From an uncultured bacterium (GTDB taxonomy: Bacteria > UBA8481), in assembly GCA_964499705.1 (NCBI GenBank), contig CAZCME010000007.1, forward strand, positions 124,001 to 188,000: a DNA stretch of 64,000 bases, written 5' to 3'. A program made the translations under genes and the position numbers. Every line of letters begins with the position of its first letter. The stretch's first letter is position 1. Positions 1 to 64,000 of this stretch are shown piece after piece. Below the pieces are notes generated by a model, which was not told the DNA's origin, did no database searches, and saw nothing but the letters and a program-made list of their open reading frames with translations.

Positions 1-1198
1 AATACGTGAAGAGCCCGGGATCGGTGTTGACGCGGTTCATGCCGGGAGAGGCAAGGAGAGCGATTCCGATGAGTCCCGCCCCGAGGATCATATGCGGCTT
101 CGCCAGCCAGCCTCCGACTCGATCGACGAATACCGGTTCCGCCGAGTTCTTCTTCACCGACACCACGACCGGCGCGATCCTTCCCCTGTGAAGAAAAGAT
201 GGAAAGACAAGATACGCGCTTAAAAGGGCCATTACGGCCCCTACCGCCCCGGACCCACCGAGCTCCTTCAGCGGCCTGGCGTCGAGCAGGAGGAGGCTGA
301 GGAAACCGGCCATCGTCGTCATCATCTCCCAGGAGGACGCGGCCCAGTTCACGCCGATCGATTCGCGTATCGCATCGCGGCGCGGCGTGCCCGGCGGGGA
401 GAGTCCGAGATCGTGCGCGATATAGACGGTATGCTGGAGCGTCATGATGAAGACGAGGGTGATGAGATTGGCGGAGAGAATGCCGATCCTGATCCCGCCC
501 AGGTGCAGGATCCCGAGCGTCGCGGCGCAGGCGAAAAAGCACGCCGTGATCGTGCCCGCGAGTACGGGAACCGAGCGAAACATGACGAAAATCATGATGC
601 CGAAGATGACGACCGCCGCGGAGCTGAAGACGATGAGGTCCTCCTTCAGATTCCTGCGGATGAGCTCCACGAGATAAGGCACGCCGGAGATCGCGACCTG
701 AAAGGATTCGTCCTGATGTTTCGCCGCGACGCTCTCGATCGCGGAGATGACGCGCGTTCTCGTATCATGCCCGTCCATCACCCAGCCGGAGAGGAACATG
801 ATGACGAGCGTGGAGCGCTTGTCCTCGCCCACAAGGCATCGGCTCCAGAACGGCCCGGCGAAACCCTCGGAGACGCTCGCCGGACCGGACGTCATGCTGT
901 AGACCTTATCCGCGCCCTCCACGCGATCGAGGTCCCGCGTCAGGCTCCCGATCTTCCGGTAGTACGCGCTCGAATGAATATCGCCAGCCGCGCTGACGAT
1001 CACCTGCGGCCTCTGGGGAAAGATCTTCACAATCTTCCGATCGCTTTTCAGGGCCGGATCTTCCCTGTCGAAGAAGAAATTTTCGTCGACGGCGGGAACG
1101 AGCTCCACGAATGCCACGACGCAGACCACCATCGCGATCGTTACCGCGATAAAGGGTCCCCTGAGTAAGGGGTGCCCTGCGATGATATTCGAGAACAT
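1..1198 (-). CDS. MMPL/RND-family membrane transporter (runs off the window start, 3' end missing)
   Basis: Not in the ORF track because it has no stop in the window. My translation from the ATG at 1198 gives MFSNIIAGHPLLRGPFIAVTIAMVVCVVAFVELVPAVDENFFFDREDP...VAISGVPYLVELIRRNLKEDLIVFSSAAVVIFGIMIFVMFRS...MMTTMAGFLSLLLLDARPLKELG. This is the TM1, periplasmic loop, TM-bundle pattern of MMPL proteins. Confidence 0.8.
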   Translation of the reverse strand, partial: MFSNIIAGHPLLRGPFIAVTIAMVVCVVAFVELVPAVDENFFFDREDPALKSDRKIVKIFPQRPQVIVSAAGDIHSSAYYRKIGSLTRDLDRVEGADKVYSMTSGPASVSEGFAGPFWSRCLVGEDKRSTLVIMFLSGWVMDGHDTRTRVISAIESVAAKHQDESFQVAISGVPYLVELIRRNLKEDLIVFSSAAVVIFGIMIFVMFRSVPVLAGTITACFFACAATLGILHLGGIRIGILSANLITLVFIMTLQHTVYIAHDLGLSPPGTPRRDAIRESIGVNWAASSWEMMTTMAGFLSLLLLDARPLKELGGSGAVGAVMALLSAYLVFPSFLHRGRIAPVVVSVKKNSAEPVFVDRVGGWLAKPHMILGAGLIGIALLASPGMNRVNTDPGLFTY

Positions 1199-1435
1199 GC
1201 GCTCGCCTCTGATGAAGAGAGGAGCAAGAAGCAGGCCGTGAGGAGAAGCGGGTCGCGGCGCGAAGATTCAAGAGCGCACAGGATTGATTCAGGGGGAACG
1301 GATTCGGTTCGCCTGATTCCGAAGCGGCACTTCAGCCTGAGGACGTCACGCAGGATTGTTCATCAGCCATTGTTCGTTCGCCATTCTTCATTATTTAATC
1401 ATGATGGGCGAACGAACGATGGCTGATCAGCCATC

Positions 1436-3004
1436 TCAGTGATTCGTCATGTCCTTGAGATTCTTCGCGAACATCTCCGCAAGTTCCCGCGCCTTCGCAT
1501 CGTACGCGACCGGATCGGGCCAGGAGGCGCGCGGGTTCAGCAATTCCGATGGAACGCCCGGGCAGGATTGCGGAACGCGCAGGCCGAAGATCGGGTCCTG
1601 GCTCGTCGCGACGGATGCGAGCCGGCCGGAGAGCGCCGCACTGATGATCGCGCGCGTGTGGTTCAGGTTGATTCTCTTGCCGACTCCGTAAGGGCCGCCC
1701 TGCCAGCCGGTATTGATGAGCCACACTCGGGAATGGTGGCGCGCGATTTTGTCGCCGAGAAGCTTCGCGTACACCGCGGGACGATGAACGAGAAAAGGCC
1801 CGCCGAAACAGGGACTGAAAACGGCCTTCGGCTCCGTCACTCCCGATTCGGTGCCCGCGACGCGCGCCGTATAGCCGGAGAGAAAATGATCCTGGGCCTG
1901 TTCCGGAGAGAGCGCGGCGATGGGCGGGAGGACGCCGAACGCGTCGCACGTCAGCATCACGATGTGCTCGGGGTGCCGGGCGCAGCCCGTCACGGAGGAA
2001 TGCGGGATGAACTCGACCGGATACGAGGCGCGCGTGTTCTCGGTGAGCGCGGAGGATGTGAGATCGAGTTCGCGCGTCCGCGGATCCATGACGACGTTCT
2101 CCATGATCGTCCCGAAGCGCGTCGTCGCGTTGAAGATCTGCGGCTCACCCTTCTGCGACAGGTTGATCACCTTCGCGTAGCATCCCCCTTCGATGTTGAA
2201 GATTCCATCCGGACCCCAACCGTGCTCGTCGTCACCTACGAGAATCCGCGACTCGTCGGCGGAAAGCGTCGTCTTGCCCGTGCCGGAAAGGCCGAAGAAG
2301 AGCGCCACGTTGCCGCCGTCGTGCGCCGTATTGGCGGAACAATGCATGGAGAGAATATCCTCGCGCGGAAGAAGATAGTTCATCACGGTAAAGACCGACT
2401 TCTTGATCTCGCCCGCGTAGGAAGTGCCGCCGATCAACGCCAGCCGTTCCTTCAAGTTGATGACGATGAAGACGTCCGACCGCGTTCCGTCGCGCTCGGG
2501 AAGAGCTCGGAACGAAGGCGCATGCACGATCGTGAAATCAGGCCGATGATCCTGCGAATCGAGGGGATCGACGGGCAGGAACATGTTCTCCGCGAAGAGA
2601 CTGTGCCACGCGGTCAGGGTGATGACCCGAAGCGCCAGGCGATGCCCCGCATCGGCTCCCGCGGAACAATCCCTGATGAAAAGTTCCTGGTCCCGGAGAT
2701 GCTCGAATACCCGCCGCTTCAACGCCGAGTACCGCTCCTCGTCCAGGGATTTCGCTCCATCGTTCCACCAGATTTCGTCCTGCGATGATGACTCGCGGAC
2801 GAAATACTTGTCCTTCGCGGCCCGCCCCGTATGCGCGCCGGTTGTGACAATCAGAGACCCGTACCGGCTCAGCATTCCTTCGTTCCGCCGGATGGCCTCC
2901 TCGCAGAGTTCCGGCGGCGTCAGGTTCCAGTGCAGATCCGCGCGCGCTTCCAGTCCGAACGAGCGCAAATCTTCAAGGAGCTGTTTTCTGGACGAATCGG
3001 ACAT
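1436..3004 (-). CDS. pckA: Phosphoenolpyruvate carboxykinase (ATP)
   Basis: Motifs TGAHTGRAAKDK, YAGEIKKSVF, MHCSAN, FFGLSGTGKTTLS (P-loop), GDDEHGW, NIEGGCYAK and ENTRASYP. Confidence 0.98.
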   Translation of the reverse strand: MSDSSRKQLLEDLRSFGLEARADLHWNLTPPELCEEAIRRNEGMLSRYGSLIVTTGAHTGRAAKDKYFVRESSSQDEIWWNDGAKSLDEERYSALKRRVFEHLRDQELFIRDCSAGADAGHRLALRVITLTAWHSLFAENMFLPVDPLDSQDHRPDFTIVHAPSFRALPERDGTRSDVFIVINLKERLALIGGTSYAGEIKKSVFTVMNYLLPREDILSMHCSANTAHDGGNVALFFGLSGTGKTTLSADESRILVGDDEHGWGPDGIFNIEGGCYAKVINLSQKGEPQIFNATTRFGTIMENVVMDPRTRELDLTSSALTENTRASYPVEFIPHSSVTGCARHPEHIVMLTCDAFGVLPPIAALSPEQAQDHFLSGYTARVAGTESGVTEPKAVFSPCFGGPFLVHRPAVYAKLLGDKIARHHSRVWLINTGWQGGPYGVGKRINLNHTRAIISAALSGRLASVATSQDPIFGLRVPQSCPGVPSELLNPRASWPDPVAYDAKARELAEMFAKNLKDMTNH

Positions 3005-3103
3005 GACCGGGAGTATAAGGCGAGGCGGGGAGCGGCTTCATCCGAAATCGTCCGGAATAAAATCAAGGGTGCAGGAGCGGTGCATTCCGAATAGGATCTC
3101 CGC

Positions 3104-5260
3104 GTGAAGAACGCGGGCAGATCGCTTCAGTTCATCCTCGTGGCCGTATTCATCGCCGAGATCACATCCGCCTGCGGTCAGGCTTCCGCGCCCGGCGAAA
3201 CTCCTGTTGCTCCCCTGACGCCCATCACGGGCAAGCATGAGATCGAGATGCGCGGGAAGCGCCTCTATCTCGATGGAAAACCTTTTTACGTCCGCGGCGT
3301 CGGATACGAACCCGGATGCCGGCCGGGACGGCTTCCGTGGAAGCGCGAGTTCGAGCCGGAACTTCTGCGGTGGGATTTCGAGCAGATCCGGAAAGCGGGC
3401 TTCAACACGCTCCGCACCTGGAGCCCGATGACGGATTCGGAACTCGCTCTCGCGGCCGACCATGGGCTCTGGGTCGTCCAGGGAATCTGGACGGACTGGA
3501 ACCGGTTCTGGACCGATTCGGCCTACCATCACGCGGGGATCGAGAACGTCCGGAATGAAGTGGCGCGCTCCTCGAAACATCCCAACATCCTCTTCTACCT
3601 CGTCATGAACGAACCTTCCTCCGAACTGCTCGTGAAGCTCGATCCCGATCTCGTGCGAAAGGGATTTATCGAGCTGAAGGACGCGGTGCACAGCGCGAAT
3701 TCTGCTGCGCTCGCGTCGTTCTCCAATTGCCCGCTCACGGATTTTCTCGACGGAGATCTCTTCGATCTGCTCTGCTCGAATAATTATCCCTACGGTCCCG
3801 AACCTCTCCATTACGCGCTCGGATACGACGGCTACACGGACTGGATCGTTCGCCGCGCGGACGGGCGCCCCTACTTCACGACCGAGTTCGGCCTTTCCGT
3901 TTCGCCGGAAGGACCGGGCCAGTGGGGATATGGCGGGAACTCTCCGGAGGAACAAGCCGACGGTGTCTCGACGATGTACCGCACGATCGCCTCCTCCGGA
4001 GCGGCCGGCGCGTTTCCCTTCATGTGGGTCGACGGCTGGTGGAAATCTCCGACGGCCGGGCCCGGCAATGAATCACGGCATGATTCGCATGCGGAAGAAT
4101 GGTTCGGCTTCATCGATGTCTCGCCGGAGAATCTCCGCGGCACAGCGCGGCCCGTCGTGGCGGCGCTCGCGGAAGCCAATCGCCTCCTCGTGCTCTCGCC
4201 CGCGCCCGGCGATGTGGTCCATGAACGAATCGCGGCGCGCGCGGTCTCCACGTCCGGACAACCCGAGGCGCGCGTCGGTTCGGGAGAATGGATCAAGCTG
4301 GAGCCAGCCGGTCACGAGGAATGGGCCGGTGAATTGCCCGCGCCGGCAAGCGGACCGGCCGCCGTGGAATTCCGCGCCGGATCGGCGATACGCTCGGTGC
4401 CCGTCACCGCCGGTCCGCAGCCCGGGCCGCCGGGACGCCTGACGCTCGCCGTCGATTCACCCGTACTGGTGGAAGGCGGAATCATCCGCGTGGCAGGCAG
4501 GCTGGAAGATTTCACCGGCGCAACCGCCGCGAACCGCACCGTGTATCTCTGCCTGAGGGACTACCGGTCGGGCGGAGATCGGATGCGGGAGATCGTGACG
4601 GATTCAGCGGGCCAGTTTCAACTGACCCTCGGCACGATGGGTGCTCATGGCATCATGGGAATCGCCGCCGGAGCCGAGATAACCCTCGGTGGACTCAAGC
4701 GTCGCATCGGAGACCAGGTCTTCATCCGGATTCATCCGAATCCCCTGCCGGAAAAGCTCCTGACCGGCCGACAGAGAATTGCGATCGCCGCTTTCGAACT
4801 CGCTTCCGCGAAGATCGCCCAGGAGAAATTCCAGGAAAATTATACGGGCGACGCCACGATCGAGGCCGATGTCGCGCGAGGATCGCTCCTGCTGAAATAC
4901 CAGCCGAAGGGCGGCGGTTCCTGGATCTACATCGCCCGCATGCTCGATAAAGTTGTGGACCTTTCCACCGCTTCATTTCTCTCCTTCGAACTTTCATCCA
5001 ATGCGTCCGGCACGCCGGTGAAGGTGATGCTGAAGGATGCCGACGGGGAGCGATGGTTCCAGGGCGCCGCGGAATCCGTGAAGGGAAAATCGAGGCAGGT
5101 TGTCTGGGATCTCCACAGCGACATGATGCGCGATCCCTATGATGGAGCGAAAAGCGGAAACGGCCGCTTCGATCCGGACCGCATCGCGGGAGTCTCCATC
5201 GTGATGACCGGGCCGACCGCCGCGGACGTCCGGCTATCCCGAATGAGCTCCTGGAAATAG
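3104..5260 (+). CDS. Secreted (possibly lipoprotein) glycoside hydrolase with a clan GH-A/GH2-like TIM barrel, an Ig-like region and a C-terminal CBM11-like domain
   Basis: Signal peptide ending ITSAC; LDGKPFYVRGVGY; AGFNTLRTW; acid/base NEP and nucleophile TEFG; WVDGWWK and EEWFG; C-terminal DLS...LSFEL...VKVMLKDADGERW...FDPDRI. Confidence 0.75.
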   Translation: MKNAGRSLQFILVAVFIAEITSACGQASAPGETPVAPLTPITGKHEIEMRGKRLYLDGKPFYVRGVGYEPGCRPGRLPWKREFEPELLRWDFEQIRKAGFNTLRTWSPMTDSELALAADHGLWVVQGIWTDWNRFWTDSAYHHAGIENVRNEVARSSKHPNILFYLVMNEPSSELLVKLDPDLVRKGFIELKDAVHSANSAALASFSNCPLTDFLDGDLFDLLCSNNYPYGPEPLHYALGYDGYTDWIVRRADGRPYFTTEFGLSVSPEGPGQWGYGGNSPEEQADGVSTMYRTIASSGAAGAFPFMWVDGWWKSPTAGPGNESRHDSHAEEWFGFIDVSPENLRGTARPVVAALAEANRLLVLSPAPGDVVHERIAARAVSTSGQPEARVGSGEWIKLEPAGHEEWAGELPAPASGPAAVEFRAGSAIRSVPVTAGPQPGPPGRLTLAVDSPVLVEGGIIRVAGRLEDFTGATAANRTVYLCLRDYRSGGDRMREIVTDSAGQFQLTLGTMGAHGIMGIAAGAEITLGGLKRRIGDQVFIRIHPNPLPEKLLTGRQRIAIAAFELASAKIAQEKFQENYTGDATIEADVARGSLLLKYQPKGGGSWIYIARMLDKVVDLSTASFLSFELSSNASGTPVKVMLKDADGERWFQGAAESVKGKSRQVVWDLHSDMMRDPYDGAKSGNGRFDPDRIAGVSIVMTGPTAADVRLSRMSSWK

Positions 5261-5269
5261 TTTTCGAGC

Positions 5270-6052
5270 TTGGTCACGCGGATTCACACCGTCATCCTCA
5301 CCCGGAACGAAGCGCATAACATCGCGCGCGCCGTCGCGTCGGCGCGCCCGCTCGGCGACGTCACGGTGATCGACAGCGAATCCGGCGACGAGACCGTCGC
5401 CGTGGCCCGGAATGCCGGCGCGGCGATCATTGTCCATCCCTGGCCGGGTTTCGCGGCGCAGCGGAAGTATGCGCTGGAGACGATCGCGGCGGAGTGGATT
5501 CTGTTCCTGGACGCGGACGAGGAGATCACGCCGGAACTCGCTTTGGAAATCTCCTCCATCCCGTTCGACGCGAACGGTTATTTCATCCGGCGGCGAAGCC
5601 TCTTTCTCGGCGGCTGGATGCGGCACGGGTCATGGGGCCGCGACCGCGTGATGCGCCTGTTCAAGCGCTCCATGGCCCATATCGAAGACAGGCCGGTGCA
5701 CGAGGAAGTCACCGTGACCGGAACGACGAAAACCCTGAACGCATGGATGCTCCATTATTCTCAGGGCGATTTCGCGGAGGTGGGGCGCAAGTTCACGATG
5801 TATGTGCCGCTCATGGCGGAGGAGATCTCGGGCAGGCGCGATGCGATCGGCGGAGCGGAAATCGCGGGGCGCGGCCTGTCCTCCTTCGCCCGGGATTATA
5901 TCCTCCGCCGCGGTTTCCTCGACGGTTGGCGCGGATTCGTGCTCGCCTTCTGGGGCATGGCCAGCGTCGTGGCGAAGTATGCGGAAGCGCGCCGGATCCT
6001 CGAAACCCCGGAGCGCGAAAAAAAGAGCGCGAACCGGCCTCCGACCATATAA
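5270..6052 (+). CDS. Glycosyltransferase family 2 (KdtX/LgtF-like)
   Basis: Motifs ILTRNEAHNI, VIDSESGDET, GFAAQR, WILFLDADE, VHEEV and RRGFLDGWRG. Confidence 0.9.
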   Translation: MVTRIHTVILTRNEAHNIARAVASARPLGDVTVIDSESGDETVAVARNAGAAIIVHPWPGFAAQRKYALETIAAEWILFLDADEEITPELALEISSIPFDANGYFIRRRSLFLGGWMRHGSWGRDRVMRLFKRSMAHIEDRPVHEEVTVTGTTKTLNAWMLHYSQGDFAEVGRKFTMYVPLMAEEISGRRDAIGGAEIAGRGLSSFARDYILRRGFLDGWRGFVLAFWGMASVVAKYAEARRILETPEREKKSANRPPTI

Positions 6053-6065
6053 ACTGACCCGCTCA

Positions 6066-6656
6066 ATGGTGCATGGCGTTTCCATAGACTTGATGGTGGT
6101 GGGGCTCTTCATTTTCTGCTGGAGCATCATCATCATGGTGGTCGGTTTCTTCCTCATTCTCGTCTGGGGCCGTCCCGCCGCGACAGCCCGCCCCGCCGCG
6201 AAATTGACGCCGCTCGAAGAAGTCCAGCATGGCCTGACCCGCATGGTGGAGGACGCCGACTGGCTGGAGGGAGACCGCCTGAACGCGGCCGTCAAGGCGG
6301 TGGCCTCCGCGCGCGAAGCCATCGACAACGCCGCCCGCCTCTGCGGCCGTTCGACCAATGTCCAGTTCCAGGTGCCTCCGTCGCTCTCCCGCGTCATCGA
6401 CGAGACGGTCGAGACCATCACGGGGAGCTCCAGCGTGATCGCGTTCGAGTGCGAGGAATGCGGCCAGAAGATAACGGCCCTGCTGCAATTCCCCAAGGTG
6501 GGAGGCCGCCCCGAAACGACCGACCCGCTCGCCATCTCCGCAAGAAGCGACTGGCGCGAGAGCGGCTTCACCGTTTCCTCAGCATGCAAAAGATGCCAGA
6601 AGCTCGTGAAGAAGAAGTTCCTCTACGAGACGCAGGGCGGCAGGAACAAATCCTGA
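6066..6656 (+). CDS. Hypothetical membrane-anchored protein with two CxxC pairs (zinc-ribbon-like)
   Basis: N-terminal hydrophobic helix, a helical region, then CEEC and CKRC. Start trimmed from ORF 5802..6656; 6093 is an alternative start. Confidence 0.6.
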   Translation: MVHGVSIDLMVVGLFIFCWSIIIMVVGFFLILVWGRPAATARPAAKLTPLEEVQHGLTRMVEDADWLEGDRLNAAVKAVASAREAIDNAARLCGRSTNVQFQVPPSLSRVIDETVETITGSSSVIAFECEECGQKITALLQFPKVGGRPETTDPLAISARSDWRESGFTVSSACKRCQKLVKKKFLYETQGGRNKS

Positions 6657-6664
6657 ATCCTTAA

Positions 6665-7477
6665 CTAAATCCTAAAATCTTCCTGCGCCGTGATCAGATG
6701 ATTTTCCACGGCGCGCTTCAGGAACTCCCGCACCCCCGCCAGTCCCCTCGGACCGAGGTCCAGCGTGAAGTCGTTGACGTACATACGGACGAATTTCTCG
6801 GCCGCATTTTCATCCAGGCCCCTGCCGTACTTCATGGCATGTCGGACCGATTCTCCGGAATGCTCGAACGCCCATGCGATGGAACGGCGGAGAATCTCCG
6901 TCACTTCATCCTTCCCTTTTAGATCCTTCAGGATCACGTTGACGCCGAGAGGCGCGGGAAGCCCGGTCTCCGCAAGCCACCATCGGCCGAGGTCCTCCAC
7001 GAGCGTCAGTCCCTGGGCGGCGTATGTCAGTTGCCCTTCATGAATGAGGAGCCCGTAATCGTACTTGCCTTCGAGGACCAGCGCGGGAATGCGATCGAAT
7101 TCCTCGACGGCGGTCCGGACATCCGCTCCGAATCGGAGCTTCAGGTAGAGAACGGCGGAAGTCCGATCGCCGGGTATGGCAACGAGAGAGCCCGCCTTCC
7201 AGGGCGCGCCTCGCGCAACGACAATCGGGCCGTAGCCATCTCCCACGGAAGCGCCGACAGGCATCAGCTCGTAGCGATCCGCAATGTAGGGATACTGGTG
7301 GAGCGAAACGGCCGTCACAGGGAATTCCGCCTTTTCCGCGCGACGGTTGAGGCTCTCTATGCCCTCCAGGTGATCCTGGAATTGAAAGTCACCCGTATCG
7401 ATGAGGCCATGCGTCATGGCGTAGAACATGAACGCGTCGTCGGGATCGGGACTGTGGCCGATGGTGATCCGCGTCAG
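6665..7477 (-). CDS. mqnD: 1,4-dihydroxy-6-naphthoate synthase (futalosine menaquinone pathway), probable CTG start
   Basis: The conserved N-terminal ITIGHSPDPDDAFMFYA begins upstream of the first ATG (7429). Also GASVGDGYGPIVV, GLLIHEGQLTY, DLGRWW, LPAPLG and MYVNDFTLDLG. Confidence 0.92.
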   Translation of the reverse strand: MTRITIGHSPDPDDAFMFYAMTHGLIDTGDFQFQDHLEGIESLNRRAEKAEFPVTAVSLHQYPYIADRYELMPVGASVGDGYGPIVVARGAPWKAGSLVAIPGDRTSAVLYLKLRFGADVRTAVEEFDRIPALVLEGKYDYGLLIHEGQLTYAAQGLTLVEDLGRWWLAETGLPAPLGVNVILKDLKGKDEVTEILRRSIAWAFEHSGESVRHAMKYGRGLDENAAEKFVRMYVNDFTLDLGPRGLAGVREFLKRAVENHLITAQEDFRI

Positions 7478-8313
7478 GCCGCTGTCTCCTGCTTGCGCAA
7501 TGAATCCAGGGATGACAGGTCGCGAAATCCCGCAATGACGCCGATCGTTTTTCGCGCGACTGTGAGCGGCGAGACTGTCAATCCCCAGAGAACGCCGTTA
7601 CGGCTGGCGGCGTCGACACGGTGCTGGGCGATTCCGGATCGCAGGCACTCGCCGACGGGATCGAAGGACATGAATCCGAACGATTCTCCGTAAGGCCGGC
7701 CGATGATGTCGGCTCCGAGCGTCTGCAGCGCGGCCTCGTTGGCCTTCACGATCACGCCGCGCGTATCGACATTGATGATCGGAGAGACCATCGAATGGAA
7801 GATCGCTTCCGCGTAATCCCGCTCCGCCTCGATCTTCTGCGCCTGGATGATCCTCCCCAGCGCCGAACCCGCCGCGCGACCGAGAACGCGGAGAATATCC
7901 GAGTCGTCATCGCCCAGGGTCGGCCTGTCGTACTGGAGCACCGCGAAGGCGACAAGATCTCCGCCATACACGAACGGCACGGCGATCCGGATGGAATTCT
8001 CCACGCCGGCGGGGGCGGGCAACACCTTCAGCCGGACCTTATGCCTCATCTCCTCGATATGCTCGGCCGTCATCGATCCGGCCATCGCCTGTTCCTCCGC
8101 AGAATCGATGCCGCGGCGCGCCAGCGTCACGGCGGGCGAACCCAGCGAAAGTACAAGCGCGGTGCGGAAATTGAGGAAATGATGCGCCACATTGAGGAAA
8201 AAAGCGCCGGTATCCTCCGGAGCAATCAGCTGATTGAAGGCCTCCGCGAATATGGTCGCCTCGTTGAGCCGCGCATAGGCGTCATCCCGGCGCGCTGGAA
8301 GACTGTCTGACAT
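7474..8313 (-). CDS. GAF + PAS sensor-domain protein with no output domain
   Basis: GAF-like IAVPFVYGGDLVAFAVL...DDDSDILRVLGRAAGSAL, then PAS-like IFHSM..PIINVDTRGVIVKANEAALQTLG, ending soon after GFRDLS. Confidence 0.7.
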   Translation of the reverse strand: MSDSLPARRDDAYARLNEATIFAEAFNQLIAPEDTGAFFLNVAHHFLNFRTALVLSLGSPAVTLARRGIDSAEEQAMAGSMTAEHIEEMRHKVRLKVLPAPAGVENSIRIAVPFVYGGDLVAFAVLQYDRPTLGDDDSDILRVLGRAAGSALGRIIQAQKIEAERDYAEAIFHSMVSPIINVDTRGVIVKANEAALQTLGADIIGRPYGESFGFMSFDPVGECLRSGIAQHRVDAASRNGVLWGLTVSPLTVARKTIGVIAGFRDLSSLDSLRKQETAA

Positions 8314-8417
8314 GCCGGGATTATAGGAGGAAGAAGATACTCTGAGTAATGAAATCCATTGGAAATCCTAAATCCGAAAGTCATCCTGCGGAGGACTATG
8401 TTGGGATTTGGGATGTA

Positions 8418-9218
8418 TCAGCGTCTCGTCACTCCTCGGCCGCCCGGCCGGATCGGAGGAAGGCCTCTCCGCGTGTAGGGACAGATCGTGACGCAATCGT
8501 CGCATCCGAAATCCCACGGTCCTGTCATCGCTTTTTCCTCTTCGGTCATCGTGCGCTTCAGCTCGATCGTCAGGTAGCTGATGCACTTACGCGCGTCGAG
8601 CCCCTTCTCGTCGAGCGCGCTGGTGGGGCAGATATCGAGGCACCGGGTGCAGCGGCCGCAGGTGCCGGTGCCGGATTCGTCAGGTTCCAGTTCCATGTCC
8701 GTGAATATTTCCGCGAGATACATATTCGGGCCATGCGTGCGGGAAATAAGCATCGTGTTGCGGCCGATGAATCCGATGCCGGCTTCCCGGGCCCAGGCAC
8801 GTTCGAGAATCGCGCTCGTGTCGACAAAGCGTTTTGCCCGGCCGCCGCGGTCGCGGATGAATTGCGCAATGGAATCGAGCCTGGACTTCAAGTCCCGGTG
8901 ATAGTCGCCGCCCTCGGCATAGGCGGCATATCTGCGTTCAACCTGATTCCACTCCAACGGCGCATAAGCCCTGGCAAAGACAATAACGCTCTTGACCCAA
9001 CTCGTCGGTTCGGCTCGCCGGCGCGGATCCCTCGCCAGCCACTCCATCTCGCCATGGCGGTCGTCCGCGAGCCATTCCTCCAGGCGACGGAGGTCATCGT
9101 CCAGTAGTCGCGCGGCGGCAAATCCCACATCGTCGAATCCGGCGGCAAGCGCCCTCGCGATGATCTCCTCCTTCAATGCGCTCGTCGCGCCGACCGCGCG
9201 GAACCGGGGAGGCTTCAC
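8418..9218 (-). CDS. queG: tRNA epoxyqueuosine(34) reductase
   Basis: Motifs GDYH, FVDTSAILERAWAREAGIGFIGRN, CGRCTRCLDICPT, DARKCISYLTIE and GCDDCVTICP. Confidence 0.93.
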   Translation of the reverse strand: MKPPRFRAVGATSALKEEIIARALAAGFDDVGFAAARLLDDDLRRLEEWLADDRHGEMEWLARDPRRRAEPTSWVKSVIVFARAYAPLEWNQVERRYAAYAEGGDYHRDLKSRLDSIAQFIRDRGGRAKRFVDTSAILERAWAREAGIGFIGRNTMLISRTHGPNMYLAEIFTDMELEPDESGTGTCGRCTRCLDICPTSALDEKGLDARKCISYLTIELKRTMTEEEKAMTGPWDFGCDDCVTICPYTRRGLPPIRPGGRGVTRR

Positions 9219-10498
9219 GGCGATGCCAGCCCGAATGACTCTTCCGCTTCACGCCGGAATTCCTTCATTTCACGGTCGATCCTCTCCCGATTCCACCCCA
9301 TCCGGGTCGCCGTGGCCTCCGCCTTGGCGGCGATAGCGGACGCGTCGCCGGAGAAACCTGTGTATTCGCGGCGCAGGAGAACATCCGAAAGCTTCGTGCA
9401 GAATGCGGTTTCATCGCAGAGCGGAATCCGCGCCTCGGATGTCCAGGGCCGGGGCGTCTCATGAAAATGCTCCCGCTCGATATGATTCACGGCGCGTTCC
9501 GCCATCAATCTCATCGTCGTGAGTTTTCCTCCCACAACGACCGTCAGGGAGGGCATCGCCGGGTGACTCGCCACAAGTTCTCCGCGCGATCGATCGGACG
9601 CCCGGCCCGCGGAGGCCAGCAGCGGTCGCAATCCGGTCCATGCTCCACGAACGGAATCTCCTGCCTCGGGCAGGTGCTTTTTCAGCTCCCTCAGCAGATA
9701 CTCGATCTCCTCATCGCGCGGCCGAACCTGCGAAGGGTCAGACGTATCGTCCAGGTCGGTGGTTCCGACGAGCGTCCCGCCGAACGCGGGGAGCGCGAAG
9801 AAGACGCGGCCGTCGGATGAGGCCTGCAACAGGCGCGGCTCCGCGATGGGCGAAGTCATCAGGAGATGCGTCCCGCGCGTCGGCGCCAGGAGCGGGCAGG
9901 GAAACGGGAGAGACCACAGGGATAGCAACCGGTCCGTCCAGGGACCGGCGCAGAGGATCAGAGCGCGGGGCTTGAATTCTTCTCCGCGTTCCGACACGAC
10001 GAGCCCCTCTCGATCGATCGACTTCACGCCGCAGTACGTCGCGATCTCCGCGCCGCGCCGTACGGCATCCGCGGCGAGAGAAGCCGCGAGACGTTCCGGC
10101 CGGCAGATGCCGTCCACGTAGCTGAAACCGTCTGATTCGATCCGCATGTTTTTCGAAAACGACAACAGGTCATACAACGCCAGCCCGGCTCCTATATACC
10201 ACCGCGCCCTCGCTCCGCCGGAAACAGGCAGCCGGAAACGGGCGCGCGCCACCAGCTCGGGCGCCGTTCGAAAGAGCATCTCCCGTTCGGTAAGAGATTC
10301 GCGCACAAGCCCGAGCTGCAGGCGTTCGAGGTACCGGAGTCCGCCGTGAGCCATCCGGGAAGACCGGGACGTCGTGCCCGATCCGAGATCATTCTTCTCC
10401 AGGAGAACGACGGAATGGCCGCGCCCCGCCGCGTCCCGCGCGGCCGCGCATCCCGTGATGCCGCCTCCGATAATGAGTATGTCGGGTGTGAAGTTCAT
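9215..10498 (-). CDS. glpD: FAD-dependent glycerol-3-phosphate dehydrogenase/oxidase
   Basis: Motifs IIGGGITG, RDAAGRG, EKNDLGSGTTSRSSRMAHGGLRYLE, GTTD, GLRPL and GGKLTTMRLMAE. Confidence 0.85.
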   Translation of the reverse strand: MNFTPDILIIGGGITGCAAARDAAGRGHSVVLLEKNDLGSGTTSRSSRMAHGGLRYLERLQLGLVRESLTEREMLFRTAPELVARARFRLPVSGGARARWYIGAGLALYDLLSFSKNMRIESDGFSYVDGICRPERLAASLAADAVRRGAEIATYCGVKSIDREGLVVSERGEEFKPRALILCAGPWTDRLLSLWSLPFPCPLLAPTRGTHLLMTSPIAEPRLLQASSDGRVFFALPAFGGTLVGTTDLDDTSDPSQVRPRDEEIEYLLRELKKHLPEAGDSVRGAWTGLRPLLASAGRASDRSRGELVASHPAMPSLTVVVGGKLTTMRLMAERAVNHIEREHFHETPRPWTSEARIPLCDETAFCTKLSDVLLRREYTGFSGDASAIAAKAEATATRMGWNRERIDREMKEFRREAEESFGLASP

Positions 10499-10504
10499 GG
10501 TGTC

Positions 10505-10591
10505 AGACTACCACATTGTCCCGGCGGGATTTTCGTGAAAATGACAATTTCACGAAAAGGCATGCTGGCGAATATGGCAATGTGGTAGTCT
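10505..10591. promoter_or_regulatory. Mirror-symmetric divergent promoter pair with a central operator-like palindrome
   Basis: Perfect 14-bp inverted repeat agactaccacattg (10505-10518) / caatgtggtagtct (10578-10591); each arm reads TGTGG-TAGTCT (extended -10) towards its own gene. Inner palindrome ttttcgtgaaa (10530-10540) / tttcacgaaaa (10548-10558). Confidence 0.6.
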
Positions 10592-10599
10592 CACGCCGC

Positions 10600-11109
10600 A
10601 TGGAAATTTATCTCAAGGAGTTCCTTTTTACGGCTCGTGCCGTGCTGTTCGGGAGGACGCGCGACGCATGCGCGATCCTGGACCGCGTGAAGCCCGAAAA
10701 GTTGATGGCGTTCCAGCTCGTCATCGGTTTTTGCATCGGCCTCCAGACCCTGCATCCGCTCCGTGTCTTCGGATTTCCGCTCTTCCTGACCGGCATGACG
10801 ATCCTCTGGCTCTTTCTGTATGCCGCCATGATCGAATCGAAACGCGAGGACATGACAACGCTGTACAGGTATTTCTTCGGGTCATCGCTCTTCCTCCTTC
10901 CCGGCGTCATCCCGATCGTCGGTCCGAAGCTCCTGGAGATTCTCATCCTCGGCTGGCCATGCGTCCTGTCGCGCTTCATCGCACACGGTTTCGAACAGAA
11001 GCCGGGACGCATCTTCTGTCATCTGACCCTGCCCGTCATCGGTCTCTACGCAACTTTGCAGATCGTCCTCCTGATCGTGGGCAATATTTTTTCGCTGACC
11101 GCGCGCTGA
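10600..11109 (+). CDS. Hypothetical multi-pass membrane protein
   Basis: Several hydrophobic segments. The ATG at 10600 follows TAGTCT by 8 nt. Confidence 0.6.
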   Translation: MEIYLKEFLFTARAVLFGRTRDACAILDRVKPEKLMAFQLVIGFCIGLQTLHPLRVFGFPLFLTGMTILWLFLYAAMIESKREDMTTLYRYFFGSSLFLLPGVIPIVGPKLLEILILGWPCVLSRFIAHGFEQKPGRIFCHLTLPVIGLYATLQIVLLIVGNIFSLTAR

Positions 11110-11150
11110 TGGGCTTCTCACACCCCGTGGGAAGGGTGTATTCTTCCGCC

Positions 11151-11813
11151 ATGAAGCCCGCCGAGAAATCGCGATCCCGCAAGCCTCGATCCGCAGCGAC
11201 CGAGCAACCCTCCCGGGAACCGAAGCAGCCGATCTCCTGGAGCGACATCGATCTCGTGAAACGCCATCCCGCGATCATGCGGCGGAGCGAATCCATCATC
11301 GTCGTCATCGACATGCAGGAAAAGCTCATGACCGCCATGAAGGAGCGGTACGAGATCATCATGCAGTCCGGCAAATTGCTTCAGGCGGCCTCCATTCTCT
11401 CCGTCCCCGTTCTCGTCACCGAACAATACCCGAAGGGGCTCGGACACACGGACAAGAGGCTCGCTGCCTTCCTGGATGGCGCCGCGTTCTTCGAGAAGAC
11501 TTCGTTTTCCGCCGTCGGCGAAACCAGTTTCGTGACCGCGCTGGAAAACTCCGGCCGCAAGCATGTCGCGCTCGTGGGAATCGAGACGCACGTCTGCGTC
11601 GCGCAGACCGCGCTGGATCTGAAGGTGCGCGGCTATGAGGTCACCGTGGCCGCGGATGCGATCGCATCCCGGAAATGCACCGATCGCGATGTCGCGCTGG
11701 AACTGATGAAGGCATCCGGCATCACGATCGCCACGGTCGAAGCGATCATCTTCCAGATGCTGGAAAAGTCCGGCGGAGAAGAGTTCAAGAAGATCCTGGA
11801 GCTTGTGAAGTAA
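11151..11813 (+). CDS. Isochorismatase-family cysteine hydrolase
   Basis: Motifs VVIDMQEKL, TEQYPKGLGHT, EKTSFSA and GIETHVCVAQTALDL. Start trimmed to ATG 11151. Confidence 0.9.
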   Translation: MKPAEKSRSRKPRSAATEQPSREPKQPISWSDIDLVKRHPAIMRRSESIIVVIDMQEKLMTAMKERYEIIMQSGKLLQAASILSVPVLVTEQYPKGLGHTDKRLAAFLDGAAFFEKTSFSAVGETSFVTALENSGRKHVALVGIETHVCVAQTALDLKVRGYEVTVAADAIASRKCTDRDVALELMKASGITIATVEAIIFQMLEKSGGEEFKKILELVK

Positions 11814-11816
11814 TCC

Positions 11817-13199
11817 CTACAGCTGCCGCGTTTCCCGCTCCACCGCCAGCACGAGCCCCAGCAGCGTGAAAACCGTCACCATCGCCGTGCCGCCGTAGGA
11901 TGCCAGGGGAAGCGGAATTCCCATGATCGGCATCATCCCGATCGCCATGCCCATGTTGACGACCACGTGCGTCATGAGGATCGTCGCCGTGCCTACGCAG
12001 ATCAGGGAACCGAAACGATCGCGCGCCTGGGCGGATATCCAGAGAATCCGCAACACGAGGAGCGCAAATGCTCCGACGACCATTGCGACTCCGAAGAAAC
12101 CGAAGACTTCCCCGATCACGCTGAAGATGAAGTCGGTCTGCCGCTCCGGCAGGAATCCGAGCGCGGACTGCGTGGCTCCGCGGAATCCCTTGCCGAAGAT
12201 TCCGCCCGATCCGAAGGCGATCTGGGACTGGATGATGTTGTAGCCGGATCCCTTGGGATCGAGCTGGGGCGCGAGAAACGTGAGGAGCCGAAGCTTCTGG
12301 TAGGGCTTCAGGTGATCCGTGAGGAGAAAGGAACCGTAGAGGGAAGCAGCCGGGAGGAACGCATAGAGAAACGCGGTGAAGGAATGGCGCATCCGCATGA
12401 GACGCATCGCGAAAGCTACAGCCACGCCGGCCACGGTCATCACCACAAGAAGCGCGAGCGCCGGTCGCGAGTCGGTCACGATAATCTTCATGAATCCGTC
12501 CGGCAGGATGTTCAGGCTCTCCACGGCCATTCCCGTCATCAACCGGACGCCCGCAAGAATGCACGAGACCAGGATGAGGACGAGATATTGAGAAGGAAGC
12601 CCGGCCGCGAACGGAAGCGTCAGCAGGAGGGAGAGGAAAACGATCACGGTCCCCATGTCCGGCTGCTTCAGGACAAGCGCCGCCGGTACGCCCACGAGGA
12701 CCGCGGAGGAGAGGAGGGATATCAGCGGCTTCGATTCGCGCGAAGGAGACGAGAGAAACCGCGCCGCGGAAAGCACCAGCACGATCTTGACGATTTCCGA
12801 GGGCTGGAAAGTGATGAAGCCAAGCGAGATCCAGGCGCGGATATTGCGGATCTTCAGGCCGATTCCGGGAACGAGAACGAGAACCAGGAGAAGAATGCCG
12901 CCCGCGTAGATTCCCACGGTACGACCGCGCACTTTTTCCAGATCGGAAAAGGCGAACCACGTCATGCCCGCCAGTCCCAGCAGACCCCAGACAAGATGCT
13001 TCACGAAAGGCGTCGAGAAGTCCGTCGCCAGGTCCGGTTGGATCTCGAAGGCGATCGGGTGATACACGACGGAGTACAGGGCGCAGAGCGAAAAGACGAA
13101 GATCGTGACGGCGGGAAGTACGATGTAGGGATCGAGCACCATCCGGAGATTGGACGAGCGCGACGTGGAGTAAACCTCCTCCGGTTTTCTGAGCCTCAT
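11817..13199 (-). CDS. rodA: Rod shape-determining SEDS glycosyltransferase RodA
   Basis: Motifs FQPSEIVKI, KQPDMGT, LKPYQKLR, GYNIIQSQIAFGSGG, FLPERQTDFIF and GIPLPLASYGG. Its ATG overlaps the mrdA stop. Confidence 0.95.
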   Translation of the reverse strand: MRLRKPEEVYSTSRSSNLRMVLDPYIVLPAVTIFVFSLCALYSVVYHPIAFEIQPDLATDFSTPFVKHLVWGLLGLAGMTWFAFSDLEKVRGRTVGIYAGGILLLVLVLVPGIGLKIRNIRAWISLGFITFQPSEIVKIVLVLSAARFLSSPSRESKPLISLLSSAVLVGVPAALVLKQPDMGTVIVFLSLLLTLPFAAGLPSQYLVLILVSCILAGVRLMTGMAVESLNILPDGFMKIIVTDSRPALALLVVMTVAGVAVAFAMRLMRMRHSFTAFLYAFLPAASLYGSFLLTDHLKPYQKLRLLTFLAPQLDPKGSGYNIIQSQIAFGSGGIFGKGFRGATQSALGFLPERQTDFIFSVIGEVFGFFGVAMVVGAFALLVLRILWISAQARDRFGSLICVGTATILMTHVVVNMGMAIGMMPIMGIPLPLASYGGTAMVTVFTLLGLVLAVERETRQL

Positions 13200-15085
13200 T
13201 CCGGCGCTCCGGTCGACGCGGGCTGCTCGGCCGATGCTCCGTCCCCTGTCGCGCTCGATTCCTCGGAACGCGCCCTGCGGGCCCTTCGAGGCTTCTCCAC
13301 GACCGTGTCGCTGATCCATCCCTCGCGACGCGCGTAGCGTTCCAGAACATACTTCGCGATCGGCGCGGCCACGGTGCCTCCGTGCTGTCCGACATCCTCC
13401 AGCATCACGCACATCCCGATCCGGGGATCCTCCACCGGCGATGCGCAGATGAACCAGGCATGATCGAGTCCCGAGGGGCTCTGCGCCGTCCCGGTCTTGC
13501 CGCCGACGGAGAGTCCCTCGATCTGCGCGCGGCGCCCGGTGCCCGCGTCCACGACGAGTCGCATGGCCTTGTGGAGCGCTGCGATCGCCTCCTCCGACAA
13601 ATTGAGCTGCGACTGAACCTCCGGCGTGAATCGCGAAATCACCACACCTTCTCCATCCTCCAGTTGCTCCACCGGACTCGGCCGCATGCGTAATCCTCCC
13701 GCTGAAGCGCTCGACACCAGCCGCGCCATCTGCGCGGGCGAGACGAGAACATACCCCTGGCCGATCGCGGTGTTCCGGACATCGCCCGTTCCCCAATGCT
13801 CGCCGTCCGGCCCCTTCACGTGAGTCCGTTCCCATTCCGGAGTCGGTACCACGCCGTGTTCCTCCGGCCCCAGCCCGAACCCGGGAAACTGGTCCAGCCC
13901 CAGCGCCACGGCCATTTCATGCAGCGGCTCGATCCAGACCCGTTCCCCCGCCTGGTAGAAATACACATTGCACGAATGCTGATACGCGTTCACGAGCGAA
14001 AGCGTTCCGTGTCCGCCCTTCTTCCAGCATTTCATGCCGGCATATTCGCCGCCGCACGAGAACGTGGTCGTCGGTTTCAATTTTCCCGTGAGAAGTCCCG
14101 CCAGCATCGTCACCGTCTTGAACGTGGAGCCGGGGGAGTACAGCGATTGCAGAGCGCGGTTGAAGAGGGGCAGTGACGTATCGGTGAAGAGTTTGACGCG
14201 TTCCGCGGACCGCTTCCGGTCCACGAAGACATTGGGATCGTACGCGGGCGCGGAATATAGAGCGAGTATCCGGCCGGTCTTCGGTTCGAGCGCGACGAGG
14301 GCTCCGTTGGAATCGCCGAAGGCCTCGTGAGCCCATTTCTGGAGATCGGCGTCGACGGTCAAGGTCGCCCTGACGCCGGCAACCGCGGGCTGAACGGACA
14401 GCCTCCGCACGATCTGGCCCAGCGCATCGACTTCCACGTTCTCGAAACCCTTCACGCCCGCGAGTTGCGCCTCGAGCGCGAGTTCGACTCCGGATCGCCC
14501 CACCCAGTCACCGCGGATGTACCCCGTCATCTCCTCGATTTCCTTCGGGGAGACCTCGCCGATGTAACCCATCAGGTGCGCCGTGGCCGGTCCCAGCGGA
14601 TAATACCTCAGCTCGCGATGCTCGATGAGGATGCCGGGCAGCTCGTACTTGCGCTCCGAGATGGCCGCGACGATCCGGTTGGAAACGTCGGGGACAAGAA
14701 GCACGGAATTGAACGGTCGCTTCCGCGCATCGCGCATCAATTCCAGGAGCACCTCGGGATCTTCCTTCGTCATGCGGGCGATCTCCCCCGCGATCCGCTC
14801 GAAGGCGTCGCGGGGAACGCCCTTCGGTAGAAACGTGACGTCGAAGGACGGTCGGTTCGTCGCGAGAGGGACTCCACGGCGATCCACGATCACACCGCGC
14901 GCGGGCCGGAGGACACGCTGCTGGATCGCGTTCGATTCCGACACAAGCGCATACGCGTCGCCTTCGACGCACTGGAGCCAGTAACAGCGGGCGAGAAGGC
15001 CTGTCATCAGCAGGAGCGCGCAGACGGCTAGCAGCAGGGAACGCCCGGTATACGGGAGGGCGCGCTTTCGGGATTTCTCAGCCAT
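13196..15085 (-). CDS. mrdA: Penicillin-binding protein 2
   Basis: Motifs PARGVIVDR, RYYPLG..AHLMGY, SxxK (GSTFK), SCN, KTGTAQ and DHAWF; lies in the mre operon. Confidence 0.96.
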   Translation of the reverse strand: MAEKSRKRALPYTGRSLLLAVCALLLMTGLLARCYWLQCVEGDAYALVSESNAIQQRVLRPARGVIVDRRGVPLATNRPSFDVTFLPKGVPRDAFERIAGEIARMTKEDPEVLLELMRDARKRPFNSVLLVPDVSNRIVAAISERKYELPGILIEHRELRYYPLGPATAHLMGYIGEVSPKEIEEMTGYIRGDWVGRSGVELALEAQLAGVKGFENVEVDALGQIVRRLSVQPAVAGVRATLTVDADLQKWAHEAFGDSNGALVALEPKTGRILALYSAPAYDPNVFVDRKRSAERVKLFTDTSLPLFNRALQSLYSPGSTFKTVTMLAGLLTGKLKPTTTFSCGGEYAGMKCWKKGGHGTLSLVNAYQHSCNVYFYQAGERVWIEPLHEMAVALGLDQFPGFGLGPEEHGVVPTPEWERTHVKGPDGEHWGTGDVRNTAIGQGYVLVSPAQMARLVSSASAGGLRMRPSPVEQLEDGEGVVISRFTPEVQSQLNLSEEAIAALHKAMRLVVDAGTGRRAQIEGLSVGGKTGTAQSPSGLDHAWFICASPVEDPRIGMCVMLEDVGQHGGTVAAPIAKYVLERYARREGWISDTVVEKPRRARRARSEESSATGDGASAEQPASTGAPE

Positions 15086-15108
15086 GCGGATCGCTGACTA
15101 TGGTGACG

Positions 15109-15615
15109 TCAGCGTCTCGAACGCAGGACCGATAGAAAGGGACTGACGAGAACTGCCGCGATGAGGTTCATCACGAGGAAGGCCGCGGCGGGCTGCAGAG
15201 CGGAAAGCTGACCGCCGAGCGGCGCGGAAATGCCGGCGAGGCGCGCAAGGAGCCACGTGGCCGGTACATACAGAAAGAGCAGAGGAGCGGCGACGACGAC
15301 GCGGACGGCGTCGGGCCAGGGCGGGATGATGCGGACGAGGCGACCGGCGAGATATCCGACAAGAGCCATCGCGCAGAGATTGACGCCGAGCGCCGAGGAA
15401 CCGAGGAGATCGACGAGAAAGCCGGTCAGCATGCCGCAGACGACGCCGAAGAGAGGCCCGTTGCATGCGCCCACCGCCAGGACGACGCAGAGCGGAATCG
15501 CGGGAGCGATGGGGAGCATCATCCCGAGAACGGGCTCCACGATGAAGGACGCCACGATGGCGACCATCACCGCCGTGACGATCCGGGCCCAGGACATCGG
15601 GATCATGTTCGCCAT
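15109..15615 (-). CDS. mreD: Rod shape-determining protein MreD
   Basis: Hydrophobic protein with GFLVDLL..GVN, located between mreC and mrdA. Confidence 0.8.
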   Translation of the reverse strand: MANMIPMSWARIVTAVMVAIVASFIVEPVLGMMLPIAPAIPLCVVLAVGACNGPLFGVVCGMLTGFLVDLLGSSALGVNLCAMALVGYLAGRLVRIIPPWPDAVRVVVAAPLLFLYVPATWLLARLAGISAPLGGQLSALQPAAAFLVMNLIAAVLVSPFLSVLRSRR

Positions 15616-16445
15616 CAGCGGGATCTGCCGGGGCTCGTGACCCAGACGTACCGGATTTTCTCCAGGGGAACAGCCGGCTCGACGAAAATATCATGAAACA
15701 CCGCGCTGCCGGATCCGAGGTATTTCACGTGTCCAAGAAGAAGTCCCTCGGGAAAGATCGTGCCGTCTTCCGATGTGAGAACTTCATCGCCCGTCGCGAT
15801 CTCCTGATCCCGCGGCACGAATTCGAGGCGCGCCAGCGCCCGGTCCTGCGCTCCGGCAAAAACATGCCCGCTGGAACCGCGGATCGATGCCGACACACGA
15901 CAGGAGGGATCCAGGACCGTCATCACCTTGGAGACTGTCGGACCCGCCTCGACGACGCGGCCCACGACCGCGGCGCGATCTCCGATCGCCGCCAGCACGA
16001 TGCTGCCGACCTTGACGTCGACGGCCGTGCCCTTGTCGATGAGGAGCGACTTCTGGCCGAGACCGGCGAACTGGGCCGTGACGGTCGCGATCGTCCCCTT
16101 CACCGGCATTACCGCCGGAAGCGCGATCGTGGAACGAAGCTGGTTCAGTTCTCTCTCCAGGGAATCCGCTCGCGCCGCGAGCAGGGAGTTCTGAAGAAGA
16201 GCGGACGTGGCGGATCGTGTCGTGTTGTCCTGCCCGGAGACCGACTCCACGAGCGCCGACCGGATGCTTCCGGCGAAGATGAGGGCGGGCCGCAGGGGCG
16301 CGAGCATCCACGCCTTCCAGGAAGTCTGGATCGGCAGACGATGCGCGGCGGCGCCGATCAGCGACACCACGATCGCGGCCGTCAGGAGCGATCGCGCGCG
16401 TGTATCGACATCCGCGCGATAACCGGTATCGAGAGGTCGGATCAT
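15615..16445 (-). CDS. mreC: Rod shape-determining protein MreC
   Basis: TM helix, coiled coil, IDKGTAVDVKVG, VVGRV and GDEVLTSEDGTIFPEGLLLG; downstream of mreB. Confidence 0.9.
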   Translation of the reverse strand: MIRPLDTGYRADVDTRARSLLTAAIVVSLIGAAAHRLPIQTSWKAWMLAPLRPALIFAGSIRSALVESVSGQDNTTRSATSALLQNSLLAARADSLERELNQLRSTIALPAVMPVKGTIATVTAQFAGLGQKSLLIDKGTAVDVKVGSIVLAAIGDRAAVVGRVVEAGPTVSKVMTVLDPSCRVSASIRGSSGHVFAGAQDRALARLEFVPRDQEIATGDEVLTSEDGTIFPEGLLLGHVKYLGSGSAVFHDIFVEPAVPLEKIRYVWVTSPGRSR

Positions 16446-16448
16446 TCC

Positions 16449-17480
16449 TCAGCTGACCTTGCGGAGGCTGCCCTTTATTTCGTTCAGGTATTTGCCGGTT
16501 CCCAGCGCGACGACGGAGAGCGGATCCTCCGCGATGGTGATCGGGAGTCCCGTCTCGTCATGCAGGAGATTCTGCAGCCCGCGGATGAGCGCGCCTCCGC
16601 CGGCGATGATCATGCCGTTCTCCATGATGTCGCCCGCCAGTTCGGGCGGCGTGTTCTCCAGCGTCTGCTTGATGGCGTCGACGATGTCGGAAACCGGTTC
16701 CATCATCGCCTCGCGAATTTCGCCGGCCGTGATGGAGATCGTCTTGGGCATGCCGGTGTAGTCGCGTCCGCGGACTTCCTTCGTGACGAGATCGTCCTTG
16801 GAGGGATAGACATTTCCGAGCTCGATCTTGATGTCCTCGGCCGTGCGGTCTCCGATCTGGAGATTATGGACGCGGCGCATGTAATTGACGATCGCCTCGT
16901 CGATCTTGTCTCCCGCCATGCGAAGCGAGCGCGCGACGACGATGTCTCCGAGCGAGATGATCGCGACCTCGGTGGTGCCTCCGCCGATCGTGATGATCAT
17001 GTTCCCGATCGGCTCCTCGATCTTCATATCGCAGCCGATCGCGGCCGCGATGCACTCCTCGATGAGCCAGACCTGAGATGCTCCCGCCTGCAGCGCGGAT
17101 TCGCGGACGGCGCGCTTCTCGACTTCCGTGATGCCGGAGGGAACTCCGATGACGATGCGGGGGGCGACGAGATTGCGGCGGTTGTGGACCTTGTGGATGA
17201 AGTGGCGGATCATCTTCTCGGCGACGGCGAAATCGGAGATGACTCCATCGCGCATCGGGCGGATGGCGCGAATGCCGGCCGGAGTGCGGCCGACCATCAG
17301 CTTGGCTTCCTCGCCGACCGCGAGCACTTCGCCGTCCTTGAGAGCGACGACGGAGGGTTCCCGGAGAACGATCCCACGACCTTCGACATAGACGAGCGTG
17401 TTGGCCGTGCCGAGGTCGATTCCCATGTCATTGGAGAAACGTCCCCAGAGATTCTGAATCCGTACCAGCGATTTCTTCAT
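16449..17480 (-). CDS. mreB: Actin-like rod shape-determining protein MreB
   Basis: Motifs [47 protein letters not shown] and GGGALIRGL. Start at 17480 has an upstream AAGGAG. Confidence 0.97.
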
Positions 17481-17666
17481 TGTTCCACTCTCCTTGCGCA
17501 ATATGCGCGCGCCGCCCGGCGCGTGACGAGCGACACCTGTCCGCGTACAATCCGCATGATGCGCCCGCACTACTTTTCGGATTTTTTCCGCAGATTCTTG
17601 AGCGGGCATGTTGCGGAATTTCAAGGACGGGAGCGTTCGGAGAGCCTGTCGGAGAGAAGCGGAAGT

Positions 17667-18239
17667 TTGAGCAGAAACTTAATCGTCGCTGCGCTCTTGG
17701 GGTTGTCTCTCTCGGCATGCACCGGGCTCTTCTCCACCGTCTTCGGCCAGGACAATCCCGGTCTCTTCGTCCACGTCGAGCCGCATTATCGTCTCCCCTT
17801 CGCAAACAGCCGGAATCATCATCTGCTCGTGCAGGGGGTCGGCGGAAGGTTCAGTCACACGGACAGCGGAGCGTGGGCATTCGACTGGTCGATGCCGACG
17901 GGCACCCCGGTGCTCGCCGCGCGCGACGGCGTCGTGTCATCGCTCCGGATTGGTCCGGAAGATCGATCGCTTCCGCTGGAGAAGCGTCCGTCGAATTTCG
18001 TGCGCGTCCGGCACGGCGACGGTACGATCGCCTGCTATGCGCACCTCGACAGCGTCTGCGTGGTCGTGAAACAACGGATTCAAACGGGGGAACAACTTGG
18101 CTGGAGCGGCAACACGGGATTTTCGACGCAACCGCATCTGCATTTCCAGGTGGAGTCGGGCACGGTCACGATTCCGATCTCGTTCGTCGACGTCGACGAT
18201 CCGGCCGGCATTCCGCGCGCGGGACGGTTCTATCCATGA
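17667..18239 (+). CDS. M23-family metallopeptidase lipoprotein
   Basis: Lipobox LSAC; SH...[22 protein letters not shown] and [14 protein letters not shown]. True 3' portion of ORF 15693..18239; the TTG start is inferred. Confidence 0.85.
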
Positions 18240-18303
18240 TTCTGTGAAATTTCGCACCGACTCACGCATGGTTTCTCGAGCGATCGGGAAATATCATTTC
18301 CTC

Positions 18304-20385
18304 ATGACCTCCGCGAGAAGTCGCCTCCTGCCCTGGGCCCTCATCCTGATCGCTTTGCCGGCACAGGCGGATGGCCTCCTGAACGTCACCGATCTCAAGG
18401 CCCTTCTCTCAGCGCGTTCCGCCGACAGCGCGCTCTTCGATATCAACGGAAACGGTATAATCGAGCAGGAGGAATTCCTCGCGCTCGGACGGTCCTATGG
18501 AGCCATCGCGTCGGGCCTCATTGGGGATACGGACGCGGGATCAGGCTTCTATTTCGCGTCGCTCGACGATACGTTGATCGCTCCCTTGGCAACCATCACG
18601 GTGACCTGGGACACGTCCGCCGTCGCCTCCGGCGGACTCATCACCGTCACCCAGGCGTACGCCACCTATACCAACGGAGACACGCTCGATATCCGCAACT
18701 ATCTCCGGCTCGGCGCTTCGGATACAACGCTCCTTCAGCCTTCCGGCAAGACGGCGCGGTCGACGGGCGTGGGCTCCGCGCAACTATACGCGACGTTTGG
18801 CGGAATATCCGGCAGCACAACAACCGTCACCGTTCCGCCGGCGGCGCGGTTCAATCTCAACTCGCCGCTCGGATCGAACCTCATCGACCTGACGTATTAC
18901 ACGACCGACTATCCCTTCGTGGATTGCTTCAAGGCTTCCAGCGCGTGGGACATCGTCGGCGGCGGCACGCTCGACCTCGATGCGGACGGCTGGGTCCGCT
19001 CCCTCGACGTGGGGGCGGGTCAGGGCGTACGAACGCGAATCTTCGCGAGCCTCGCCGGAAATTACCCGGCGGGACGATATATCATGCTCTACGAGGGAAC
19101 GGGCACCATCGGATATGCGGGCTCAGCCCAGTATCGTCCCGCTCTGTCCTCGCCCGGGCGCGATGTCATCGATGTCGATCCGGCGCTCGGCGACATCACG
19201 ATCAACATCACCGCCACGACACCTGGAAATTATCTCCGCAACATGCGCCTCATCATGCCGGGCGGAGTCTCCCCGAACGATCCGTACCGCTGGTGCGCGA
19301 GCGAAACGGATTGTCCGGGCGGCGGGTATGTCGCCTTCGAGACGAATTACGCCACGCAGATCTTTCATCCTCATTTTCTCGACCGCCTGAAGACATATCG
19401 CGCGATTCGCCTCATCGGATGGGCGCGCATCTCCGGCTCTCCCGTCTCATCCTGGAACGAGCGTCCTCGCATCTCAAACGCCCGCTGGACCACGGAGACC
19501 GGCGTACCGCTCGAGATCATGTGCTCGCTTGCCAACCGAATTCAGGCCGATCCCTGGTTTGTCATTCCCCACCTGGCCACGGACGATTTCGTGACGCAAT
19601 ATGCTTCCCTGGTTCGCGACAGCCTCGCGAAGAACCTGAGGAGCTACGTGGAACACTCGAACGAGGTCTGGAATCCGATCTTCGCCCAGAACGCCTACAT
19701 CCAGAGCCGTGGCCTTGCCCTCGGACTCTCCGCCGATACCACCATCGCGGGGCGCTATTATCATGCGAGGCGCTCCGGCGAAATCTTCAATATCTGGAAG
19801 TCCGTCCATGGCGGTTCGACGGACAGCTTCTATCGCGTCATCGCGGCGCAGGCGGCAAGCGCGACGGGCGCCCAGCAGATCCTGGATTTTGAAAACACGT
19901 ATCTGAATGCGGATCTTCTGGCAATCGGACCATATTTCGGGGTTTATCTCGGTTCCGCCAATGAGGAAACCCGCGTTCAGGCAATGACGCTCAATCAGCT
20001 TTTCACGGAACTCGAGGACACGGCATTACCCGGAGCACGGACTCAGATGCAGGCGCACGCCGCGGTCGCCGCAAGTCATAACCTGGGGCTCGCGGCCTAC
20101 GAAGGCGGCCAGCACTTGGCGCGGCAGGGCCTGCCCGCAAACGACACGATCAACGCGCTCTTCGAGGCCGCGAACCGGGATGCGCGTATGGGAACTCTCT
20201 ATACCACGTATCTCAACGACTGGCGCACGGCGGGCGGGCGACTCTTCAATCATTTCGTCAATTGCAACGTCTTCAATCCGGTGGGTAGATGGGGCGCGTT
20301 GGAGTATCCGACTCAGCCGAGATCGGCCGCGCCGAAATTCGACGCTCTGCAGAAGTTCATCGAATTCAATCCGAAGTGGTGGTGA
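18304..20385 (+). CDS. Secreted protein with dockerin/EF-hand-like N-terminus, an Ig-like domain and a putative glycoside-hydrolase-like barrel (family often labelled cellulose-binding protein)
   Basis: Signal peptide ending AQA; DGLLNVTDL and DINGNGIIEQEEF; GVPLEIMCSLANRIQADPWFVIPH, YVEHSNEVWN, AYEGGQH and GRWGALEY. Confidence 0.65.
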   Translation: MTSARSRLLPWALILIALPAQADGLLNVTDLKALLSARSADSALFDINGNGIIEQEEFLALGRSYGAIASGLIGDTDAGSGFYFASLDDTLIAPLATITVTWDTSAVASGGLITVTQAYATYTNGDTLDIRNYLRLGASDTTLLQPSGKTARSTGVGSAQLYATFGGISGSTTTVTVPPAARFNLNSPLGSNLIDLTYYTTDYPFVDCFKASSAWDIVGGGTLDLDADGWVRSLDVGAGQGVRTRIFASLAGNYPAGRYIMLYEGTGTIGYAGSAQYRPALSSPGRDVIDVDPALGDITINITATTPGNYLRNMRLIMPGGVSPNDPYRWCASETDCPGGGYVAFETNYATQIFHPHFLDRLKTYRAIRLIGWARISGSPVSSWNERPRISNARWTTETGVPLEIMCSLANRIQADPWFVIPHLATDDFVTQYASLVRDSLAKNLRSYVEHSNEVWNPIFAQNAYIQSRGLALGLSADTTIAGRYYHARRSGEIFNIWKSVHGGSTDSFYRVIAAQAASATGAQQILDFENTYLNADLLAIGPYFGVYLGSANEETRVQAMTLNQLFTELEDTALPGARTQMQAHAAVAASHNLGLAAYEGGQHLARQGLPANDTINALFEAANRDARMGTLYTTYLNDWRTAGGRLFNHFVNCNVFNPVGRWGALEYPTQPRSAAPKFDALQKFIEFNPKWW

Positions 20386-20392
20386 GGCTTCT

Positions 20393-21484
20393 CTATTTCA
20401 ACCGGCGTTCCGTGGCGGCGGTGGCGGCCATAGAGTGTTCCGCCTCGACAGGATCCATGGGATCCGCGTGCACATCGTTCATGCCCGCGCTCCCTCCCCC
20501 GAAGACATACCCCGCGCTAACGCGGTGCGCATCGCCCAGGAGACCATTCGGGACATACGCATAGTCCAGTTCCAGCCCGCCCAGGGCAAAGCCGATACCG
20601 GCGGTCACGCCGTCGCGAGTATCGCGACCCTGCGTGCGGTATCCCACGCGCAACTTGACGGCTTCGATCGGGCGCCACTCACCGCCGACTCCCGCGTCCC
20701 AGTCGCGATCGATCGACTTGATCGCGTCGGCGGCGATGAGGAGGCGATAGTTCACGAACTGGTAGGCGGCGCCGGCCCGGAAGGATGTGGGAAGATCGTC
20801 GCGGCGGGAGAGAAATTTCAGACCCGAACCGACGTTCGTGACGCTTCCGCCGATCGTCAGTCCCTCGATCGCCCGCACTCTCCATCGGAATCCCGCGTCG
20901 CCGGCGAATCCGGTCGCGCGCTCGTTGTCGATCTCGCTTCCGATGTACCGCGCCGCGAACCCGAGGCTCACGTCGTCACTCGCCCGGAATCCGTAATGGA
21001 GGGCGACTCCAAGATCCCGAGACCCGAACAGCCCGCCGCTCCCGCCGAATTGCCCCGCGGCGTTCTCCGTGGTGCGCTGAAGATCGTCGACACCGAGCGT
21101 GTTGACGGTCAGCCCCCAGCGTCCCCGGCCGCCGAGCGCGCCGGTGAATCCGCCGTATTCCTGCGTAACGTCGAGAAAAAGCTCGCTGTGCTGCAGTCCG
21201 ATCTGGTATCCGGCACCCTCCGCGATCGCGGCTGGCTGCCCCCAGACCGTGAATGCATCGTTGCCGTAACCCGAGTAAGTTCCGCCCATCGCGGCGTGGC
21301 GGGCGCCCTGCTCGAGCTTCAGAAATTGGGCTGTGGATGTGCCGGCGCGGGTGGAAATGTTGACCGAGTGAGCGGGAGCAATTAACCACGAAGACACAAA
21401 GACACAAAGACAAACCTGGGAAAAGAATAAAATCATTTTCCTTTCTTCGTGTCTTCGTGTCTTCGTGGTTATATCCGCCCTCAT
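20393..21484 (-). CDS. PorV/PorQ-family (UPF0164-like) outer-membrane beta-barrel
   Basis: AGTSTAQFLKLEQGARHAAMGG, WGQPAAIA, alternating beta strands, NVGSGLKF...DLPTSFRAG and LDYAYVPNGLLGDAHRVSAGYVF. The ATG at 21484 overlaps the giant gene's stop; 21436 is an alternative start. Confidence 0.85.
   Translation of the reverse strand: MRADITTKTRRHEERKMILFFSQVCLCVFVSSWLIAPAHSVNISTRAGTSTAQFLKLEQGARHAAMGGTYSGYGNDAFTVWGQPAAIAEGAGYQIGLQHSELFLDVTQEYGGFTGALGGRGRWGLTVNTLGVDDLQRTTENAAGQFGGSGGLFGSRDLGVALHYGFRASDDVSLGFAARYIGSEIDNERATGFAGDAGFRWRVRAIEGLTIGGSVTNVGSGLKFLSRRDDLPTSFRAGAAYQFVNYRLLIAADAIKSIDRDWDAGVGGEWRPIEAVKLRVGYRTQGRDTRDGVTAGIGFALGGLELDYAYVPNGLLGDAHRVSAGYVFGGGSAGMNDVHADPMDPVEAEHSMAATAATERRLK
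21383..21471. repeat. 28-bp inverted repeat made of tandem 8-mers (GAAGACAC-like), lying within the 5' end of the PorV-family gene
   Basis: taaccacgaagacacaaagacacaaaga (21383-21410) against the reverse complement of tcttcgtgtcttcgtgtcttcgtggtta (21444-21471): 2 mismatches. Confidence 0.85.
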
Positions 21485-24400
21485 CGCATCACCGCGACTT
21501 TGCGAACCGAACGGCCGCCGGGGCCTTCGAGGACGATGAGATACACGCCCGACGCGACATCGCGGCCGGACTGGTTTTTCAAGTTCCACGAGACCGTCCC
21601 GAGATTATCGCCGTCGTTGAGGATCGCCGCCGTCACCCTCAACTGTGAATTCGTGGACGTTCCGTTCAACGCGTTCACCGTGGCGTCGACAACCAGTTCT
21701 CCGGCCAGTGTGAAGATCTTGACCCGCACATCCGGACCCGGCATGCGCGTCAGCTTGATGCCGTAGCGCTCATCCGTCGGCGCCAGGCTCGCGGTCGGGC
21801 CGTCGGATCGCCACGGATTCGGGTACGCGATCACGTTCGCGACGCTCCCGGAGAAGGCGAGCGCTCTCGCTTCCATCGGGATGCCGGCGGCATAGTGCGA
21901 GAAGTGACGCGTCCGGAATTCGAGCTTGTTCTCCGCCGGATACCGCACGGCCTTGTAATCATCCCATTGGGTCCCATTGTAGTAATACACGGAGAGCGCC
22001 GCTTCGGTCCGGTCAGGAATCCCGTCGCCATCGGAGTCATAACCCTGTTTTTCCGTATCGGTGAAGTCCTCCGCGCTGTAATAGATGATAATCGTGATGG
22101 TATCGGCAAAGTAGAATCCGGCTGTCTCCTGTCCAGGAGCGAAGAATTCCTTTCCGGCGCCGGTGATGATGATCGAATCCGAACTGGGCGGGGTCGATTC
22201 GGGAACCGTGCCTCCGATCTTGAATCCGGCTCCATACGACTCCGAACTGGGAACCACGACGATGATCCGGCCGGAATCGAAGAGCACGCCTCCCTGGCTT
22301 GTGACCGTCGCTTCCGAGCTCAGATCGACCGTGCGCAATTCATACACGCGATTCGCGCCCGCCATGGACTTTTTTACATAGGCGAAACGCTGGGAGCCCG
22401 ATTGCTGCATCACGACGTCCAGGGATCCGCCCGAGGCTGCCGTGTCCGTCGACACGTCGATTGCGGAATAAGGCGCGGTCTCCGTGTTTTTATCATAATA
22501 GATGAACCGCGTGACGAATCCGGAGACATCGTACATTCCGTTGTCTTCCGGATAGCCGGTGAATATATTCTGCCAGTCCCAGCTCGGACCGGTCGCCACG
22601 GAATAGACAAGTCCGGATCCGTCGCGGGTCCAGCGCGGAAAATAAGCGAACTGCTGGTTGCTGGTGACCTTGGTGAAGAAATTGGTGTCGCTGATATTCT
22701 GCAGCGTCGCGATAAAGGGATTATTCGGATAGGTGCCCAGGGTGACCGTGTCGAAATCGTGGAGCACATAGATGTCCGCGCGGTCAACCGCCGGACCGGA
22801 CGGCAAAGCATCCGAGACATACACGGCCGTGAAGGCAATGCGCGTTCCATCGGGCGACCACTGCGGATACGCGGCATACACTTCCGTATTCCCGGCCGCT
22901 CCGGTCATGCCCCATCCGTTCGCGAAGGCCGTCAGATACTTGAACGTGGCGGAGTCGTTGGTATTGTTCCAAGTCGCGCCCGACCTGTCGAACGTGAGGA
23001 GATTTCCGTCCAGGGAGGACACGACCTTGTCGCCCGCCGGATTCATGTCGAACCACCGGAAGGCATTGTCCGGCATCGGGCCGTTATTCGGATCGAAGGG
23101 ATCGTTCGGTGTGATCCGGACCGAATCTCCGGTCGCAAGATTGACGGCGTATATCTGAGGCCTCCTGCCGTTGGCCCGGTGAATGACGCCGACAAGGGCA
23201 TGTTCCATGGTCCCCATCGTTGTCGCGGTGTTGCGGATCGCGGTTGAAGCCGCGAAGCTCACCTGCCCCGACTCGGAACCCGCGGCGGCGTTCTTCGACA
23301 GGAGCGCCGTCGGGGCGCCGCCGACATCCTGTTTCACGAGCTGCCAGTTCGTGCCGTCCGCCTTGATGTACACCATCGTGTTCGGATTACCGCTTCCGCC
23401 GAAAGCGACATTCCCGATAAACGTCTTCGTCGTCCCGGTGACCACGGTCTGCTGTGTATTGCTGGTCGGATTGCCTCCCAGATTACCGCCGCCCGACGCG
23501 CTGGGAGCGATCATGATGACCTGCGCCGTCGGCGACGCCGTCACGCCGTTGACCGTCGCCTGATAGTTGTAGGTGTTGGCTGTTCCGGTGCGGATGGAGA
23601 AATTGACGACACCGTCCTGGCCCGTCGTCAGCGGATTCGAGGTCACCACCGTGACCGGCGCGCCGGTATCCCCGGTCAACCAGACGACGCGGCCCGCCGC
23701 GGGCACTCCGTTCGTGTCCCGAACCGATACGCTTACGGCGCCCGTGTCGCTGTTGTCCGCGATCCCCGTTCCGCCCGTGATGGCAACCGAATCCAGAGCG
23801 CCGGGAACGGACGGATCGAAGATCACGCCGGTCCGCGTCACACCGTTGGAGATGAGCGCTCGCGTGCAGATAATATCGCCGGAGAACATCGCCATGCCGC
23901 TGGAATCGATCCGCGCCCGCAACGTCTGGCTGTCGACGGCCAGAGTCGCGGAGAGATTGGCGAGCACGAGGAAGCGTGTCGTGTTTCCGGATGTAACGAG
24001 CGCGGAATCGGTGCGCGCCAGGCTTCCCGCCGCGTACGCGCCGCCCGACGCGCCAAAGGGAGTGTCCACTCCGATACCGTCGAATGCTCCGTTCGCGTTG
24101 CCGTCGATCATGATCCGGATGTTCGTGATGCCCGTGTCCGGATGGGAACCGTGGTTCTTCAGCGTGATCGTCTGGACGCTGTCGTTCGAAGCCTTGCCGT
24201 TCTGCACGTAGAAACTCGCGAGGATCACATTTGTCGCGCCCGACGCGAAAGTGTCGCTCGTCAAGGCATACGAATCCGCGACGATACCGCCGCTCACGAT
24301 CGAGGTCACGACGATATCGATCGTCGTGTCCGAAGGCGGGCTCGTCGCGACGTCGGCTGTCGCGGTGATCGTGCCTGTCTGGTTCGGCGTGATATTCACG

Positions 24401-27400
24401 GTATCCGAACCGTTCTTGAATCGCGCGACCGGCGTGGCGCCGGGCCAGCCCGAGACCGAAGTCATCGACGTGGAGTTGAATGTGAATCCCGCCGGCGAGG
24501 CGCTGAAGGTGACATTCCTGCCCGCCGAGGATCCGAGCGTCGTGAAGACACGGTCGAGGTTCCCATATTTGTCTTCCGCCCGGATCGTCATCGTGAACGC
24601 CGCGCCGTTCGACTGCGTTCCCGGATCGATGAAGCGGACGGACCCGCCCGTCTGGATCGCGTCGATGTCGATGACCGCGTTCTGCGTGTCGCTGGATAGT
24701 GAATCCAGCTCGCCCGTCGGCGGGAAATTTCCGCCGGGGCTGAGGCGGATCCCGGCCGTATCGATCCGCGCTCCGATCGAATCGTTGTCGACCTGCGGAC
24801 CAGTCTCCATGTGCGCCGTCACGAAGAACCGGATCGTCGAGACCGAAGCGGCCTTGAAATAATTCCTGTTCACGAGGAAAGAACAGGCGCCGGATGACCA
24901 CGCCGCGGTGTCCACGTTCGAGTCCGACGTGGAGGAGAAGGAGCCGCTCGCGTCGGAATCCACCCAGAGCCTCAACCGTTTCATCGCGGTATCCGCCGTG
25001 TTCTCGCTCCGGAGATAGATCGAATCCACGGTCGAGCCTGTTCCCGGAAACGAAACATCCAGGACGAGAATCTGAGCATCTGTGGAATCGGGCGAGACCT
25101 TCATAAGAGCCGACAGGGCGACGACGGTTACGCTCGGAGTGTTGGAGAATCCGACGACAACCGTTTCGCCGGGAATGGAGGAGGTTGTGAAGGCGATCGC
25201 GACCGTCTCCGCCTGCGAATCCGTCATGGTCGCCGTCGCCTGGCCGCTCACGAGCTTTCCGCTCACGTACGAATCGTAATACGCGCCGCTCGGCAGGGAC
25301 GCCGGCGCCTGGTTGTTGTACGTCGTCGCCGTCCAGCGTGCCGACTTGTCGCTGGTGGGCGACCAGGTGTCGTAGATCCGGGAGTTAACCGTCACTTGGG
25401 AAAAATTGGTCGTCACGACGTTCAGGTTCCCCCACGTATCCTCGGAGCGGATCGTCCAGACCGCCGATGCGCCGGTGGAGAGAGACTGCGTCTTCGGCGT
25501 CACGACAATCTTCGTGGCCACGACGCGCGTCTTGAAGTAGCCGTCGGAAACGAGAACCGTCTTCGGAATCGAGTCCTTGCCCTCGATCCCGATGCCGTTC
25601 ACCGTCGCCTCCACCTGCAGGAACGTCGAATCCGTGATCGGACCTGTCTCCATGTTGAGGATCAGGTTCGCCTCCAGCGTGTCGCCGCTCCCCTTCATCT
25701 GCCAATACATGCCCGTGAAATAAACCGTGTCGCTTGATTTGAAATCACGGATCTGGCCGAAGGTCGAATCGACGCCGGTGTCGAAGAGCCCGTTCCTGTT
25801 CGTGTCGAGGGAGATCCAGCAGGACTTGATCATCGAAGCCGCCGAGGCATTCAGGAGGTGGACTGTGATGCCCGTGATCTTGTCGGCGCCTGCGACGTCG
25901 GTCAGACGGAGCGACATGACGCGCACTCCCCTGGAATCGGGCGCGATGTCGTTGTTCGAGAGGGAAACCGCGAGGACCGTCACGAAGGCGGTATCCAGCT
26001 GAACGGTGTCCTTGGAAAGGGAATTCTCGACGGCGTAGATCCGGAGCTTCGTCGCGTCGCTCTGAGAGTTCTTGTCGATCAGATAGGGACCGGTGTCGGA
26101 GGCGAGATAGTTGTTGATGACGAGCGATTCGCCGCCGCCGGAGAAGTTGGGATTGCCCTGCACAAGCGTGTACTCGATCGTATCCGATGAACCCGCGCTG
26201 ATGTCGGTCAGGGTTGTGTGCGACCGGGAGACCATCACGAACTCGCTCGAGATGTCGATCGATGCGTCCCCGCGCTTGAACGTAAGATCGGTGTCGGACG
26301 ACTGGACCATGGCGCCCGCCCGCCCGGAAGAGGCCGCGAGTCCCACATGCACCTTGAACTGCTCGCCGATCCCCAGCGACGTCGTGTCGATGTCGACGTC
26401 CGAAAGATCGGTGATGCGGATCGCGGTCTGCGTCACTTGCGCCTGCTTCTGGACCGTGACGATCGAGCCCGTCAGCGGAAGCGATGCGCCATTCAGCATC
26501 AGGATGTTGTTCTTCTGCTTGGAGAACCCGAGTGTCGCGAGCGGATGATCGAAGACCTTCGCCCAGGGCGTATCGACCGCGTTGACGCGGAGCCGGAAGG
26601 TGTCGTTATTCGTCACCGACGACGCGATCGTCAGCACCACGTCCACCGTGATCGTCTCCGGCGAGGTGCCTCCCACCTGCATCGGGTTGGCCGCGTTGTA
26701 GGGAATCGAGAAGACCATCGAATCGCCGGACGATTCGATGGAGGTTTTATCCTGGTAGACCGTCCCGGAGGACTGGTTCCGGAGTCGCGCCCGCTGGATG
26801 ACCGTGTTCGGAACCTTGCCGCCGGACAGCCCTTCGACCATGATCGCGAAGCTCTCCACGTAGAATTTCCTGTCCGCCGCGCTGGGACTGGAGAACCGGA
26901 GCGTCATCGGGATGATCTCCGTCTGGTCCTCCGACGCGCTCCGGTTCGTCGTCGTAACGAGCCCGACACGGAACGTGTCCGGCACGCGGGCGACGGTGCA
27001 ATACCCGGAGGAGTTCCGGATGCCCGTCGGCACATTCTGGATATTCGCGGACGTGGTGATCGAGCCGGCCGGGAGCTGGACGTCGAGCGTGTCCGTTCCG
27101 ACAGCGGTGTCGGCGATATCCGCCACGACGAAGAACGACTTGTTCGTGCCGTTCGCGATGTACGGCGTGTCGTTCGTGTAGACCGCGACGAACGTATCCA
27201 CATCGCCGATGAAGGATCGCGCCGTTCCATAAGGCGTGTCCGAAACGGCGGAGAACGTGTCGTTGGCATCGAGGTCGCGATAGATCCGGACATTTCTGAC
27301 GTTCCCGGAATCCGCGGATTGCCAGTTGATCGTGATGGACGAGATCGAGTCCGAGACCCCGGTCGCCGATACCTTGAATGCCAGCAGCACGACGTTGACG

Positions 27401-30400
27401 TCGCCGGGATCGACGATCTTCTGATCGGCGTTCAGAGCGGTCGCCAGGTAGCCCTGCTCGAAGACATATGAACCCGTGTCATTGGTTCCGGGAACGCCGG
27501 GTGAAGCCGTCACCGAAATGACGGGTGTCTCGGCGGTGTTGTCGGTGAACGTGAGATCGGCCTGGCCCGAGACAAGCTTGCCTTTGATCTGCGTGTAATC
27601 GTAGGGAGGATCGGGCGGCGGATCGATATCCTCGCTCGCCAGCGTGGAGGACGTGAACGTGGCGCTGCCGGTCAGGTCCCACGTGATGCCCGTCTGGCCG
27701 TTGTAATGGATGTCCGTATTGCCGTACGCATCCACGGCCTTGGCCGTCACCGTGAGGCTCGCGCCCGTGCCCGTCGTTCCGCTCGACGGCGTGTGCGCCA
27801 GTTTCAGCACCTTCACGTCGACGCGGCGATCCGGCGTGGAGTTCAACTGGTTGGCGATGTTGGCGCTCGATGAATTGATCACCACGGAATCGATCCGCGC
27901 GTCGAGCGTCGCGGCGTCCGAGATCTCCGTGGAGACATTGTAGCCGATCATGAAGAGTTCCGAGTCCTGGTCGAGGACATCGGCCGTCAGGAAGTCGAAC
28001 GTGGCGAATCCGGACGTGAATAACGTCGTCCCGATCGTCGCGTCCGTCCCGGAATCGATTTCCGCATTGCCGTTGTCGTCGCGGAAGAGGATGACCGCGG
28101 AGACGTGGCTGTCGTTCGTGTTCAGGGACCTTACGCCGACGGTCACCACCTGGTCGTTCATACCCGACTGGTTGACGACGCGGAATTTCGCGACGTTGAA
28201 GGCGCGCGAATCGGGAGCGGCTGAATCGGCGTTGGAGAGATTGACGGCGGATACAGTGATGAGCTGCGCGTATTGAATGGCCGCCGACGAATCGAGAAGC
28301 GTGGAGGAGATGGTGATCGCGACCGTTTCGGCGGATGTATCGCGGATGGATACCTGCCCCTGGCCGCTCGCGAGATTGCCGTTGATGGCGGAGATGCCCG
28401 TTGTGGCGGGCGTCGGTGTCACGTTCGACATGCCGCTCGTGGCTGTTATGGAGAAGTTCGTGTCCGTTGCCGGGATTGCGTCGGAGACCGTCACCTGGAC
28501 CTGGATGTTGTGCCCCTGGGTCGAAGTCTCATAGTTGACGACATTGTCGATATTGCCATACGCGTCCACCGCTTTCAGGACGACATTCTCGGTCTGGGAC
28601 GCCGACGTGATCTTCGTGTCCGGCGTCGCGGTGACGCGCGTCGCGACGACTTCCAGGCGCCCCGTCCCTCCCGAGGTCAGCGCGGCCGCCGGGGCGAACG
28701 CTTCCTGCGACGCATGGATGCCGAGCGCCGGCACCCGCGCGTCGAACGTGTCGCCATCCGTGACGGTGTTATCGAAGTCGAAGGCGACGTAGAAGCTTTC
28801 GGTGGAAGTCGTCCCGATCGTGACAACGGGCGAAAGAATGAGCGTCACTGCGCTGTCGGATACCGCGAGAGTGCCCGTGGCGACAAGCGTATCGAGGCCC
28901 GCGATCGGCGTGGCGGAATCGGATCTCTGGAAGATGCTGTTCCGGTTGTCGTGATACAAGCGGACCTGCTTGATCGCCGAATCGGCCGAGATCGCCTCGA
29001 CGACGACCGAATCGATCGTCCGGTTTGAGCCCTGGTTGTTCTTCACGGAGAAGTGGAGGATCGGGACGGCGGTCTCGCCGGAATTCGCGTACGTCGTATC
29101 CAGCGTGTAGGCGGAGATATCGAACGGCGAGGCATTGATTGTCAATTGCTTCGTCCGCGACGGAAGGGTGAATGTGGCGCGAAGCTGACTCGCCCCCGTG
29201 TACTGGTGGTTGTCGAAGAAACGCGCTCGCGTATCCGTCGCCGTGTCGGACATTTGAACCGTCACAATGCCCGTCGACGAGCCGAGATTCTGGACGCAGG
29301 AATACGTGATCGTGTCCTCGGCGCCGGCGGCGATGGTTCTTCCCGACGGAGCCACGATCGTGAATTCGCTTGTGATGTTCGATCCCCCGATCGCCAATTT
29401 CAGATCCGTGTCGGACGGAACGACGCGAAGCGAACTTCCGCCCGGAGCGTTCGTGCAGCGGACAGCGACGAAGAACTGGTCGCCGGCGAGGATCGTCGTC
29501 GTGGCGGAGGAGTCCGTCTTCAGGAACGTGATCGAGGCGATCCCGGCGCGCGCTTTCTTCTGAACCGGCAGAGGCGATGTCTGGAACGGGATCTGCGCGG
29601 AAGTCGCCGGATCGTCCCGGATCGTGTCGAGCGACGTGTTCAGGATCTTGTCCTTCGCCGTGATCGCGTTCGTGTCGGAGAGTCGGATCCGGAAGTTATT
29701 CGCCGCGAGCGCCAGAGTGTCGTTGGCGATGTCGACCCAGACCCGCGCCGTGACCGTGGCGTCGGATCCGACGTACAAACCAGAGAGGGAAATCGTCACG
29801 GTATCGCCCGTCGTCGGCAGCGACGGCGTGTCGACGCCGCCATACTGCGTGCCCGCCGAAGCATCTCGGATGTGGATCCCCTTCAGGACGCTCGCGGGCA
29901 CCAGCGCGGCGCCGCTCGTGTCGCGAATGGTCAGGACGATCTGATCGACCCGGATGGAATTGACAGGATTCGCCGTGTCGAGCGGCTCGTTCTTCAGAAG
30001 GATGTCGAGCATGTTCACGTCCACCTGGCCGGTGGCGGCGTCCGAAGGCGTGATGGACGTGTCGGCGCTCACGGAAAGCGTGTCGGCGGGCAGCAGTCCG
30101 ATGATGTCGAATTCGCCCGTCTTCAGCGCGGACGTGACTCCGGTCTCCTGCGACAGAACCGTCAGGGATTTTCCCGACGAGCTGTCGGACATCGTGATCG
30201 CGGATACCCCGGAGAAGTAGAACTGCGCCGTGTCGATCGTCGTCGTCGTGGAGAATGTGACCCAGATCTCCATGTCGCGCGAAGATCCCTGGCTCACCGT
30301 GAAATTGGAGAGGGTCAGCGTGATGTTCGAATTGGACGGCATCGTGGAGACATCCGCGAAGGTCACGCCCTCGTCCGTGTTCTTGACGACCACCCGCGAT

Positions 30401-33400
30401 GCCAGGTTGTTCCACGGAGCGGCACCGCCGGTGTCGGTCTGGGCGGAGAGGATGACGGAGCTGACGCGGTTCGTGTGATTGCCGACGTTCGAATTATAGA
30501 CGCGGGTGACGAGCACCTTCGTCTCCTCACCCTTGGCGACAAGCCCGATGCCGGTCCGAGGCTGGGTCTCCGACAGGGCCACCGTCGCATTCGAGTCCTT
30601 CAACTGGACGATGCGGGAGGATCCCGCGGTGACACCGACTTCCGTGAATGTCGTCTCGCCCTGCTGCTGCAGGTCCATGCGGAACGTGTTCGAGGCATCG
30701 TCGAGCGGCGCGTCGGACGACGCCTTGGCGCGGCCCGTCATGCTGGCCGCCGAATCTCCGTATGAGATGTGCATCGTCTGGCCGAGGCCCAGCGTCACAT
30801 TCCGGATCGTCACGACCTGACCGGAGAATTGCGAGTCGGTGTACGCGCTCGATTCCGTGATCGTCACATAACCGTTGGTGGAAGGATTCGAATTCTGCGG
30901 CGCGCTCCAGTACGTCGGGATCGTCAACTTCAGCGTGTCTCCGGCCAGGGTCTGCCCCGCTGTGTACACGACGACGTAGCGCCCGAGCGTGTTCACGGTG
31001 GTCTCCGGCGCGGCGGACGAGCCGCCGCCGGTCGTGATGTAATTGGAGCCGACATCCTTGACGCGCTTCACGAGGCGGCGCGGCGAGAGTGTCGTGTAAT
31101 TGCCGAGATCGTCCGTCGCGATCACCTCGATATAATTGTCCGAGGGAGACGGGCTCTTGAGATTGATGACGCGTTCGAACGTGCCGTCTCCGACTGATCC
31201 CGAGGTCGACTTCGAATCGATCTGCGTTCCGCCGGTAAGGGCCGTCCAGTTGATGACCTGGATCGTGGCGTCAAGTCCCGTGGCTTCATCGGTCACCTGA
31301 CCCGTCACCGTATAGGTCGGGTCGGAGACGGTGTCTCCCCCGCTCGCGGGATCGGCGACGGAAAACGCCGGCGCCGTCTTGTCGATGACGAACGGAGCGA
31401 AATTGTCGCTGCCGTCGAAATCCGTCTGGTCGGGATTCGGATCGAGAAACCGGACCGTTCCGCTCGAATCGTACGCGTCCTCGACCTTCACGATCGCGTT
31501 ACCGTCGCTCATGCCCGACGTGATCGACACCGTGCCGATCCACGTCGTCCCGTTGTACGACGACTTGGTGACGTTCGTGAAGGATCCACCGGACGGCTTG
31601 ATCTGGACGACCATCGTGTCGGGTGCCGCGGTCGTCACCATCTGATGGTTGAAGTTGACCTGGACCGTGCAGATACCAAGACCCACATAGTCCACTCCGG
31701 CGATGGACGCGTCCGTTTCCCCCGTCACCGTCGCCGAGATCACCTCCGCCGTGTCCTGCGAGAGCGCAATGACGATCGTTGCCGTCTTCACGTCGTTCCA
31801 GGCGATCAACAGCTGCTTCAGGCGGCTGTTCACCGAATCGTTCACCCAGATTTTCTGTTCATATCGCTCCGTGACAGGATTGAGCGTGAAGACACCGGCG
31901 TTATCCGTCCAGACCATCTGCCTGGGCGCGTCCAACTGCGACGCCCCGTTTCCTTGCGTGAAATCATATTGAAGAAGCCCGTTCGTCCCGAGCGCCGTCT
32001 CCGTATCGGCCGCGTTGTGGCGGAGAAAACTGTATGTGGCGCTGCCATCGTCGATCATCGTGTAGATTTCGCCCGCGTTGTCGACGAGCACAGGCTGGGT
32101 GACGTTCAGGGCCGTGGCCGGAGCGGGATTGCCGGGTCGCACTTCGCTGTCCAGCTCCAGCCCGAAATCATTCCGGTAGATCCGGAATCGATCCTGGTCC
32201 GTGTAGATGTAGACCGCTTCCGGATAGAAGTGGCGCTGCGACGAGTCGTAGAACGGGCCGAGAGTCAATCCCAGGACATCGCGGCCCAGCACCACGGGCG
32301 CGGATGCGCCTCCCATCCACGTGGCGGTCTTGTCGGACGTCGCGATCCGGAAAAGCCGCGCGTCGTTCTCACGGGAGGAAGCGTAGATATATCCATTGGA
32401 ATACACGGCCGACGTGATCTCGCCGCTCCAGGCGGCACCGGGCACATTCGCATCGAGATCGTACCAGACGGTGCCATCAGGCGCGCCGTTGGCGGAGAAT
32501 CGCTTGATGCACGCGGCCCCCACGAAGCCGGAAACCTGGTCGAATACATAGATATTCCCGTCGCCGTCCACGGCGATCGCGCCCGGCGTGTTGAACCCCA
32601 TCGTGTCGGTCAGGTTCGCTCCGGATCCGTCGGTACCGGAAATGTATTTTCCGTTCGCCGCTCCGGCCAGCGATTGAAAGACGCCGTCCTTTGAGAATTT
32701 CTTGACCGTGTTCGATCCCCGGTTGACGACAAAGACCGCGGAATCGGCGGCGACGGCTATCCCGACCGGAGTGTTCAGGTTGTAATCGTCATCCTCGATC
32801 GCGCGGACAAAAGTCGCGTTCGTGCCGGCCGCATTCTCCTTGTAGATGCTAATCGTATTCGCCGTCTGCGCTCCTATGATCACGAACGTCTCGTTCGTCG
32901 AAGCCTTCTGCCAAACCGCGATTCCGCTCGCGCCGTCCAGTTCCACGTCCGTGATGCTGTACACGAGATTTCCGGCCGCGGTGTATTTGGAGAAGGAATC
33001 GCGCAGGTTGTCGGCAAAATAGATGGAACTGTCCGAGGCCTGCCAGATCGATCTCCCCTCGTTACCACCGCTACCCGGTATGGTGAAGAGACTGGCGGGA
33101 ACGGTCGCGTTCATCGCAACTTTCACCGCTGTGTCTATCTGGCCGCTCTGATAATCCATGACGATGAATCGATGGGTGCCGGCCGCCGCATCGTAGTAAT
33201 CCGTATTCCGATCTTTTGTGAACGTGTCCTGTGTCGCCGTCGCTCCGTTGTCCCGAAACCGGATGACGCCCTCGTACGTCCCGCCGGGGCCCATGCCCGT
33301 GACCACGCCACGGGCTGCCGCGACGCTGACGGAGTCGATGGAGTCGATCGTCAATCCAAGCCAATCGTCATCGCCAATGGTCGTTGTCCCCTGCCCCGCC

Positions 33401-34197
33401 CAGTACAGGTTCACCCAGGTTTCCGCCGTGGTCGAATATTTCGCGATCGTGACTCCGGCGACCGTTTCGCCCGTGACATAGACGGAATCCTTCGAGTCCA
33501 TCACGATGCCGTAATTGGCGTCGGTATTATTCGTTCCCTGGATGGCCGTGGGAAGATCCACGAGGCGGAGAAAGGTCGGAGCCGAGGTATTGGGATCTCC
33601 GAGCGAAACCTGGCAGAAGGAGATCCGATTTCCGGTGTTCGTCCATGAAAGGATGCCGCCGGAAGTGACATGGAGGTCTCCGGGCCTGTCGATCACAATG
33701 CCGCTTCCCTCGATCGTCGCGGCCACGGTCGGATCACGCATCGACATGTAGGCCCGAAGCGTATAGGAACCGTACACTTGGGTGTCGTTGATCGTCGAAT
33801 CGCCCTGGCCATTCCATCGGAGCCGCCCCGTCGGGCTTGCGTTCACCTCGGCGGACGTGCGGCGACGGATCAACGTTCCCGAAGGATTGTAGTATTCGAT
33901 CCGATATCCGCCCTGGTTGTCGGCAGCTTCCGCGCCCGGAGCGGCGCCTGAAACGACGAGCTCGACATAGACTCCTGAATCCGTTCCGGCCGTGAAGAGC
34001 TGGTTGTCGAACGTGTTATCCGGGGATGTGGTGATGGAGGTAATGGTGCGATCATCGGGGGAAGAATGAGCGGGCAAAATCGATGCGCGATTGAGAAGGA
34101 AGAGCACGAGTCCGAATACCACAAGCGAAAAACAGGTCCGGGCGAAATTCGATCGTGAGGTTTGGCTCTTATCTTCCGTGATTTGACCGAGGGACAT
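21481..34197 (-). CDS. Giant (4238 aa) modular secreted/surface protein: NHL-like beta-propellers, long Ig-like stalk, TolB/PD40-like propeller and T9SS type A-like (FlgD-Ig) C-terminal domain
   Basis: Signal peptide; NHL-like repeats (LNTPVGIAVAADSAVFVV, FNTPGAIAVDGDGNIYVFD); repeated DAYGN/DTWGN/DKYGN modules; PQWSPDGTRIAF and PRWTRDG; C-terminal VIAYPNPW...VKIFTLAGELV...WNLKNQSGRDVASGVYLIVL...RKVAVMR. Confidence 0.9.
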   Translation of the reverse strand: MSLGQITEDKSQTSRSNFARTCFSLVVFGLVLFLLNRASILPAHSSPDDRTITSITTSPDNTFDNQLFTAGTDSGVYVELVVSGAAPGAEAADNQGGYRIEYYNPSGTLIRRRTSAEVNASPTGRLRWNGQGDSTINDTQVYGSYTLRAYMSMRDPTVAATIEGSGIVIDRPGDLHVTSGGILSWTNTGNRISFCQVSLGDPNTSAPTFLRLVDLPTAIQGTNNTDANYGIVMDSKDSVYVTGETVAGVTIAKYSTTAETWVNLYWAGQGTTTIGDDDWLGLTIDSIDSVSVAAARGVVTGMGPGGTYEGVIRFRDNGATATQDTFTKDRNTDYYDAAAGTHRFIVMDYQSGQIDTAVKVAMNATVPASLFTIPGSGGNEGRSIWQASDSSIYFADNLRDSFSKYTAAGNLVYSITDVELDGASGIAVWQKASTNETFVIIGAQTANTISIYKENAAGTNATFVRAIEDDDYNLNTPVGIAVAADSAVFVVNRGSNTVKKFSKDGVFQSLAGAANGKYISGTDGSGANLTDTMGFNTPGAIAVDGDGNIYVFDQVSGFVGAACIKRFSANGAPDGTVWYDLDANVPGAAWSGEITSAVYSNGYIYASSRENDARLFRIATSDKTATWMGGASAPVVLGRDVLGLTLGPFYDSSQRHFYPEAVYIYTDQDRFRIYRNDFGLELDSEVRPGNPAPATALNVTQPVLVDNAGEIYTMIDDGSATYSFLRHNAADTETALGTNGLLQYDFTQGNGASQLDAPRQMVWTDNAGVFTLNPVTERYEQKIWVNDSVNSRLKQLLIAWNDVKTATIVIALSQDTAEVISATVTGETDASIAGVDYVGLGICTVQVNFNHQMVTTAAPDTMVVQIKPSGGSFTNVTKSSYNGTTWIGTVSITSGMSDGNAIVKVEDAYDSSGTVRFLDPNPDQTDFDGSDNFAPFVIDKTAPAFSVADPASGGDTVSDPTYTVTGQVTDEATGLDATIQVINWTALTGGTQIDSKSTSGSVGDGTFERVINLKSPSPSDNYIEVIATDDLGNYTTLSPRRLVKRVKDVGSNYITTGGGSSAAPETTVNTLGRYVVVYTAGQTLAGDTLKLTIPTYWSAPQNSNPSTNGYVTITESSAYTDSQFSGQVVTIRNVTLGLGQTMHISYGDSAASMTGRAKASSDAPLDDASNTFRMDLQQQGETTFTEVGVTAGSSRIVQLKDSNATVALSETQPRTGIGLVAKGEETKVLVTRVYNSNVGNHTNRVSSVILSAQTDTGGAAPWNNLASRVVVKNTDEGVTFADVSTMPSNSNITLTLSNFTVSQGSSRDMEIWVTFSTTTTIDTAQFYFSGVSAITMSDSSSGKSLTVLSQETGVTSALKTGEFDIIGLLPADTLSVSADTSITPSDAATGQVDVNMLDILLKNEPLDTANPVNSIRVDQIVLTIRDTSGAALVPASVLKGIHIRDASAGTQYGGVDTPSLPTTGDTVTISLSGLYVGSDATVTARVWVDIANDTLALAANNFRIRLSDTNAITAKDKILNTSLDTIRDDPATSAQIPFQTSPLPVQKKARAGIASITFLKTDSSATTTILAGDQFFVAVRCTNAPGGSSLRVVPSDTDLKLAIGGSNITSEFTIVAPSGRTIAAGAEDTITYSCVQNLGSSTGIVTVQMSDTATDTRARFFDNHQYTGASQLRATFTLPSRTKQLTINASPFDISAYTLDTTYANSGETAVPILHFSVKNNQGSNRTIDSVVVEAISADSAIKQVRLYHDNRNSIFQRSDSATPIAGLDTLVATGTLAVSDSAVTLILSPVVTIGTTSTESFYVAFDFDNTVTDGDTFDARVPALGIHASQEAFAPAAALTSGGTGRLEVVATRVTATPDTKITSASQTENVVLKAVDAYGNIDNVVNYETSTQGHNIQVQVTVSDAIPATDTNFSITATSGMSNVTPTPATTGISAINGNLASGQGQVSIRDTSAETVAITISSTLLDSSAAIQYAQLITVSAVNLSNADSAAPDSRAFNVAKFRVVNQSGMNDQVVTVGVRSLNTNDSHVSAVILFRDDNGNAEIDSGTDATIGTTLFTSGFATFDFLTADVLDQDSELFMIGYNVSTEISDAATLDARIDSVVINSSSANIANQLNSTPDRRVDVKVLKLAHTPSSGTTGTGASLTVTAKAVDAYGNTDIHYNGQTGITWDLTGSATFTSSTLASEDIDPPPDPPYDYTQIKGKLVSGQADLTFTDNTAETPVISVTASPGVPGTNDTGSYVFEQGYLATALNADQKIVDPGDVNVVLLAFKVSATGVSDSISSITINWQSADSGNVRNVRIYRDLDANDTFSAVSDTPYGTARSFIGDVDTFVAVYTNDTPYIANGTNKSFFVVADIADTAVGTDTLDVQLPAGSITTSANIQNVPTGIRNSSGYCTVARVPDTFRVGLVTTTNRSASEDQTEIIPMTLRFSSPSAADRKFYVESFAIMVEGLSGGKVPNTVIQRARLRNQSSGTVYQDKTSIESSGDSMVFSIPYNAANPMQVGGTSPETITVDVVLTIASSVTNNDTFRLRVNAVDTPWAKVFDHPLATLGFSKQKNNILMLNGASLPLTGSIVTVQKQAQVTQTAIRITDLSDVDIDTTSLGIGEQFKVHVGLAASSGRAGAMVQSSDTDLTFKRGDASIDISSEFVMVSRSHTTLTDISAGSSDTIEYTLVQGNPNFSGGGESLVINNYLASDTGPYLIDKNSQSDATKLRIYAVENSLSKDTVQLDTAFVTVLAVSLSNNDIAPDSRGVRVMSLRLTDVAGADKITGITVHLLNASAASMIKSCWISLDTNRNGLFDTGVDSTFGQIRDFKSSDTVYFTGMYWQMKGSGDTLEANLILNMETGPITDSTFLQVEATVNGIGIEGKDSIPKTVLVSDGYFKTRVVATKIVVTPKTQSLSTGASAVWTIRSEDTWGNLNVVTTNFSQVTVNSRIYDTWSPTSDKSARWTATTYNNQAPASLPSGAYYDSYVSGKLVSGQATATMTDSQAETVAIAFTTSSIPGETVVVGFSNTPSVTVVALSALMKVSPDSTDAQILVLDVSFPGTGSTVDSIYLRSENTADTAMKRLRLWVDSDASGSFSSTSDSNVDTAAWSSGACSFLVNRNYFKAASVSTIRFFVTAHMETGPQVDNDSIGARIDTAGIRLSPGGNFPPTGELDSLSSDTQNAVIDIDAIQTGGSVRFIDPGTQSNGAAFTMTIRAEDKYGNLDRVFTTLGSSAGRNVTFSASPAGFTFNSTSMTSVSGWPGATPVARFKNGSDTVNITPNQTGTITATADVATSPPSDTTIDIVVTSIVSGGIVADSYALTSDTFASGATNVILASFYVQNGKASNDSVQTITLKNHGSHPDTGITNIRIMIDGNANGAFDGIGVDTPFGASGGAYAAGSLARTDSALVTSGNTTRFLVLANLSATLAVDSQTLRARIDSSGMAMFSGDIICTRALISNGVTRTGVIFDPSVPGALDSVAITGGTGIADNSDTGAVSVSVRDTNGVPAAGRVVWLTGDTGAPVTVVTSNPLTTGQDGVVNFSIRTGTANTYNYQATVNGVTASPTAQVIMIAPSASGGGNLGGNPTSNTQQTVVTGTTKTFIGNVAFGGSGNPNTMVYIKADGTNWQLVKQDVGGAPTALLSKNAAAGSESGQVSFAASTAIRNTATTMGTMEHALVGVIHRANGRRPQIYAVNLATGDSVRITPNDPFDPNNGPMPDNAFRWFDMNPAGDKVVSSLDGNLLTFDRSGATWNNTNDSATFKYLTAFANGWGMTGAAGNTEVYAAYPQWSPDGTRIAFTAVYVSDALPSGPAVDRADIYVLHDFDTVTLGTYPNNPFIATLQNISDTNFFTKVTSNQQFAYFPRWTRDGSGLVYSVATGPSWDWQNIFTGYPEDNGMYDVSGFVTRFIYYDKNTETAPYSAIDVSTDTAASGGSLDVVMQQSGSQRFAYVKKSMAGANRVYELRTVDLSSEATVTSQGGVLFDSGRIIVVVPSSESYGAGFKIGGTVPESTPPSSDSIIITGAGKEFFAPGQETAGFYFADTITIIIYYSAEDFTDTEKQGYDSDGDGIPDRTEAALSVYYYNGTQWDDYKAVRYPAENKLEFRTRHFSHYAAGIPMEARALAFSGSVANVIAYPNPWRSDGPTASLAPTDERYGIKLTRMPGPDVRVKIFTLAGELVVDATVNALNGTSTNSQLRVTAAILNDGDNLGTVSWNLKNQSGRDVASGVYLIVLEGPGGRSVRKVAVMR

Positions 34198-34204
34198 TGT
34201 CGAA

Positions 34205-34213
34205 ATTATATCA
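34205..34213 (-). promoter_or_regulatory. Extended -10 (TGA-TATAAT) 7 nt upstream of the giant gene's ATG
   Basis: Minus strand reads TGATATAATttcgacaATG, with no SD sequence. Confidence 0.7.
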
Positions 34214-34284
34214 TTCGCGAGGAAGTCATCACCATGTTTTTAGGTGTACGAATTTTTACACGCCGCCCTTACGATGCGTGGAAA

Positions 34285-36159
34285 TCAAAGGAGATAGTAA
34301 GCATCTGTCACCCATCGGCCGGCCGCGCAGGACAGGAGGACGTCGCGAAGCCACCGGAGCACCGTCATGAGCCAGCCGGGGAAATCATGACGCGCCAGAA
34401 CGCACGCCGATCCCGATGTCGAGCTGACCGTCGCGGTCGAGGAAGACGCCGCTCCCAGACCGCCCGGAAGATCGCGCGTGATGCCGGCGACGATCACCTT
34501 GATCCCGCCGCCGGAACCGCTCGCGACCGTAACCGTTACGGTCGAGTCTTCCTTCCACGCGGAGCCGTACGTATCCGCGTAAAAGAACGCGAACATCTTC
34601 GAGCCCGCGGCGATATCGAAGCCGAGGTTGAAGAAGCGGGTCGCGGTCGCGGCGGAGAGCTGATACTCGATCGTGTATGCGAACGAATCTCCCACGGATG
34701 ACGTCGAAGCCGTGTCGCCGATCATGACGCCGTTCGATCTCAGGAATTCGGTCGAGATGACGGTCGCGCCGAACGCCGTCCGGCCCGCCTCCGAATTCGG
34801 AATGCCCCGGGGAAGAGATCCGGACATGGTCGTAGTGTCTCCGCGGAGCCCCAGCAGGATCGCGCCGGCCGGCTCCCTGGTCCAGATATATATGATCGCG
34901 GTATCTCCCGCCTGCGACAATCGGGTGGTTACCGTGTAGTCGGCCGTCGTTCCCGTGGAATCGGCCACCGCCGAAAGTGGCGCGGGCGTCGTCACGTTCT
35001 CGTTCAGCATGACCGCGACGAACGACTCCGCCGTGCCAATCGGCGTGACGCTCGTGATCTTCGAATCCACAGGATCGATGACGGAGGAATACAGGGGCGA
35101 CGTCACGAGCGTCACCGAGAACGGCATGTAGTAGTAGGCCGAATCGTCGCCTGCGCGGGCCACCGCATAGAGAAAAACATCGGTGTCCGATAGCGTTCCT
35201 CCCACGAGAGCCGTTCCCGACTCGACAAGGCCCCTGGCCAGCAGGTTGCCGTTGAATCCGATGTCATCCGAATCGGCGTAGAGATCCACCACGCGAGGGC
35301 GGGATTCCGTCGCGAAGGCGTGGTAGGTCACCGGAACGGGCTTCGGTACGGTCAGGGCGGAGGATGGCGAATCGATCCGCACGGAAAGCGCCACGGGAAA
35401 TTCGCCCGCGGTCCGGATGCGCGACGAGAGCCGGAACCGGTCGATGCGCCCCCGCGCGGCATGCCCCAGGGCTGAACCCACCATGCCCGTCGCTCCCAAT
35501 AGAAACGTGTCCGCCTCCACGAAGGAGTCCGCGGTTACCGATGCCGCGAGCGTATCGTTGACATAGAGCTTCAACGCGCCGTCGCCCCAGGTCGCGGCGA
35601 TATGATACCACTGCCCTCGATTCAGAAAATCCGTCGTCACCGCTTCGAAATACGTCGTCCCGAACGAGGAGCGCGACAACGCCCAGTTGACATAGCCTTC
35701 GTCCGTCACCGAGAGCTGAGGCAGACGCGTAACCGCCGGCGGATTAGGTCGCTCCCCGATCGTCAACAGCATCCCGTGCGTCTTCGTCGAGGAATAGATA
35801 TACGTCTCCGGTCGGAAATAAAATTCAATCGTCCCCGACTCCTGGAATCCATCGGCATTCTGCACCCACCAGGAATCGGAGTATCGCGCGAAGGCCGCCG
35901 TGTCCTTCAAGGCAAGCGCCTGTCCCTGGATATAACCCGACTCGAATCCGGCGCTCGACGCGATCGTCTCGGCGCGCGTCGTCCCCTCGAAATCGTCGAA
36001 GAGCCTCGTCGCGATATCGGATCCGTACAGCGGGTTGGCGTTGCCGTCCGCCCCGACCGAGCCCCATAGGAGGGAAAGCAGGATGGAGGCTGTAACAAGG
36101 ACGAGCGCGGACAGACCGCGTCCATCCAGGACACGCCGGGCTGAAGCGAATTTCCTCAC
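34285..36159 (-). CDS. Secreted LamG-like jellyroll protein with a degenerate CFI-box-CTERM tail
   Basis: Signal peptide; GTIEFYFRP, GQWYHIAATWG..LKLYVND and GRIDRFRLS; C-terminal Ser-rich linker then CVLARH...LRWLRDVLL...GRWVTDAYY. GTG 36159 chosen because TATACT lies 8 nt upstream. Confidence 0.7.
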   Translation of the reverse strand: MRKFASARRVLDGRGLSALVLVTASILLSLLWGSVGADGNANPLYGSDIATRLFDDFEGTTRAETIASSAGFESGYIQGQALALKDTAAFARYSDSWWVQNADGFQESGTIEFYFRPETYIYSSTKTHGMLLTIGERPNPPAVTRLPQLSVTDEGYVNWALSRSSFGTTYFEAVTTDFLNRGQWYHIAATWGDGALKLYVNDTLAASVTADSFVEADTFLLGATGMVGSALGHAARGRIDRFRLSSRIRTAGEFPVALSVRIDSPSSALTVPKPVPVTYHAFATESRPRVVDLYADSDDIGFNGNLLARGLVESGTALVGGTLSDTDVFLYAVARAGDDSAYYYMPFSVTLVTSPLYSSVIDPVDSKITSVTPIGTAESFVAVMLNENVTTPAPLSAVADSTGTTADYTVTTRLSQAGDTAIIYIWTREPAGAILLGLRGDTTTMSGSLPRGIPNSEAGRTAFGATVISTEFLRSNGVMIGDTASTSSVGDSFAYTIEYQLSAATATRFFNLGFDIAAGSKMFAFFYADTYGSAWKEDSTVTVTVASGSGGGIKVIVAGITRDLPGGLGAASSSTATVSSTSGSACVLARHDFPGWLMTVLRWLRDVLLSCAAGRWVTDAYYLL

Positions 36160-36205
36160 TGATAAGGAGTATAGGTAGACGGGACGCAAAAGGCAAAACA
36201 TCCCG

Positions 36206-37351
36206 TCATTTCCGTGCGTCCCTCGAAGCGAAATATTCGGCCACCGTTCGCCCGATCAATTCGGATCCGGCATCCGTGAAGTGAATTCCGTCATAGAAGT
36301 ATTCCTGCCGCCGCGGAATGCGGGCGGCCAGGTCGAAGAATTCCACGCCTTCTTCGCGAGCCACGCGCTCCGTCACACGGTTGAAATACATCATGAGCGC
36401 TTCGAGATCGCGAATCCTGAAGACACGCTGCGGATCGGCGAGCCACCGGATCGCCCCGTCGGCCTCGATATCGAGAAGCGCTCCGTCGTAATCACAGGCT
36501 CCGTGACCGTACAGCACCGGTTGGGACACAAGGACCATCCGCACAGGCATCGCTCGCCCGGCGCGGATAATCTCCCGGAGATTGGCCGCGTAGGGGTGCG
36601 CGATCGTATCGGGCAGTCCAAGTATGCGGAGCAGATCGGAGTCGGGTGTCGCCGTATCGACCGGAGCCCCCTGCTGTACGGTCGCCGTCTCGAATTTGAT
36701 CTGCCTGTGCGCATAGGCTCCGGGAACAACGCGCCGGCTTCTCAGGCGATCTTCGAGCCAGAGAAATTGCAGGAGTCGGGAATTCCAGAAGAGTTTCGAC
36801 TTCCCGGACTTGCGGGGATCGAGGACCAGCCACTCGTCGGCGGGACCCGCGGTTTCGCGCCCCGCAAGGCACAACGATGCGTCGTTCAGTCCCACCATGA
36901 GCAGCGCGCAGTCCGGCTTGATCGTTCCGATGACCCGCTCCATGACGACCCTGTGCCCCCAGCTCGTCTGGCCGTCGACTCCCGCGTTCGCGACCCAGAC
37001 GGGACGGTCGAAGAGATCGCTGCTTTTCAGCTCGCGCTCCATCACGGCCGGCCACGTCCGTTCATCATCGTTCAAGGCGCACATGGTCGTGCTCCCGCCT
37101 ACCGTGATAATTGAATAGGCGTTGCGGAACGGCAGCGGCGGATCCGTTCCGCGAAGACCCCACGCATTCGTCGTGTAGAAAGCAGGGCTGGCCAAGCCGC
37201 GGATCGTCGGATGCCTCTCGATCCGGAAGTAGGGATACAGCGCCAGGCGCGGATCGAAGATGGGAGAGCGCGGAGAGATCCACGCCAGGATCAGTTCTAC
37301 GATCAGAAGAGAGACGACGATCGCGAAAAGAACCAGAAAAATTCTCTTCAT
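36206..37351 (-). CDS. Membrane-anchored SGNH/GDSL-family hydrolase or acetyltransferase
   Basis: N-terminal TM with LLIVEL, TNAWGLRG, GGSTT, NAGVDG, GLND and DGIHFTDAG. Confidence 0.85.
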   Translation of the reverse strand: MKRIFLVLFAIVVSLLIVELILAWISPRSPIFDPRLALYPYFRIERHPTIRGLASPAFYTTNAWGLRGTDPPLPFRNAYSIITVGGSTTMCALNDDERTWPAVMERELKSSDLFDRPVWVANAGVDGQTSWGHRVVMERVIGTIKPDCALLMVGLNDASLCLAGRETAGPADEWLVLDPRKSGKSKLFWNSRLLQFLWLEDRLRSRRVVPGAYAHRQIKFETATVQQGAPVDTATPDSDLLRILGLPDTIAHPYAANLREIIRAGRAMPVRMVLVSQPVLYGHGACDYDGALLDIEADGAIRWLADPQRVFRIRDLEALMMYFNRVTERVAREEGVEFFDLAARIPRRQEYFYDGIHFTDAGSELIGRTVAEYFASRDARK

Positions 37352-37429
37352 GAAAAGTCCCGGTAGAAATCCTGGACGCGCCGCCTTGCTTAGCTCCTTC
37401 GCCGCCGAAGTCACGCCCTTACTCCGCGA

Positions 37430-38368
37430 CTACTTCGGCTCCAGCGTAACATGGACCGCCAGGCCGCCCTTCTCGAGCCCCGTCTCCATCTTCATCCGCG
37501 CCTTATTGCCCTCGGTCAATTTCGTCTCGATCATGGACTTTGCGGATGCGAACGCATCCGAGAGCTTGTCCCGGCCGCCCTTGACGAAACCATTGATGAG
37601 CACATTCTCCTTGTTCACCGTGATCCCGATGCTGATCGCCTGGATCTCGTCGACCGCGTTCTGCATCCCGCCGAGCTGGCCGGCACCGAGCATGGCGTAC
37701 ATGGAGCGGGCCTGGGAGCAGAGCGAAGAACTGATGATGAGGCACGCCGGATCGTCGACCGCCCTGCGCAGCGCGATATATTCTTCATTCTCCGCGAGCG
37801 ACTTGTCCTTCCCCTCCTCCACGCGCTCCACCTTTGCGATCGCATCGTCGTTCCGGGACAGGACCACGAGATTGTCCTTCGTCCAGATCGTCGGCTGAGT
37901 CGGATCGTTCGAATTCCATTCCGTCCAACCGGACGGACGCGACGTGGTTACGATCTCCTTGTCCGCCACGCGCTTATCCAGAACTTTCCGGAAGTCATCC
38001 TCGTCGCCGATTTCCATGATCGCCAAAGCGTGATTCGCGGTGACGTTCGTGACGCAGACGAGGGATGGTCCGTCTAGAAACTCGATCAATTGAGCGGGAT
38101 CGAGCCGGAAATCCGTCGCCATTTCGCGCTCGAAATCGGCGCGCATGTTCGGCTTGTTCGCCGTGAGCATCTTGTTTTCGGCGGCGGAGGCGACAAAGGC
38201 GAGAGAGTTGTCGATCTGGAATACGAGCTGGGCGTCACCGGGAGCCATGCGGGCCAGATCGGTGCTTCTCGTGAAGTAATACGCGGCCGCGCCCGCCAAT
38301 ACGCCGGCCGGTATGAGCAGGAATACAACGGCCAGGATGATTTTCTGCCGCAGGGTCAGATCATGCAT
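37430..38368 (-). CDS. Hypothetical N-terminally anchored periplasmic protein (DUF3352-like)
   Basis: Single TM helix then LARMAPGDA..., with SLAENEEY as seen in DUF3352-like proteins; overlaps the terC stop. Confidence 0.5.
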   Translation of the reverse strand: MHDLTLRQKIILAVVFLLIPAGVLAGAAAYYFTRSTDLARMAPGDAQLVFQIDNSLAFVASAAENKMLTANKPNMRADFEREMATDFRLDPAQLIEFLDGPSLVCVTNVTANHALAIMEIGDEDDFRKVLDKRVADKEIVTTSRPSGWTEWNSNDPTQPTIWTKDNLVVLSRNDDAIAKVERVEEGKDKSLAENEEYIALRRAVDDPACLIISSSLCSQARSMYAMLGAGQLGGMQNAVDEIQAISIGITVNKENVLINGFVKGGRDKLSDAFASAKSMIETKLTEGNKARMKMETGLEKGGLAVHVTLEPK

Positions 38369-39296
38369 GATCGGATTTCCCCATCCTGTTCTTCACGATC
38401 GACGCCAGGATCGAAAGTCCCAGTATTCCGAAGACGACGGCCAGCGAAACGTTGATGCCGATCTCGTAGATGCTCGCGGCGACCATCTTCCCGCCGACGA
38501 AGATGAGAACGATCGCGACACCCATCTTGAGGTACTGAAAGATGCCCATCGCCCCGGCCAGCAGGAAAAAGAGAGCCCGCAGGCCCATGATCGCGAAGAT
38601 ATTCGACGTGTAGACGATGAACGGATCGCTCGTGATCCCGTAGATCGCCGGTATCGAATCCAGCGCGAAAACGACGTCCGTGCTCTCGATCGCCACGAGC
38701 GCCACAAGGAGCGGCGTCGCGACTCGTTTGCCGTTCATCACGGAGAAGAAACGAACACCGTCGTAATCGGTCTTCACGGGAATAAGACGGCACGTCAGCT
38801 TCACAAGCGGATTGTCGTTCGGATGAACTTCCTCTTCTCCGTGCCCCATCATCTTGAACCCCGTGAAAACGAGAAACGCGCCGAAGACATAGATCATCCA
38901 GTGGAAGTGATGCAGCAGGGCGGCGCCGAGAGCGACGAAAATGGCCCGGAGGACGACCGCGCCGATGATCCCCCACTTCAGTAGCCGCGGCTGAGCGTCC
39001 GGTCCGACGCCGAAGAAGGTGAAGATCATGATGAAGACGAAGAGGTTATCGACGGAAAGCGAGTATTCGATGATGTAGCCGGTCAGGAATTCCAAAGCCT
39101 TTTCGCGGCCTGCTGTGCGATACAGCCAGTAATTGAAAATGAGCGCGACGGTAACCCAGATCGCCGTCCAGAGCGCGGCCTCCTTCATGGAGGGCGCATG
39201 CGCCTTCCGCTGCCCGAGGCCGAGGTCGATCGTGATGACGATCAGCACAAGGGCTGCGAAACCGAACCAGAGCGAGGGGGAGGCGATCGAGACCAT
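38361..39296 (-). CDS. terC: TerC/Alx-family membrane protein
   Basis: Motifs GYIIEYSLSVDNLFVF, WGIIGAVVLR, DVVFALDSIPAI and YTSNIFAIMGLRALFF. Confidence 0.93.
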   Translation of the reverse strand: MVSIASPSLWFGFAALVLIVITIDLGLGQRKAHAPSMKEAALWTAIWVTVALIFNYWLYRTAGREKALEFLTGYIIEYSLSVDNLFVFIMIFTFFGVGPDAQPRLLKWGIIGAVVLRAIFVALGAALLHHFHWMIYVFGAFLVFTGFKMMGHGEEEVHPNDNPLVKLTCRLIPVKTDYDGVRFFSVMNGKRVATPLLVALVAIESTDVVFALDSIPAIYGITSDPFIVYTSNIFAIMGLRALFFLLAGAMGIFQYLKMGVAIVLIFVGGKMVAASIYEIGINVSLAVVFGILGLSILASIVKNRMGKSDHA

Positions 39297-39433
39297 CCAC
39301 GCAGTATAGAATGCCGGACCGCCGGATGACCACTTCGGAAATCAGACGATGAGCGATTTTTCAGTTGTGCGGCTCGCGAGATCAGCACTATACTTCACGG
39401 CTCCAAATTCAGATCAGACGAGGTAGATGTTTC

Positions 39434-41872
39434 ATGAAGATGTTTCAACGAGTCATGGGAATTTTCGGAATGGCGGCCCTCACGGCATTGGCGGCGAGCG
39501 CGAGCGAAGCGGATCTCGCGATCCCGGATCTGCACGCCGGGCATTTCAATATTTTAGGTCATCCGATCAGCGGCTGGAATCTCCTCTTCTACGGATCATG
39601 GGTCATCTGCGGCACCCTGGGCATCAGCCTCTGGCTGCGCAGCCAGATCTTCAAGCTTCCCGCTCACAAGTCGATGCTCGCCGTCTCGGAAGTCATCTTC
39701 CAGACCTGCCGTACCTATCTCCTGAAACAGGGTCAGTTCCTCCTCATGCTCTTCGCCCTCATCGGCGCCATCATGAGCTACTACTTCGTGGGCTTGCAGG
39801 GAGCCAGTTTCGGCACGCTCGGGCTCGTCCTTCTCTTCTCCCTCATCGGCATGGGAGGATCTTACTGGGTCGCCTCTTACGGCATCAGGGTCAACACCTA
39901 CGCCAATTCCCGCACCGCTTTCGCGTCTCTGCGCGGCAGGCCGTGGGATGTCGTCAACATTCCTCTCCGCGCCGGCATGTCCGTCGGACTCTTCCTCATC
40001 TCCCTGGAACTCGTGATGATGGTCATCATCCTCCTCTTCGTTCCCCGCGATATCGTCGGCTACTGCTTCCTCGGATTCGCCATCGGCGAATCGCTCGGCG
40101 CCTCGGCGCTCCGCATCGCGGGAGGCATCTTCACGAAGATCGCCGACATCGGATCCGACCTGATGAAGATCGCCTTCAAGGTCAAGGAAGACGATCCCAG
40201 GAACCCGGGCGTCATCGCCGACTGCACCGGCGACAACGCGGGCGACTCGGTCGGCCCGACGGCCGACGGTTTCGAGACCTACGGCGTCACCGGCGTCGCG
40301 CTCATCTCCTTCATCACGCTCGCCGTCCCCAGCCCCGACATCCAGGCCAAGCTGATCGTCTGGATCTTCGCCATGAGATTCCTGATGGACTTCATGTCGG
40401 GCGTTTCCTACTTCATCAACCAGGGCATCTCCGAGGCGAAATACGGCCATTTGAAGGAATTCAATTTCGAGGAGCCACTTTCCCGGCTCATCTGGATCGC
40501 GGCCATCCTCTGCATCGGAACATCCTTCCTCATGAGCAAGCTCCTGATCGGCGACATCGGCGTCGCGGACGCGACCGGCGTGATGACCATGCTCCCCAGC
40601 CTCTGGTGGCAACTGGCCGGCATCATCTCCTGCGGCACCCTCGCGGCGGTCCTCATCCCTGAATTCACCAAGATCTTCACGTCATCGCACTCCAAGCACG
40701 TTCACGAAATCGTGACGGCGTCCCGCGAAGGCGGACCGTCCCTGACCATCCTCTCCGGCATCGTCGCCGGCTCCTTCAGCGCCTACTGGATCGGCATGCT
40801 CATCATGGGCCTCATGGCCGCCGCCTACGGCATCAGCATGCTCGGCCTCGGCGCCATCATGGGAACCGCCGCGTCGGTCTTCGCCTTCGGACTCGTCGCC
40901 TTCGGATTCCTCTGCATGGGCCCCGTCAACATCGCCGTCGACAGCTACGGCCCCGTCACGGACAATGCGCAGTCGATCTTCGAGCTGGCGCAGACGGAAA
41001 GCATTCCGGGGATCGACGCGGAGATCCAGCGCGACTTCGGATTCAAGCCCGACTTCACGATGGGAAAGCACTATCTCGAGGCCAACGACGGAGCCGGCAA
41101 CACGTTCAAGGCCACGGCCAAGCCGGTCCTCATAGGCACTGCCGTCGTCGGCGCCACAACCATGATCTTCTCGATCATTCTCCTCCTGGATAAAGCGGGA
41201 CTGCTTCACCTCTCCCTGACCGACGCCCCGGTGCTCCTCGGATTCATCTCCGGCGGCGCCGTGATCTTCTGGTTCACCGGCGCCTCCATCCAGGCCGTCA
41301 CGACCGGCGCCTACAGCGCCGTCGAGTTCATCAAGAAGAACCTCGACCTCAACAAGAAGGAAGCCGACATCAACGACTCCATCACGGTCGTCCGGATCTG
41401 CACGGAATACGCGCAGAAGGGCATGTGGAACATCTTCCTCGCCCTCATGACCACGACTCTCGCCTTCGCCTTCTTCGACCCCAACTTCTTCGTCGCCTAT
41501 CTCATTTCCATAGCGGTCTTCGGCCTCTTCCAGGCCATCTACATGGCCAACGCCGGCGGCTCGTGGGACAACGCCAAGAAAGTGATCGAGGTCGATCTGA
41601 AGCAGAAGAATACGGCGCTGCACGAGGCGGGTGTCATCGGAGATACCGTTGGAGATCCCTTCAAGGACACATCGTCGGTCGCGATGAATCCGATCATCAA
41701 GTTTTCGACGCTCTTCGGCCTCCTGGCCGTCGAGATCGCGGTCAAGATGAAGGAAGAGGCTCACGCGGGTGGCAGCGGCGATTTCACGCCGATGATCGGA
41801 GCCGTCTTCTTCGTGGCCTCCCTCTACTTCGTCTGGCGTTCCTTCTACGCCATGCGGATTCCGGAACGATAA
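39434..41872 (+). CDS. hppA: Membrane-bound ion-translocating pyrophosphatase
   Basis: Motifs GGIFTKIADIGSDL, EDDPRNPGVIADCTGDNAGD, DSYGPVTDNA, GNTFKATAK, GGSWDNAKK and GDTVGDPFKDTS. Confidence 0.97.
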   Translation: MKMFQRVMGIFGMAALTALAASASEADLAIPDLHAGHFNILGHPISGWNLLFYGSWVICGTLGISLWLRSQIFKLPAHKSMLAVSEVIFQTCRTYLLKQGQFLLMLFALIGAIMSYYFVGLQGASFGTLGLVLLFSLIGMGGSYWVASYGIRVNTYANSRTAFASLRGRPWDVVNIPLRAGMSVGLFLISLELVMMVIILLFVPRDIVGYCFLGFAIGESLGASALRIAGGIFTKIADIGSDLMKIAFKVKEDDPRNPGVIADCTGDNAGDSVGPTADGFETYGVTGVALISFITLAVPSPDIQAKLIVWIFAMRFLMDFMSGVSYFINQGISEAKYGHLKEFNFEEPLSRLIWIAAILCIGTSFLMSKLLIGDIGVADATGVMTMLPSLWWQLAGIISCGTLAAVLIPEFTKIFTSSHSKHVHEIVTASREGGPSLTILSGIVAGSFSAYWIGMLIMGLMAAAYGISMLGLGAIMGTAASVFAFGLVAFGFLCMGPVNIAVDSYGPVTDNAQSIFELAQTESIPGIDAEIQRDFGFKPDFTMGKHYLEANDGAGNTFKATAKPVLIGTAVVGATTMIFSIILLLDKAGLLHLSLTDAPVLLGFISGGAVIFWFTGASIQAVTTGAYSAVEFIKKNLDLNKKEADINDSITVVRICTEYAQKGMWNIFLALMTTTLAFAFFDPNFFVAYLISIAVFGLFQAIYMANAGGSWDNAKKVIEVDLKQKNTALHEAGVIGDTVGDPFKDTSSVAMNPIIKFSTLFGLLAVEIAVKMKEEAHAGGSGDFTPMIGAVFFVASLYFVWRSFYAMRIPER

Positions 41873-41903
41873 CCGCCTGAGGTAATGCTCGAGGGGTAAC
41901 GCG

Positions 41904-43130
41904 GTGCCATACTACTGGCACTTCATCTGGACGATCCTCGCGCTGGCCGTCATCGCCGGCGGAGCGGGACATCTCCTCTTTCTGCTGATCAGCCGAGCCA
42001 ACCCGGGCGATGCCCGCATGGTGGAAGCGGCGGTACGCCTTCGCAAGAATGCGTCTTCCCTCCGCCTGCAGCACGAACGCGTCGGAGTCTCTCTCGCCGC
42101 CATCGCCTCGCTCTTCGCCGGTCGGGAATACGAAGTGTACGAATTCCGCAAGGTCGCGGCATGCGCCGTCGGCGCGACCTTGGCGCTTATCCTGGCCCGG
42201 AGAACGACCGTGCTCCTTGCCATCTCCCCCGGCCGCATCGCCGCCGCCCTCAGAAAAAGCGATGAGGCGGCGCGCTCTTTTCTCTTCAAGTTCCGCGCGG
42301 CCGCCGGTCTGCTCTTCTGTTCCATCGTCCTGCTCGCGCTCGACGCCTGGGCCTTTCTCGGCGAAGGCACGGCCCCGGCGATGCTGGCGGGCGCGTCGAC
42401 CATCGCGCTGGCGATGGCGCACGGAGCGGGCATGAAGCAAGGCGAGAGCGGAGATGAAGATCGCGTTGCGATGGAGACAGCTCTCGTCGCGCGCGATTTC
42501 GCCGCTCTTGTCGGAGCCATATTCTGCGCGTCGCTTCTGCTGCCGTCCCTGCCGCTTCCGGCCCTGGCGATCGCCGTTTCCGCCGCGACGTTCGCAACAC
42601 TCAGGTCCTTCACCCTTCTGCGCGCCCTCGGCGCGGCGGCTCATGCGACAGCCGCATCCGCCTCGCAGGACAAATCCACTCTGCAGAAAATTGAGATGTT
42701 TCAAACCGGAACACTCGCCCGTTCCACTCTGCCTGCCTCGGCCCTCGGCGCGGCCACGGTGCTGGTGCTCTTCCTGATGATCTTCGCGCGCGGAATCTCC
42801 CCGATGATCATCGGTCGCGGAGAATTCATCCTCTGCGCCTTCGCCGCCATGATCGCGCTCGTCGCGCTGAGAAAAGCTCCCGCCGCCGCGTTCGTCCCCG
42901 CCGCCGCCACATTGTGGCTCGTCGTCGCCGCGATTCCCAATGCGATGGTCTGGTATTCCGGTCAGTCCGCCGGCATCGGCTGGACCTCTGCCTGGTTCCT
43001 GGCGGCCATTCCCGCGGCATGGGGAGAGAGATCGCTTCCGGCTCGCCCCTCTCCCGTCGAGCATTTCCGCAGCATCGTGGTTCCATCCGCCCTGGCCACC
43101 TTCGCCTTCTCCATCATGGCCGCCTGGTAA
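41904..43130 (+). CDS. Polytopic membrane protein, apparent degenerate membrane-pyrophosphatase paralogue
   Basis: Very hydrophobic 408-aa ORF with a GAGGGG SD before the GTG. Segments such as NPGDARMVEAA, AVGATL and LAGASTIAL..HGAG echo mPPase helices, but the acidic catalytic motifs are absent. Confidence 0.55.
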   Translation: MPYYWHFIWTILALAVIAGGAGHLLFLLISRANPGDARMVEAAVRLRKNASSLRLQHERVGVSLAAIASLFAGREYEVYEFRKVAACAVGATLALILARRTTVLLAISPGRIAAALRKSDEAARSFLFKFRAAAGLLFCSIVLLALDAWAFLGEGTAPAMLAGASTIALAMAHGAGMKQGESGDEDRVAMETALVARDFAALVGAIFCASLLLPSLPLPALAIAVSAATFATLRSFTLLRALGAAAHATAASASQDKSTLQKIEMFQTGTLARSTLPASALGAATVLVLFLMIFARGISPMIIGRGEFILCAFAAMIALVALRKAPAAAFVPAAATLWLVVAAIPNAMVWYSGQSAGIGWTSAWFLAAIPAAWGERSLPARPSPVEHFRSIVVPSALATFAFSIMAAW

Positions 43131-43152
43131 GCACCAAACCCATCAAGTTCGG

Positions 43153-45207
43153 TTACTTCAGCGACCCGTCCCATGATTTCTTGTCGCGCTCAGGATACAT
43201 GTTCCGGTCCGGAGACAGATAGTATTCCTCGAACCTCACTGGCGTCATTCCATCGAGCGGAGGAAAATGCTCCTTCACAGCCAGGACCTTGTTCGGCGGC
43301 TCGGCCTTGTCCTCCGTGTTCCGCCATGACGGCCAGAACTCTTCCATCTTCGGCACACCGGTCGATTCGTATCCGAGCGTCCGCAGGGTGCCGCTCAACT
43401 GGAAGACGAAATCGCCCCACTTGTTGCCGGACGTCACGGGCACGTCGGGCCTGTACGCAAGGGCCCGTGCCGCGCATTCGACGCAGAGATCCCTGGGGCC
43501 GGTCCGGTCCGGCGTCTCCGCTTCCGCGTCGAGGGGCGTCGTAAGCCGCCGGGTGAGGAGCCCGTAGATCATCGATCGCTCCATCGCGCGAAAGCCCCGA
43601 GGCGACGGTGCTCCCTCGGTCGCGGATTCGACAGCGTCGCAGAAGATCCTCGATCGGGCCGCGTGCAGGATCGCACGCTCCGACATCGATCCCGCTTCGA
43701 TCACGGTCGACGCATCCTCGATCAACTTATCGCGCTTTTCGTCCGCGATGCGGGCCGCCTTGACATGCTCCGCATCGAGGCTCGGCGGAAACAGGATCGC
43801 GAACGCGGGCGATCCATCGGCGTCCACGAATTTCCGGCATCGGTCGATGAAGGCCTGCCGGAGAAGTCCGATCGACCGGGCCACGGCTCCTTCATCCTTC
43901 AACGGCTTCCGGATCTTTCTCCGCGTCGCCACGAGCCCGAGCGGCTTGACGAGCTGAAGCGCCGCGTCGAGCTCCGCCGACGCGACCAGCGCATCGAGGG
44001 CAAACGCGGAGAGAAGCGCGAGCGGCGCGCGCGCCGTCGACGCGGATATGACGGATGTCAGGATAATGTGCGCCTGCTTCGGATCATCTCCGAGAAAGGC
44101 AATGACAGATTTGCCGATCCGCTCCAGGCCTTCCTCGTCGTTGCGGGCCATCGTATCGCGACAGGCGGCGCGGATGACCTGCTGCCGTTCCGGTGTCAAC
44201 AGCCCCTTCTCCGCAAGCACATCGCGGGCGGCGGCCCAGCGTTCGACCTTCATCATGACGGCTCGCGCGTTCCGAAGGTCATCCGTGGAATCAAGCGATC
44301 TGGCCAGCGCGCAGATCTGGTCGGCATAGGGACCCGGTGTGGCCAGGGCCGTGAGAGACGACTGGACCGAGCGCAACTTCCCGTCGCGCGCCAATCGCTC
44401 CAGCGCCGAGACGATCTCCGGGGTCAGCTCGCGGAGCGATTCCACGGTTTTGGCAAGCCGGACGTCCTCGCCGAGTCCCGACAGGAGATCGAGCCGGTCC
44501 GCGCCGCCCGAGTATTTCCGCTCGGCTGCCGCAAGCAGGGGCGCATACAGGTTCTCATCCCGCTTCCTGACGATCCTGAGAAAATCCTCCACGACTTCTA
44601 CGGATGGAAACGGAGATTGCTCCAGCCATTTCGCCAGCTGCGAAGCCTGGGATGCATCGAATGACGCCGCGATGAATCCGCAGAGCGACGGCGTCTTGAT
44701 TCCCTTCGCCTTCATCGCGATGGCCACCGCGCGCGTTCCGTGTCCCGCGGCGGCGATTTTCCTCAGGAGTTCCAGCCACGGCTCCGTCGCGTCCATTCCC
44801 TTGGCCTCGATGAACTGAACCGCGAGCGCGCCCGACTCGACGTTCAGGATCCGCTCGACATGCGCGGGAGAAGCGTCGACCGTGAAGAGTTCGTAGAGCG
44901 CCTTTTCGATGAGAGAGGTATCCGTTTCCGCGAGAGGGAGGTTTCCTCGGAGTTCAAAGCAGCAGAGGGCGACCCGGAGCACGGGCCTGTCACGATCGAG
45001 CGAAAGCAGCTTCCGCGCCGTGTCGAGAACGCCCTTGTCCGCGGCCAGCATCTCCGACATGGCGAGCGGGAGTTCCTTCTTGAAGAGCGGAGCCAGCCTG
45101 TCTGCAAGAGTTTCGATCTCCTTGCAGCGTTCGCAGATCCTCCCCTTGGAAGTGATGTAGCCGCCCAGAAAACCGATTTTCGCTCCGCATCGAACGCAGC
45201 CGCTCAT
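43153..45207 (-). CDS. Hypothetical protein with an N-terminal zinc ribbon and a long alpha-helical body
   Basis: MSGCVRCGAKIGFLGGY...ICERC, followed by Leu/Ala-rich helical sequence. Confidence 0.65.
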   Translation of the reverse strand: MSGCVRCGAKIGFLGGYITSKGRICERCKEIETLADRLAPLFKKELPLAMSEMLAADKGVLDTARKLLSLDRDRPVLRVALCCFELRGNLPLAETDTSLIEKALYELFTVDASPAHVERILNVESGALAVQFIEAKGMDATEPWLELLRKIAAAGHGTRAVAIAMKAKGIKTPSLCGFIAASFDASQASQLAKWLEQSPFPSVEVVEDFLRIVRKRDENLYAPLLAAAERKYSGGADRLDLLSGLGEDVRLAKTVESLRELTPEIVSALERLARDGKLRSVQSSLTALATPGPYADQICALARSLDSTDDLRNARAVMMKVERWAAARDVLAEKGLLTPERQQVIRAACRDTMARNDEEGLERIGKSVIAFLGDDPKQAHIILTSVISASTARAPLALLSAFALDALVASAELDAALQLVKPLGLVATRRKIRKPLKDEGAVARSIGLLRQAFIDRCRKFVDADGSPAFAILFPPSLDAEHVKAARIADEKRDKLIEDASTVIEAGSMSERAILHAARSRIFCDAVESATEGAPSPRGFRAMERSMIYGLLTRRLTTPLDAEAETPDRTGPRDLCVECAARALAYRPDVPVTSGNKWGDFVFQLSGTLRTLGYESTGVPKMEEFWPSWRNTEDKAEPPNKVLAVKEHFPPLDGMTPVRFEEYYLSPDRNMYPERDKKSWDGSLK

Positions 45208-45213
45208 GAAGGG

Positions 45214-45282
45214 AGTATGAAGCAGGAGACATGAAGTATGAAGCAGATTTGTCTTCATACTTCATGCTTCATCCCTCATACT
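45214..45282. repeat. Heptamer-based inverted repeat filling a divergent intergenic region; each arm ends in a CATACT -10-like hexamer
   Basis: catgaagtatgaag (45230-45243) / cttcatacttcatg (45253-45266) is a perfect match. Outer agtatg (45214-45219) / catact (45277-45282) each lie 6 nt from a start codon. Confidence 0.75.
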
Positions 45283-45288
45283 TTTCAC

Positions 45289-45645
45289 GTGAACGTGAGG
45301 ATTCTCATCATCGAGGATGAACCGGACCTCGCGGAGGTGTACAAGATGGCGCTGGAGGAGCAAGGTTGTTCCATCGCCGGAGTGCATGCCCGGCCGTCCG
45401 GCGTCTTCACGGATCCGGCTCTTTTTCCACCGCCCGATGTCATCATCCTGGACGAACATCTCGACGGCGGCGGATCGGGTTCAGAAAGCATCGCGGAACT
45501 GAGGAGGGCTTTTCCGCTCGTCCGGATCATCCTGGCCACAGGTGACACGCATTCCGTCACGCCCTCGGCGAAACCCGACGCTGTTCTTCCGAAGCCGTTC
45601 GCCCTTAAAAGCCTGGTCGAAACCATTGCCAGGCTGGTCGCCTGA
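45289..45645 (+). CDS. Single-domain response regulator (receiver only)
   Basis: Motifs RILIIEDEPD, PDVIILDEHL, ILATG and LPKPF. Confidence 0.85.
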   Translation: MNVRILIIEDEPDLAEVYKMALEEQGCSIAGVHARPSGVFTDPALFPPPDVIILDEHLDGGGSGSESIAELRRAFPLVRIILATGDTHSVTPSAKPDAVLPKPFALKSLVETIARLVA

Positions 45646-45722
45646 CCTGTTACAATATTGCCCATTCTTGAAAATTGCATCTCTTGGACGGTTTGGGATA
45701 ATCCGATATAGATGAAGGTCAC

Positions 45723-46511
45723 ATGGATATAACAACGACGTTAGGCACCATCTTCGCCATCCTCTGCGTATGCATCGCGGCTTTCGCCCCGCACCCCATC
45801 GGTGAGGGCAGCAATCCCATGCAGTTCCTGAACATGCCCGCGTTCATCATCATCGGCGGGGGCACGCTCTGCGCCACGATGATCTCCGTCGGCATGGCCG
45901 AGATGCGACAGATTCCGACCTATCTCCGCATCGCCTTCGGCAACACGCAGATGAAATCGCTCGAACAGGAGATCCAGGATCTCATCACGTACGCGGAGAA
46001 AGCCCGCCGCGAGGGTCTGCTCTCGCTCGAAGATCACGTCAAGGACATGCCTCCGGGTATCGTGCGGCAGATCCTCGGGATGATCGTCGACGGCACGGAA
46101 CCCGACATCATCCACAAGGTGATGGAAAACGAAGTCTCGGCCATGGAAACGCGCCACAAGAAGGGCATCGATCTCTTCACGACGGCCGGCGGATATTCGC
46201 CCACCATGGGCATCATCGGAACCGTCATGGGAACGGTCAGCGTTCTGGCCGGCCTCGCGGAAAAAGGGATGGAGGAGCTGGGTTCCGGAGTGGCCGTCGC
46301 ATTCATCGCGACCTTCTACGGCATTTCGCTCGCCAACCTGATCCTCCTGCCCATCAGCGGCAAGTTGAAATTCAAATCCGACGAGGAGATTTTCCGGATG
46401 CGTCTCATCTTCGAGGGCTTCTCCGGCCTGCAGCACGGCGAAAACCCGCACGTTGTCCAGATGCGCCTCAACGCGTTTCTCGAGGGCCGCAAACGTCTGA
46501 CCAAGGAATAA
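45723..46511 (+). CDS. motA: Stator A subunit MotA
   Basis: Motifs IIGGGTL, ARREGLLSLE (torque-generating Arg/Glu), IVDGTEP, GGYSPTMGIIGTVMG, AFIATFYGI..ANL..LP and GENP. Confidence 0.92.
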   Translation: MDITTTLGTIFAILCVCIAAFAPHPIGEGSNPMQFLNMPAFIIIGGGTLCATMISVGMAEMRQIPTYLRIAFGNTQMKSLEQEIQDLITYAEKARREGLLSLEDHVKDMPPGIVRQILGMIVDGTEPDIIHKVMENEVSAMETRHKKGIDLFTTAGGYSPTMGIIGTVMGTVSVLAGLAEKGMEELGSGVAVAFIATFYGISLANLILLPISGKLKFKSDEEIFRMRLIFEGFSGLQHGENPHVVQMRLNAFLEGRKRLTKE

Positions 46512-46515
46512 TCCC

Positions 46516-47235
46516 GTGAGCCATGACGGCGCCGGCGGCATGCGATGGCTCCTGACCTACGCCGACCTCATCACGCTCCTCCTCGTCTTCTTCATCATCG
46601 CCTACGCGGCCGCGAACAAGGAGACGCCCGAATCCCGGGCCATGGCGGCCTCCATCTCCGAAGCGTTCTCCCCTCTCTCCAACGATAACCCCTTCATCGC
46701 GGAAGGCAAAGGCTACGGCAAGAACATCCTCTCGCACGGCCGCACCGCGAATCTCCTCGGCGCGCCCACGCTCGTCTCCCAGGTGCGCGACGCCGTACTT
46801 CTCCTGGAAAATCGATCCGCCATGATCCGCTTCCTCTCCGAGCAGCTCGTCGTCGACGTCATGCCGGAAAACATCTTCGAGCCCGACGGCGTGACCATCC
46901 GGGAGTCCGCGCGGCCGTTCCTGAAACGCATGTCGGACATCAGCATGTCCGTCTCCAAGCATCTCCAGATCGCGGCTTACCGTCCGGAGAAGATGCCGGA
47001 AGGTTACGCGGCGACGGACGTCTGGACCCTGACAGCGCGGGAAAGCTCCCGCGTCGCGGACTACATGACGACACTCGGCAATGTGGACGCCTCGCGCGTG
47101 ACCGCCCTGGCCCTTGGGTCCAACACCGACCGCGTCGGCATTAAAAGCGGAGCCGGCACGATGGCCGGTATTTCCTTCGTCTTCCTCGATGTCAAGGAGG
47201 AGGAAGTGAAAGACCTCCGGCAGAACGGGCCATGA
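46516..47235 (+). CDS. motB: Stator B subunit MotB, paralogue 1
   Basis: RWLLTYADLITLLLVFFI transmembrane helix with the essential Asp; degenerate OmpA-like C-terminal domain. Confidence 0.8.
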   Translation: MSHDGAGGMRWLLTYADLITLLLVFFIIAYAAANKETPESRAMAASISEAFSPLSNDNPFIAEGKGYGKNILSHGRTANLLGAPTLVSQVRDAVLLLENRSAMIRFLSEQLVVDVMPENIFEPDGVTIRESARPFLKRMSDISMSVSKHLQIAAYRPEKMPEGYAATDVWTLTARESSRVADYMTTLGNVDASRVTALALGSNTDRVGIKSGAGTMAGISFVFLDVKEEEVKDLRQNGP

Positions 47236-47963
47236 GCTGGGGCGCCCACGGCAAGCATGGCTCGGGCGGAGGCGGCGGACATGACGGAGCGGGAGGCATG
47301 CGATGGCTGCTGACGTATGCCGACCTCATCACGCTCCTGCTCGTCTTCTTCATCATCGCCTTCGCCGCCGCCAGCCAGGACAAGGATAAGCTCGACGAGC
47401 TCGCCCTGGCGCTGGCCGCCGCCTTCTCGCCCTTCAAGAGCGACGCTCCTTTTCCCGTGGAAGGCTATGGTCTGGGAGAAGGCATACGATCCTCGGGACG
47501 AATGTCCAAGGAGCAGCAGGAGAAGACGCTCCTTTCCCAGCTCCAGGACGCGACGTCTCTGCTTGAGAACAAGCAGGCCGACATCCGATTCTACGAGGAT
47601 CAACCGGGAATCAGGATCGCGATTCCGGTCCTCTTCGCCGACGACCTCGTCACGATCCGCGACGATGCCAAGCCTTTCCTTGCCAGGCTGGCCGGCCTGC
47701 TGCAGATGATCCAGTTTCAGACGGAGGTCGTATCGTACAGAACTTCCCCACCGCCGCTTGGTCATACAGCGTGGTCGCTGACGACGGAACAGGCGGCGAC
47801 GATCGTGCGGTATCTTGTGGAGAGCGGACATGTCAGCGCGCGACAGTTGACGGCGGCCGGTCGCGGTCCGAACATGCCGCTGCCCGACGATGGCGCTCCG
47901 GATAACGAGCCGCCGGACGGACTGGTCATCCGAATCCTGCAAAATGCCCGGGAGAAGAAGTAG
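47232..47963 (+). CDS. motB: Stator B subunit MotB, paralogue 2
   Basis: Same RWLLTYADLITLLLVFFI helix; OmpA-like C-terminal domain (WSLTTEQAATIVRYL...LTAAGRGPNMP). ATGA overlap with paralogue 1. Confidence 0.8.
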   Translation: MSWGAHGKHGSGGGGGHDGAGGMRWLLTYADLITLLLVFFIIAFAAASQDKDKLDELALALAAAFSPFKSDAPFPVEGYGLGEGIRSSGRMSKEQQEKTLLSQLQDATSLLENKQADIRFYEDQPGIRIAIPVLFADDLVTIRDDAKPFLARLAGLLQMIQFQTEVVSYRTSPPPLGHTAWSLTTEQAATIVRYLVESGHVSARQLTAAGRGPNMPLPDDGAPDNEPPDGLVIRILQNAREKK

Positions 47964-47970
47964 AAGAACC

Positions 47971-48043
47971 TGGGCGGAACAGGACTCGAACCTGTGACCC
48001 TCTCCGTGTAAAGGAGATGCTCTACCGACTGAGCTATCCGCCC
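47971..48043 (-). tRNA. tRNA-Val(TAC)
   Basis: GGGCGGATAGCTCAGTCGGTAGAGCATCTCCTTTACACGGAGAGGGTCACAGGTTCGAGTCCTGTTCCGCCCA; 3' CCA not encoded. Confidence 0.96.
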
Positions 48044-48069
48044 GACGCCCGGTAGACAAGAGACGAAAC

Positions 48070-48144
<75 letters not shown>

Positions 48145-48197
48145 GTGAGCGCTATCCTAATACGACAGCTGTAGTCGTGCAATACGATCCTGAATAT

Positions 48198-48716
48198 TCA
48201 AAAATCCGTCGAGCGGATCGCCATGACCTTCAGCAGGCCGGTGATGGCGGCATGCACGAGCATGTAGACGATGACGGCCACCACATACGACGTTCGGAAA
48301 GCGAATTCGGACACGACCGGTTCCATCATGAGGCCTGAAAAGGGCGCGAGGAACGGAGCGGAGAGCGCGTCGATGAATTCCTTGAATCCCGTTCCTTCCC
48401 GCGCACCCAGGAGTTCCAGGGCGATCTCCAGTCCGATGATGCCGTAGATGATTCCGAAGCTGTAGTTAACGAATTGCCCGATCCGCGCGAGGAAGCGCGC
48501 GCGGATGACTTCATCCTCCGTCTGCACGACCTCCTTGACGGCCTTCCCCTTCATCTTCCGGGCCAATTCCTCGGCGCGAGCCTTGTCCTCCTGCGTAATC
48601 TCCGCCGTCGCGGTCGTCACCGCATCGACAAGCTCCTTCTCCGCGCCCGACTTCACCGCTTCCAGCTCGCGCATCCGCCGGGCTTCTTCTTCTGCAAGTT
48701 TTGGATCCAGTACCAT
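48198..48716 (-). CDS. YggT-family membrane protein with a charged N-terminal extension
   Basis: C-terminal LELLGAREGTGFKEFIDALSAPFLAPFSGL between TM helices; GGGGGGTG SD upstream. Confidence 0.7.
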   Translation of the reverse strand: MVLDPKLAEEEARRMRELEAVKSGAEKELVDAVTTATAEITQEDKARAEELARKMKGKAVKEVVQTEDEVIRARFLARIGQFVNYSFGIIYGIIGLEIALELLGAREGTGFKEFIDALSAPFLAPFSGLMMEPVVSEFAFRTSYVVAVIVYMLVHAAITGLLKVMAIRSTDF

Positions 48717-48769
48717 AAGTCACCCCCCTGCGGTGACGCCGCATGCCTGCGGCGCTCCCCGCTCCCTTT

Positions 48770-49597
48770 CTACGGCAGCATGGTCGAAGGCCGCTTCACC
48801 CGGGCGGCATTGTATTCACGCAGCGCTTCCGGCATCTGCTGGCGCATCGCGGCGGCGCGTCCCGCGGGATCCGGATGCGTGGAGAGAAACTGCGGCACGC
48901 CCCGCCGGGAGGATGCCGCCATCCGGTCCCACAGCGCGGGTGCCTCATTCGGATCGTACCCGGCGCGCGCCATCATCATGAGCCCCATCTGATCGGCCTC
49001 GGACTCCTGTGTCCTGCTGTAGGGAAGAATAAAGCCCAGCGTCGAACCGACTCCGAAGACCGTCATCCACGCGTTTTTCTTGCTGCTGCTCCCCAGACTG
49101 CTCTCGACCACGCTTCCCAGGATGTCCTGGATCGCGCCGTGCGTGGCGCGCTCATTGGAGTGCTGCGCAAGGGCATGAGCGATCTCGTGACCGAGAACGG
49201 CCGCGAGCCCGGCTTCGTTTTTCGCCATCGGCAGAAGGCCCGTGTAGACCGCGACTTTGCCGCCCGGCATCGCCCACGCGTTCACCTCGGTATCCTGATC
49301 GATGAGGATGAATTCCCACCGATAATCCGCGCGTCCCGAGATTTCGGCCAGGCTCGCTCCCACGCTCTGAACGGCATCGAAGCGCGGGCCCGATTTGACA
49401 AGCGTGCTGTTGGCTTTGATGTCGTTGAAGAGTTCCTGGGCTGAAGCGTTCAACTGGGCTTCGGTATAGAAGAGAAGCTGTGTCCGGCCCGTCGGAGATT
49501 TCTGGACAGGCCCGGTTCCGGAACAGGCCGCGATGGCAAGAAGAATGATGACGAGTCCGGCGAGTATTCTCCCGGAAAAACGACGCATCGGTATCAT
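48770..49597 (-). CDS. M48-family zinc metallopeptidase lipoprotein
   Basis: Lipobox IAAC; VNAWAMPGGK, GHEIAHA, YSRTQESEAD, AGYDP and LSTHP. Confidence 0.93.
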   Translation of the reverse strand: MIPMRRFSGRILAGLVIILLAIAACSGTGPVQKSPTGRTQLLFYTEAQLNASAQELFNDIKANSTLVKSGPRFDAVQSVGASLAEISGRADYRWEFILIDQDTEVNAWAMPGGKVAVYTGLLPMAKNEAGLAAVLGHEIAHALAQHSNERATHGAIQDILGSVVESSLGSSSKKNAWMTVFGVGSTLGFILPYSRTQESEADQMGLMMMARAGYDPNEAPALWDRMAASSRRGVPQFLSTHPDPAGRAAAMRQQMPEALREYNAARVKRPSTMLP

Positions 49598-49845
49598 GGC
49601 GAATATCCCCTTTCATCCGAATAAGATGGAGCCCCCTGAAAACCGCCCCTGAGATGTGATTATACACGGCTCCCCCGAAATCCGCCCGCCTCGCGGCCCG
49701 CCGTCATTAAACCGTCCATTGCGCCCATGATTAGGCGATGTAACCGCTATCATTAGGTTTATTAGCAGTCTTTTCACTTCATAAAATATTTTCACTTTTT
49801 TTCGCATCCGGGGGTTGCATTTCAAACGAAGACCGCACTATATAT

Positions 49846-50084
49846 GGTGTGAAGGACGCGAAGCCGGTTCTGCTGAAAATTTCACGCTGACCTTAAAGGC
49901 GGAGCCGGTTTCGTGGATGTTTTCAATCGAATATCGAGCAGGCGGTACACGATACGGACAGGCCAGGCTTGGTGGACTTTCCACCCTTACGCTGCGATGG
50001 ACCTCCGCGTTACTCCTGCAGGATAGGCGTCATACCCGACGCCGGCCCTCCTCTTCGAAACCTCGAGGGGAGGGTTCTTTTTTT
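49846..50084 (+). ncRNA. Candidate structured non-coding RNA of unassigned class
   Basis: Intergenic, preceded by an AT-rich tract and TTGCAT (49815) ... TATATA (49839). It contains several hairpins and ends in an intrinsic terminator, and clpC has its own promoter downstream. Confidence 0.5.
50044..50084 (+). terminator. Rho-independent terminator
   Basis: ccctcctc...gaggggaggg stem followed by T7 (50078-50084). Confidence 0.8.
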
Positions 50085-50103
50085 ATCCCCCGGCCAATGC
50101 CCT

Positions 50104-50132
50104 TTTGACTTTCTTTGGATGCATTCTATAAT
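50104..50132 (+). promoter_or_regulatory. Sigma70-type clpC promoter (TTGACT-16-TATAAT) overlapped by a CtsR-box-like repeat
   Basis: TTGACT 50105-50110 and TATAAT 50127-50132, with the ATG 6 nt later. TTTGACT-TTC-TTTGGAT at 50104-50120. Confidence 0.75.
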
Positions 50133-50138
50133 GTCTGT

Positions 50139-52589
50139 ATGAGATTGCCTCTGACCGAAAGGGCGAAACGCGTTCTGGACCTGGCCGCCACCGCCTCCCG
50201 TCAGCTCGGACATGATTTCATCGGCTCCGAGCATATCCTCCTTGGCGTGCTCCGCGAGGGCGGCGGCGTCGGCATCGAAGCGCTGAAGCAGATCGGTATC
50301 GATCCGCAGGCTCTATTGGCCGAGATCGAGGAGAACATCTCCGCGGGCTCCAACATCCAGCACAAGGGCGATATTCCCTTCACGCCCCGCGCACGCGCCG
50401 TCATCGATATCGCGGAACGCGAAGCCAAATCCGCGAACCAGAATTATATCGGCTCCGAGCACATCCTCCTTGGCTTGATCGGCGAAGGCGAAGGGGTCGC
50501 CGCGCAGATCCTCATCTCGCATGAAGTCGACGTCGACAAGCTACGCGACGCGATCCAGTCCATCCTCGGTCTTCCTCCGGGCCAGCAGAACACGCCCCAA
50601 TCGGCCGCACAGACCCAGAAGCGGAAATCCAAGACGCCCGCGACCGACACCTTCTCGCGCGATCTCACGGTTCTCGCCCGCGAAGGCAAGCTCGATCCGG
50701 TCATCGGCCGCGACAGCGAGATCGAGCGCGTCATCCAGATCCTGGCGCGGCGCACGAAGAACAATCCCGTCCTTATAGGCGACCCCGGCGTCGGCAAGAC
50801 CGCCGTCGTCGAAGGTCTCGCGCAGATGATCGTCGACTCCAAGGTGCCGGACATCCTGAAAGAGAAGCGGATCATGACGCTCGATCTCGGCGCCATCGTC
50901 GCCGGCACGAAGTACCGCGGCGAGTTCGAGGACAGGCTGAAGAGAATCCTGAAGGAGATCAACACCGTCGGCAACATCATCCTCTTCATCGACGAAGTGC
51001 ACCTCCTCGTCGGCGCCGGTTCCGCTGAAGGGTCCCTCGATGCGGCCAATATTCTCAAGCCTCCCCTGGCGCGCGGAGAAATCCAATGCATCGGAGCGAC
51101 CACGCTGGAGGAATACCGCAAGTACGTCGAATCCGACGCCGCCCTCGAACGCCGCTTCCAGATGGTGATGGTGAACGAGCCGTCCGTGGAAGCGACGATC
51201 GAGATCCTGAAAGGCCTGAAGCAGCGCTATGCCGACCATCACCGCGTGGAATATTCCGACGCGGCCATAGAGGCCTGCGCCCGCAGCGCCGCGCGCTATA
51301 TCTCCGACCGCTTCCTCCCGGACAAGGCCATCGACCTGATGGACGAGGCCGGTTCGGTCCTGAAGTTGAAGACCGCCGCCACCGATCCAGAGATCCTCGG
51401 GCTCCAGAAGAGCCTCGAAGAACTCGCCGCCAGGAAAGCCCAGGCCGCCGCCGCGGAAGAATATGAAAAGTGCGCCGCGATCAAGGTCGACGAGGATGCC
51501 CTGGCCGCGGAGATCTCCAGGAAGCTCGCCGCTTCCTCCACGGCCAAGTGGCCGATCGTGGAAGCCAGCGCCGTATACGAGGTCGTTTCACGCTGGACAG
51601 GAATCGCCCTGACGCGCCTCAAGGAGAACGAATCGTCGCGGCTCTTGCGGATGGAAGAGGAAATCGGCCAGCGTTTCATATCCCAGAAGGAAGCCGTCAA
51701 GGTCGTCGCCAAGGCCATCCGCCGCGGCCGCACCGGTCTGAAGGACCCCAAGCGCCCCACCGGATCGTTTCTCTTCCTCGGACCCACCGGCGTCGGCAAG
51801 ACCGAGCTCGCCCGCGCGCTCGCCGAATTCATGTTCGACAACGAGGAGGCGCTCGTCCGGATCGACATGAGCGAATTCATGGAACGACATTCCGTCTCGC
51901 GCCTCATCGGTGCTCCCCCGGGTTACGTCGGCTACGACGAAGGCGGTGTCCTGACCGAGGCCGTCCGGCGCCGTCCCTACTCCGTCGTTCTCTTCGACGA
52001 GGTCGAGAAAGCCCACCCGGAAGTCTTCCACACGCTGCTGCAGGTTCTCGATGACGGACGCCTTACCGATTCGCTCGGCCACACCGTCGACTTCAGGAAC
52101 ACCGTCATCATCCTCACCTCCAACATCGGCGCGCGCGACATTGCCAAGGGCCAGAATCTCGGTTTCTCGCGACACGGGGAGGAAGATGTCTACGACGGCA
52201 TGAAGGAGCGCGTCCTCGACGAAGTGAAGCGCACGTTCTCGCCGGAGTTCCTGAACCGGCTCGATGAAGTCGTCGTCTTCCGCGCCCTGACGAAGGAAGA
52301 CACCGGCGCGATCGCCGTCCTCATGGTTAAAAAGCTCGTCGACCGGATCAAGAAGGAGAGCGGCTTGAACGTCTGCGTCGACGACGCCGCGATCCAGGTG
52401 ATCGCCGAAGAAGGATACGATCCCAACATGGGAGCGCGCCCTCTGCGCCGGACAATCCAGAAGCGTATCGAGGACGGTCTCGCCGAGGAAATCCTCCGCC
52501 GCGGATCCCTCGCTTCCGTTCTTGTGACCGCCGAAGGCGACGAGATCGTCTTCAAGGACATGGTTCGGGAATCAGAACCGGTCGGCTGA
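50139..52589 (+). CDS. clpC: ATP-dependent Clp protease ATP-binding subunit ClpC
   Basis: Two Clp-N repeats (GSEHILLG), KLDPVIGR, Walker A motifs GDPGVGKT and GPTGVGKT, a short UVR-type middle domain, GAPPGYVGY and GARPLRR. Confidence 0.96.
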
Positions 52590-52649
52590 ACCGATCTTCC
52601 GCAGAATTTTCTCCATCCCATACCTGATGCCCGTCAGCGCGGCAGCGGA

Positions 52650-55130
52650 ATGAATCCGACCGCGCACGGCAAGGCTGTCTGCATCCAGGAACGCTTTATC
52701 CTCTTCACGATCGCCATGACGGGCGTATCCGCCGAACTGCTACTGACACGCGTTCTCAGCCTGAAGTATCTGAGCCATGCGGTCTACTCCATCGTCGCCG
52801 TGGCGATCCTGGGTTATGGTATCGGTCAGACGATCATCTCGATGGACCGCAAGTTCGACGAAGGTCGCCGCCGTAGCCAGGTCTCCGGGATCATGTCGCT
52901 CACCGCGCTTTCCCTGGCCGCCGCTCTCTTCACGATCCTCTACCTGCCGACGACGAATCGCATCGGAGATATTCTTCCCTGGGGAAATTATCTCTCTCTT
53001 GTCCTCTCCTACATCCTGACCGCCATTCCCTTCATCGGCATCGGCGCCGGGCTCGCCCTTCTGTTCCGCGACCGTTCGGACCTGGCTCCGACGCTGTACA
53101 CCATCGACCTCGCCGGAGCGGTGACCGGGGTGGTCGGATATTTCATCCTGATCGACCATCTGGGCGCCCTGTCCGCCACGATGCTCCTCTCCGCCCTTCT
53201 CGCTTTCACCGGCTGGCTTCTGGGCGAACGCCCGACGCATGCGCTCCTGACCACGACGATTCTCGCCGTGGCGACTGCCGGACTCCTGCTCACGCCTGAA
53301 GCGAATCTCGATTTTTCGATCAGCCATCACAAGGAGAGCGATCTCTTCAAGCGCACGGATTCCCGCGTCTCCGTCGAGCGCCTGGAATGGTACTCGCAGG
53401 GGCGCGTGGAACTCCTTAAGTTTCCCGGCGGAGATTTCATCGAACGGCTGGAGATGCCCGGTACCTTCGATGTCTCGACCGATCGCAAGCCGGAGGCGCT
53501 TTACTTTGCCACGGACGGAATGGCGGGAACGCCGGTCTACAATTTTGCCGATACTTCGATTCTCCCCAGGCCGTTCACCATCCCCATGGAAGCCCCCTAT
53601 CTCTTCCTGAACGAGCCCAGCCTCATGGTCCTGGGCGCGGGAGGAGGGCGCGATCTGTTCATGGGGAGAATGCATGGAGCCCGGAAGATGATCGGTGCGG
53701 AAATCAACGCTGTTACGTTCCGGCTGATGAGCCATGACCTGGTACACTGGACCGGCAATATCTACCACGACGATCGGACGGAAGTGCGCTGTGTTGACGG
53801 GCGATTCCTCGCGCGGCAGATTGCGCGCAGCGATCCGGGTTCGCTCGATCTCATCATTCTCAATGGCGTCGATTCGTACAACGCTCTCTCGTCCGGCGCA
53901 TATGCCTATGCGGAAAGCTATCTGTACACGACGGAAGCTATCCGGGATTATCTCGCCTGCCTCTCCGATTCCGGGATCCTGAACTTCAACCGATGGTTCT
54001 ACGAATCACTGCCGCGCGAAACGCTTCGACTCTTTGTGATGGCATCGGACGAATTGTCGGCGCTGGGAATCGATCCGCGTTCCTCCATCATCGTTCTCGA
54101 ATACCGAGGATGGGGAATCCTGCTTGTGCGGAAGACCCCCTTCACGGACAACGATCTCGCCGGGATCCGCGCCTATGTGAGCCGCCTCAATTCCACTCGA
54201 AGGGAAGTGGATGAGACGCACATCATTTATCTCGCGGGACGAACGGATGGATTCGACGCGAGCTCAGTGCGGACGGCGCCTTTCCACCAGTTCATGTCTT
54301 CGTTCCGCGACGGGCATCGCGATCATTTTCTCGCCGGCTATCCCGTGGAAGTCGGATCCGTGACCGATGACCGGCCTTATTTCTACAAATCGTACAGGAC
54401 GCTCGATGTGCTGCGGCGCCTGAACCGACTCGGAGAAACGACCTACGCCGGGGAGGAATGGCCGACCGTCATGCAATTAATCGCTTTCATCACTTGCGCG
54501 ATGGCCATCGGGATTTTCTTCTTCCTCCCCCTGTCCGGACACGCTCGAGGATTTTCAGGCTGGCATCTGTCCGGATGGGGCCTGTATTTCGCCAGCCTCG
54601 GCATGGGTTTCATCCTTCTCGAGATGAGCCTCATGCAGCGATTCATACTGATCCTTGGTCACCCCATGTACTCACTCGTGACGTGCCTGGCCGGAATTCT
54701 CTTCGGGCTCGGAGCGGGCAGCAGCTTCTGGAATGGAAGCAGCCTCCACTGGAAGCGATGGACTTTTCTCTGCGTCCTGCTCATGGCGATCCTGTTGGCG
54801 ATCCTCCACGGATTTCATGACGCGATCTCCGAAAGCGTTCTCGCATGGCCTCTTGTTCTCCGCGCCCTTTTCGTCGCATTCGTCGCCGCCGCCGTCGGGT
54901 TTCTCGCGGGAGGTTTCTACCCGCTCGGCTTATCCCGATTCGGCGCGCACCATCCCGATCTGATTCCCTGGGCCATGGCCGTCAATACAGGATTCACGGT
55001 CAGCGGGTCGCTCGTGACCATCCTGCTCTCGCAGGCCTGGGGCTTCCGCGCCTGTCTCCTGGCCGCGTTGGTGTTATACGGAATAGCCTTCACAAGTCTC
55101 CGCAAACTTGCCACGCACGCTTCCCCGTAA
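52650..55130 (+). CDS. Polytopic membrane protein with a central spermidine-synthase-like SAM-binding domain
   Basis: N-terminal TMs (ELLLTR, LYTIDLAGA), VLGAGGGRD, AEIN, DGR, ESYLYTTEA, VTDDRPYFY, YFASLGMGF..E and WAMAVN. Confidence 0.8.
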   Translation: MNPTAHGKAVCIQERFILFTIAMTGVSAELLLTRVLSLKYLSHAVYSIVAVAILGYGIGQTIISMDRKFDEGRRRSQVSGIMSLTALSLAAALFTILYLPTTNRIGDILPWGNYLSLVLSYILTAIPFIGIGAGLALLFRDRSDLAPTLYTIDLAGAVTGVVGYFILIDHLGALSATMLLSALLAFTGWLLGERPTHALLTTTILAVATAGLLLTPEANLDFSISHHKESDLFKRTDSRVSVERLEWYSQGRVELLKFPGGDFIERLEMPGTFDVSTDRKPEALYFATDGMAGTPVYNFADTSILPRPFTIPMEAPYLFLNEPSLMVLGAGGGRDLFMGRMHGARKMIGAEINAVTFRLMSHDLVHWTGNIYHDDRTEVRCVDGRFLARQIARSDPGSLDLIILNGVDSYNALSSGAYAYAESYLYTTEAIRDYLACLSDSGILNFNRWFYESLPRETLRLFVMASDELSALGIDPRSSIIVLEYRGWGILLVRKTPFTDNDLAGIRAYVSRLNSTRREVDETHIIYLAGRTDGFDASSVRTAPFHQFMSSFRDGHRDHFLAGYPVEVGSVTDDRPYFYKSYRTLDVLRRLNRLGETTYAGEEWPTVMQLIAFITCAMAIGIFFFLPLSGHARGFSGWHLSGWGLYFASLGMGFILLEMSLMQRFILILGHPMYSLVTCLAGILFGLGAGSSFWNGSSLHWKRWTFLCVLLMAILLAILHGFHDAISESVLAWPLVLRALFVAFVAAAVGFLAGGFYPLGLSRFGAHHPDLIPWAMAVNTGFTVSGSLVTILLSQAWGFRACLLAALVLYGIAFTSLRKLATHASP

Positions 55131-55236
55131 CAGAAGGAACTTTTCCACAGGGCAGGAGGTCTTAGTACGGCATGAACGAATCCTGTCCCATGAAGCAACG
55201 CAATCGCGATCACATTCGTGTATGATCATGCCGTTA

Positions 55237-57924
55237 ATGAAGACCATGACAATCGCCTCTCGCCGCCAGGTCCGCGCCCCGCGCGGGTGGTTCCTGCTTC
55301 CTATGATCGGGCTCTCTTTAATTCTCGTCTCACCCGCCACCGCCCAGGTGAACCGGGAAGCCGAGCGCGAGATCCGCTTCGCCCAGTCCACGCTCGCCAA
55401 CGACATGCCTTCCTCCGCGGTCGATCTCTTCCGCACGTTTCTCGAAAACTATCCTGACGGACCCTTTCTCGCCGAAGCGCGCTTCGGTTATGCGCGGGCG
55501 CTTGAGCTCGCGGAGGATTCCGCGGCGATCGAGGCCTATCGCGACTTTCTGAAGAACCATCCGGCCGACGCGAACATCCCGGATGCCCGCTACGGTCTTG
55601 CAAGAGCTCTCTACGGCGCGGGGATCTGGCCGGAGGCTCGCGCCGCTTTCTCCGACTTCAAGGAACGTTCTCCGATCCACGGGCTTGCCACAAGCGCCGG
55701 CTACTACGAGGGTCTTTCTCTCGTCAAGATGCAGCGTCCCCTGGAAGCCATTCCCCTCTTCAAGGCCGTCGTGGATTCCGCGGCTGATCCTCTGAAGGGA
55801 GAAGCCTCCTTTTCCCTCGCGGCTGCTTATTACCAGGGCGGACAGGTCGACAATGCGGCCGAGGCGCTTTCCGCCGTCGCCAGGTCGCATGCGGGTTCCG
55901 CTCCAGGCTACAAGGCCGAGGGACTCCTGGGCGACATCTTCTACCGCCAGGGCCGTTTCGCGGAAGCGCGCAAACGCTATTCCAAGGCGCTGGAAGGCAA
56001 TCTCGCGTATGCGGATGAACTGATGTTCTGGAAGGCCTGGAGCGCCGTTAAAAGCGCCGACACGCAGGTGGGGCTGGCGGAACTGATCCAGCTCGCGGAA
56101 AAATATCCGCGAAGCCGGCGCGCCGTCGAAGCTGTCCGCCAGGCCGCGGTCTTCAGCGATCTGGCCGGAGACACGACGCTCGCGCTTAAAGCCTATCGAA
56201 CGCAGATCGATCTCGCACCGTCACCCGACATCGCGGCCGAAGCCCGGCTCGAACGCGGTCGGATCTACTACCGCCTGCTGATGCACGGGGAAGCCGCGAC
56301 GGAATTGTCGGAGCTCCTGAAGCTTAACGCTTCGCTTCAGGCGGAGGCCGAATACCTCCTGGGCCTCATCGAGATCGCGGCGAAACGCTATCCCGACGCG
56401 CTCGTGTACCTGAAATCCGCCAAGCAGAAATCCATGAACACACCCCTGGAGGAAGACATCCTCATCGCCACGCTCGATCTCTTCCGCCAATCCAACAACC
56501 TCGGCGAATACAAGAGGCTCCTGAAGGAACTGGAGGAGCGCAAGTCGCCGGCGCTGGCGCGGATCATCCGCGGCGGAGCGGAGCTGATGGAAGCGACCGG
56601 CGACATGGAAGGCGCAGCGCGGGAATACGCCCGCGTCGTCGACCGTTTCCCCTCGTCCCCCGATGCCCTGGACGCGCAATTCCGCGTGGGCATGGTGCGA
56701 TACCAGCAGGCCCGTTTCTTCGACGCGGAGACGTCCTTCGCGAAGTTCGTGGTGATGACGAAGAATCGACGCGTCATGGATCATCCCCTGATCGACGATG
56801 CCTGGTACTGGATCGGTTTCTCGCGCTATCAGACCGACAGAATGCTGAACGCCATCGAGGCCTTCGGCGAAGCCGCCCGGATGAACGGCGACAAGAAGAT
56901 CCTGGCGCTCTTCCGCGGCGGAAACGCCGCCTTCAGCCTGAAGCGCTACGAGGATGCGATCGAAGCCTATGAAGAAGTGATCGATGCGTCGGAGACGGAC
57001 AAGACCACGCAACTCGACGCGATGTTCAACCGCGCGGAGGCGCTGCGGAGCCTGGGGCGCATACCGGAGGCGAAAAAAGCGTTTCATGAAATCTGGGAGA
57101 AGGGCGGATCCGACTATGAGCAGGCCCTCCTGTCGGAAGCGGCGCTTCTCGAGGACGCGGGACAGTTCAGGGAAGCCGCCGAGGCGTACGAGGCGGCTTC
57201 GTCCCGGTTCCAGGCGCCGAGCCGTTCGGAGGAGGCACTCCTGAAGGCCGCGATCATCCGGACGAAGATCGGCGACAAGGCCGGAGCTTTGCTGAACTTT
57301 GAAAAGGTCACCCTGATCCAGGGCGCCCTCGCGGCCGAAGCGCTCCACAAGATCGGATCGATCAAGCTGGAGGCGGGCGATACTCCCGGAGCGCGCGCCG
57401 CGTTCGCCAATGGCGCGGACAGCTATCCCGCGTCCCTCTTCGGACGCCGCTCGATCCTGGCGCATGCGCTCATGGAACCCGCCGCCGATTCCACGATCCC
57501 CCGCCTGGAATCTCTCATCGCGGCCGCGCCCGGCGATGTCGCGTCCGCCGAAGCGCACCTGCGGCTCGGCACCCTGAATCGCGCGCTGGGCGCCAGAGAC
57601 ACCGCGATCTCGCACTTGAAGAGCGCCCTGGACAACCTTTCCGACGGCGACAACCTCGCCGAAGCCAAGATCACGCTCGCGGAAATCTACTTTGAAAAGA
57701 AACTTCTCTCCATGGGCCGCTCCCAGGCGCAATATATTTTCCGCTCGGAGCTGTATCGCGAATCGCCCTTCAGGGGCCGGGCAGGCCTCATCCTCGGCAG
57801 GGTTCTTCTTCAACTGGGCAGCAGGGAAAAAACCGAAGCGCTCAAAGTACTGAAGGAAGTGGCCGATAAATACCCTCAAGAGGCTGATAAAGCTCGGGAC
57901 ATCCTGAAATCGATCGGCTCATAA
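55237..57924 (+). CDS. Large periplasmic tetratricopeptide-repeat protein
   Basis: Signal peptide ending ATA; many TPRs with CpoB-type FLENYPDG, EKYPRS and DRFPSS loops. Start uncertain between 55222 and 55246. Confidence 0.85.
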   Translation: MKTMTIASRRQVRAPRGWFLLPMIGLSLILVSPATAQVNREAEREIRFAQSTLANDMPSSAVDLFRTFLENYPDGPFLAEARFGYARALELAEDSAAIEAYRDFLKNHPADANIPDARYGLARALYGAGIWPEARAAFSDFKERSPIHGLATSAGYYEGLSLVKMQRPLEAIPLFKAVVDSAADPLKGEASFSLAAAYYQGGQVDNAAEALSAVARSHAGSAPGYKAEGLLGDIFYRQGRFAEARKRYSKALEGNLAYADELMFWKAWSAVKSADTQVGLAELIQLAEKYPRSRRAVEAVRQAAVFSDLAGDTTLALKAYRTQIDLAPSPDIAAEARLERGRIYYRLLMHGEAATELSELLKLNASLQAEAEYLLGLIEIAAKRYPDALVYLKSAKQKSMNTPLEEDILIATLDLFRQSNNLGEYKRLLKELEERKSPALARIIRGGAELMEATGDMEGAAREYARVVDRFPSSPDALDAQFRVGMVRYQQARFFDAETSFAKFVVMTKNRRVMDHPLIDDAWYWIGFSRYQTDRMLNAIEAFGEAARMNGDKKILALFRGGNAAFSLKRYEDAIEAYEEVIDASETDKTTQLDAMFNRAEALRSLGRIPEAKKAFHEIWEKGGSDYEQALLSEAALLEDAGQFREAAEAYEAASSRFQAPSRSEEALLKAAIIRTKIGDKAGALLNFEKVTLIQGALAAEALHKIGSIKLEAGDTPGARAAFANGADSYPASLFGRRSILAHALMEPAADSTIPRLESLIAAAPGDVASAEAHLRLGTLNRALGARDTAISHLKSALDNLSDGDNLAEAKITLAEIYFEKKLLSMGRSQAQYIFRSELYRESPFRGRAGLILGRVLLQLGSREKTEALKVLKEVADKYPQEADKARDILKSIGS

Positions 57925-57953
57925 CGGAAGCACATATCAGGAAGGAGACAGCG

Positions 57954-58346
57954 ATGAGACATGGTTTCTTCATCGCGGCGATGGTCGCGGTCGGAGTAAT
58001 GGCGATTTCCTCGCCGTGCAAGGCCCAGACCGCCGGCAACAGGACGGATTCACCGACCGTGCCGCAGGATGTCAAGGAAGTGATCGGCACGCCGAAGAAT
58101 TACGAGCCCACGGGCACATCCTATGGCACACCGGCGCAGCCGCGCACGCAGTCCGTCGATCCCGGTTCCCCTGACTATGTCCCGCAGGATGCCCGGATCG
58201 AACCGGCTCGATCGCCCGTGTCTCCGACCGGTTCCGGCCCGAATGAGCCGCCGATGGGCGGACGCCAGGAGAAGAAGAAATTCCCGTGGCTCTGGATCCT
58301 CGGCATCCTGGCCGTGGGTATCGGCATCCACCAATCACAGAACTGA
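57954..58346 (+). CDS. Small secreted Pro/Ser/Thr-rich protein with a C-terminal hydrophobic segment
   Basis: AAGGAG SD, signal peptide, low-complexity core and KKKFPWLWILGILAVGIGIHQSQN. Confidence 0.7.
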   Translation: MRHGFFIAAMVAVGVMAISSPCKAQTAGNRTDSPTVPQDVKEVIGTPKNYEPTGTSYGTPAQPRTQSVDPGSPDYVPQDARIEPARSPVSPTGSGPNEPPMGGRQEKKKFPWLWILGILAVGIGIHQSQN

Positions 58347-58364
58347 CGACGAAAGGAACGCACG

Positions 58365-59003
58365 ATGACGCTCTTCGATTACTACCGCCAGGGAGGTCCT
58401 GTCATGCACCTCATCCTCCTGGTCTCCATCGTCGCCATGACGATCGCGCTGGAAAGGATCTACCATTTCCGCCGCGCCCGTACCGACCACAGGAAGCTAC
58501 TTTCCGACGTTAAGGAACTCCTCGCCGACGACCTCGTGTACAAGGCTATCGCCCGATGCGATGCCGATCACGGCCCTGTCGCGCATTGCCTGAAGACGGT
58601 CATCAAGAACAAGGACCGCGACTCGGACACCATCAGCGACGCGATCGATGCGGCCGGGCTCGAGGAGATTCCGCGGCTCGACCGCCGCGTCGGAGTCCTC
58701 GCCACGCTCGCCAATGTCGCGACCATGCTCGGTCTTCTCGGCACGATCCAGGGAATGATCATGACTTTCGCCGCGATCGCATCCACGCCGACGGGCCTCG
58801 TCAATGTCAAGGTCCTGGCAGACGGAATCTGGCAGGCGATGATCACGACCGCCTTCGGTCTCTATGTCGCCATCCCCACGACTCTCGCTCATGCGTTCGT
58901 CTCCGGAGAAATCAAGAAGTTCGCGATCGCGATGGAGCATTCCGCCGCGGAACTGGTCCACTTCCTCGAACACCAGCCTTCCAAAGAATCCGATGCGGTT
59001 TAA
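58365..59003 (+). CDS. exbB: ExbB/TolQ-family proton channel
   Basis: Motifs GGPVM, ALERI, ATMLGLLGTIQGMI and LADGIWQAMITTAFGLYVAIP. Confidence 0.9.
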   Translation: MTLFDYYRQGGPVMHLILLVSIVAMTIALERIYHFRRARTDHRKLLSDVKELLADDLVYKAIARCDADHGPVAHCLKTVIKNKDRDSDTISDAIDAAGLEEIPRLDRRVGVLATLANVATMLGLLGTIQGMIMTFAAIASTPTGLVNVKVLADGIWQAMITTAFGLYVAIPTTLAHAFVSGEIKKFAIAMEHSAAELVHFLEHQPSKESDAV

Positions 59004-59436
59004 ATACGCCTCATACTCCGTCGAGAACAAGGGGATCGACATGACCCCCATGATCGACATCGTCTTCAATCTCCTCCTCTTCTTCCTCCTCTCGACGTCC
59101 TACATCCAGCACTCCGCCATGGAGGTTCAGCTCCCCAAGGCCACGACCGCCACGAATATCGAGAACCAGGTCGTTGTCGTGGAGCTGACCGCGAAGGACA
59201 ACATCTTCCTCGACGGCAAGGAGATGCTTCCGGCGGCCGCGGGTGAAACGGGCCTTGATACGCTGAAGGCCGAGCTGACGAAGATCTACACGAGCCCCGA
59301 TGTTCAGCGCCCGCTTCTGATTCGCGCTGACGAGGACGCGGTCCACGGCCACGTCGTCGCCCTGATGGATATCGCCCGGGAACTGGGTGTCAAGTCGCTG
59401 AACATCGCGACGCTGCCGCAGGAGCAGTCCCGGTAG
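58993..59436 (+). CDS. exbD: ExbD/TolR-family protein
   Basis: Motifs IDMTPMIDIVFNLLLFF, VQLPKA and LIRADEDAVHGHVVALMD. Confidence 0.92.
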   Translation: MRFKYASYSVENKGIDMTPMIDIVFNLLLFFLLSTSYIQHSAMEVQLPKATTATNIENQVVVVELTAKDNIFLDGKEMLPAAAGETGLDTLKAELTKIYTSPDVQRPLLIRADEDAVHGHVVALMDIARELGVKSLNIATLPQEQSR

Positions 59437-59439
59437 CCC

Positions 59440-60390
59440 ATGCGAAGCATGGCCTTGGAGAAGGACGACTCCGCCATCCCGGTTTCCTCAGTCGTCTCCG
59501 TAGTCGCGCACCTCTCGCTCTTTTTCATCGTGATGATCCCGGTCCAGAAGATTCCCGAGCTGGACGCTCCGATCGCTCCGAAACCCATCGCGACCGAAAT
59601 TTTCTACCAGGTGCCGCATTTTCAGCTTCAACCGATGCTGATTGTCCCGGGTGTCGTTCCTCATCAGACCATGCCGGCGCCGGCCCGCGTCCCCGATCGC
59701 GCGGTCGCTCCGGTCCCGGCAACCGCGGCGGCATCGTCCGCGCCGGCTGAAGCCACGCATGATTTTTCCCAGGTTCCGGTTCGCCCCACCAGTACCAGCC
59801 GCATCACTCTACCGGACGCGCCGGAAGGAATCGTGGTCTCCGGAGAACCAGGCATCGAGAACAGGGCGAGCGCGACTCCGTTCGCGAATCCGTCTCGAGA
59901 GAGAGGCAACGGCATCCGGAATGCGCTCGACAAGCCGGGCGACAATCCTACCTCCCTGCGACTGACCGATGATCCGGTGCGCACGGTTCGCAACCCTATC
60001 AATCCCGTGCTTCCAAGAACCAACAACCCGAGCGATCCCGTGCTCCCCAGGGAAAACAGGAATCCTCGCGATGACGGCACGAGTCCTTCTCCTCAGAATT
60101 TGAAGTCCGGTCCGCCCGCTTCCTACGGCTCGCGCCGCATCCTCTTCCAGCCTGCTCTCAACTACCCTTCATGGGCGGAACGCGATCGCGTCCAGGCCAC
60201 ACCGCGTTTTCATATCTATGTCAGCCCCGACGGACGCGTCTCCAGCGTTCGCCTGGCTTCCTCCTCAGGTCACTCTGACCTCGACCGCCTCGCGGAGGAA
60301 AACGTCCGCCGGTGGATCTACGAGCAACGCCCGGGACAGACTGAGGCTCGCGAAGTTGCGGTCAAATTCACGTTGAAGGACGCCGTCTGA
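59440..60390 (+). CDS. tonB: TonB-like energy transducer 1
   Basis: TM helix with SVVAH, Pro-rich linker and TonB-C domain (YPSWAER...VSPDGRVSSVRLASSSGHSDLDRLA...W). Confidence 0.85.
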   Translation: MRSMALEKDDSAIPVSSVVSVVAHLSLFFIVMIPVQKIPELDAPIAPKPIATEIFYQVPHFQLQPMLIVPGVVPHQTMPAPARVPDRAVAPVPATAAASSAPAEATHDFSQVPVRPTSTSRITLPDAPEGIVVSGEPGIENRASATPFANPSRERGNGIRNALDKPGDNPTSLRLTDDPVRTVRNPINPVLPRTNNPSDPVLPRENRNPRDDGTSPSPQNLKSGPPASYGSRRILFQPALNYPSWAERDRVQATPRFHIYVSPDGRVSSVRLASSSGHSDLDRLAEENVRRWIYEQRPGQTEAREVAVKFTLKDAV

Positions 60391-60516
60391 CCCTTCTCTG
60401 AATTCTCCCACAACAAGTTATTGCTCACTTCACGGCTCCCTGTGGTACAATATCCCTTCGTTTCACGGACATGTCGGACCCGATCACCATCGATCGGGAA
60501 AGGAGCCCCACGAACC

Positions 60517-61566
60517 ATGAGAAGTCTCGCGCTGGAACGGGATGATTCCGTTCTCCCCTTTTCTTCGCTCATCGCGCTCCTCGCCCATGTGCTCCTCTTC
60601 TTCCTCGTCATCATGCCGCCGAAGGTCGTGGAACCGCCCATCGATCACGTTTATTCTTCGGTTACATCGATCGCCATCTTTCCCGGCGAGCAGAAATTCC
60701 GCGTCTTCTCGGACAGGGACCGGATCTTCTCCGACGCGCAGAGCTCCGTCACCACCCCGACATCCGGCACGATCGTGGATCCATCCCGTGCTCCGTCGCG
60801 TGAGCCCGTCCAGAGAAACACATCGCAGACGCAGTCGCCGCAGAGCATCGAAAACCGGCGCTATTACGGCAACACGGCGGACGCCCAGGCCTATGCCGAG
60901 GCGACGCCCCAGGCCAGCGGCGGAAACAATCCCGCGCAGGGTTCGTACAGAAGCCGGATCTCGGCGCCGGCGGAACCCGAAGGGATGGTCGAGAGCTGGG
61001 AGGACCGGAACCGGCGGGCGCTCGGCTTCGAGCGCAGCGAACAGGTGGGAGGAACGACAGGAGCGCCGCGGTCGGGGAACGCCGATCCGTCGCTCTCCGC
61101 CGGACCTTCCGGATCGCGCGGCGGTTTCACGCGCGGCGTCCTGGAGTCGCCGGGCCGACCTCTGGGCATCAATCCCACCACGCCCCAGCGCGGCGCGAAC
61201 AGGAACAATCCCGCGTTGGAGGAACCGACATCCGTGGGCCCGAACGTCAGCGAGACCGCGCGAGGAGGGCCGCGCCCTTCCGGCATTCCCACGGCTCCGC
61301 CCTCGCTCTACGGAGCGCGCAGGATCATCTACCAGCCGGAGCTCCATTACCCCGAGTGGGCGGAGCGTGACCGCGTCCAGGCGTCGCCGCGCTTTCATAT
61401 CATCGTCAGCCCCGACGGCAAGGTCTCCAGCGTCCGCCTCGCCGTTTCCTCCGGCTATCCCGACCTCGACCGGCTCGCCGAAGAGAATGTGCGCCGCTGG
61501 ATCTACGAAAAGCGCGAGGGCCAGACTGAAGCCCGCCAGATCGTCGTCAGGTTCAAATTAAGATAG
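60517..61566 (+). CDS. tonB: TonB-like energy transducer 2
   Basis: MRSLALERDDS, TM helix with ALLAH, disordered linker and TonB-C domain (YPEWAER...SSGYPDLDRLA). AAGGAG SD and an upstream TGTGGTACAAT. Confidence 0.85.
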   Translation: MRSLALERDDSVLPFSSLIALLAHVLLFFLVIMPPKVVEPPIDHVYSSVTSIAIFPGEQKFRVFSDRDRIFSDAQSSVTTPTSGTIVDPSRAPSREPVQRNTSQTQSPQSIENRRYYGNTADAQAYAEATPQASGGNNPAQGSYRSRISAPAEPEGMVESWEDRNRRALGFERSEQVGGTTGAPRSGNADPSLSAGPSGSRGGFTRGVLESPGRPLGINPTTPQRGANRNNPALEEPTSVGPNVSETARGGPRPSGIPTAPPSLYGARRIIYQPELHYPEWAERDRVQASPRFHIIVSPDGKVSSVRLAVSSGYPDLDRLAEENVRRWIYEKREGQTEARQIVVRFKLR

Positions 61567-61677
61567 GGGACATTCTCCAACATTCCAACATTGGCAATAA
61601 TAGAGTTACAAAAACGCCAAGCTATTTATCGCCGAAGTCCCTTATTCTGAATGTTGGAATGTTGGAGAATGTCCCCT
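61565..61677. repeat. Perfect 28-bp inverted repeat (REP/MITE-like) between convergent genes
   Basis: aggggacattctccaacattccaacatt (61565-61592) / aatgttggaatgttggagaatgtcccct (61650-61677), with an AT-rich spacer. Confidence 0.9.
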
Positions 61678-63381
61678 TCTCCAGATCCGCACGGGGCCGT
61701 TCGCGAATCCGATCGCTTCCGGGTAGGGACCGAACCCGAGAAACATTCGTTCCGATGGAAATTCCTTCTCCAACGTCATGGCTTCGAAGAATCGCTCGTT
61801 GCCGTAAATGTTCGGCTCGGCGACGGAAATGACAAGCGCGCCGACGGGCATGGAATCGGGAGAAGCGGCGGGCCGTACCGGATGCCTGTTCAGGTTAAAA
61901 AAAGGCGTGGAAAACGGTCCCGGTTGCTGAGTGATGTAGACCGTATCGCCTTCCGGCACATTCGCGTCGATCCAACGGCCCGCGACGAAGCGCGTGCTAT
62001 CCGTTGTCGCATCCTTTCGAAAATTTGCGACCGCCAGGACGCTGTAGGGCAGAGCGAGGATGATGCAGATCGCCGCGAGCGAAACGGTCGCGGAAAAGCG
62101 GACCGGTTTCAGCGCCATCATGAAAAGAACCGCCCACAAGGGACCGATCATCAGGAACTGACGCGACCAGAACGGCCCCAGGTCCGGCACACCCGTGATC
62201 CGCCAGCCATAATAGAGGAGCGGCGCGAGCGAGTAGACCGCGATGCATCGCGCGGAGGAATTCCTTAGCAGCGCGAGGAGCGCGATGGATCCGCAGGCCG
62301 CCAGCGGCCATCCGGTCGCGGCCGGAAAAACCTCGAACAGGACGCGGGAGACCGTCGCGATATTCACGTCCGGCCTGTACCACGCCATCGCATGTTTCGC
62401 ATCGCTCATCACCGTCCGGTAATCGAGGATCCAGTAGGGATTGCAGAGAACAAACACGGCTCCGGCAACGACGCACGCGGCGATGCATTTTTTCCACGCC
62501 ATGGTCCTGTCGCGCAGAATGAGCTCCAGAACGACCCAGCAAAAGCCGCCCATGAGGATCAGTTGCGTGGGGAAGATCGCGCCCGCAAGCCCCACGGCGG
62601 CGCCGGCCGCCGCGTAATCGAACAGTCCCGCGCGCCGGATCAGTCGGCACCCAAGCCATGTCGCCATCACGGAAATCGAACCCGCCATCGATACCTGCTT
62701 CAGAACGGGGCCGAAGACATACAAGCCCGGCGCCGAGAGAGCCAGCAGGACCGCGAGACAGGAGCGCTTCCGGGAGAGGCCTATCCGGGCCAGGCGATAC
62801 ACGAAGACCGGCAGGAGCGCCGACCAGAAGAACGGCCAGATCTTCGCCGCGAGGTAGAAACTCGCCATGAGATCCGGATCCCGGATAAACGGATCGAGTC
62901 CTCCGGAGAGCGGAACGAGCCCGAGAAGCCCCGCGATGCCCGCGAGGAGCCCGCATCCGTAGAAGAAAAATCCGCCGTACTGGAAAAAGTGCGGATTGAA
63001 ATCAAGCTGCTTCGGCTTCATTCTCCCCAGCGCCAGCGGCACATGCATCTCGTCGGGCTCCGTCGTGTACAACGCCATCCGCCGCAGCGCCCGGATCCTG
63101 TCGATCTCCCGCTGCGAAAGCCTGGTCGTGTCGTTCGACAATCCCGCGTTCAGGATTTCGCGCGACGACCCCTCGGATTCCTCCAGTTTTTTCCACGCGG
63201 TCGTCATCCATTCGATATCCGTGTCCGAAAAACGCGGCGCGCCATACACGGCCAGGATCCGTTCCGTCGAAGGAAGTCCGAAGGACGCGCATGAGAAGAG
63301 CACGGCGATGAAAGCCATGGAGAGCGCCGCGACGATCGCGGTCGAGACTCGGCGGGAGATATCCTGGCAGGAATCCGTCAT
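61642..63381 (-). CDS. GT-C fold membrane glycosyltransferase (ArnT/GT39-like)
   Basis: FGLP...EPDE, DFNPHFFQYG, many TM helices, NPYWILD and TRFVAGRWIDANVPEG. Confidence 0.75.
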   Translation of the reverse strand: MTDSCQDISRRVSTAIVAALSMAFIAVLFSCASFGLPSTERILAVYGAPRFSDTDIEWMTTAWKKLEESEGSSREILNAGLSNDTTRLSQREIDRIRALRRMALYTTEPDEMHVPLALGRMKPKQLDFNPHFFQYGGFFFYGCGLLAGIAGLLGLVPLSGGLDPFIRDPDLMASFYLAAKIWPFFWSALLPVFVYRLARIGLSRKRSCLAVLLALSAPGLYVFGPVLKQVSMAGSISVMATWLGCRLIRRAGLFDYAAAGAAVGLAGAIFPTQLILMGGFCWVVLELILRDRTMAWKKCIAACVVAGAVFVLCNPYWILDYRTVMSDAKHAMAWYRPDVNIATVSRVLFEVFPAATGWPLAACGSIALLALLRNSSARCIAVYSLAPLLYYGWRITGVPDLGPFWSRQFLMIGPLWAVLFMMALKPVRFSATVSLAAICIILALPYSVLAVANFRKDATTDSTRFVAGRWIDANVPEGDTVYITQQPGPFSTPFFNLNRHPVRPAASPDSMPVGALVISVAEPNIYGNERFFEAMTLEKEFPSERMFLGFGPYPEAIGFANGPVRIWRRGHSPTFQHSE

Positions 63382-63405
63382 GGGTGCGGACGGGATTCTA
63401 TCAGC

Positions 63406-64000
63406 TTATTTCCGGGCCGTAATCCAGAGCGATCCGGCGATGTTCCGGACGCCGGGAATCTTTTCCACCATGAGCCCGATATTCTCGGCGAGGCTGACGA
63501 GCTTGTCGGGAATGAGGGGATAGAGAAAATCGTAGAATTCGACAAGGACTGTCGAGAAGCCGGTTTTCCTGAAGATATTTTCCATCTGCCCTTTGAAAAA
63601 GGCGGTCTCATGCGGAGTGTCGCCGAACCGGGCCTTCAGAAACTTGCTCCGCTTGACGATCGCGTTCTGCGGATTCGCGAAATTCGGTTCCGAAAACGCC
63701 GCGCGGCCGCCGGGTTTCAGGATCCTGAAACCTTCCGCCAGGGCATTTTCCACCTCCAGATGATGCAAAATGGACGAGCCGCAGATGGCGTCGAAGACAC
63801 CTTCCCTGAAGGGAAGATGATGCGCATCGCATTCCACGATCCACGCGTTATCGAACGCGCCTTCCTGGCGGCCTTTCAACAGGAGATCATGCGAAATATC
63901 GACGGAGACCAGGCGGCGACCCGCCCGCTTATCCGCCGCCATGACGATTCTCCTCGTGAACTCGCCCGTGCCCGCTCCGAACTCCAGCACGCGCCCCAGG
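63406..64000 (-). CDS. Class I SAM-dependent methyltransferase (5' end outside window)
   Basis: Motifs VLEFGAGTG, VDIS, DAHHLPFREGVFDAI, ILHHL and RILKPGG. Confidence 0.88.
   Translation of the reverse strand, partial: LGRVLEFGAGTGEFTRRIVMAADKRAGRRLVSVDISHDLLLKGRQEGAFDNAWIVECDAHHLPFREGVFDAICGSSILHHLEVENALAEGFRILKPGGRAAFSEPNFANPQNAIVKRSKFLKARFGDTPHETAFFKGQMENIFRKTGFSTVLVEFYDFLYPLIPDKLVSLAENIGLMVEKIPGVRNIAGSLWITARK

Follow-up and report, generated by a model that had tools for sequence, protein, structure and literature searches.

An intact membrane-protein frame behind hppA with the N-terminus of a K+-dependent pyrophosphatase, possibly a remnant of a displaced pump

According to published descriptions, membrane pyrophosphatases (mPPases) are ion pumps that form homodimers and are encoded by a single gene. 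In the 64,000 nt stretch of DNA analyzed here (the window, to which all positions refer), an hppA gene is directly followed by a second hydrophobic frame, ORF408, which the original prediction regarded as a catalytically dead mPPase paralogue. This raises the question of whether ORF408 is a gene, whether it descends from an mPPase and, if so, from which one.

Coding character and setting of ORF408

The locus contains the following features.

39434..41872, + strand: hppA, intact membrane pyrophosphatase gene, 812 aa from the ATG at 39434, frame open from 39365
41873..41903, + strand: spacer between hppA and ORF408, 31 nt, with the Shine-Dalgarno (SD)-like site GAGGGG at 41891-41896, 7 nt before the GTG
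41904..43130, + strand: ORF408, 408 aa, GTG start, intact orphan ORF encoding a polytopic membrane protein
41784..43064, - strand: 426-aa antisense ORF, a shadow of ORF408 and not a gene (LLR -0.091 per codon)
43153..45258, - strand: 701-aa orphan gene, convergent, ending 22 nt past ORF408 (coding LLR 0.164 per codon)

The TAA stop codon of hppA occupies positions 41870-41872, leaving a gap of 31 nt to the start of ORF408. A consensus scan of this spacer revealed neither promoter-like nor terminator-like sites. The deduced protein is hydrophobic and Ala-rich (22.8% A, 13% L), contains seven Asp and eight Lys residues over its entire length and displays about 11 hydrophobic segments according to a crude hydropathy rule, which mis-segments genuine mPPases. 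Coordinates, GTG, GAGGGG and composition all agree with the initial description of an SD-led, intact hydrophobic 408-aa ORF 31 nt behind hppA on the same strand. A positive-inside bias like that of ORF408 was reached by 48 of 500 shuffles. Internal repeats of the protein did not exceed those of shuffles, and repeats at the DNA level were short and GC-rich only. The convergent 701-aa gene matched no Pfam or NCBIfam family.

ORF408 is a real gene-like ORF carrying the codon signature of the genome from end to end. In the codon model its frame ranked top of the six in each of the three thirds (0.092-0.114 per codon), with GC1/2/3 values of 0.65/0.55/0.78. For the whole frame the score was 0.119, which falls within the positive mode of 3,797 ORFs and ranks at the 37th percentile among positive scorers. 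Hallmarks of pseudogenes, namely stops, frameshifts or a lost codon-position signature, were absent across all 408 codons. The best codon-model fit of the antisense frame was 'reverse of a coding frame'. The same strain is present at low coverage in runs X3-X6, which come from a second study; contigs of these runs bridge hppA to ORF408, and all six listed contig pieces overlapping 41873-43130 showed 0 differences. Many variants inside hppA in the same runs were discarded, as they stem from the conserved motifs of other organisms.

The adjacent pump and the N-terminal module

The upstream gene product matched PF03030 (E 3e-171) and NF001950 (1271.9 bits; cut-off 826) and is 72-84% identical to Planctomycetota/Omnitrophota loci. 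Its GNTFKATAK stretch aligns with GNTTAATGK of K-type enzymes, which puts its Lys in register with position 12.46. Passages of PMC10897367 give a rule for the K+ dependence type based on this position, and judged by its sequence the adjacent HppA is of the K+-independent type. Five of eight strict catalytic patterns (listed below) were found in this HppA, and its N-terminus differs, lacking the NPG..RM motif. Identity to the K-type mPPases of the phylum amounts to 26% only.

The phylum consists of five species, the genome under study (G000) and four others. K+-dependent mPPases occur in three of these four (genes of G001, G002 and G004; proteins P0002-P0005, annotated by their sources as 'K(+)-stimulated pyrophosphate-energized sodium pump' or 'sodium-translocating pyrophosphatase'), and an hppA of the G000 type in none. 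G000 contains a single PF03030 gene and lacks the K+-dependent type of its phylum. The genes beside the mPPase of the relatives map to other G000 contigs; displacement in place is therefore unsupported. Inspection of the region downstream of hppA at 80 Planctomycetota-type loci, 69 of which extend at least 900 nt there, revealed an ORF408-like frame at none of the 69 (best E 0.035) and a K-type remnant at none of them either (best E 0.84). Conserved adjacency to hppA, which was proposed as a check of the original prediction, was thus not observed at these loci.

The strongest similarity of ORF408 to an mPPase resides in its first 60 residues.

41907..42083, + strand: residues 2-60, helix 1 and first loop with ANPGDARM, the significantly conserved mPPase N-terminal module

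Sequence comparison firmly indicates that residues 1-60 are homologous to the K+-dependent mPPase clade of the phylum itself. BLASTP aligned residues 2-57 with residues 6-58 of the G001 enzyme (39% identity, E 2e-5). The Smith-Waterman score of ORF408 against this enzyme was 89, compared with 49.0±7.3 in shuffles, and was reached by 0 of 1000 shuffles and 3 of 1000 block shuffles; residues 1-60 scored 80 versus 30.1±4.2 (0 of 1000). Against the adjacent HppA, ORF408 scored 37, which is below the shuffle mean of 45.5±6.4. A six-frame search with ORF408 over 41 genomes matched the mPPase N-terminus in G001 (E 0.0022) and G002 (E 0.033). Among 39,897 six-frame segments of G000, ORF408 was the sole match (E 0.0011 and 0.00054). 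When 120 K-type mPPases were compared with ORF408, the top four belonged to the phylum's own clade and had the 'NPG' variant in common. The resemblance of ISRANPGDARMVEAAVRLRKNA to an mPPase N-terminal motif is thereby statistically confirmed, with the K-type enzymes of the relatives as its match instead of the adjacent HppA. The idea of a paralogue of hppA has to be given up, given the score below the shuffle mean and the affinity to a different, K+-dependent clade. Significant and positionally equivalent similarity to H_PPase, indicative of descent, was confined to residues 1-60. As to a frameshifted relic, hmmsearch and tblastn of K-type enzymes in the six frames of 41700-43300 gave a signal in the frame of ORF408 only; blastn displayed no DNA-level similarity.

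Traces in the body, catalytic motifs and relatives

Beyond residue 60, no single alignment was significant. Weak local matches were obtained in four segments.

42234..42350, + strand: residues 111-149, weak hhalign match to the loop and helix that precede helix 5 (~113-152 of the relatives; P 0.17 alone)
42390..42434, + strand: residues 163-177, GASTIALAMAHGAG, weak match to 'GAStQALFARVGGG' (57% identity over 14 columns; P 0.66 alone)
42711..42812, + strand: residues 270-303, STLPASALGAA...PMII, weak match to 'SILATAALGAA...PM.v', immediately behind the helix-6 motifs (P 0.056)
43068..43106, + strand: residues 389-401, weak match to 'kEMi.PSllAIiV', a hydrophobic helix preceding that of DN.KK (P 0.21)

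For residues 61-150, the top hhalign match and the N-terminal match share one diagonal. 'GAStQALFARVGGG' is the stretch just before K..D...D of helix 5, a motif that is itself absent from ORF408. With only seven residues left after residue 401, ORF408 lacks the last two catalytic helices. The collinear chain of top hhalign matches through the four segments, two of which were bounded after the first matches were known, scored 67.1. None of 166 controls reached this value, neither block shuffles (29.8±11.0; 0 of 119) nor natural hydrophobic proteins of G000 (33.2±10.3; 0 of 47). A separate profile chain alignment of residues 61-408 was not significant (z 0.8-1.6; score reached by 13 of 200 and 39 of 200 shuffles), and hhalign of these residues alone gave P 0.42.

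Protein-language-model features (Atlas) placed H_PPase in the top three positions and in 10 of the 10 best family-bearing neighbours, with scores of 0.82 for the whole protein and 0.80-0.81 for residues 61-408; these are below the 0.9 bar of the tool and count as 'lead only'. The Atlas model (pTM 0.67, pLDDT 0.62) superposed on an mPPase cluster with a TM of 0.73 over 357 residues, the next fold to this whole-protein match reaching 0.37, and the part comprising residues 61-408 with 0.68 over 295 residues. Other membrane-protein folds listed gave 0.28-0.45. Atlas features and Atlas structure represent one source of evidence. A single-sequence AF2 model was unusable (pLDDT 45.5), and no Foldseek match in the PDB was obtained with it at E<=0.001.

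A derivation of residues 61-408 from an mPPase is suggested by these traces. The predicted mPPase origin of the ORF is consequently firm up to residue 60 and suggestive beyond it, while Pfam H_PPase remained unmatched. The second and third proposed resemblances (residues ~83-150; LAGASTIALAMAHGAG) have their best local matches where claimed but are non-significant alone (P 0.17 and 0.66). Residues ~244-290 had been likened to the helix 11/12 region 'DNAGG...DALD'; the sole match there (270-303) maps to 'SILATAALGAA..PM' instead. Canonical helices in order can be followed as a weak collinear trace, but most middle and C-terminal helices are missing.

The proposed absence of the Asp/Lys-rich substrate and Mg2+ motifs was borne out. 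Of eight patterns covering the inner-ring helices 5, 6, 11, 12, 15 and 16 (K..D...D, EDD.RN, DN.GD, D6DN.GG, GNT.A, GKG[FY]AI, DN.KK and GD..KD; verified on the enzymes of the relatives), ORF408 contains none, and the G001 and G004 mPPases contain all eight. The profile search named as a check gave no support, as Pfam searches at E<=10 matched no family, PF03030 (H_PPase) included. No NCBIfam mPPase model matched, nor did a PDB sequence search at E<=10 retrieve an mPPase chain. Passages of PMC10897367 describe about 16 transmembrane helices arranged in two rings and a dimer interface formed by helices 10, 13 and 15. With 408 aa and ~11 hydrophobic segments, ORF408 falls short of a functional mPPase of ~16 helices and 650-800 residues. 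Of these interface helices, ORF408 lacks helix 15, and 10 and 13 cannot be recognized in it, which makes heterodimerization with HppA, as read from the sequence, anatomically doubtful.

Orthologues of ORF408 were found neither in 5.8 billion clusters and 1.84 billion representatives nor in 41 related genomes, and a metagenome scan yielded 106 pattern matches, none of which was confirmed; conservation of ORF408 is therefore unproven. An exhaustive phmmer search of the 1.84 billion representatives found no mPPase. Its only non-self match, P0122 (E 1.7e-13), is a PKD-like tandem-repeat protein and was rejected as an artefact because a single weak match of 53 residues (30% identity) is added up across its seven repeats. 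A 'covalently connected cytochrome c555 trimer' in the PDB (E 1.7e-5) was attributed to a repeat or composition effect; single cytochrome c552 chains reached only E 0.86-1.6, and CxxCH is absent from ORF408. Three weak NCBIfam matches (E 0.01-0.23; 10-15 bits versus cut-offs of 270-600) were dismissed as noise. A full-text literature search retrieved no report of a degenerate or dead mPPase derivative.

Origin of ORF408 and comparison with known systems

We lean towards the interpretation that ORF408 is a degenerate, half-length and catalytically dead descendant of the lineage's own K+-dependent mPPase, a pump that was displaced. The resident pump would have been functionally replaced by the K+-independent hppA, which is closest to the Planctomycetota/Omnitrophota enzymes. 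Helix 1 and the motif of the first cytoplasmic loop are well kept, and faint collinear traces before helix 5, at its start, after helix 6 and in one late helix are suggestive of further remains. At the motif level, the comparison shows the loss of every acidic or lysine motif of the inner-ring catalytic helices, together with the C-terminal end and the greater part of the middle. Considering the established mPPase mechanism, the loss of the catalytic motifs should leave ORF408 unable to bind or hydrolyze PPi or to pump ions the mPPase way. Given the intact frame, the ribosome-binding-like site and the codon signature, ORF408 most probably still shares a transcript with hppA and yields a product that enters the membrane as an inert bundle, mostly of outer-ring-like helices.

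ORF408 shows an inverted pattern of conservation, with the N-terminal module, normally variable, retained at 39% identity and the normally invariant catalytic core gone. This is unlike uniform neutral decay and therefore leaves room for selection or for a chimera. Selection might keep a co-expressed, half-size dead subunit of mostly outer-ring-like mPPase helices, which binds or modulates the acquired HppA, assists its assembly or serves as a scaffold or conduit. The inverted conservation would fit such a retained subunit, as would the intact frame and coding signature in spite of extreme divergence and the tight same-strand position behind hppA, with an SD-like site and no terminator-like site between. 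We nevertheless consider it unlikely, given that no orthologue emerged from clusters, representatives, the 41 genomes or the metagenome scan, that 0 of the 69 Planctomycetota-type hppA loci have a comparable neighbour and that, of the interface helices named in passages of PMC10897367, 15 is missing and 10 and 13 are unrecognizable. A remnant under relaxed constraint is more likely than a dedicated HppA partner.

Somewhat less probable still is a chimera, in which a deletion or rearrangement fused the first ~60 codons of the resident mPPase in frame to unrelated or new hydrophobic sequence. The restriction of significant similarity to residues 1-60 and the non-significant results for residues 61-408 alone (hhalign and separate chain alignment) speak for such a fusion. 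The collinear top matches, however, beat all 166 controls, and the best match of residues 61-150 shares its diagonal with that of the N-terminus. Moreover, residues 61-408 alone retrieve only H_PPase clusters and, as modelled, superpose on an mPPase, and Pfam, NCBIfam, cluster and representative searches gave no homologue of the body in any other family. Finally, ORF408 might be silent, either a dead pseudogene or an unrelated GC-rich spacer that is untranslated and open by chance. The G+C content of the region (65%), the equally open 426-codon antisense frame and the lack of orthologues are compatible with this explanation, to which we assign the lowest probability. An unrelated spacer is excluded by the N-terminal homology. 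The frame-specific codon signature in all thirds, of which the antisense frame is a shadow, the codon score within the mode of real genes and the lack of frameshifted mPPase traces in other frames argue against silence as well. The probability of remaining open for 408 codons is 0.011 with the position-specific composition of ORF408 itself and 2.8e-4 with homogenized composition.

With ORF408 as a remnant of the displaced resident, the locus appears to record a switch of pump type, from a K+-dependent resident to the K+-independent type, in which the gene that lost out persists as an intact, readable frame. If nothing more than a remnant, ORF408 is a tidy, minor example of gene displacement and of the erosion of a membrane protein that stays open and membrane-like. 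If selection keeps it, the outer-ring helices of mPPases could have a life of their own, which would bear on the function of this ring, termed 'largely unknown function' in a passage of PMC10897367. As a maintained accessory, ORF408 would represent the first mPPase-family pseudo-enzyme and a displaced resident pump recycled as accessory of its replacement.

Like the K-type mPPases of the phylum, ORF408 has helix 1 and a first loop bearing the clade-specific motif [AS]NPG[DSN][AV]RM, which is found at residue number 33 in both ORF408 and the G001 enzyme, followed by weak collinear traces and a modelled arrangement that resembles an mPPase. Unlike them, it comprises 408 instead of 753-771 aa, lacks the catalytic motifs of helices 5, 6, 11, 12, 15 and 16 as well as any counterpart of ~260 middle and the last ~115 residues, and lies below the detection limit of Pfam PF03030. 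With the adjacent HppA, ORF408 has in common the superfamily by descent, the strand and probably the transcript, but there is no detectable direct similarity and the two are not tandem duplicates. The trypanosome AdoMetDC 'prozyme' (PMC5201418), an example of a catalytically dead paralogue that regulates its active counterpart, is comparable in being a derivative of an oligomeric enzyme without catalytic residues that is encoded alongside the active enzyme. ORF408 differs in that it and its neighbour stem from separate clades and in that it apparently lacks the oligomerization helices. Ordinary pseudogenes left after displacement resemble ORF408 in being lineage-specific and orthologue-less, with an acquired analogue in their role and large internal losses. 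In contrast to such pseudogenes, ORF408 has no stop or frameshift in 408 codons, keeps a codon signature and an SD-like site and shows uneven decay, with its N-terminus kept and its core erased.

Coding status and surroundings of ORF408

ORF408, a hydrophobic 408-aa ORF, is located directly downstream of hppA. The original prediction of an SD-led ORF 31 nt past hppA on the same strand was confirmed in its coordinates, spacer and GAGGGG motif. A consensus scan detected neither promoter-like nor terminator-like sites between the two genes. The locus comprises:

38361-39296, minus strand: TerC-family membrane protein, upstream flank (PF03741, E 3.2e-50)
41870-41872, plus strand: TAA stop codon of hppA, leaving a 31-nt spacer to ORF408
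41891-41896, plus strand: GAGGGG, Shine-Dalgarno-like, 7 nt ahead of the GTG
41904..43130, plus strand: ORF408, 408 aa, GTG start
43153-45258, minus strand: orphan gene, 701 aa, converging on ORF408 and ending 22 nt downstream
45238-46511, plus strand: downstream response-regulator-like ORF (135 aa) and MotA/ExbB-like ORF (262 aa), assigned by eye from translations

The upstream hppA encodes an intact membrane pyrophosphatase (mPPase; PF03030 E 3e-171; NF001950 1271.9 bits, cut-off 826). The ORF408 product contains 22.8% Ala and approx. 11 hydrophobic segments. The convergent 701-aa ORF scored strongly as coding (0.164 per codon), had two CxxC pairs (CVRC...CERC) at its N-terminus, and matched no family in Pfam or NCBIfam. 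None of the flanking TerC, response-regulator-like and MotA/ExbB-like genes is tied to PPi metabolism. A 20-nt inverted repeat (85% complementary; 41877-41896 and 43053-43072, arms 1,156 nt apart), possibly of chance origin, covers the Shine-Dalgarno-like site with one arm, while the other lies within the ORF408 3' end.

Coding potential was calculated with a codon model trained on 532 of the genome's own stop-to-stop frames, each 700 aa or longer. The ORF408 frame ranked first of six in every third (0.092-0.114 log-likelihood units per codon); five neighbouring genes scored 0.15-0.21 per codon. Scores of 3,797 frames of 300-699 aa were bimodal, and ORF408 (0.119) fell into the positive mode, ranking at the 37th percentile among frames with positive scores. 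GC1/2/3 values were 0.65/0.55/0.78 compared with 0.64/0.47/0.74 in the training set. A 426-aa antisense ORF was rejected as a gene, being scored by the model as a shadow of ORF408. Contigs from a second, independent study (P2) span the junctions from the hppA end to ORF408 and from the ORF408 end to the next gene with 0 differences, demonstrating that these are not assembly artefacts. The same strain was present at low coverage in runs X3-X6 of P2, with contig pieces over the locus identical to those of runs X1-X2 (study P1), so the organism occurs beyond the sample from which it was assembled.

Relationship of ORF408 to HppA and K-type enzymes

ORF408 had been proposed to be a catalytically dead paralogue of the adjacent hppA. 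BLASTP against HppA gave a best E of 0.61, and the Smith-Waterman score of 37 was below the shuffle mean (45.5±6.4), which contradicts this proposal. The suggested profile match to H_PPase (PF03030) was not obtained either, as Pfam returned no family at E<=10. ORF408 itself was the only hit among 8,000 scored candidates from 5.8 billion clusters, and exhaustive phmmer against 1.84 billion representatives returned self and one other match, discarded as a repeat artefact. A single-sequence model from AF2, at pLDDT 45.5, was of no use. All these tests indicate that ORF408 is no recognisable copy of its neighbour. Orthologues were found neither in these two collections nor in 41 genomes and a metagenome scan.

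A six-frame search of the 41 genomes revealed weak ORF408 matches in G001 (E 0.0022) and G002 (E 0.033), which belong to the same family as the present genome. Both matches correspond to the N-terminus of the respective genome's own mPPase, a 766-771-aa type named K+-stimulated or sodium-translocating in the sources. In a three-sequence comparison, BLASTP aligned ORF408 residues 2-57 with residues 6-58 of the G001 enzyme (39% identity, E 2e-5), including the identical 8-mer ANPGDARM. Smith-Waterman scores were 89 against G001 (shuffles 49.0±7.3; reached by 0/1000 global and 3/1000 block shuffles) and 85 against G004, another species of the phylum (47.5±6.9; 0/1000 and 1/1000). The similarity resides in residues 1-60 (80 vs 30.1±4.2; 0/1000). 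When the whole genome was searched in six frames (39,897 segments) with the N-terminal 70 or 75 residues of the relatives' enzymes, the ORF408 frame was the sole match (E 0.0011, 0.00054). Among 120 mPPases of the K+-dependent clade (K-type), the four best matches to the first 60 residues were P0005 (G004), P0002 (G001), P0004 and P0003, which make up the phylum's own clade. These carry 'NPG', whereas nearly all other K-types exhibit 'SEG', 'PEG' or similar, with one further NPG sequence (P0085). The N-terminal module thus descends from the lineage's own K-type enzyme, and its mPPase origin is almost certain.

Residues 61-408 and the missing catalytic core

Smith-Waterman scores of residues 61-150, 151-408 and sub-segments were within shuffles. 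For residues 61-408, hhalign gave P 0.42 and a profile chain alignment reached z 0.8-1.6; no individual alignment past residue 60 was significant. Other frames and DNA-level comparisons at ORF408 gave no mPPase signal. The top hhalign match of each segment, individually non-significant, followed collinear order along the mPPase profile:

residues 111-149: weak, sharing a diagonal with the N-terminal match
residues 163-177, GASTIALAMAHGAG: weak, to 'GAStQALFARVGGG'
residues 270-303, STLPASALGAA..PMII: weak, to 'SILATAALGAA..PM.v'
residues 389-401: weak, to 'kEMi.PSllAIiV'

The collinear chain summed to 67.1, compared with 29.8±11.0 in block-shuffled controls (max 61.3; 0/119 reached it; all four segments collinear in 2/119) and 33.2±10.3 in natural hydrophobic proteins encoded by this genome (max 56.2; 0/47 for the score and likewise for full collinearity). 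A caveat is that the borders of two of these segments were drawn once the first matches were known. Of the mPPase helices originally read in order, a weak collinear trace thus persisted, but significance of single segments past residue 60 did not. Independently, the nearest language-model neighbours in a protein atlas (Atlas) were exclusively H_PPase clusters, for the whole protein (0.82) as well as for residues 61-408 alone (0.80-0.81). The Atlas model (pTM 0.67, pLDDT 0.62) matched an mPPase cluster with TM 0.73 over 357 residues, and residues 61-408 with TM 0.68 over 295 residues; other membrane-protein folds listed reached 0.28-0.45. Such similarities are leads by Atlas's own standards, and they gain their weight from pointing to the family that had been singled out beforehand. 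ORF408 is probably mPPase-derived over its whole length.

In agreement with the originally noted loss of substrate and Mg2+ motifs, 0/8 catalytic motif patterns were present in ORF408, which contains 7 Asp and 8 Lys in total. On the weak map, residues 304-388 (85 aa) replace approx. 345 K-type residues in the region of the helix 11/12 motifs, and the last weak match is followed by 7 residues compared with approx. 115 in the K-type enzyme, including DN.KK and GD..KD. As excerpted from PMC10897367, helices 5, 6, 11, 12, 15 and 16 form the inner ring, which is the functional core; the role of the outer ring (helices 1-4, 7-10, 13, 14) is largely unknown, and helices 10, 13 and 15 form the dimer interface. 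Helix 15 is missing from ORF408 and helices 10 and 13 are unrecognisable, which makes it doubtful that ORF408 pairs with HppA at the canonical interface.

Proposed pump replacement and the fate of ORF408

The genome carries a single PF03030 gene. Its phylum has five species representatives in GTDB, and K-type enzymes occur in three of the other four, spanning both families. The fourth, G003 (same family, 96% complete), has no mPPase of either type by HppA query and no ORF408-like sequence, so the family varies between K-type, acquired type or none. An hppA of the present type was found in 0/4 of these representatives. It shares 72-84% identity (best segment) with genes from Planctomycetota and Omnitrophota MAGs and only 26% with K-type; this relationship and its being the clade's sole gene in the phylum make hppA a candidate horizontal acquisition. 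The HppA site aligned to position 12.46 is Lys (GNTFKATAK vs K-type GNTTAATGK), a change that defines K+-independence according to an excerpt of PMC10897367; position 12.49, three residues on, is Ala instead of the usually coupled Thr. Although this Lys marks K+-independent enzymes, the top-scoring NCBIfam model bears the name 'sodium-translocating pyrophosphatase'. Conserved adjacency to hppA, a proposed check, was not observed, with an ORF408-like neighbour at 0/69 Planctomycetota-type loci whose downstream sequence extended for 900 nt or more.

In the simplest history, a K+-independent pump would have been acquired, or alone retained, and taken over, and the resident K+-dependent pump would afterwards have eroded into ORF408. 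Synteny comparison gave no indication whether displacement occurred in place. We lean towards reading ORF408 as what is left of the displaced pump, putatively expressed yet dispensable. Selection for a retained pseudo-enzyme is suggested by the intact frame and codon signature despite divergence to the detection limit, and by inverted conservation, with the normally variable N-terminus kept and the normally invariant core erased, a pattern at odds with uniform neutral decay. However, the lack of orthologues and of such a partner beside related hppA genes renders a pseudo-enzyme rather unlikely. No polymorphism was seen at ORF408 between the two studies.

A chimera, with mPPase origin limited to the first 60 codons, would fit the non-significant single alignments beyond them; set against the collinear trace and the Atlas leads, it appears improbable. 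A silent relic or chance ORF is the least probable reading: 408 open codons have a probability of 0.011 with the position-specific composition of ORF408 and of 2.8e-4 with homogenised composition, and its frame scores as coding throughout. A full-text literature search found no description of an mPPase derivative that had degenerated or lost its catalytic activity. On the basis of a single genome, ORF408 would be an inactive offshoot of a known enzyme family, or a fossil of gene displacement.
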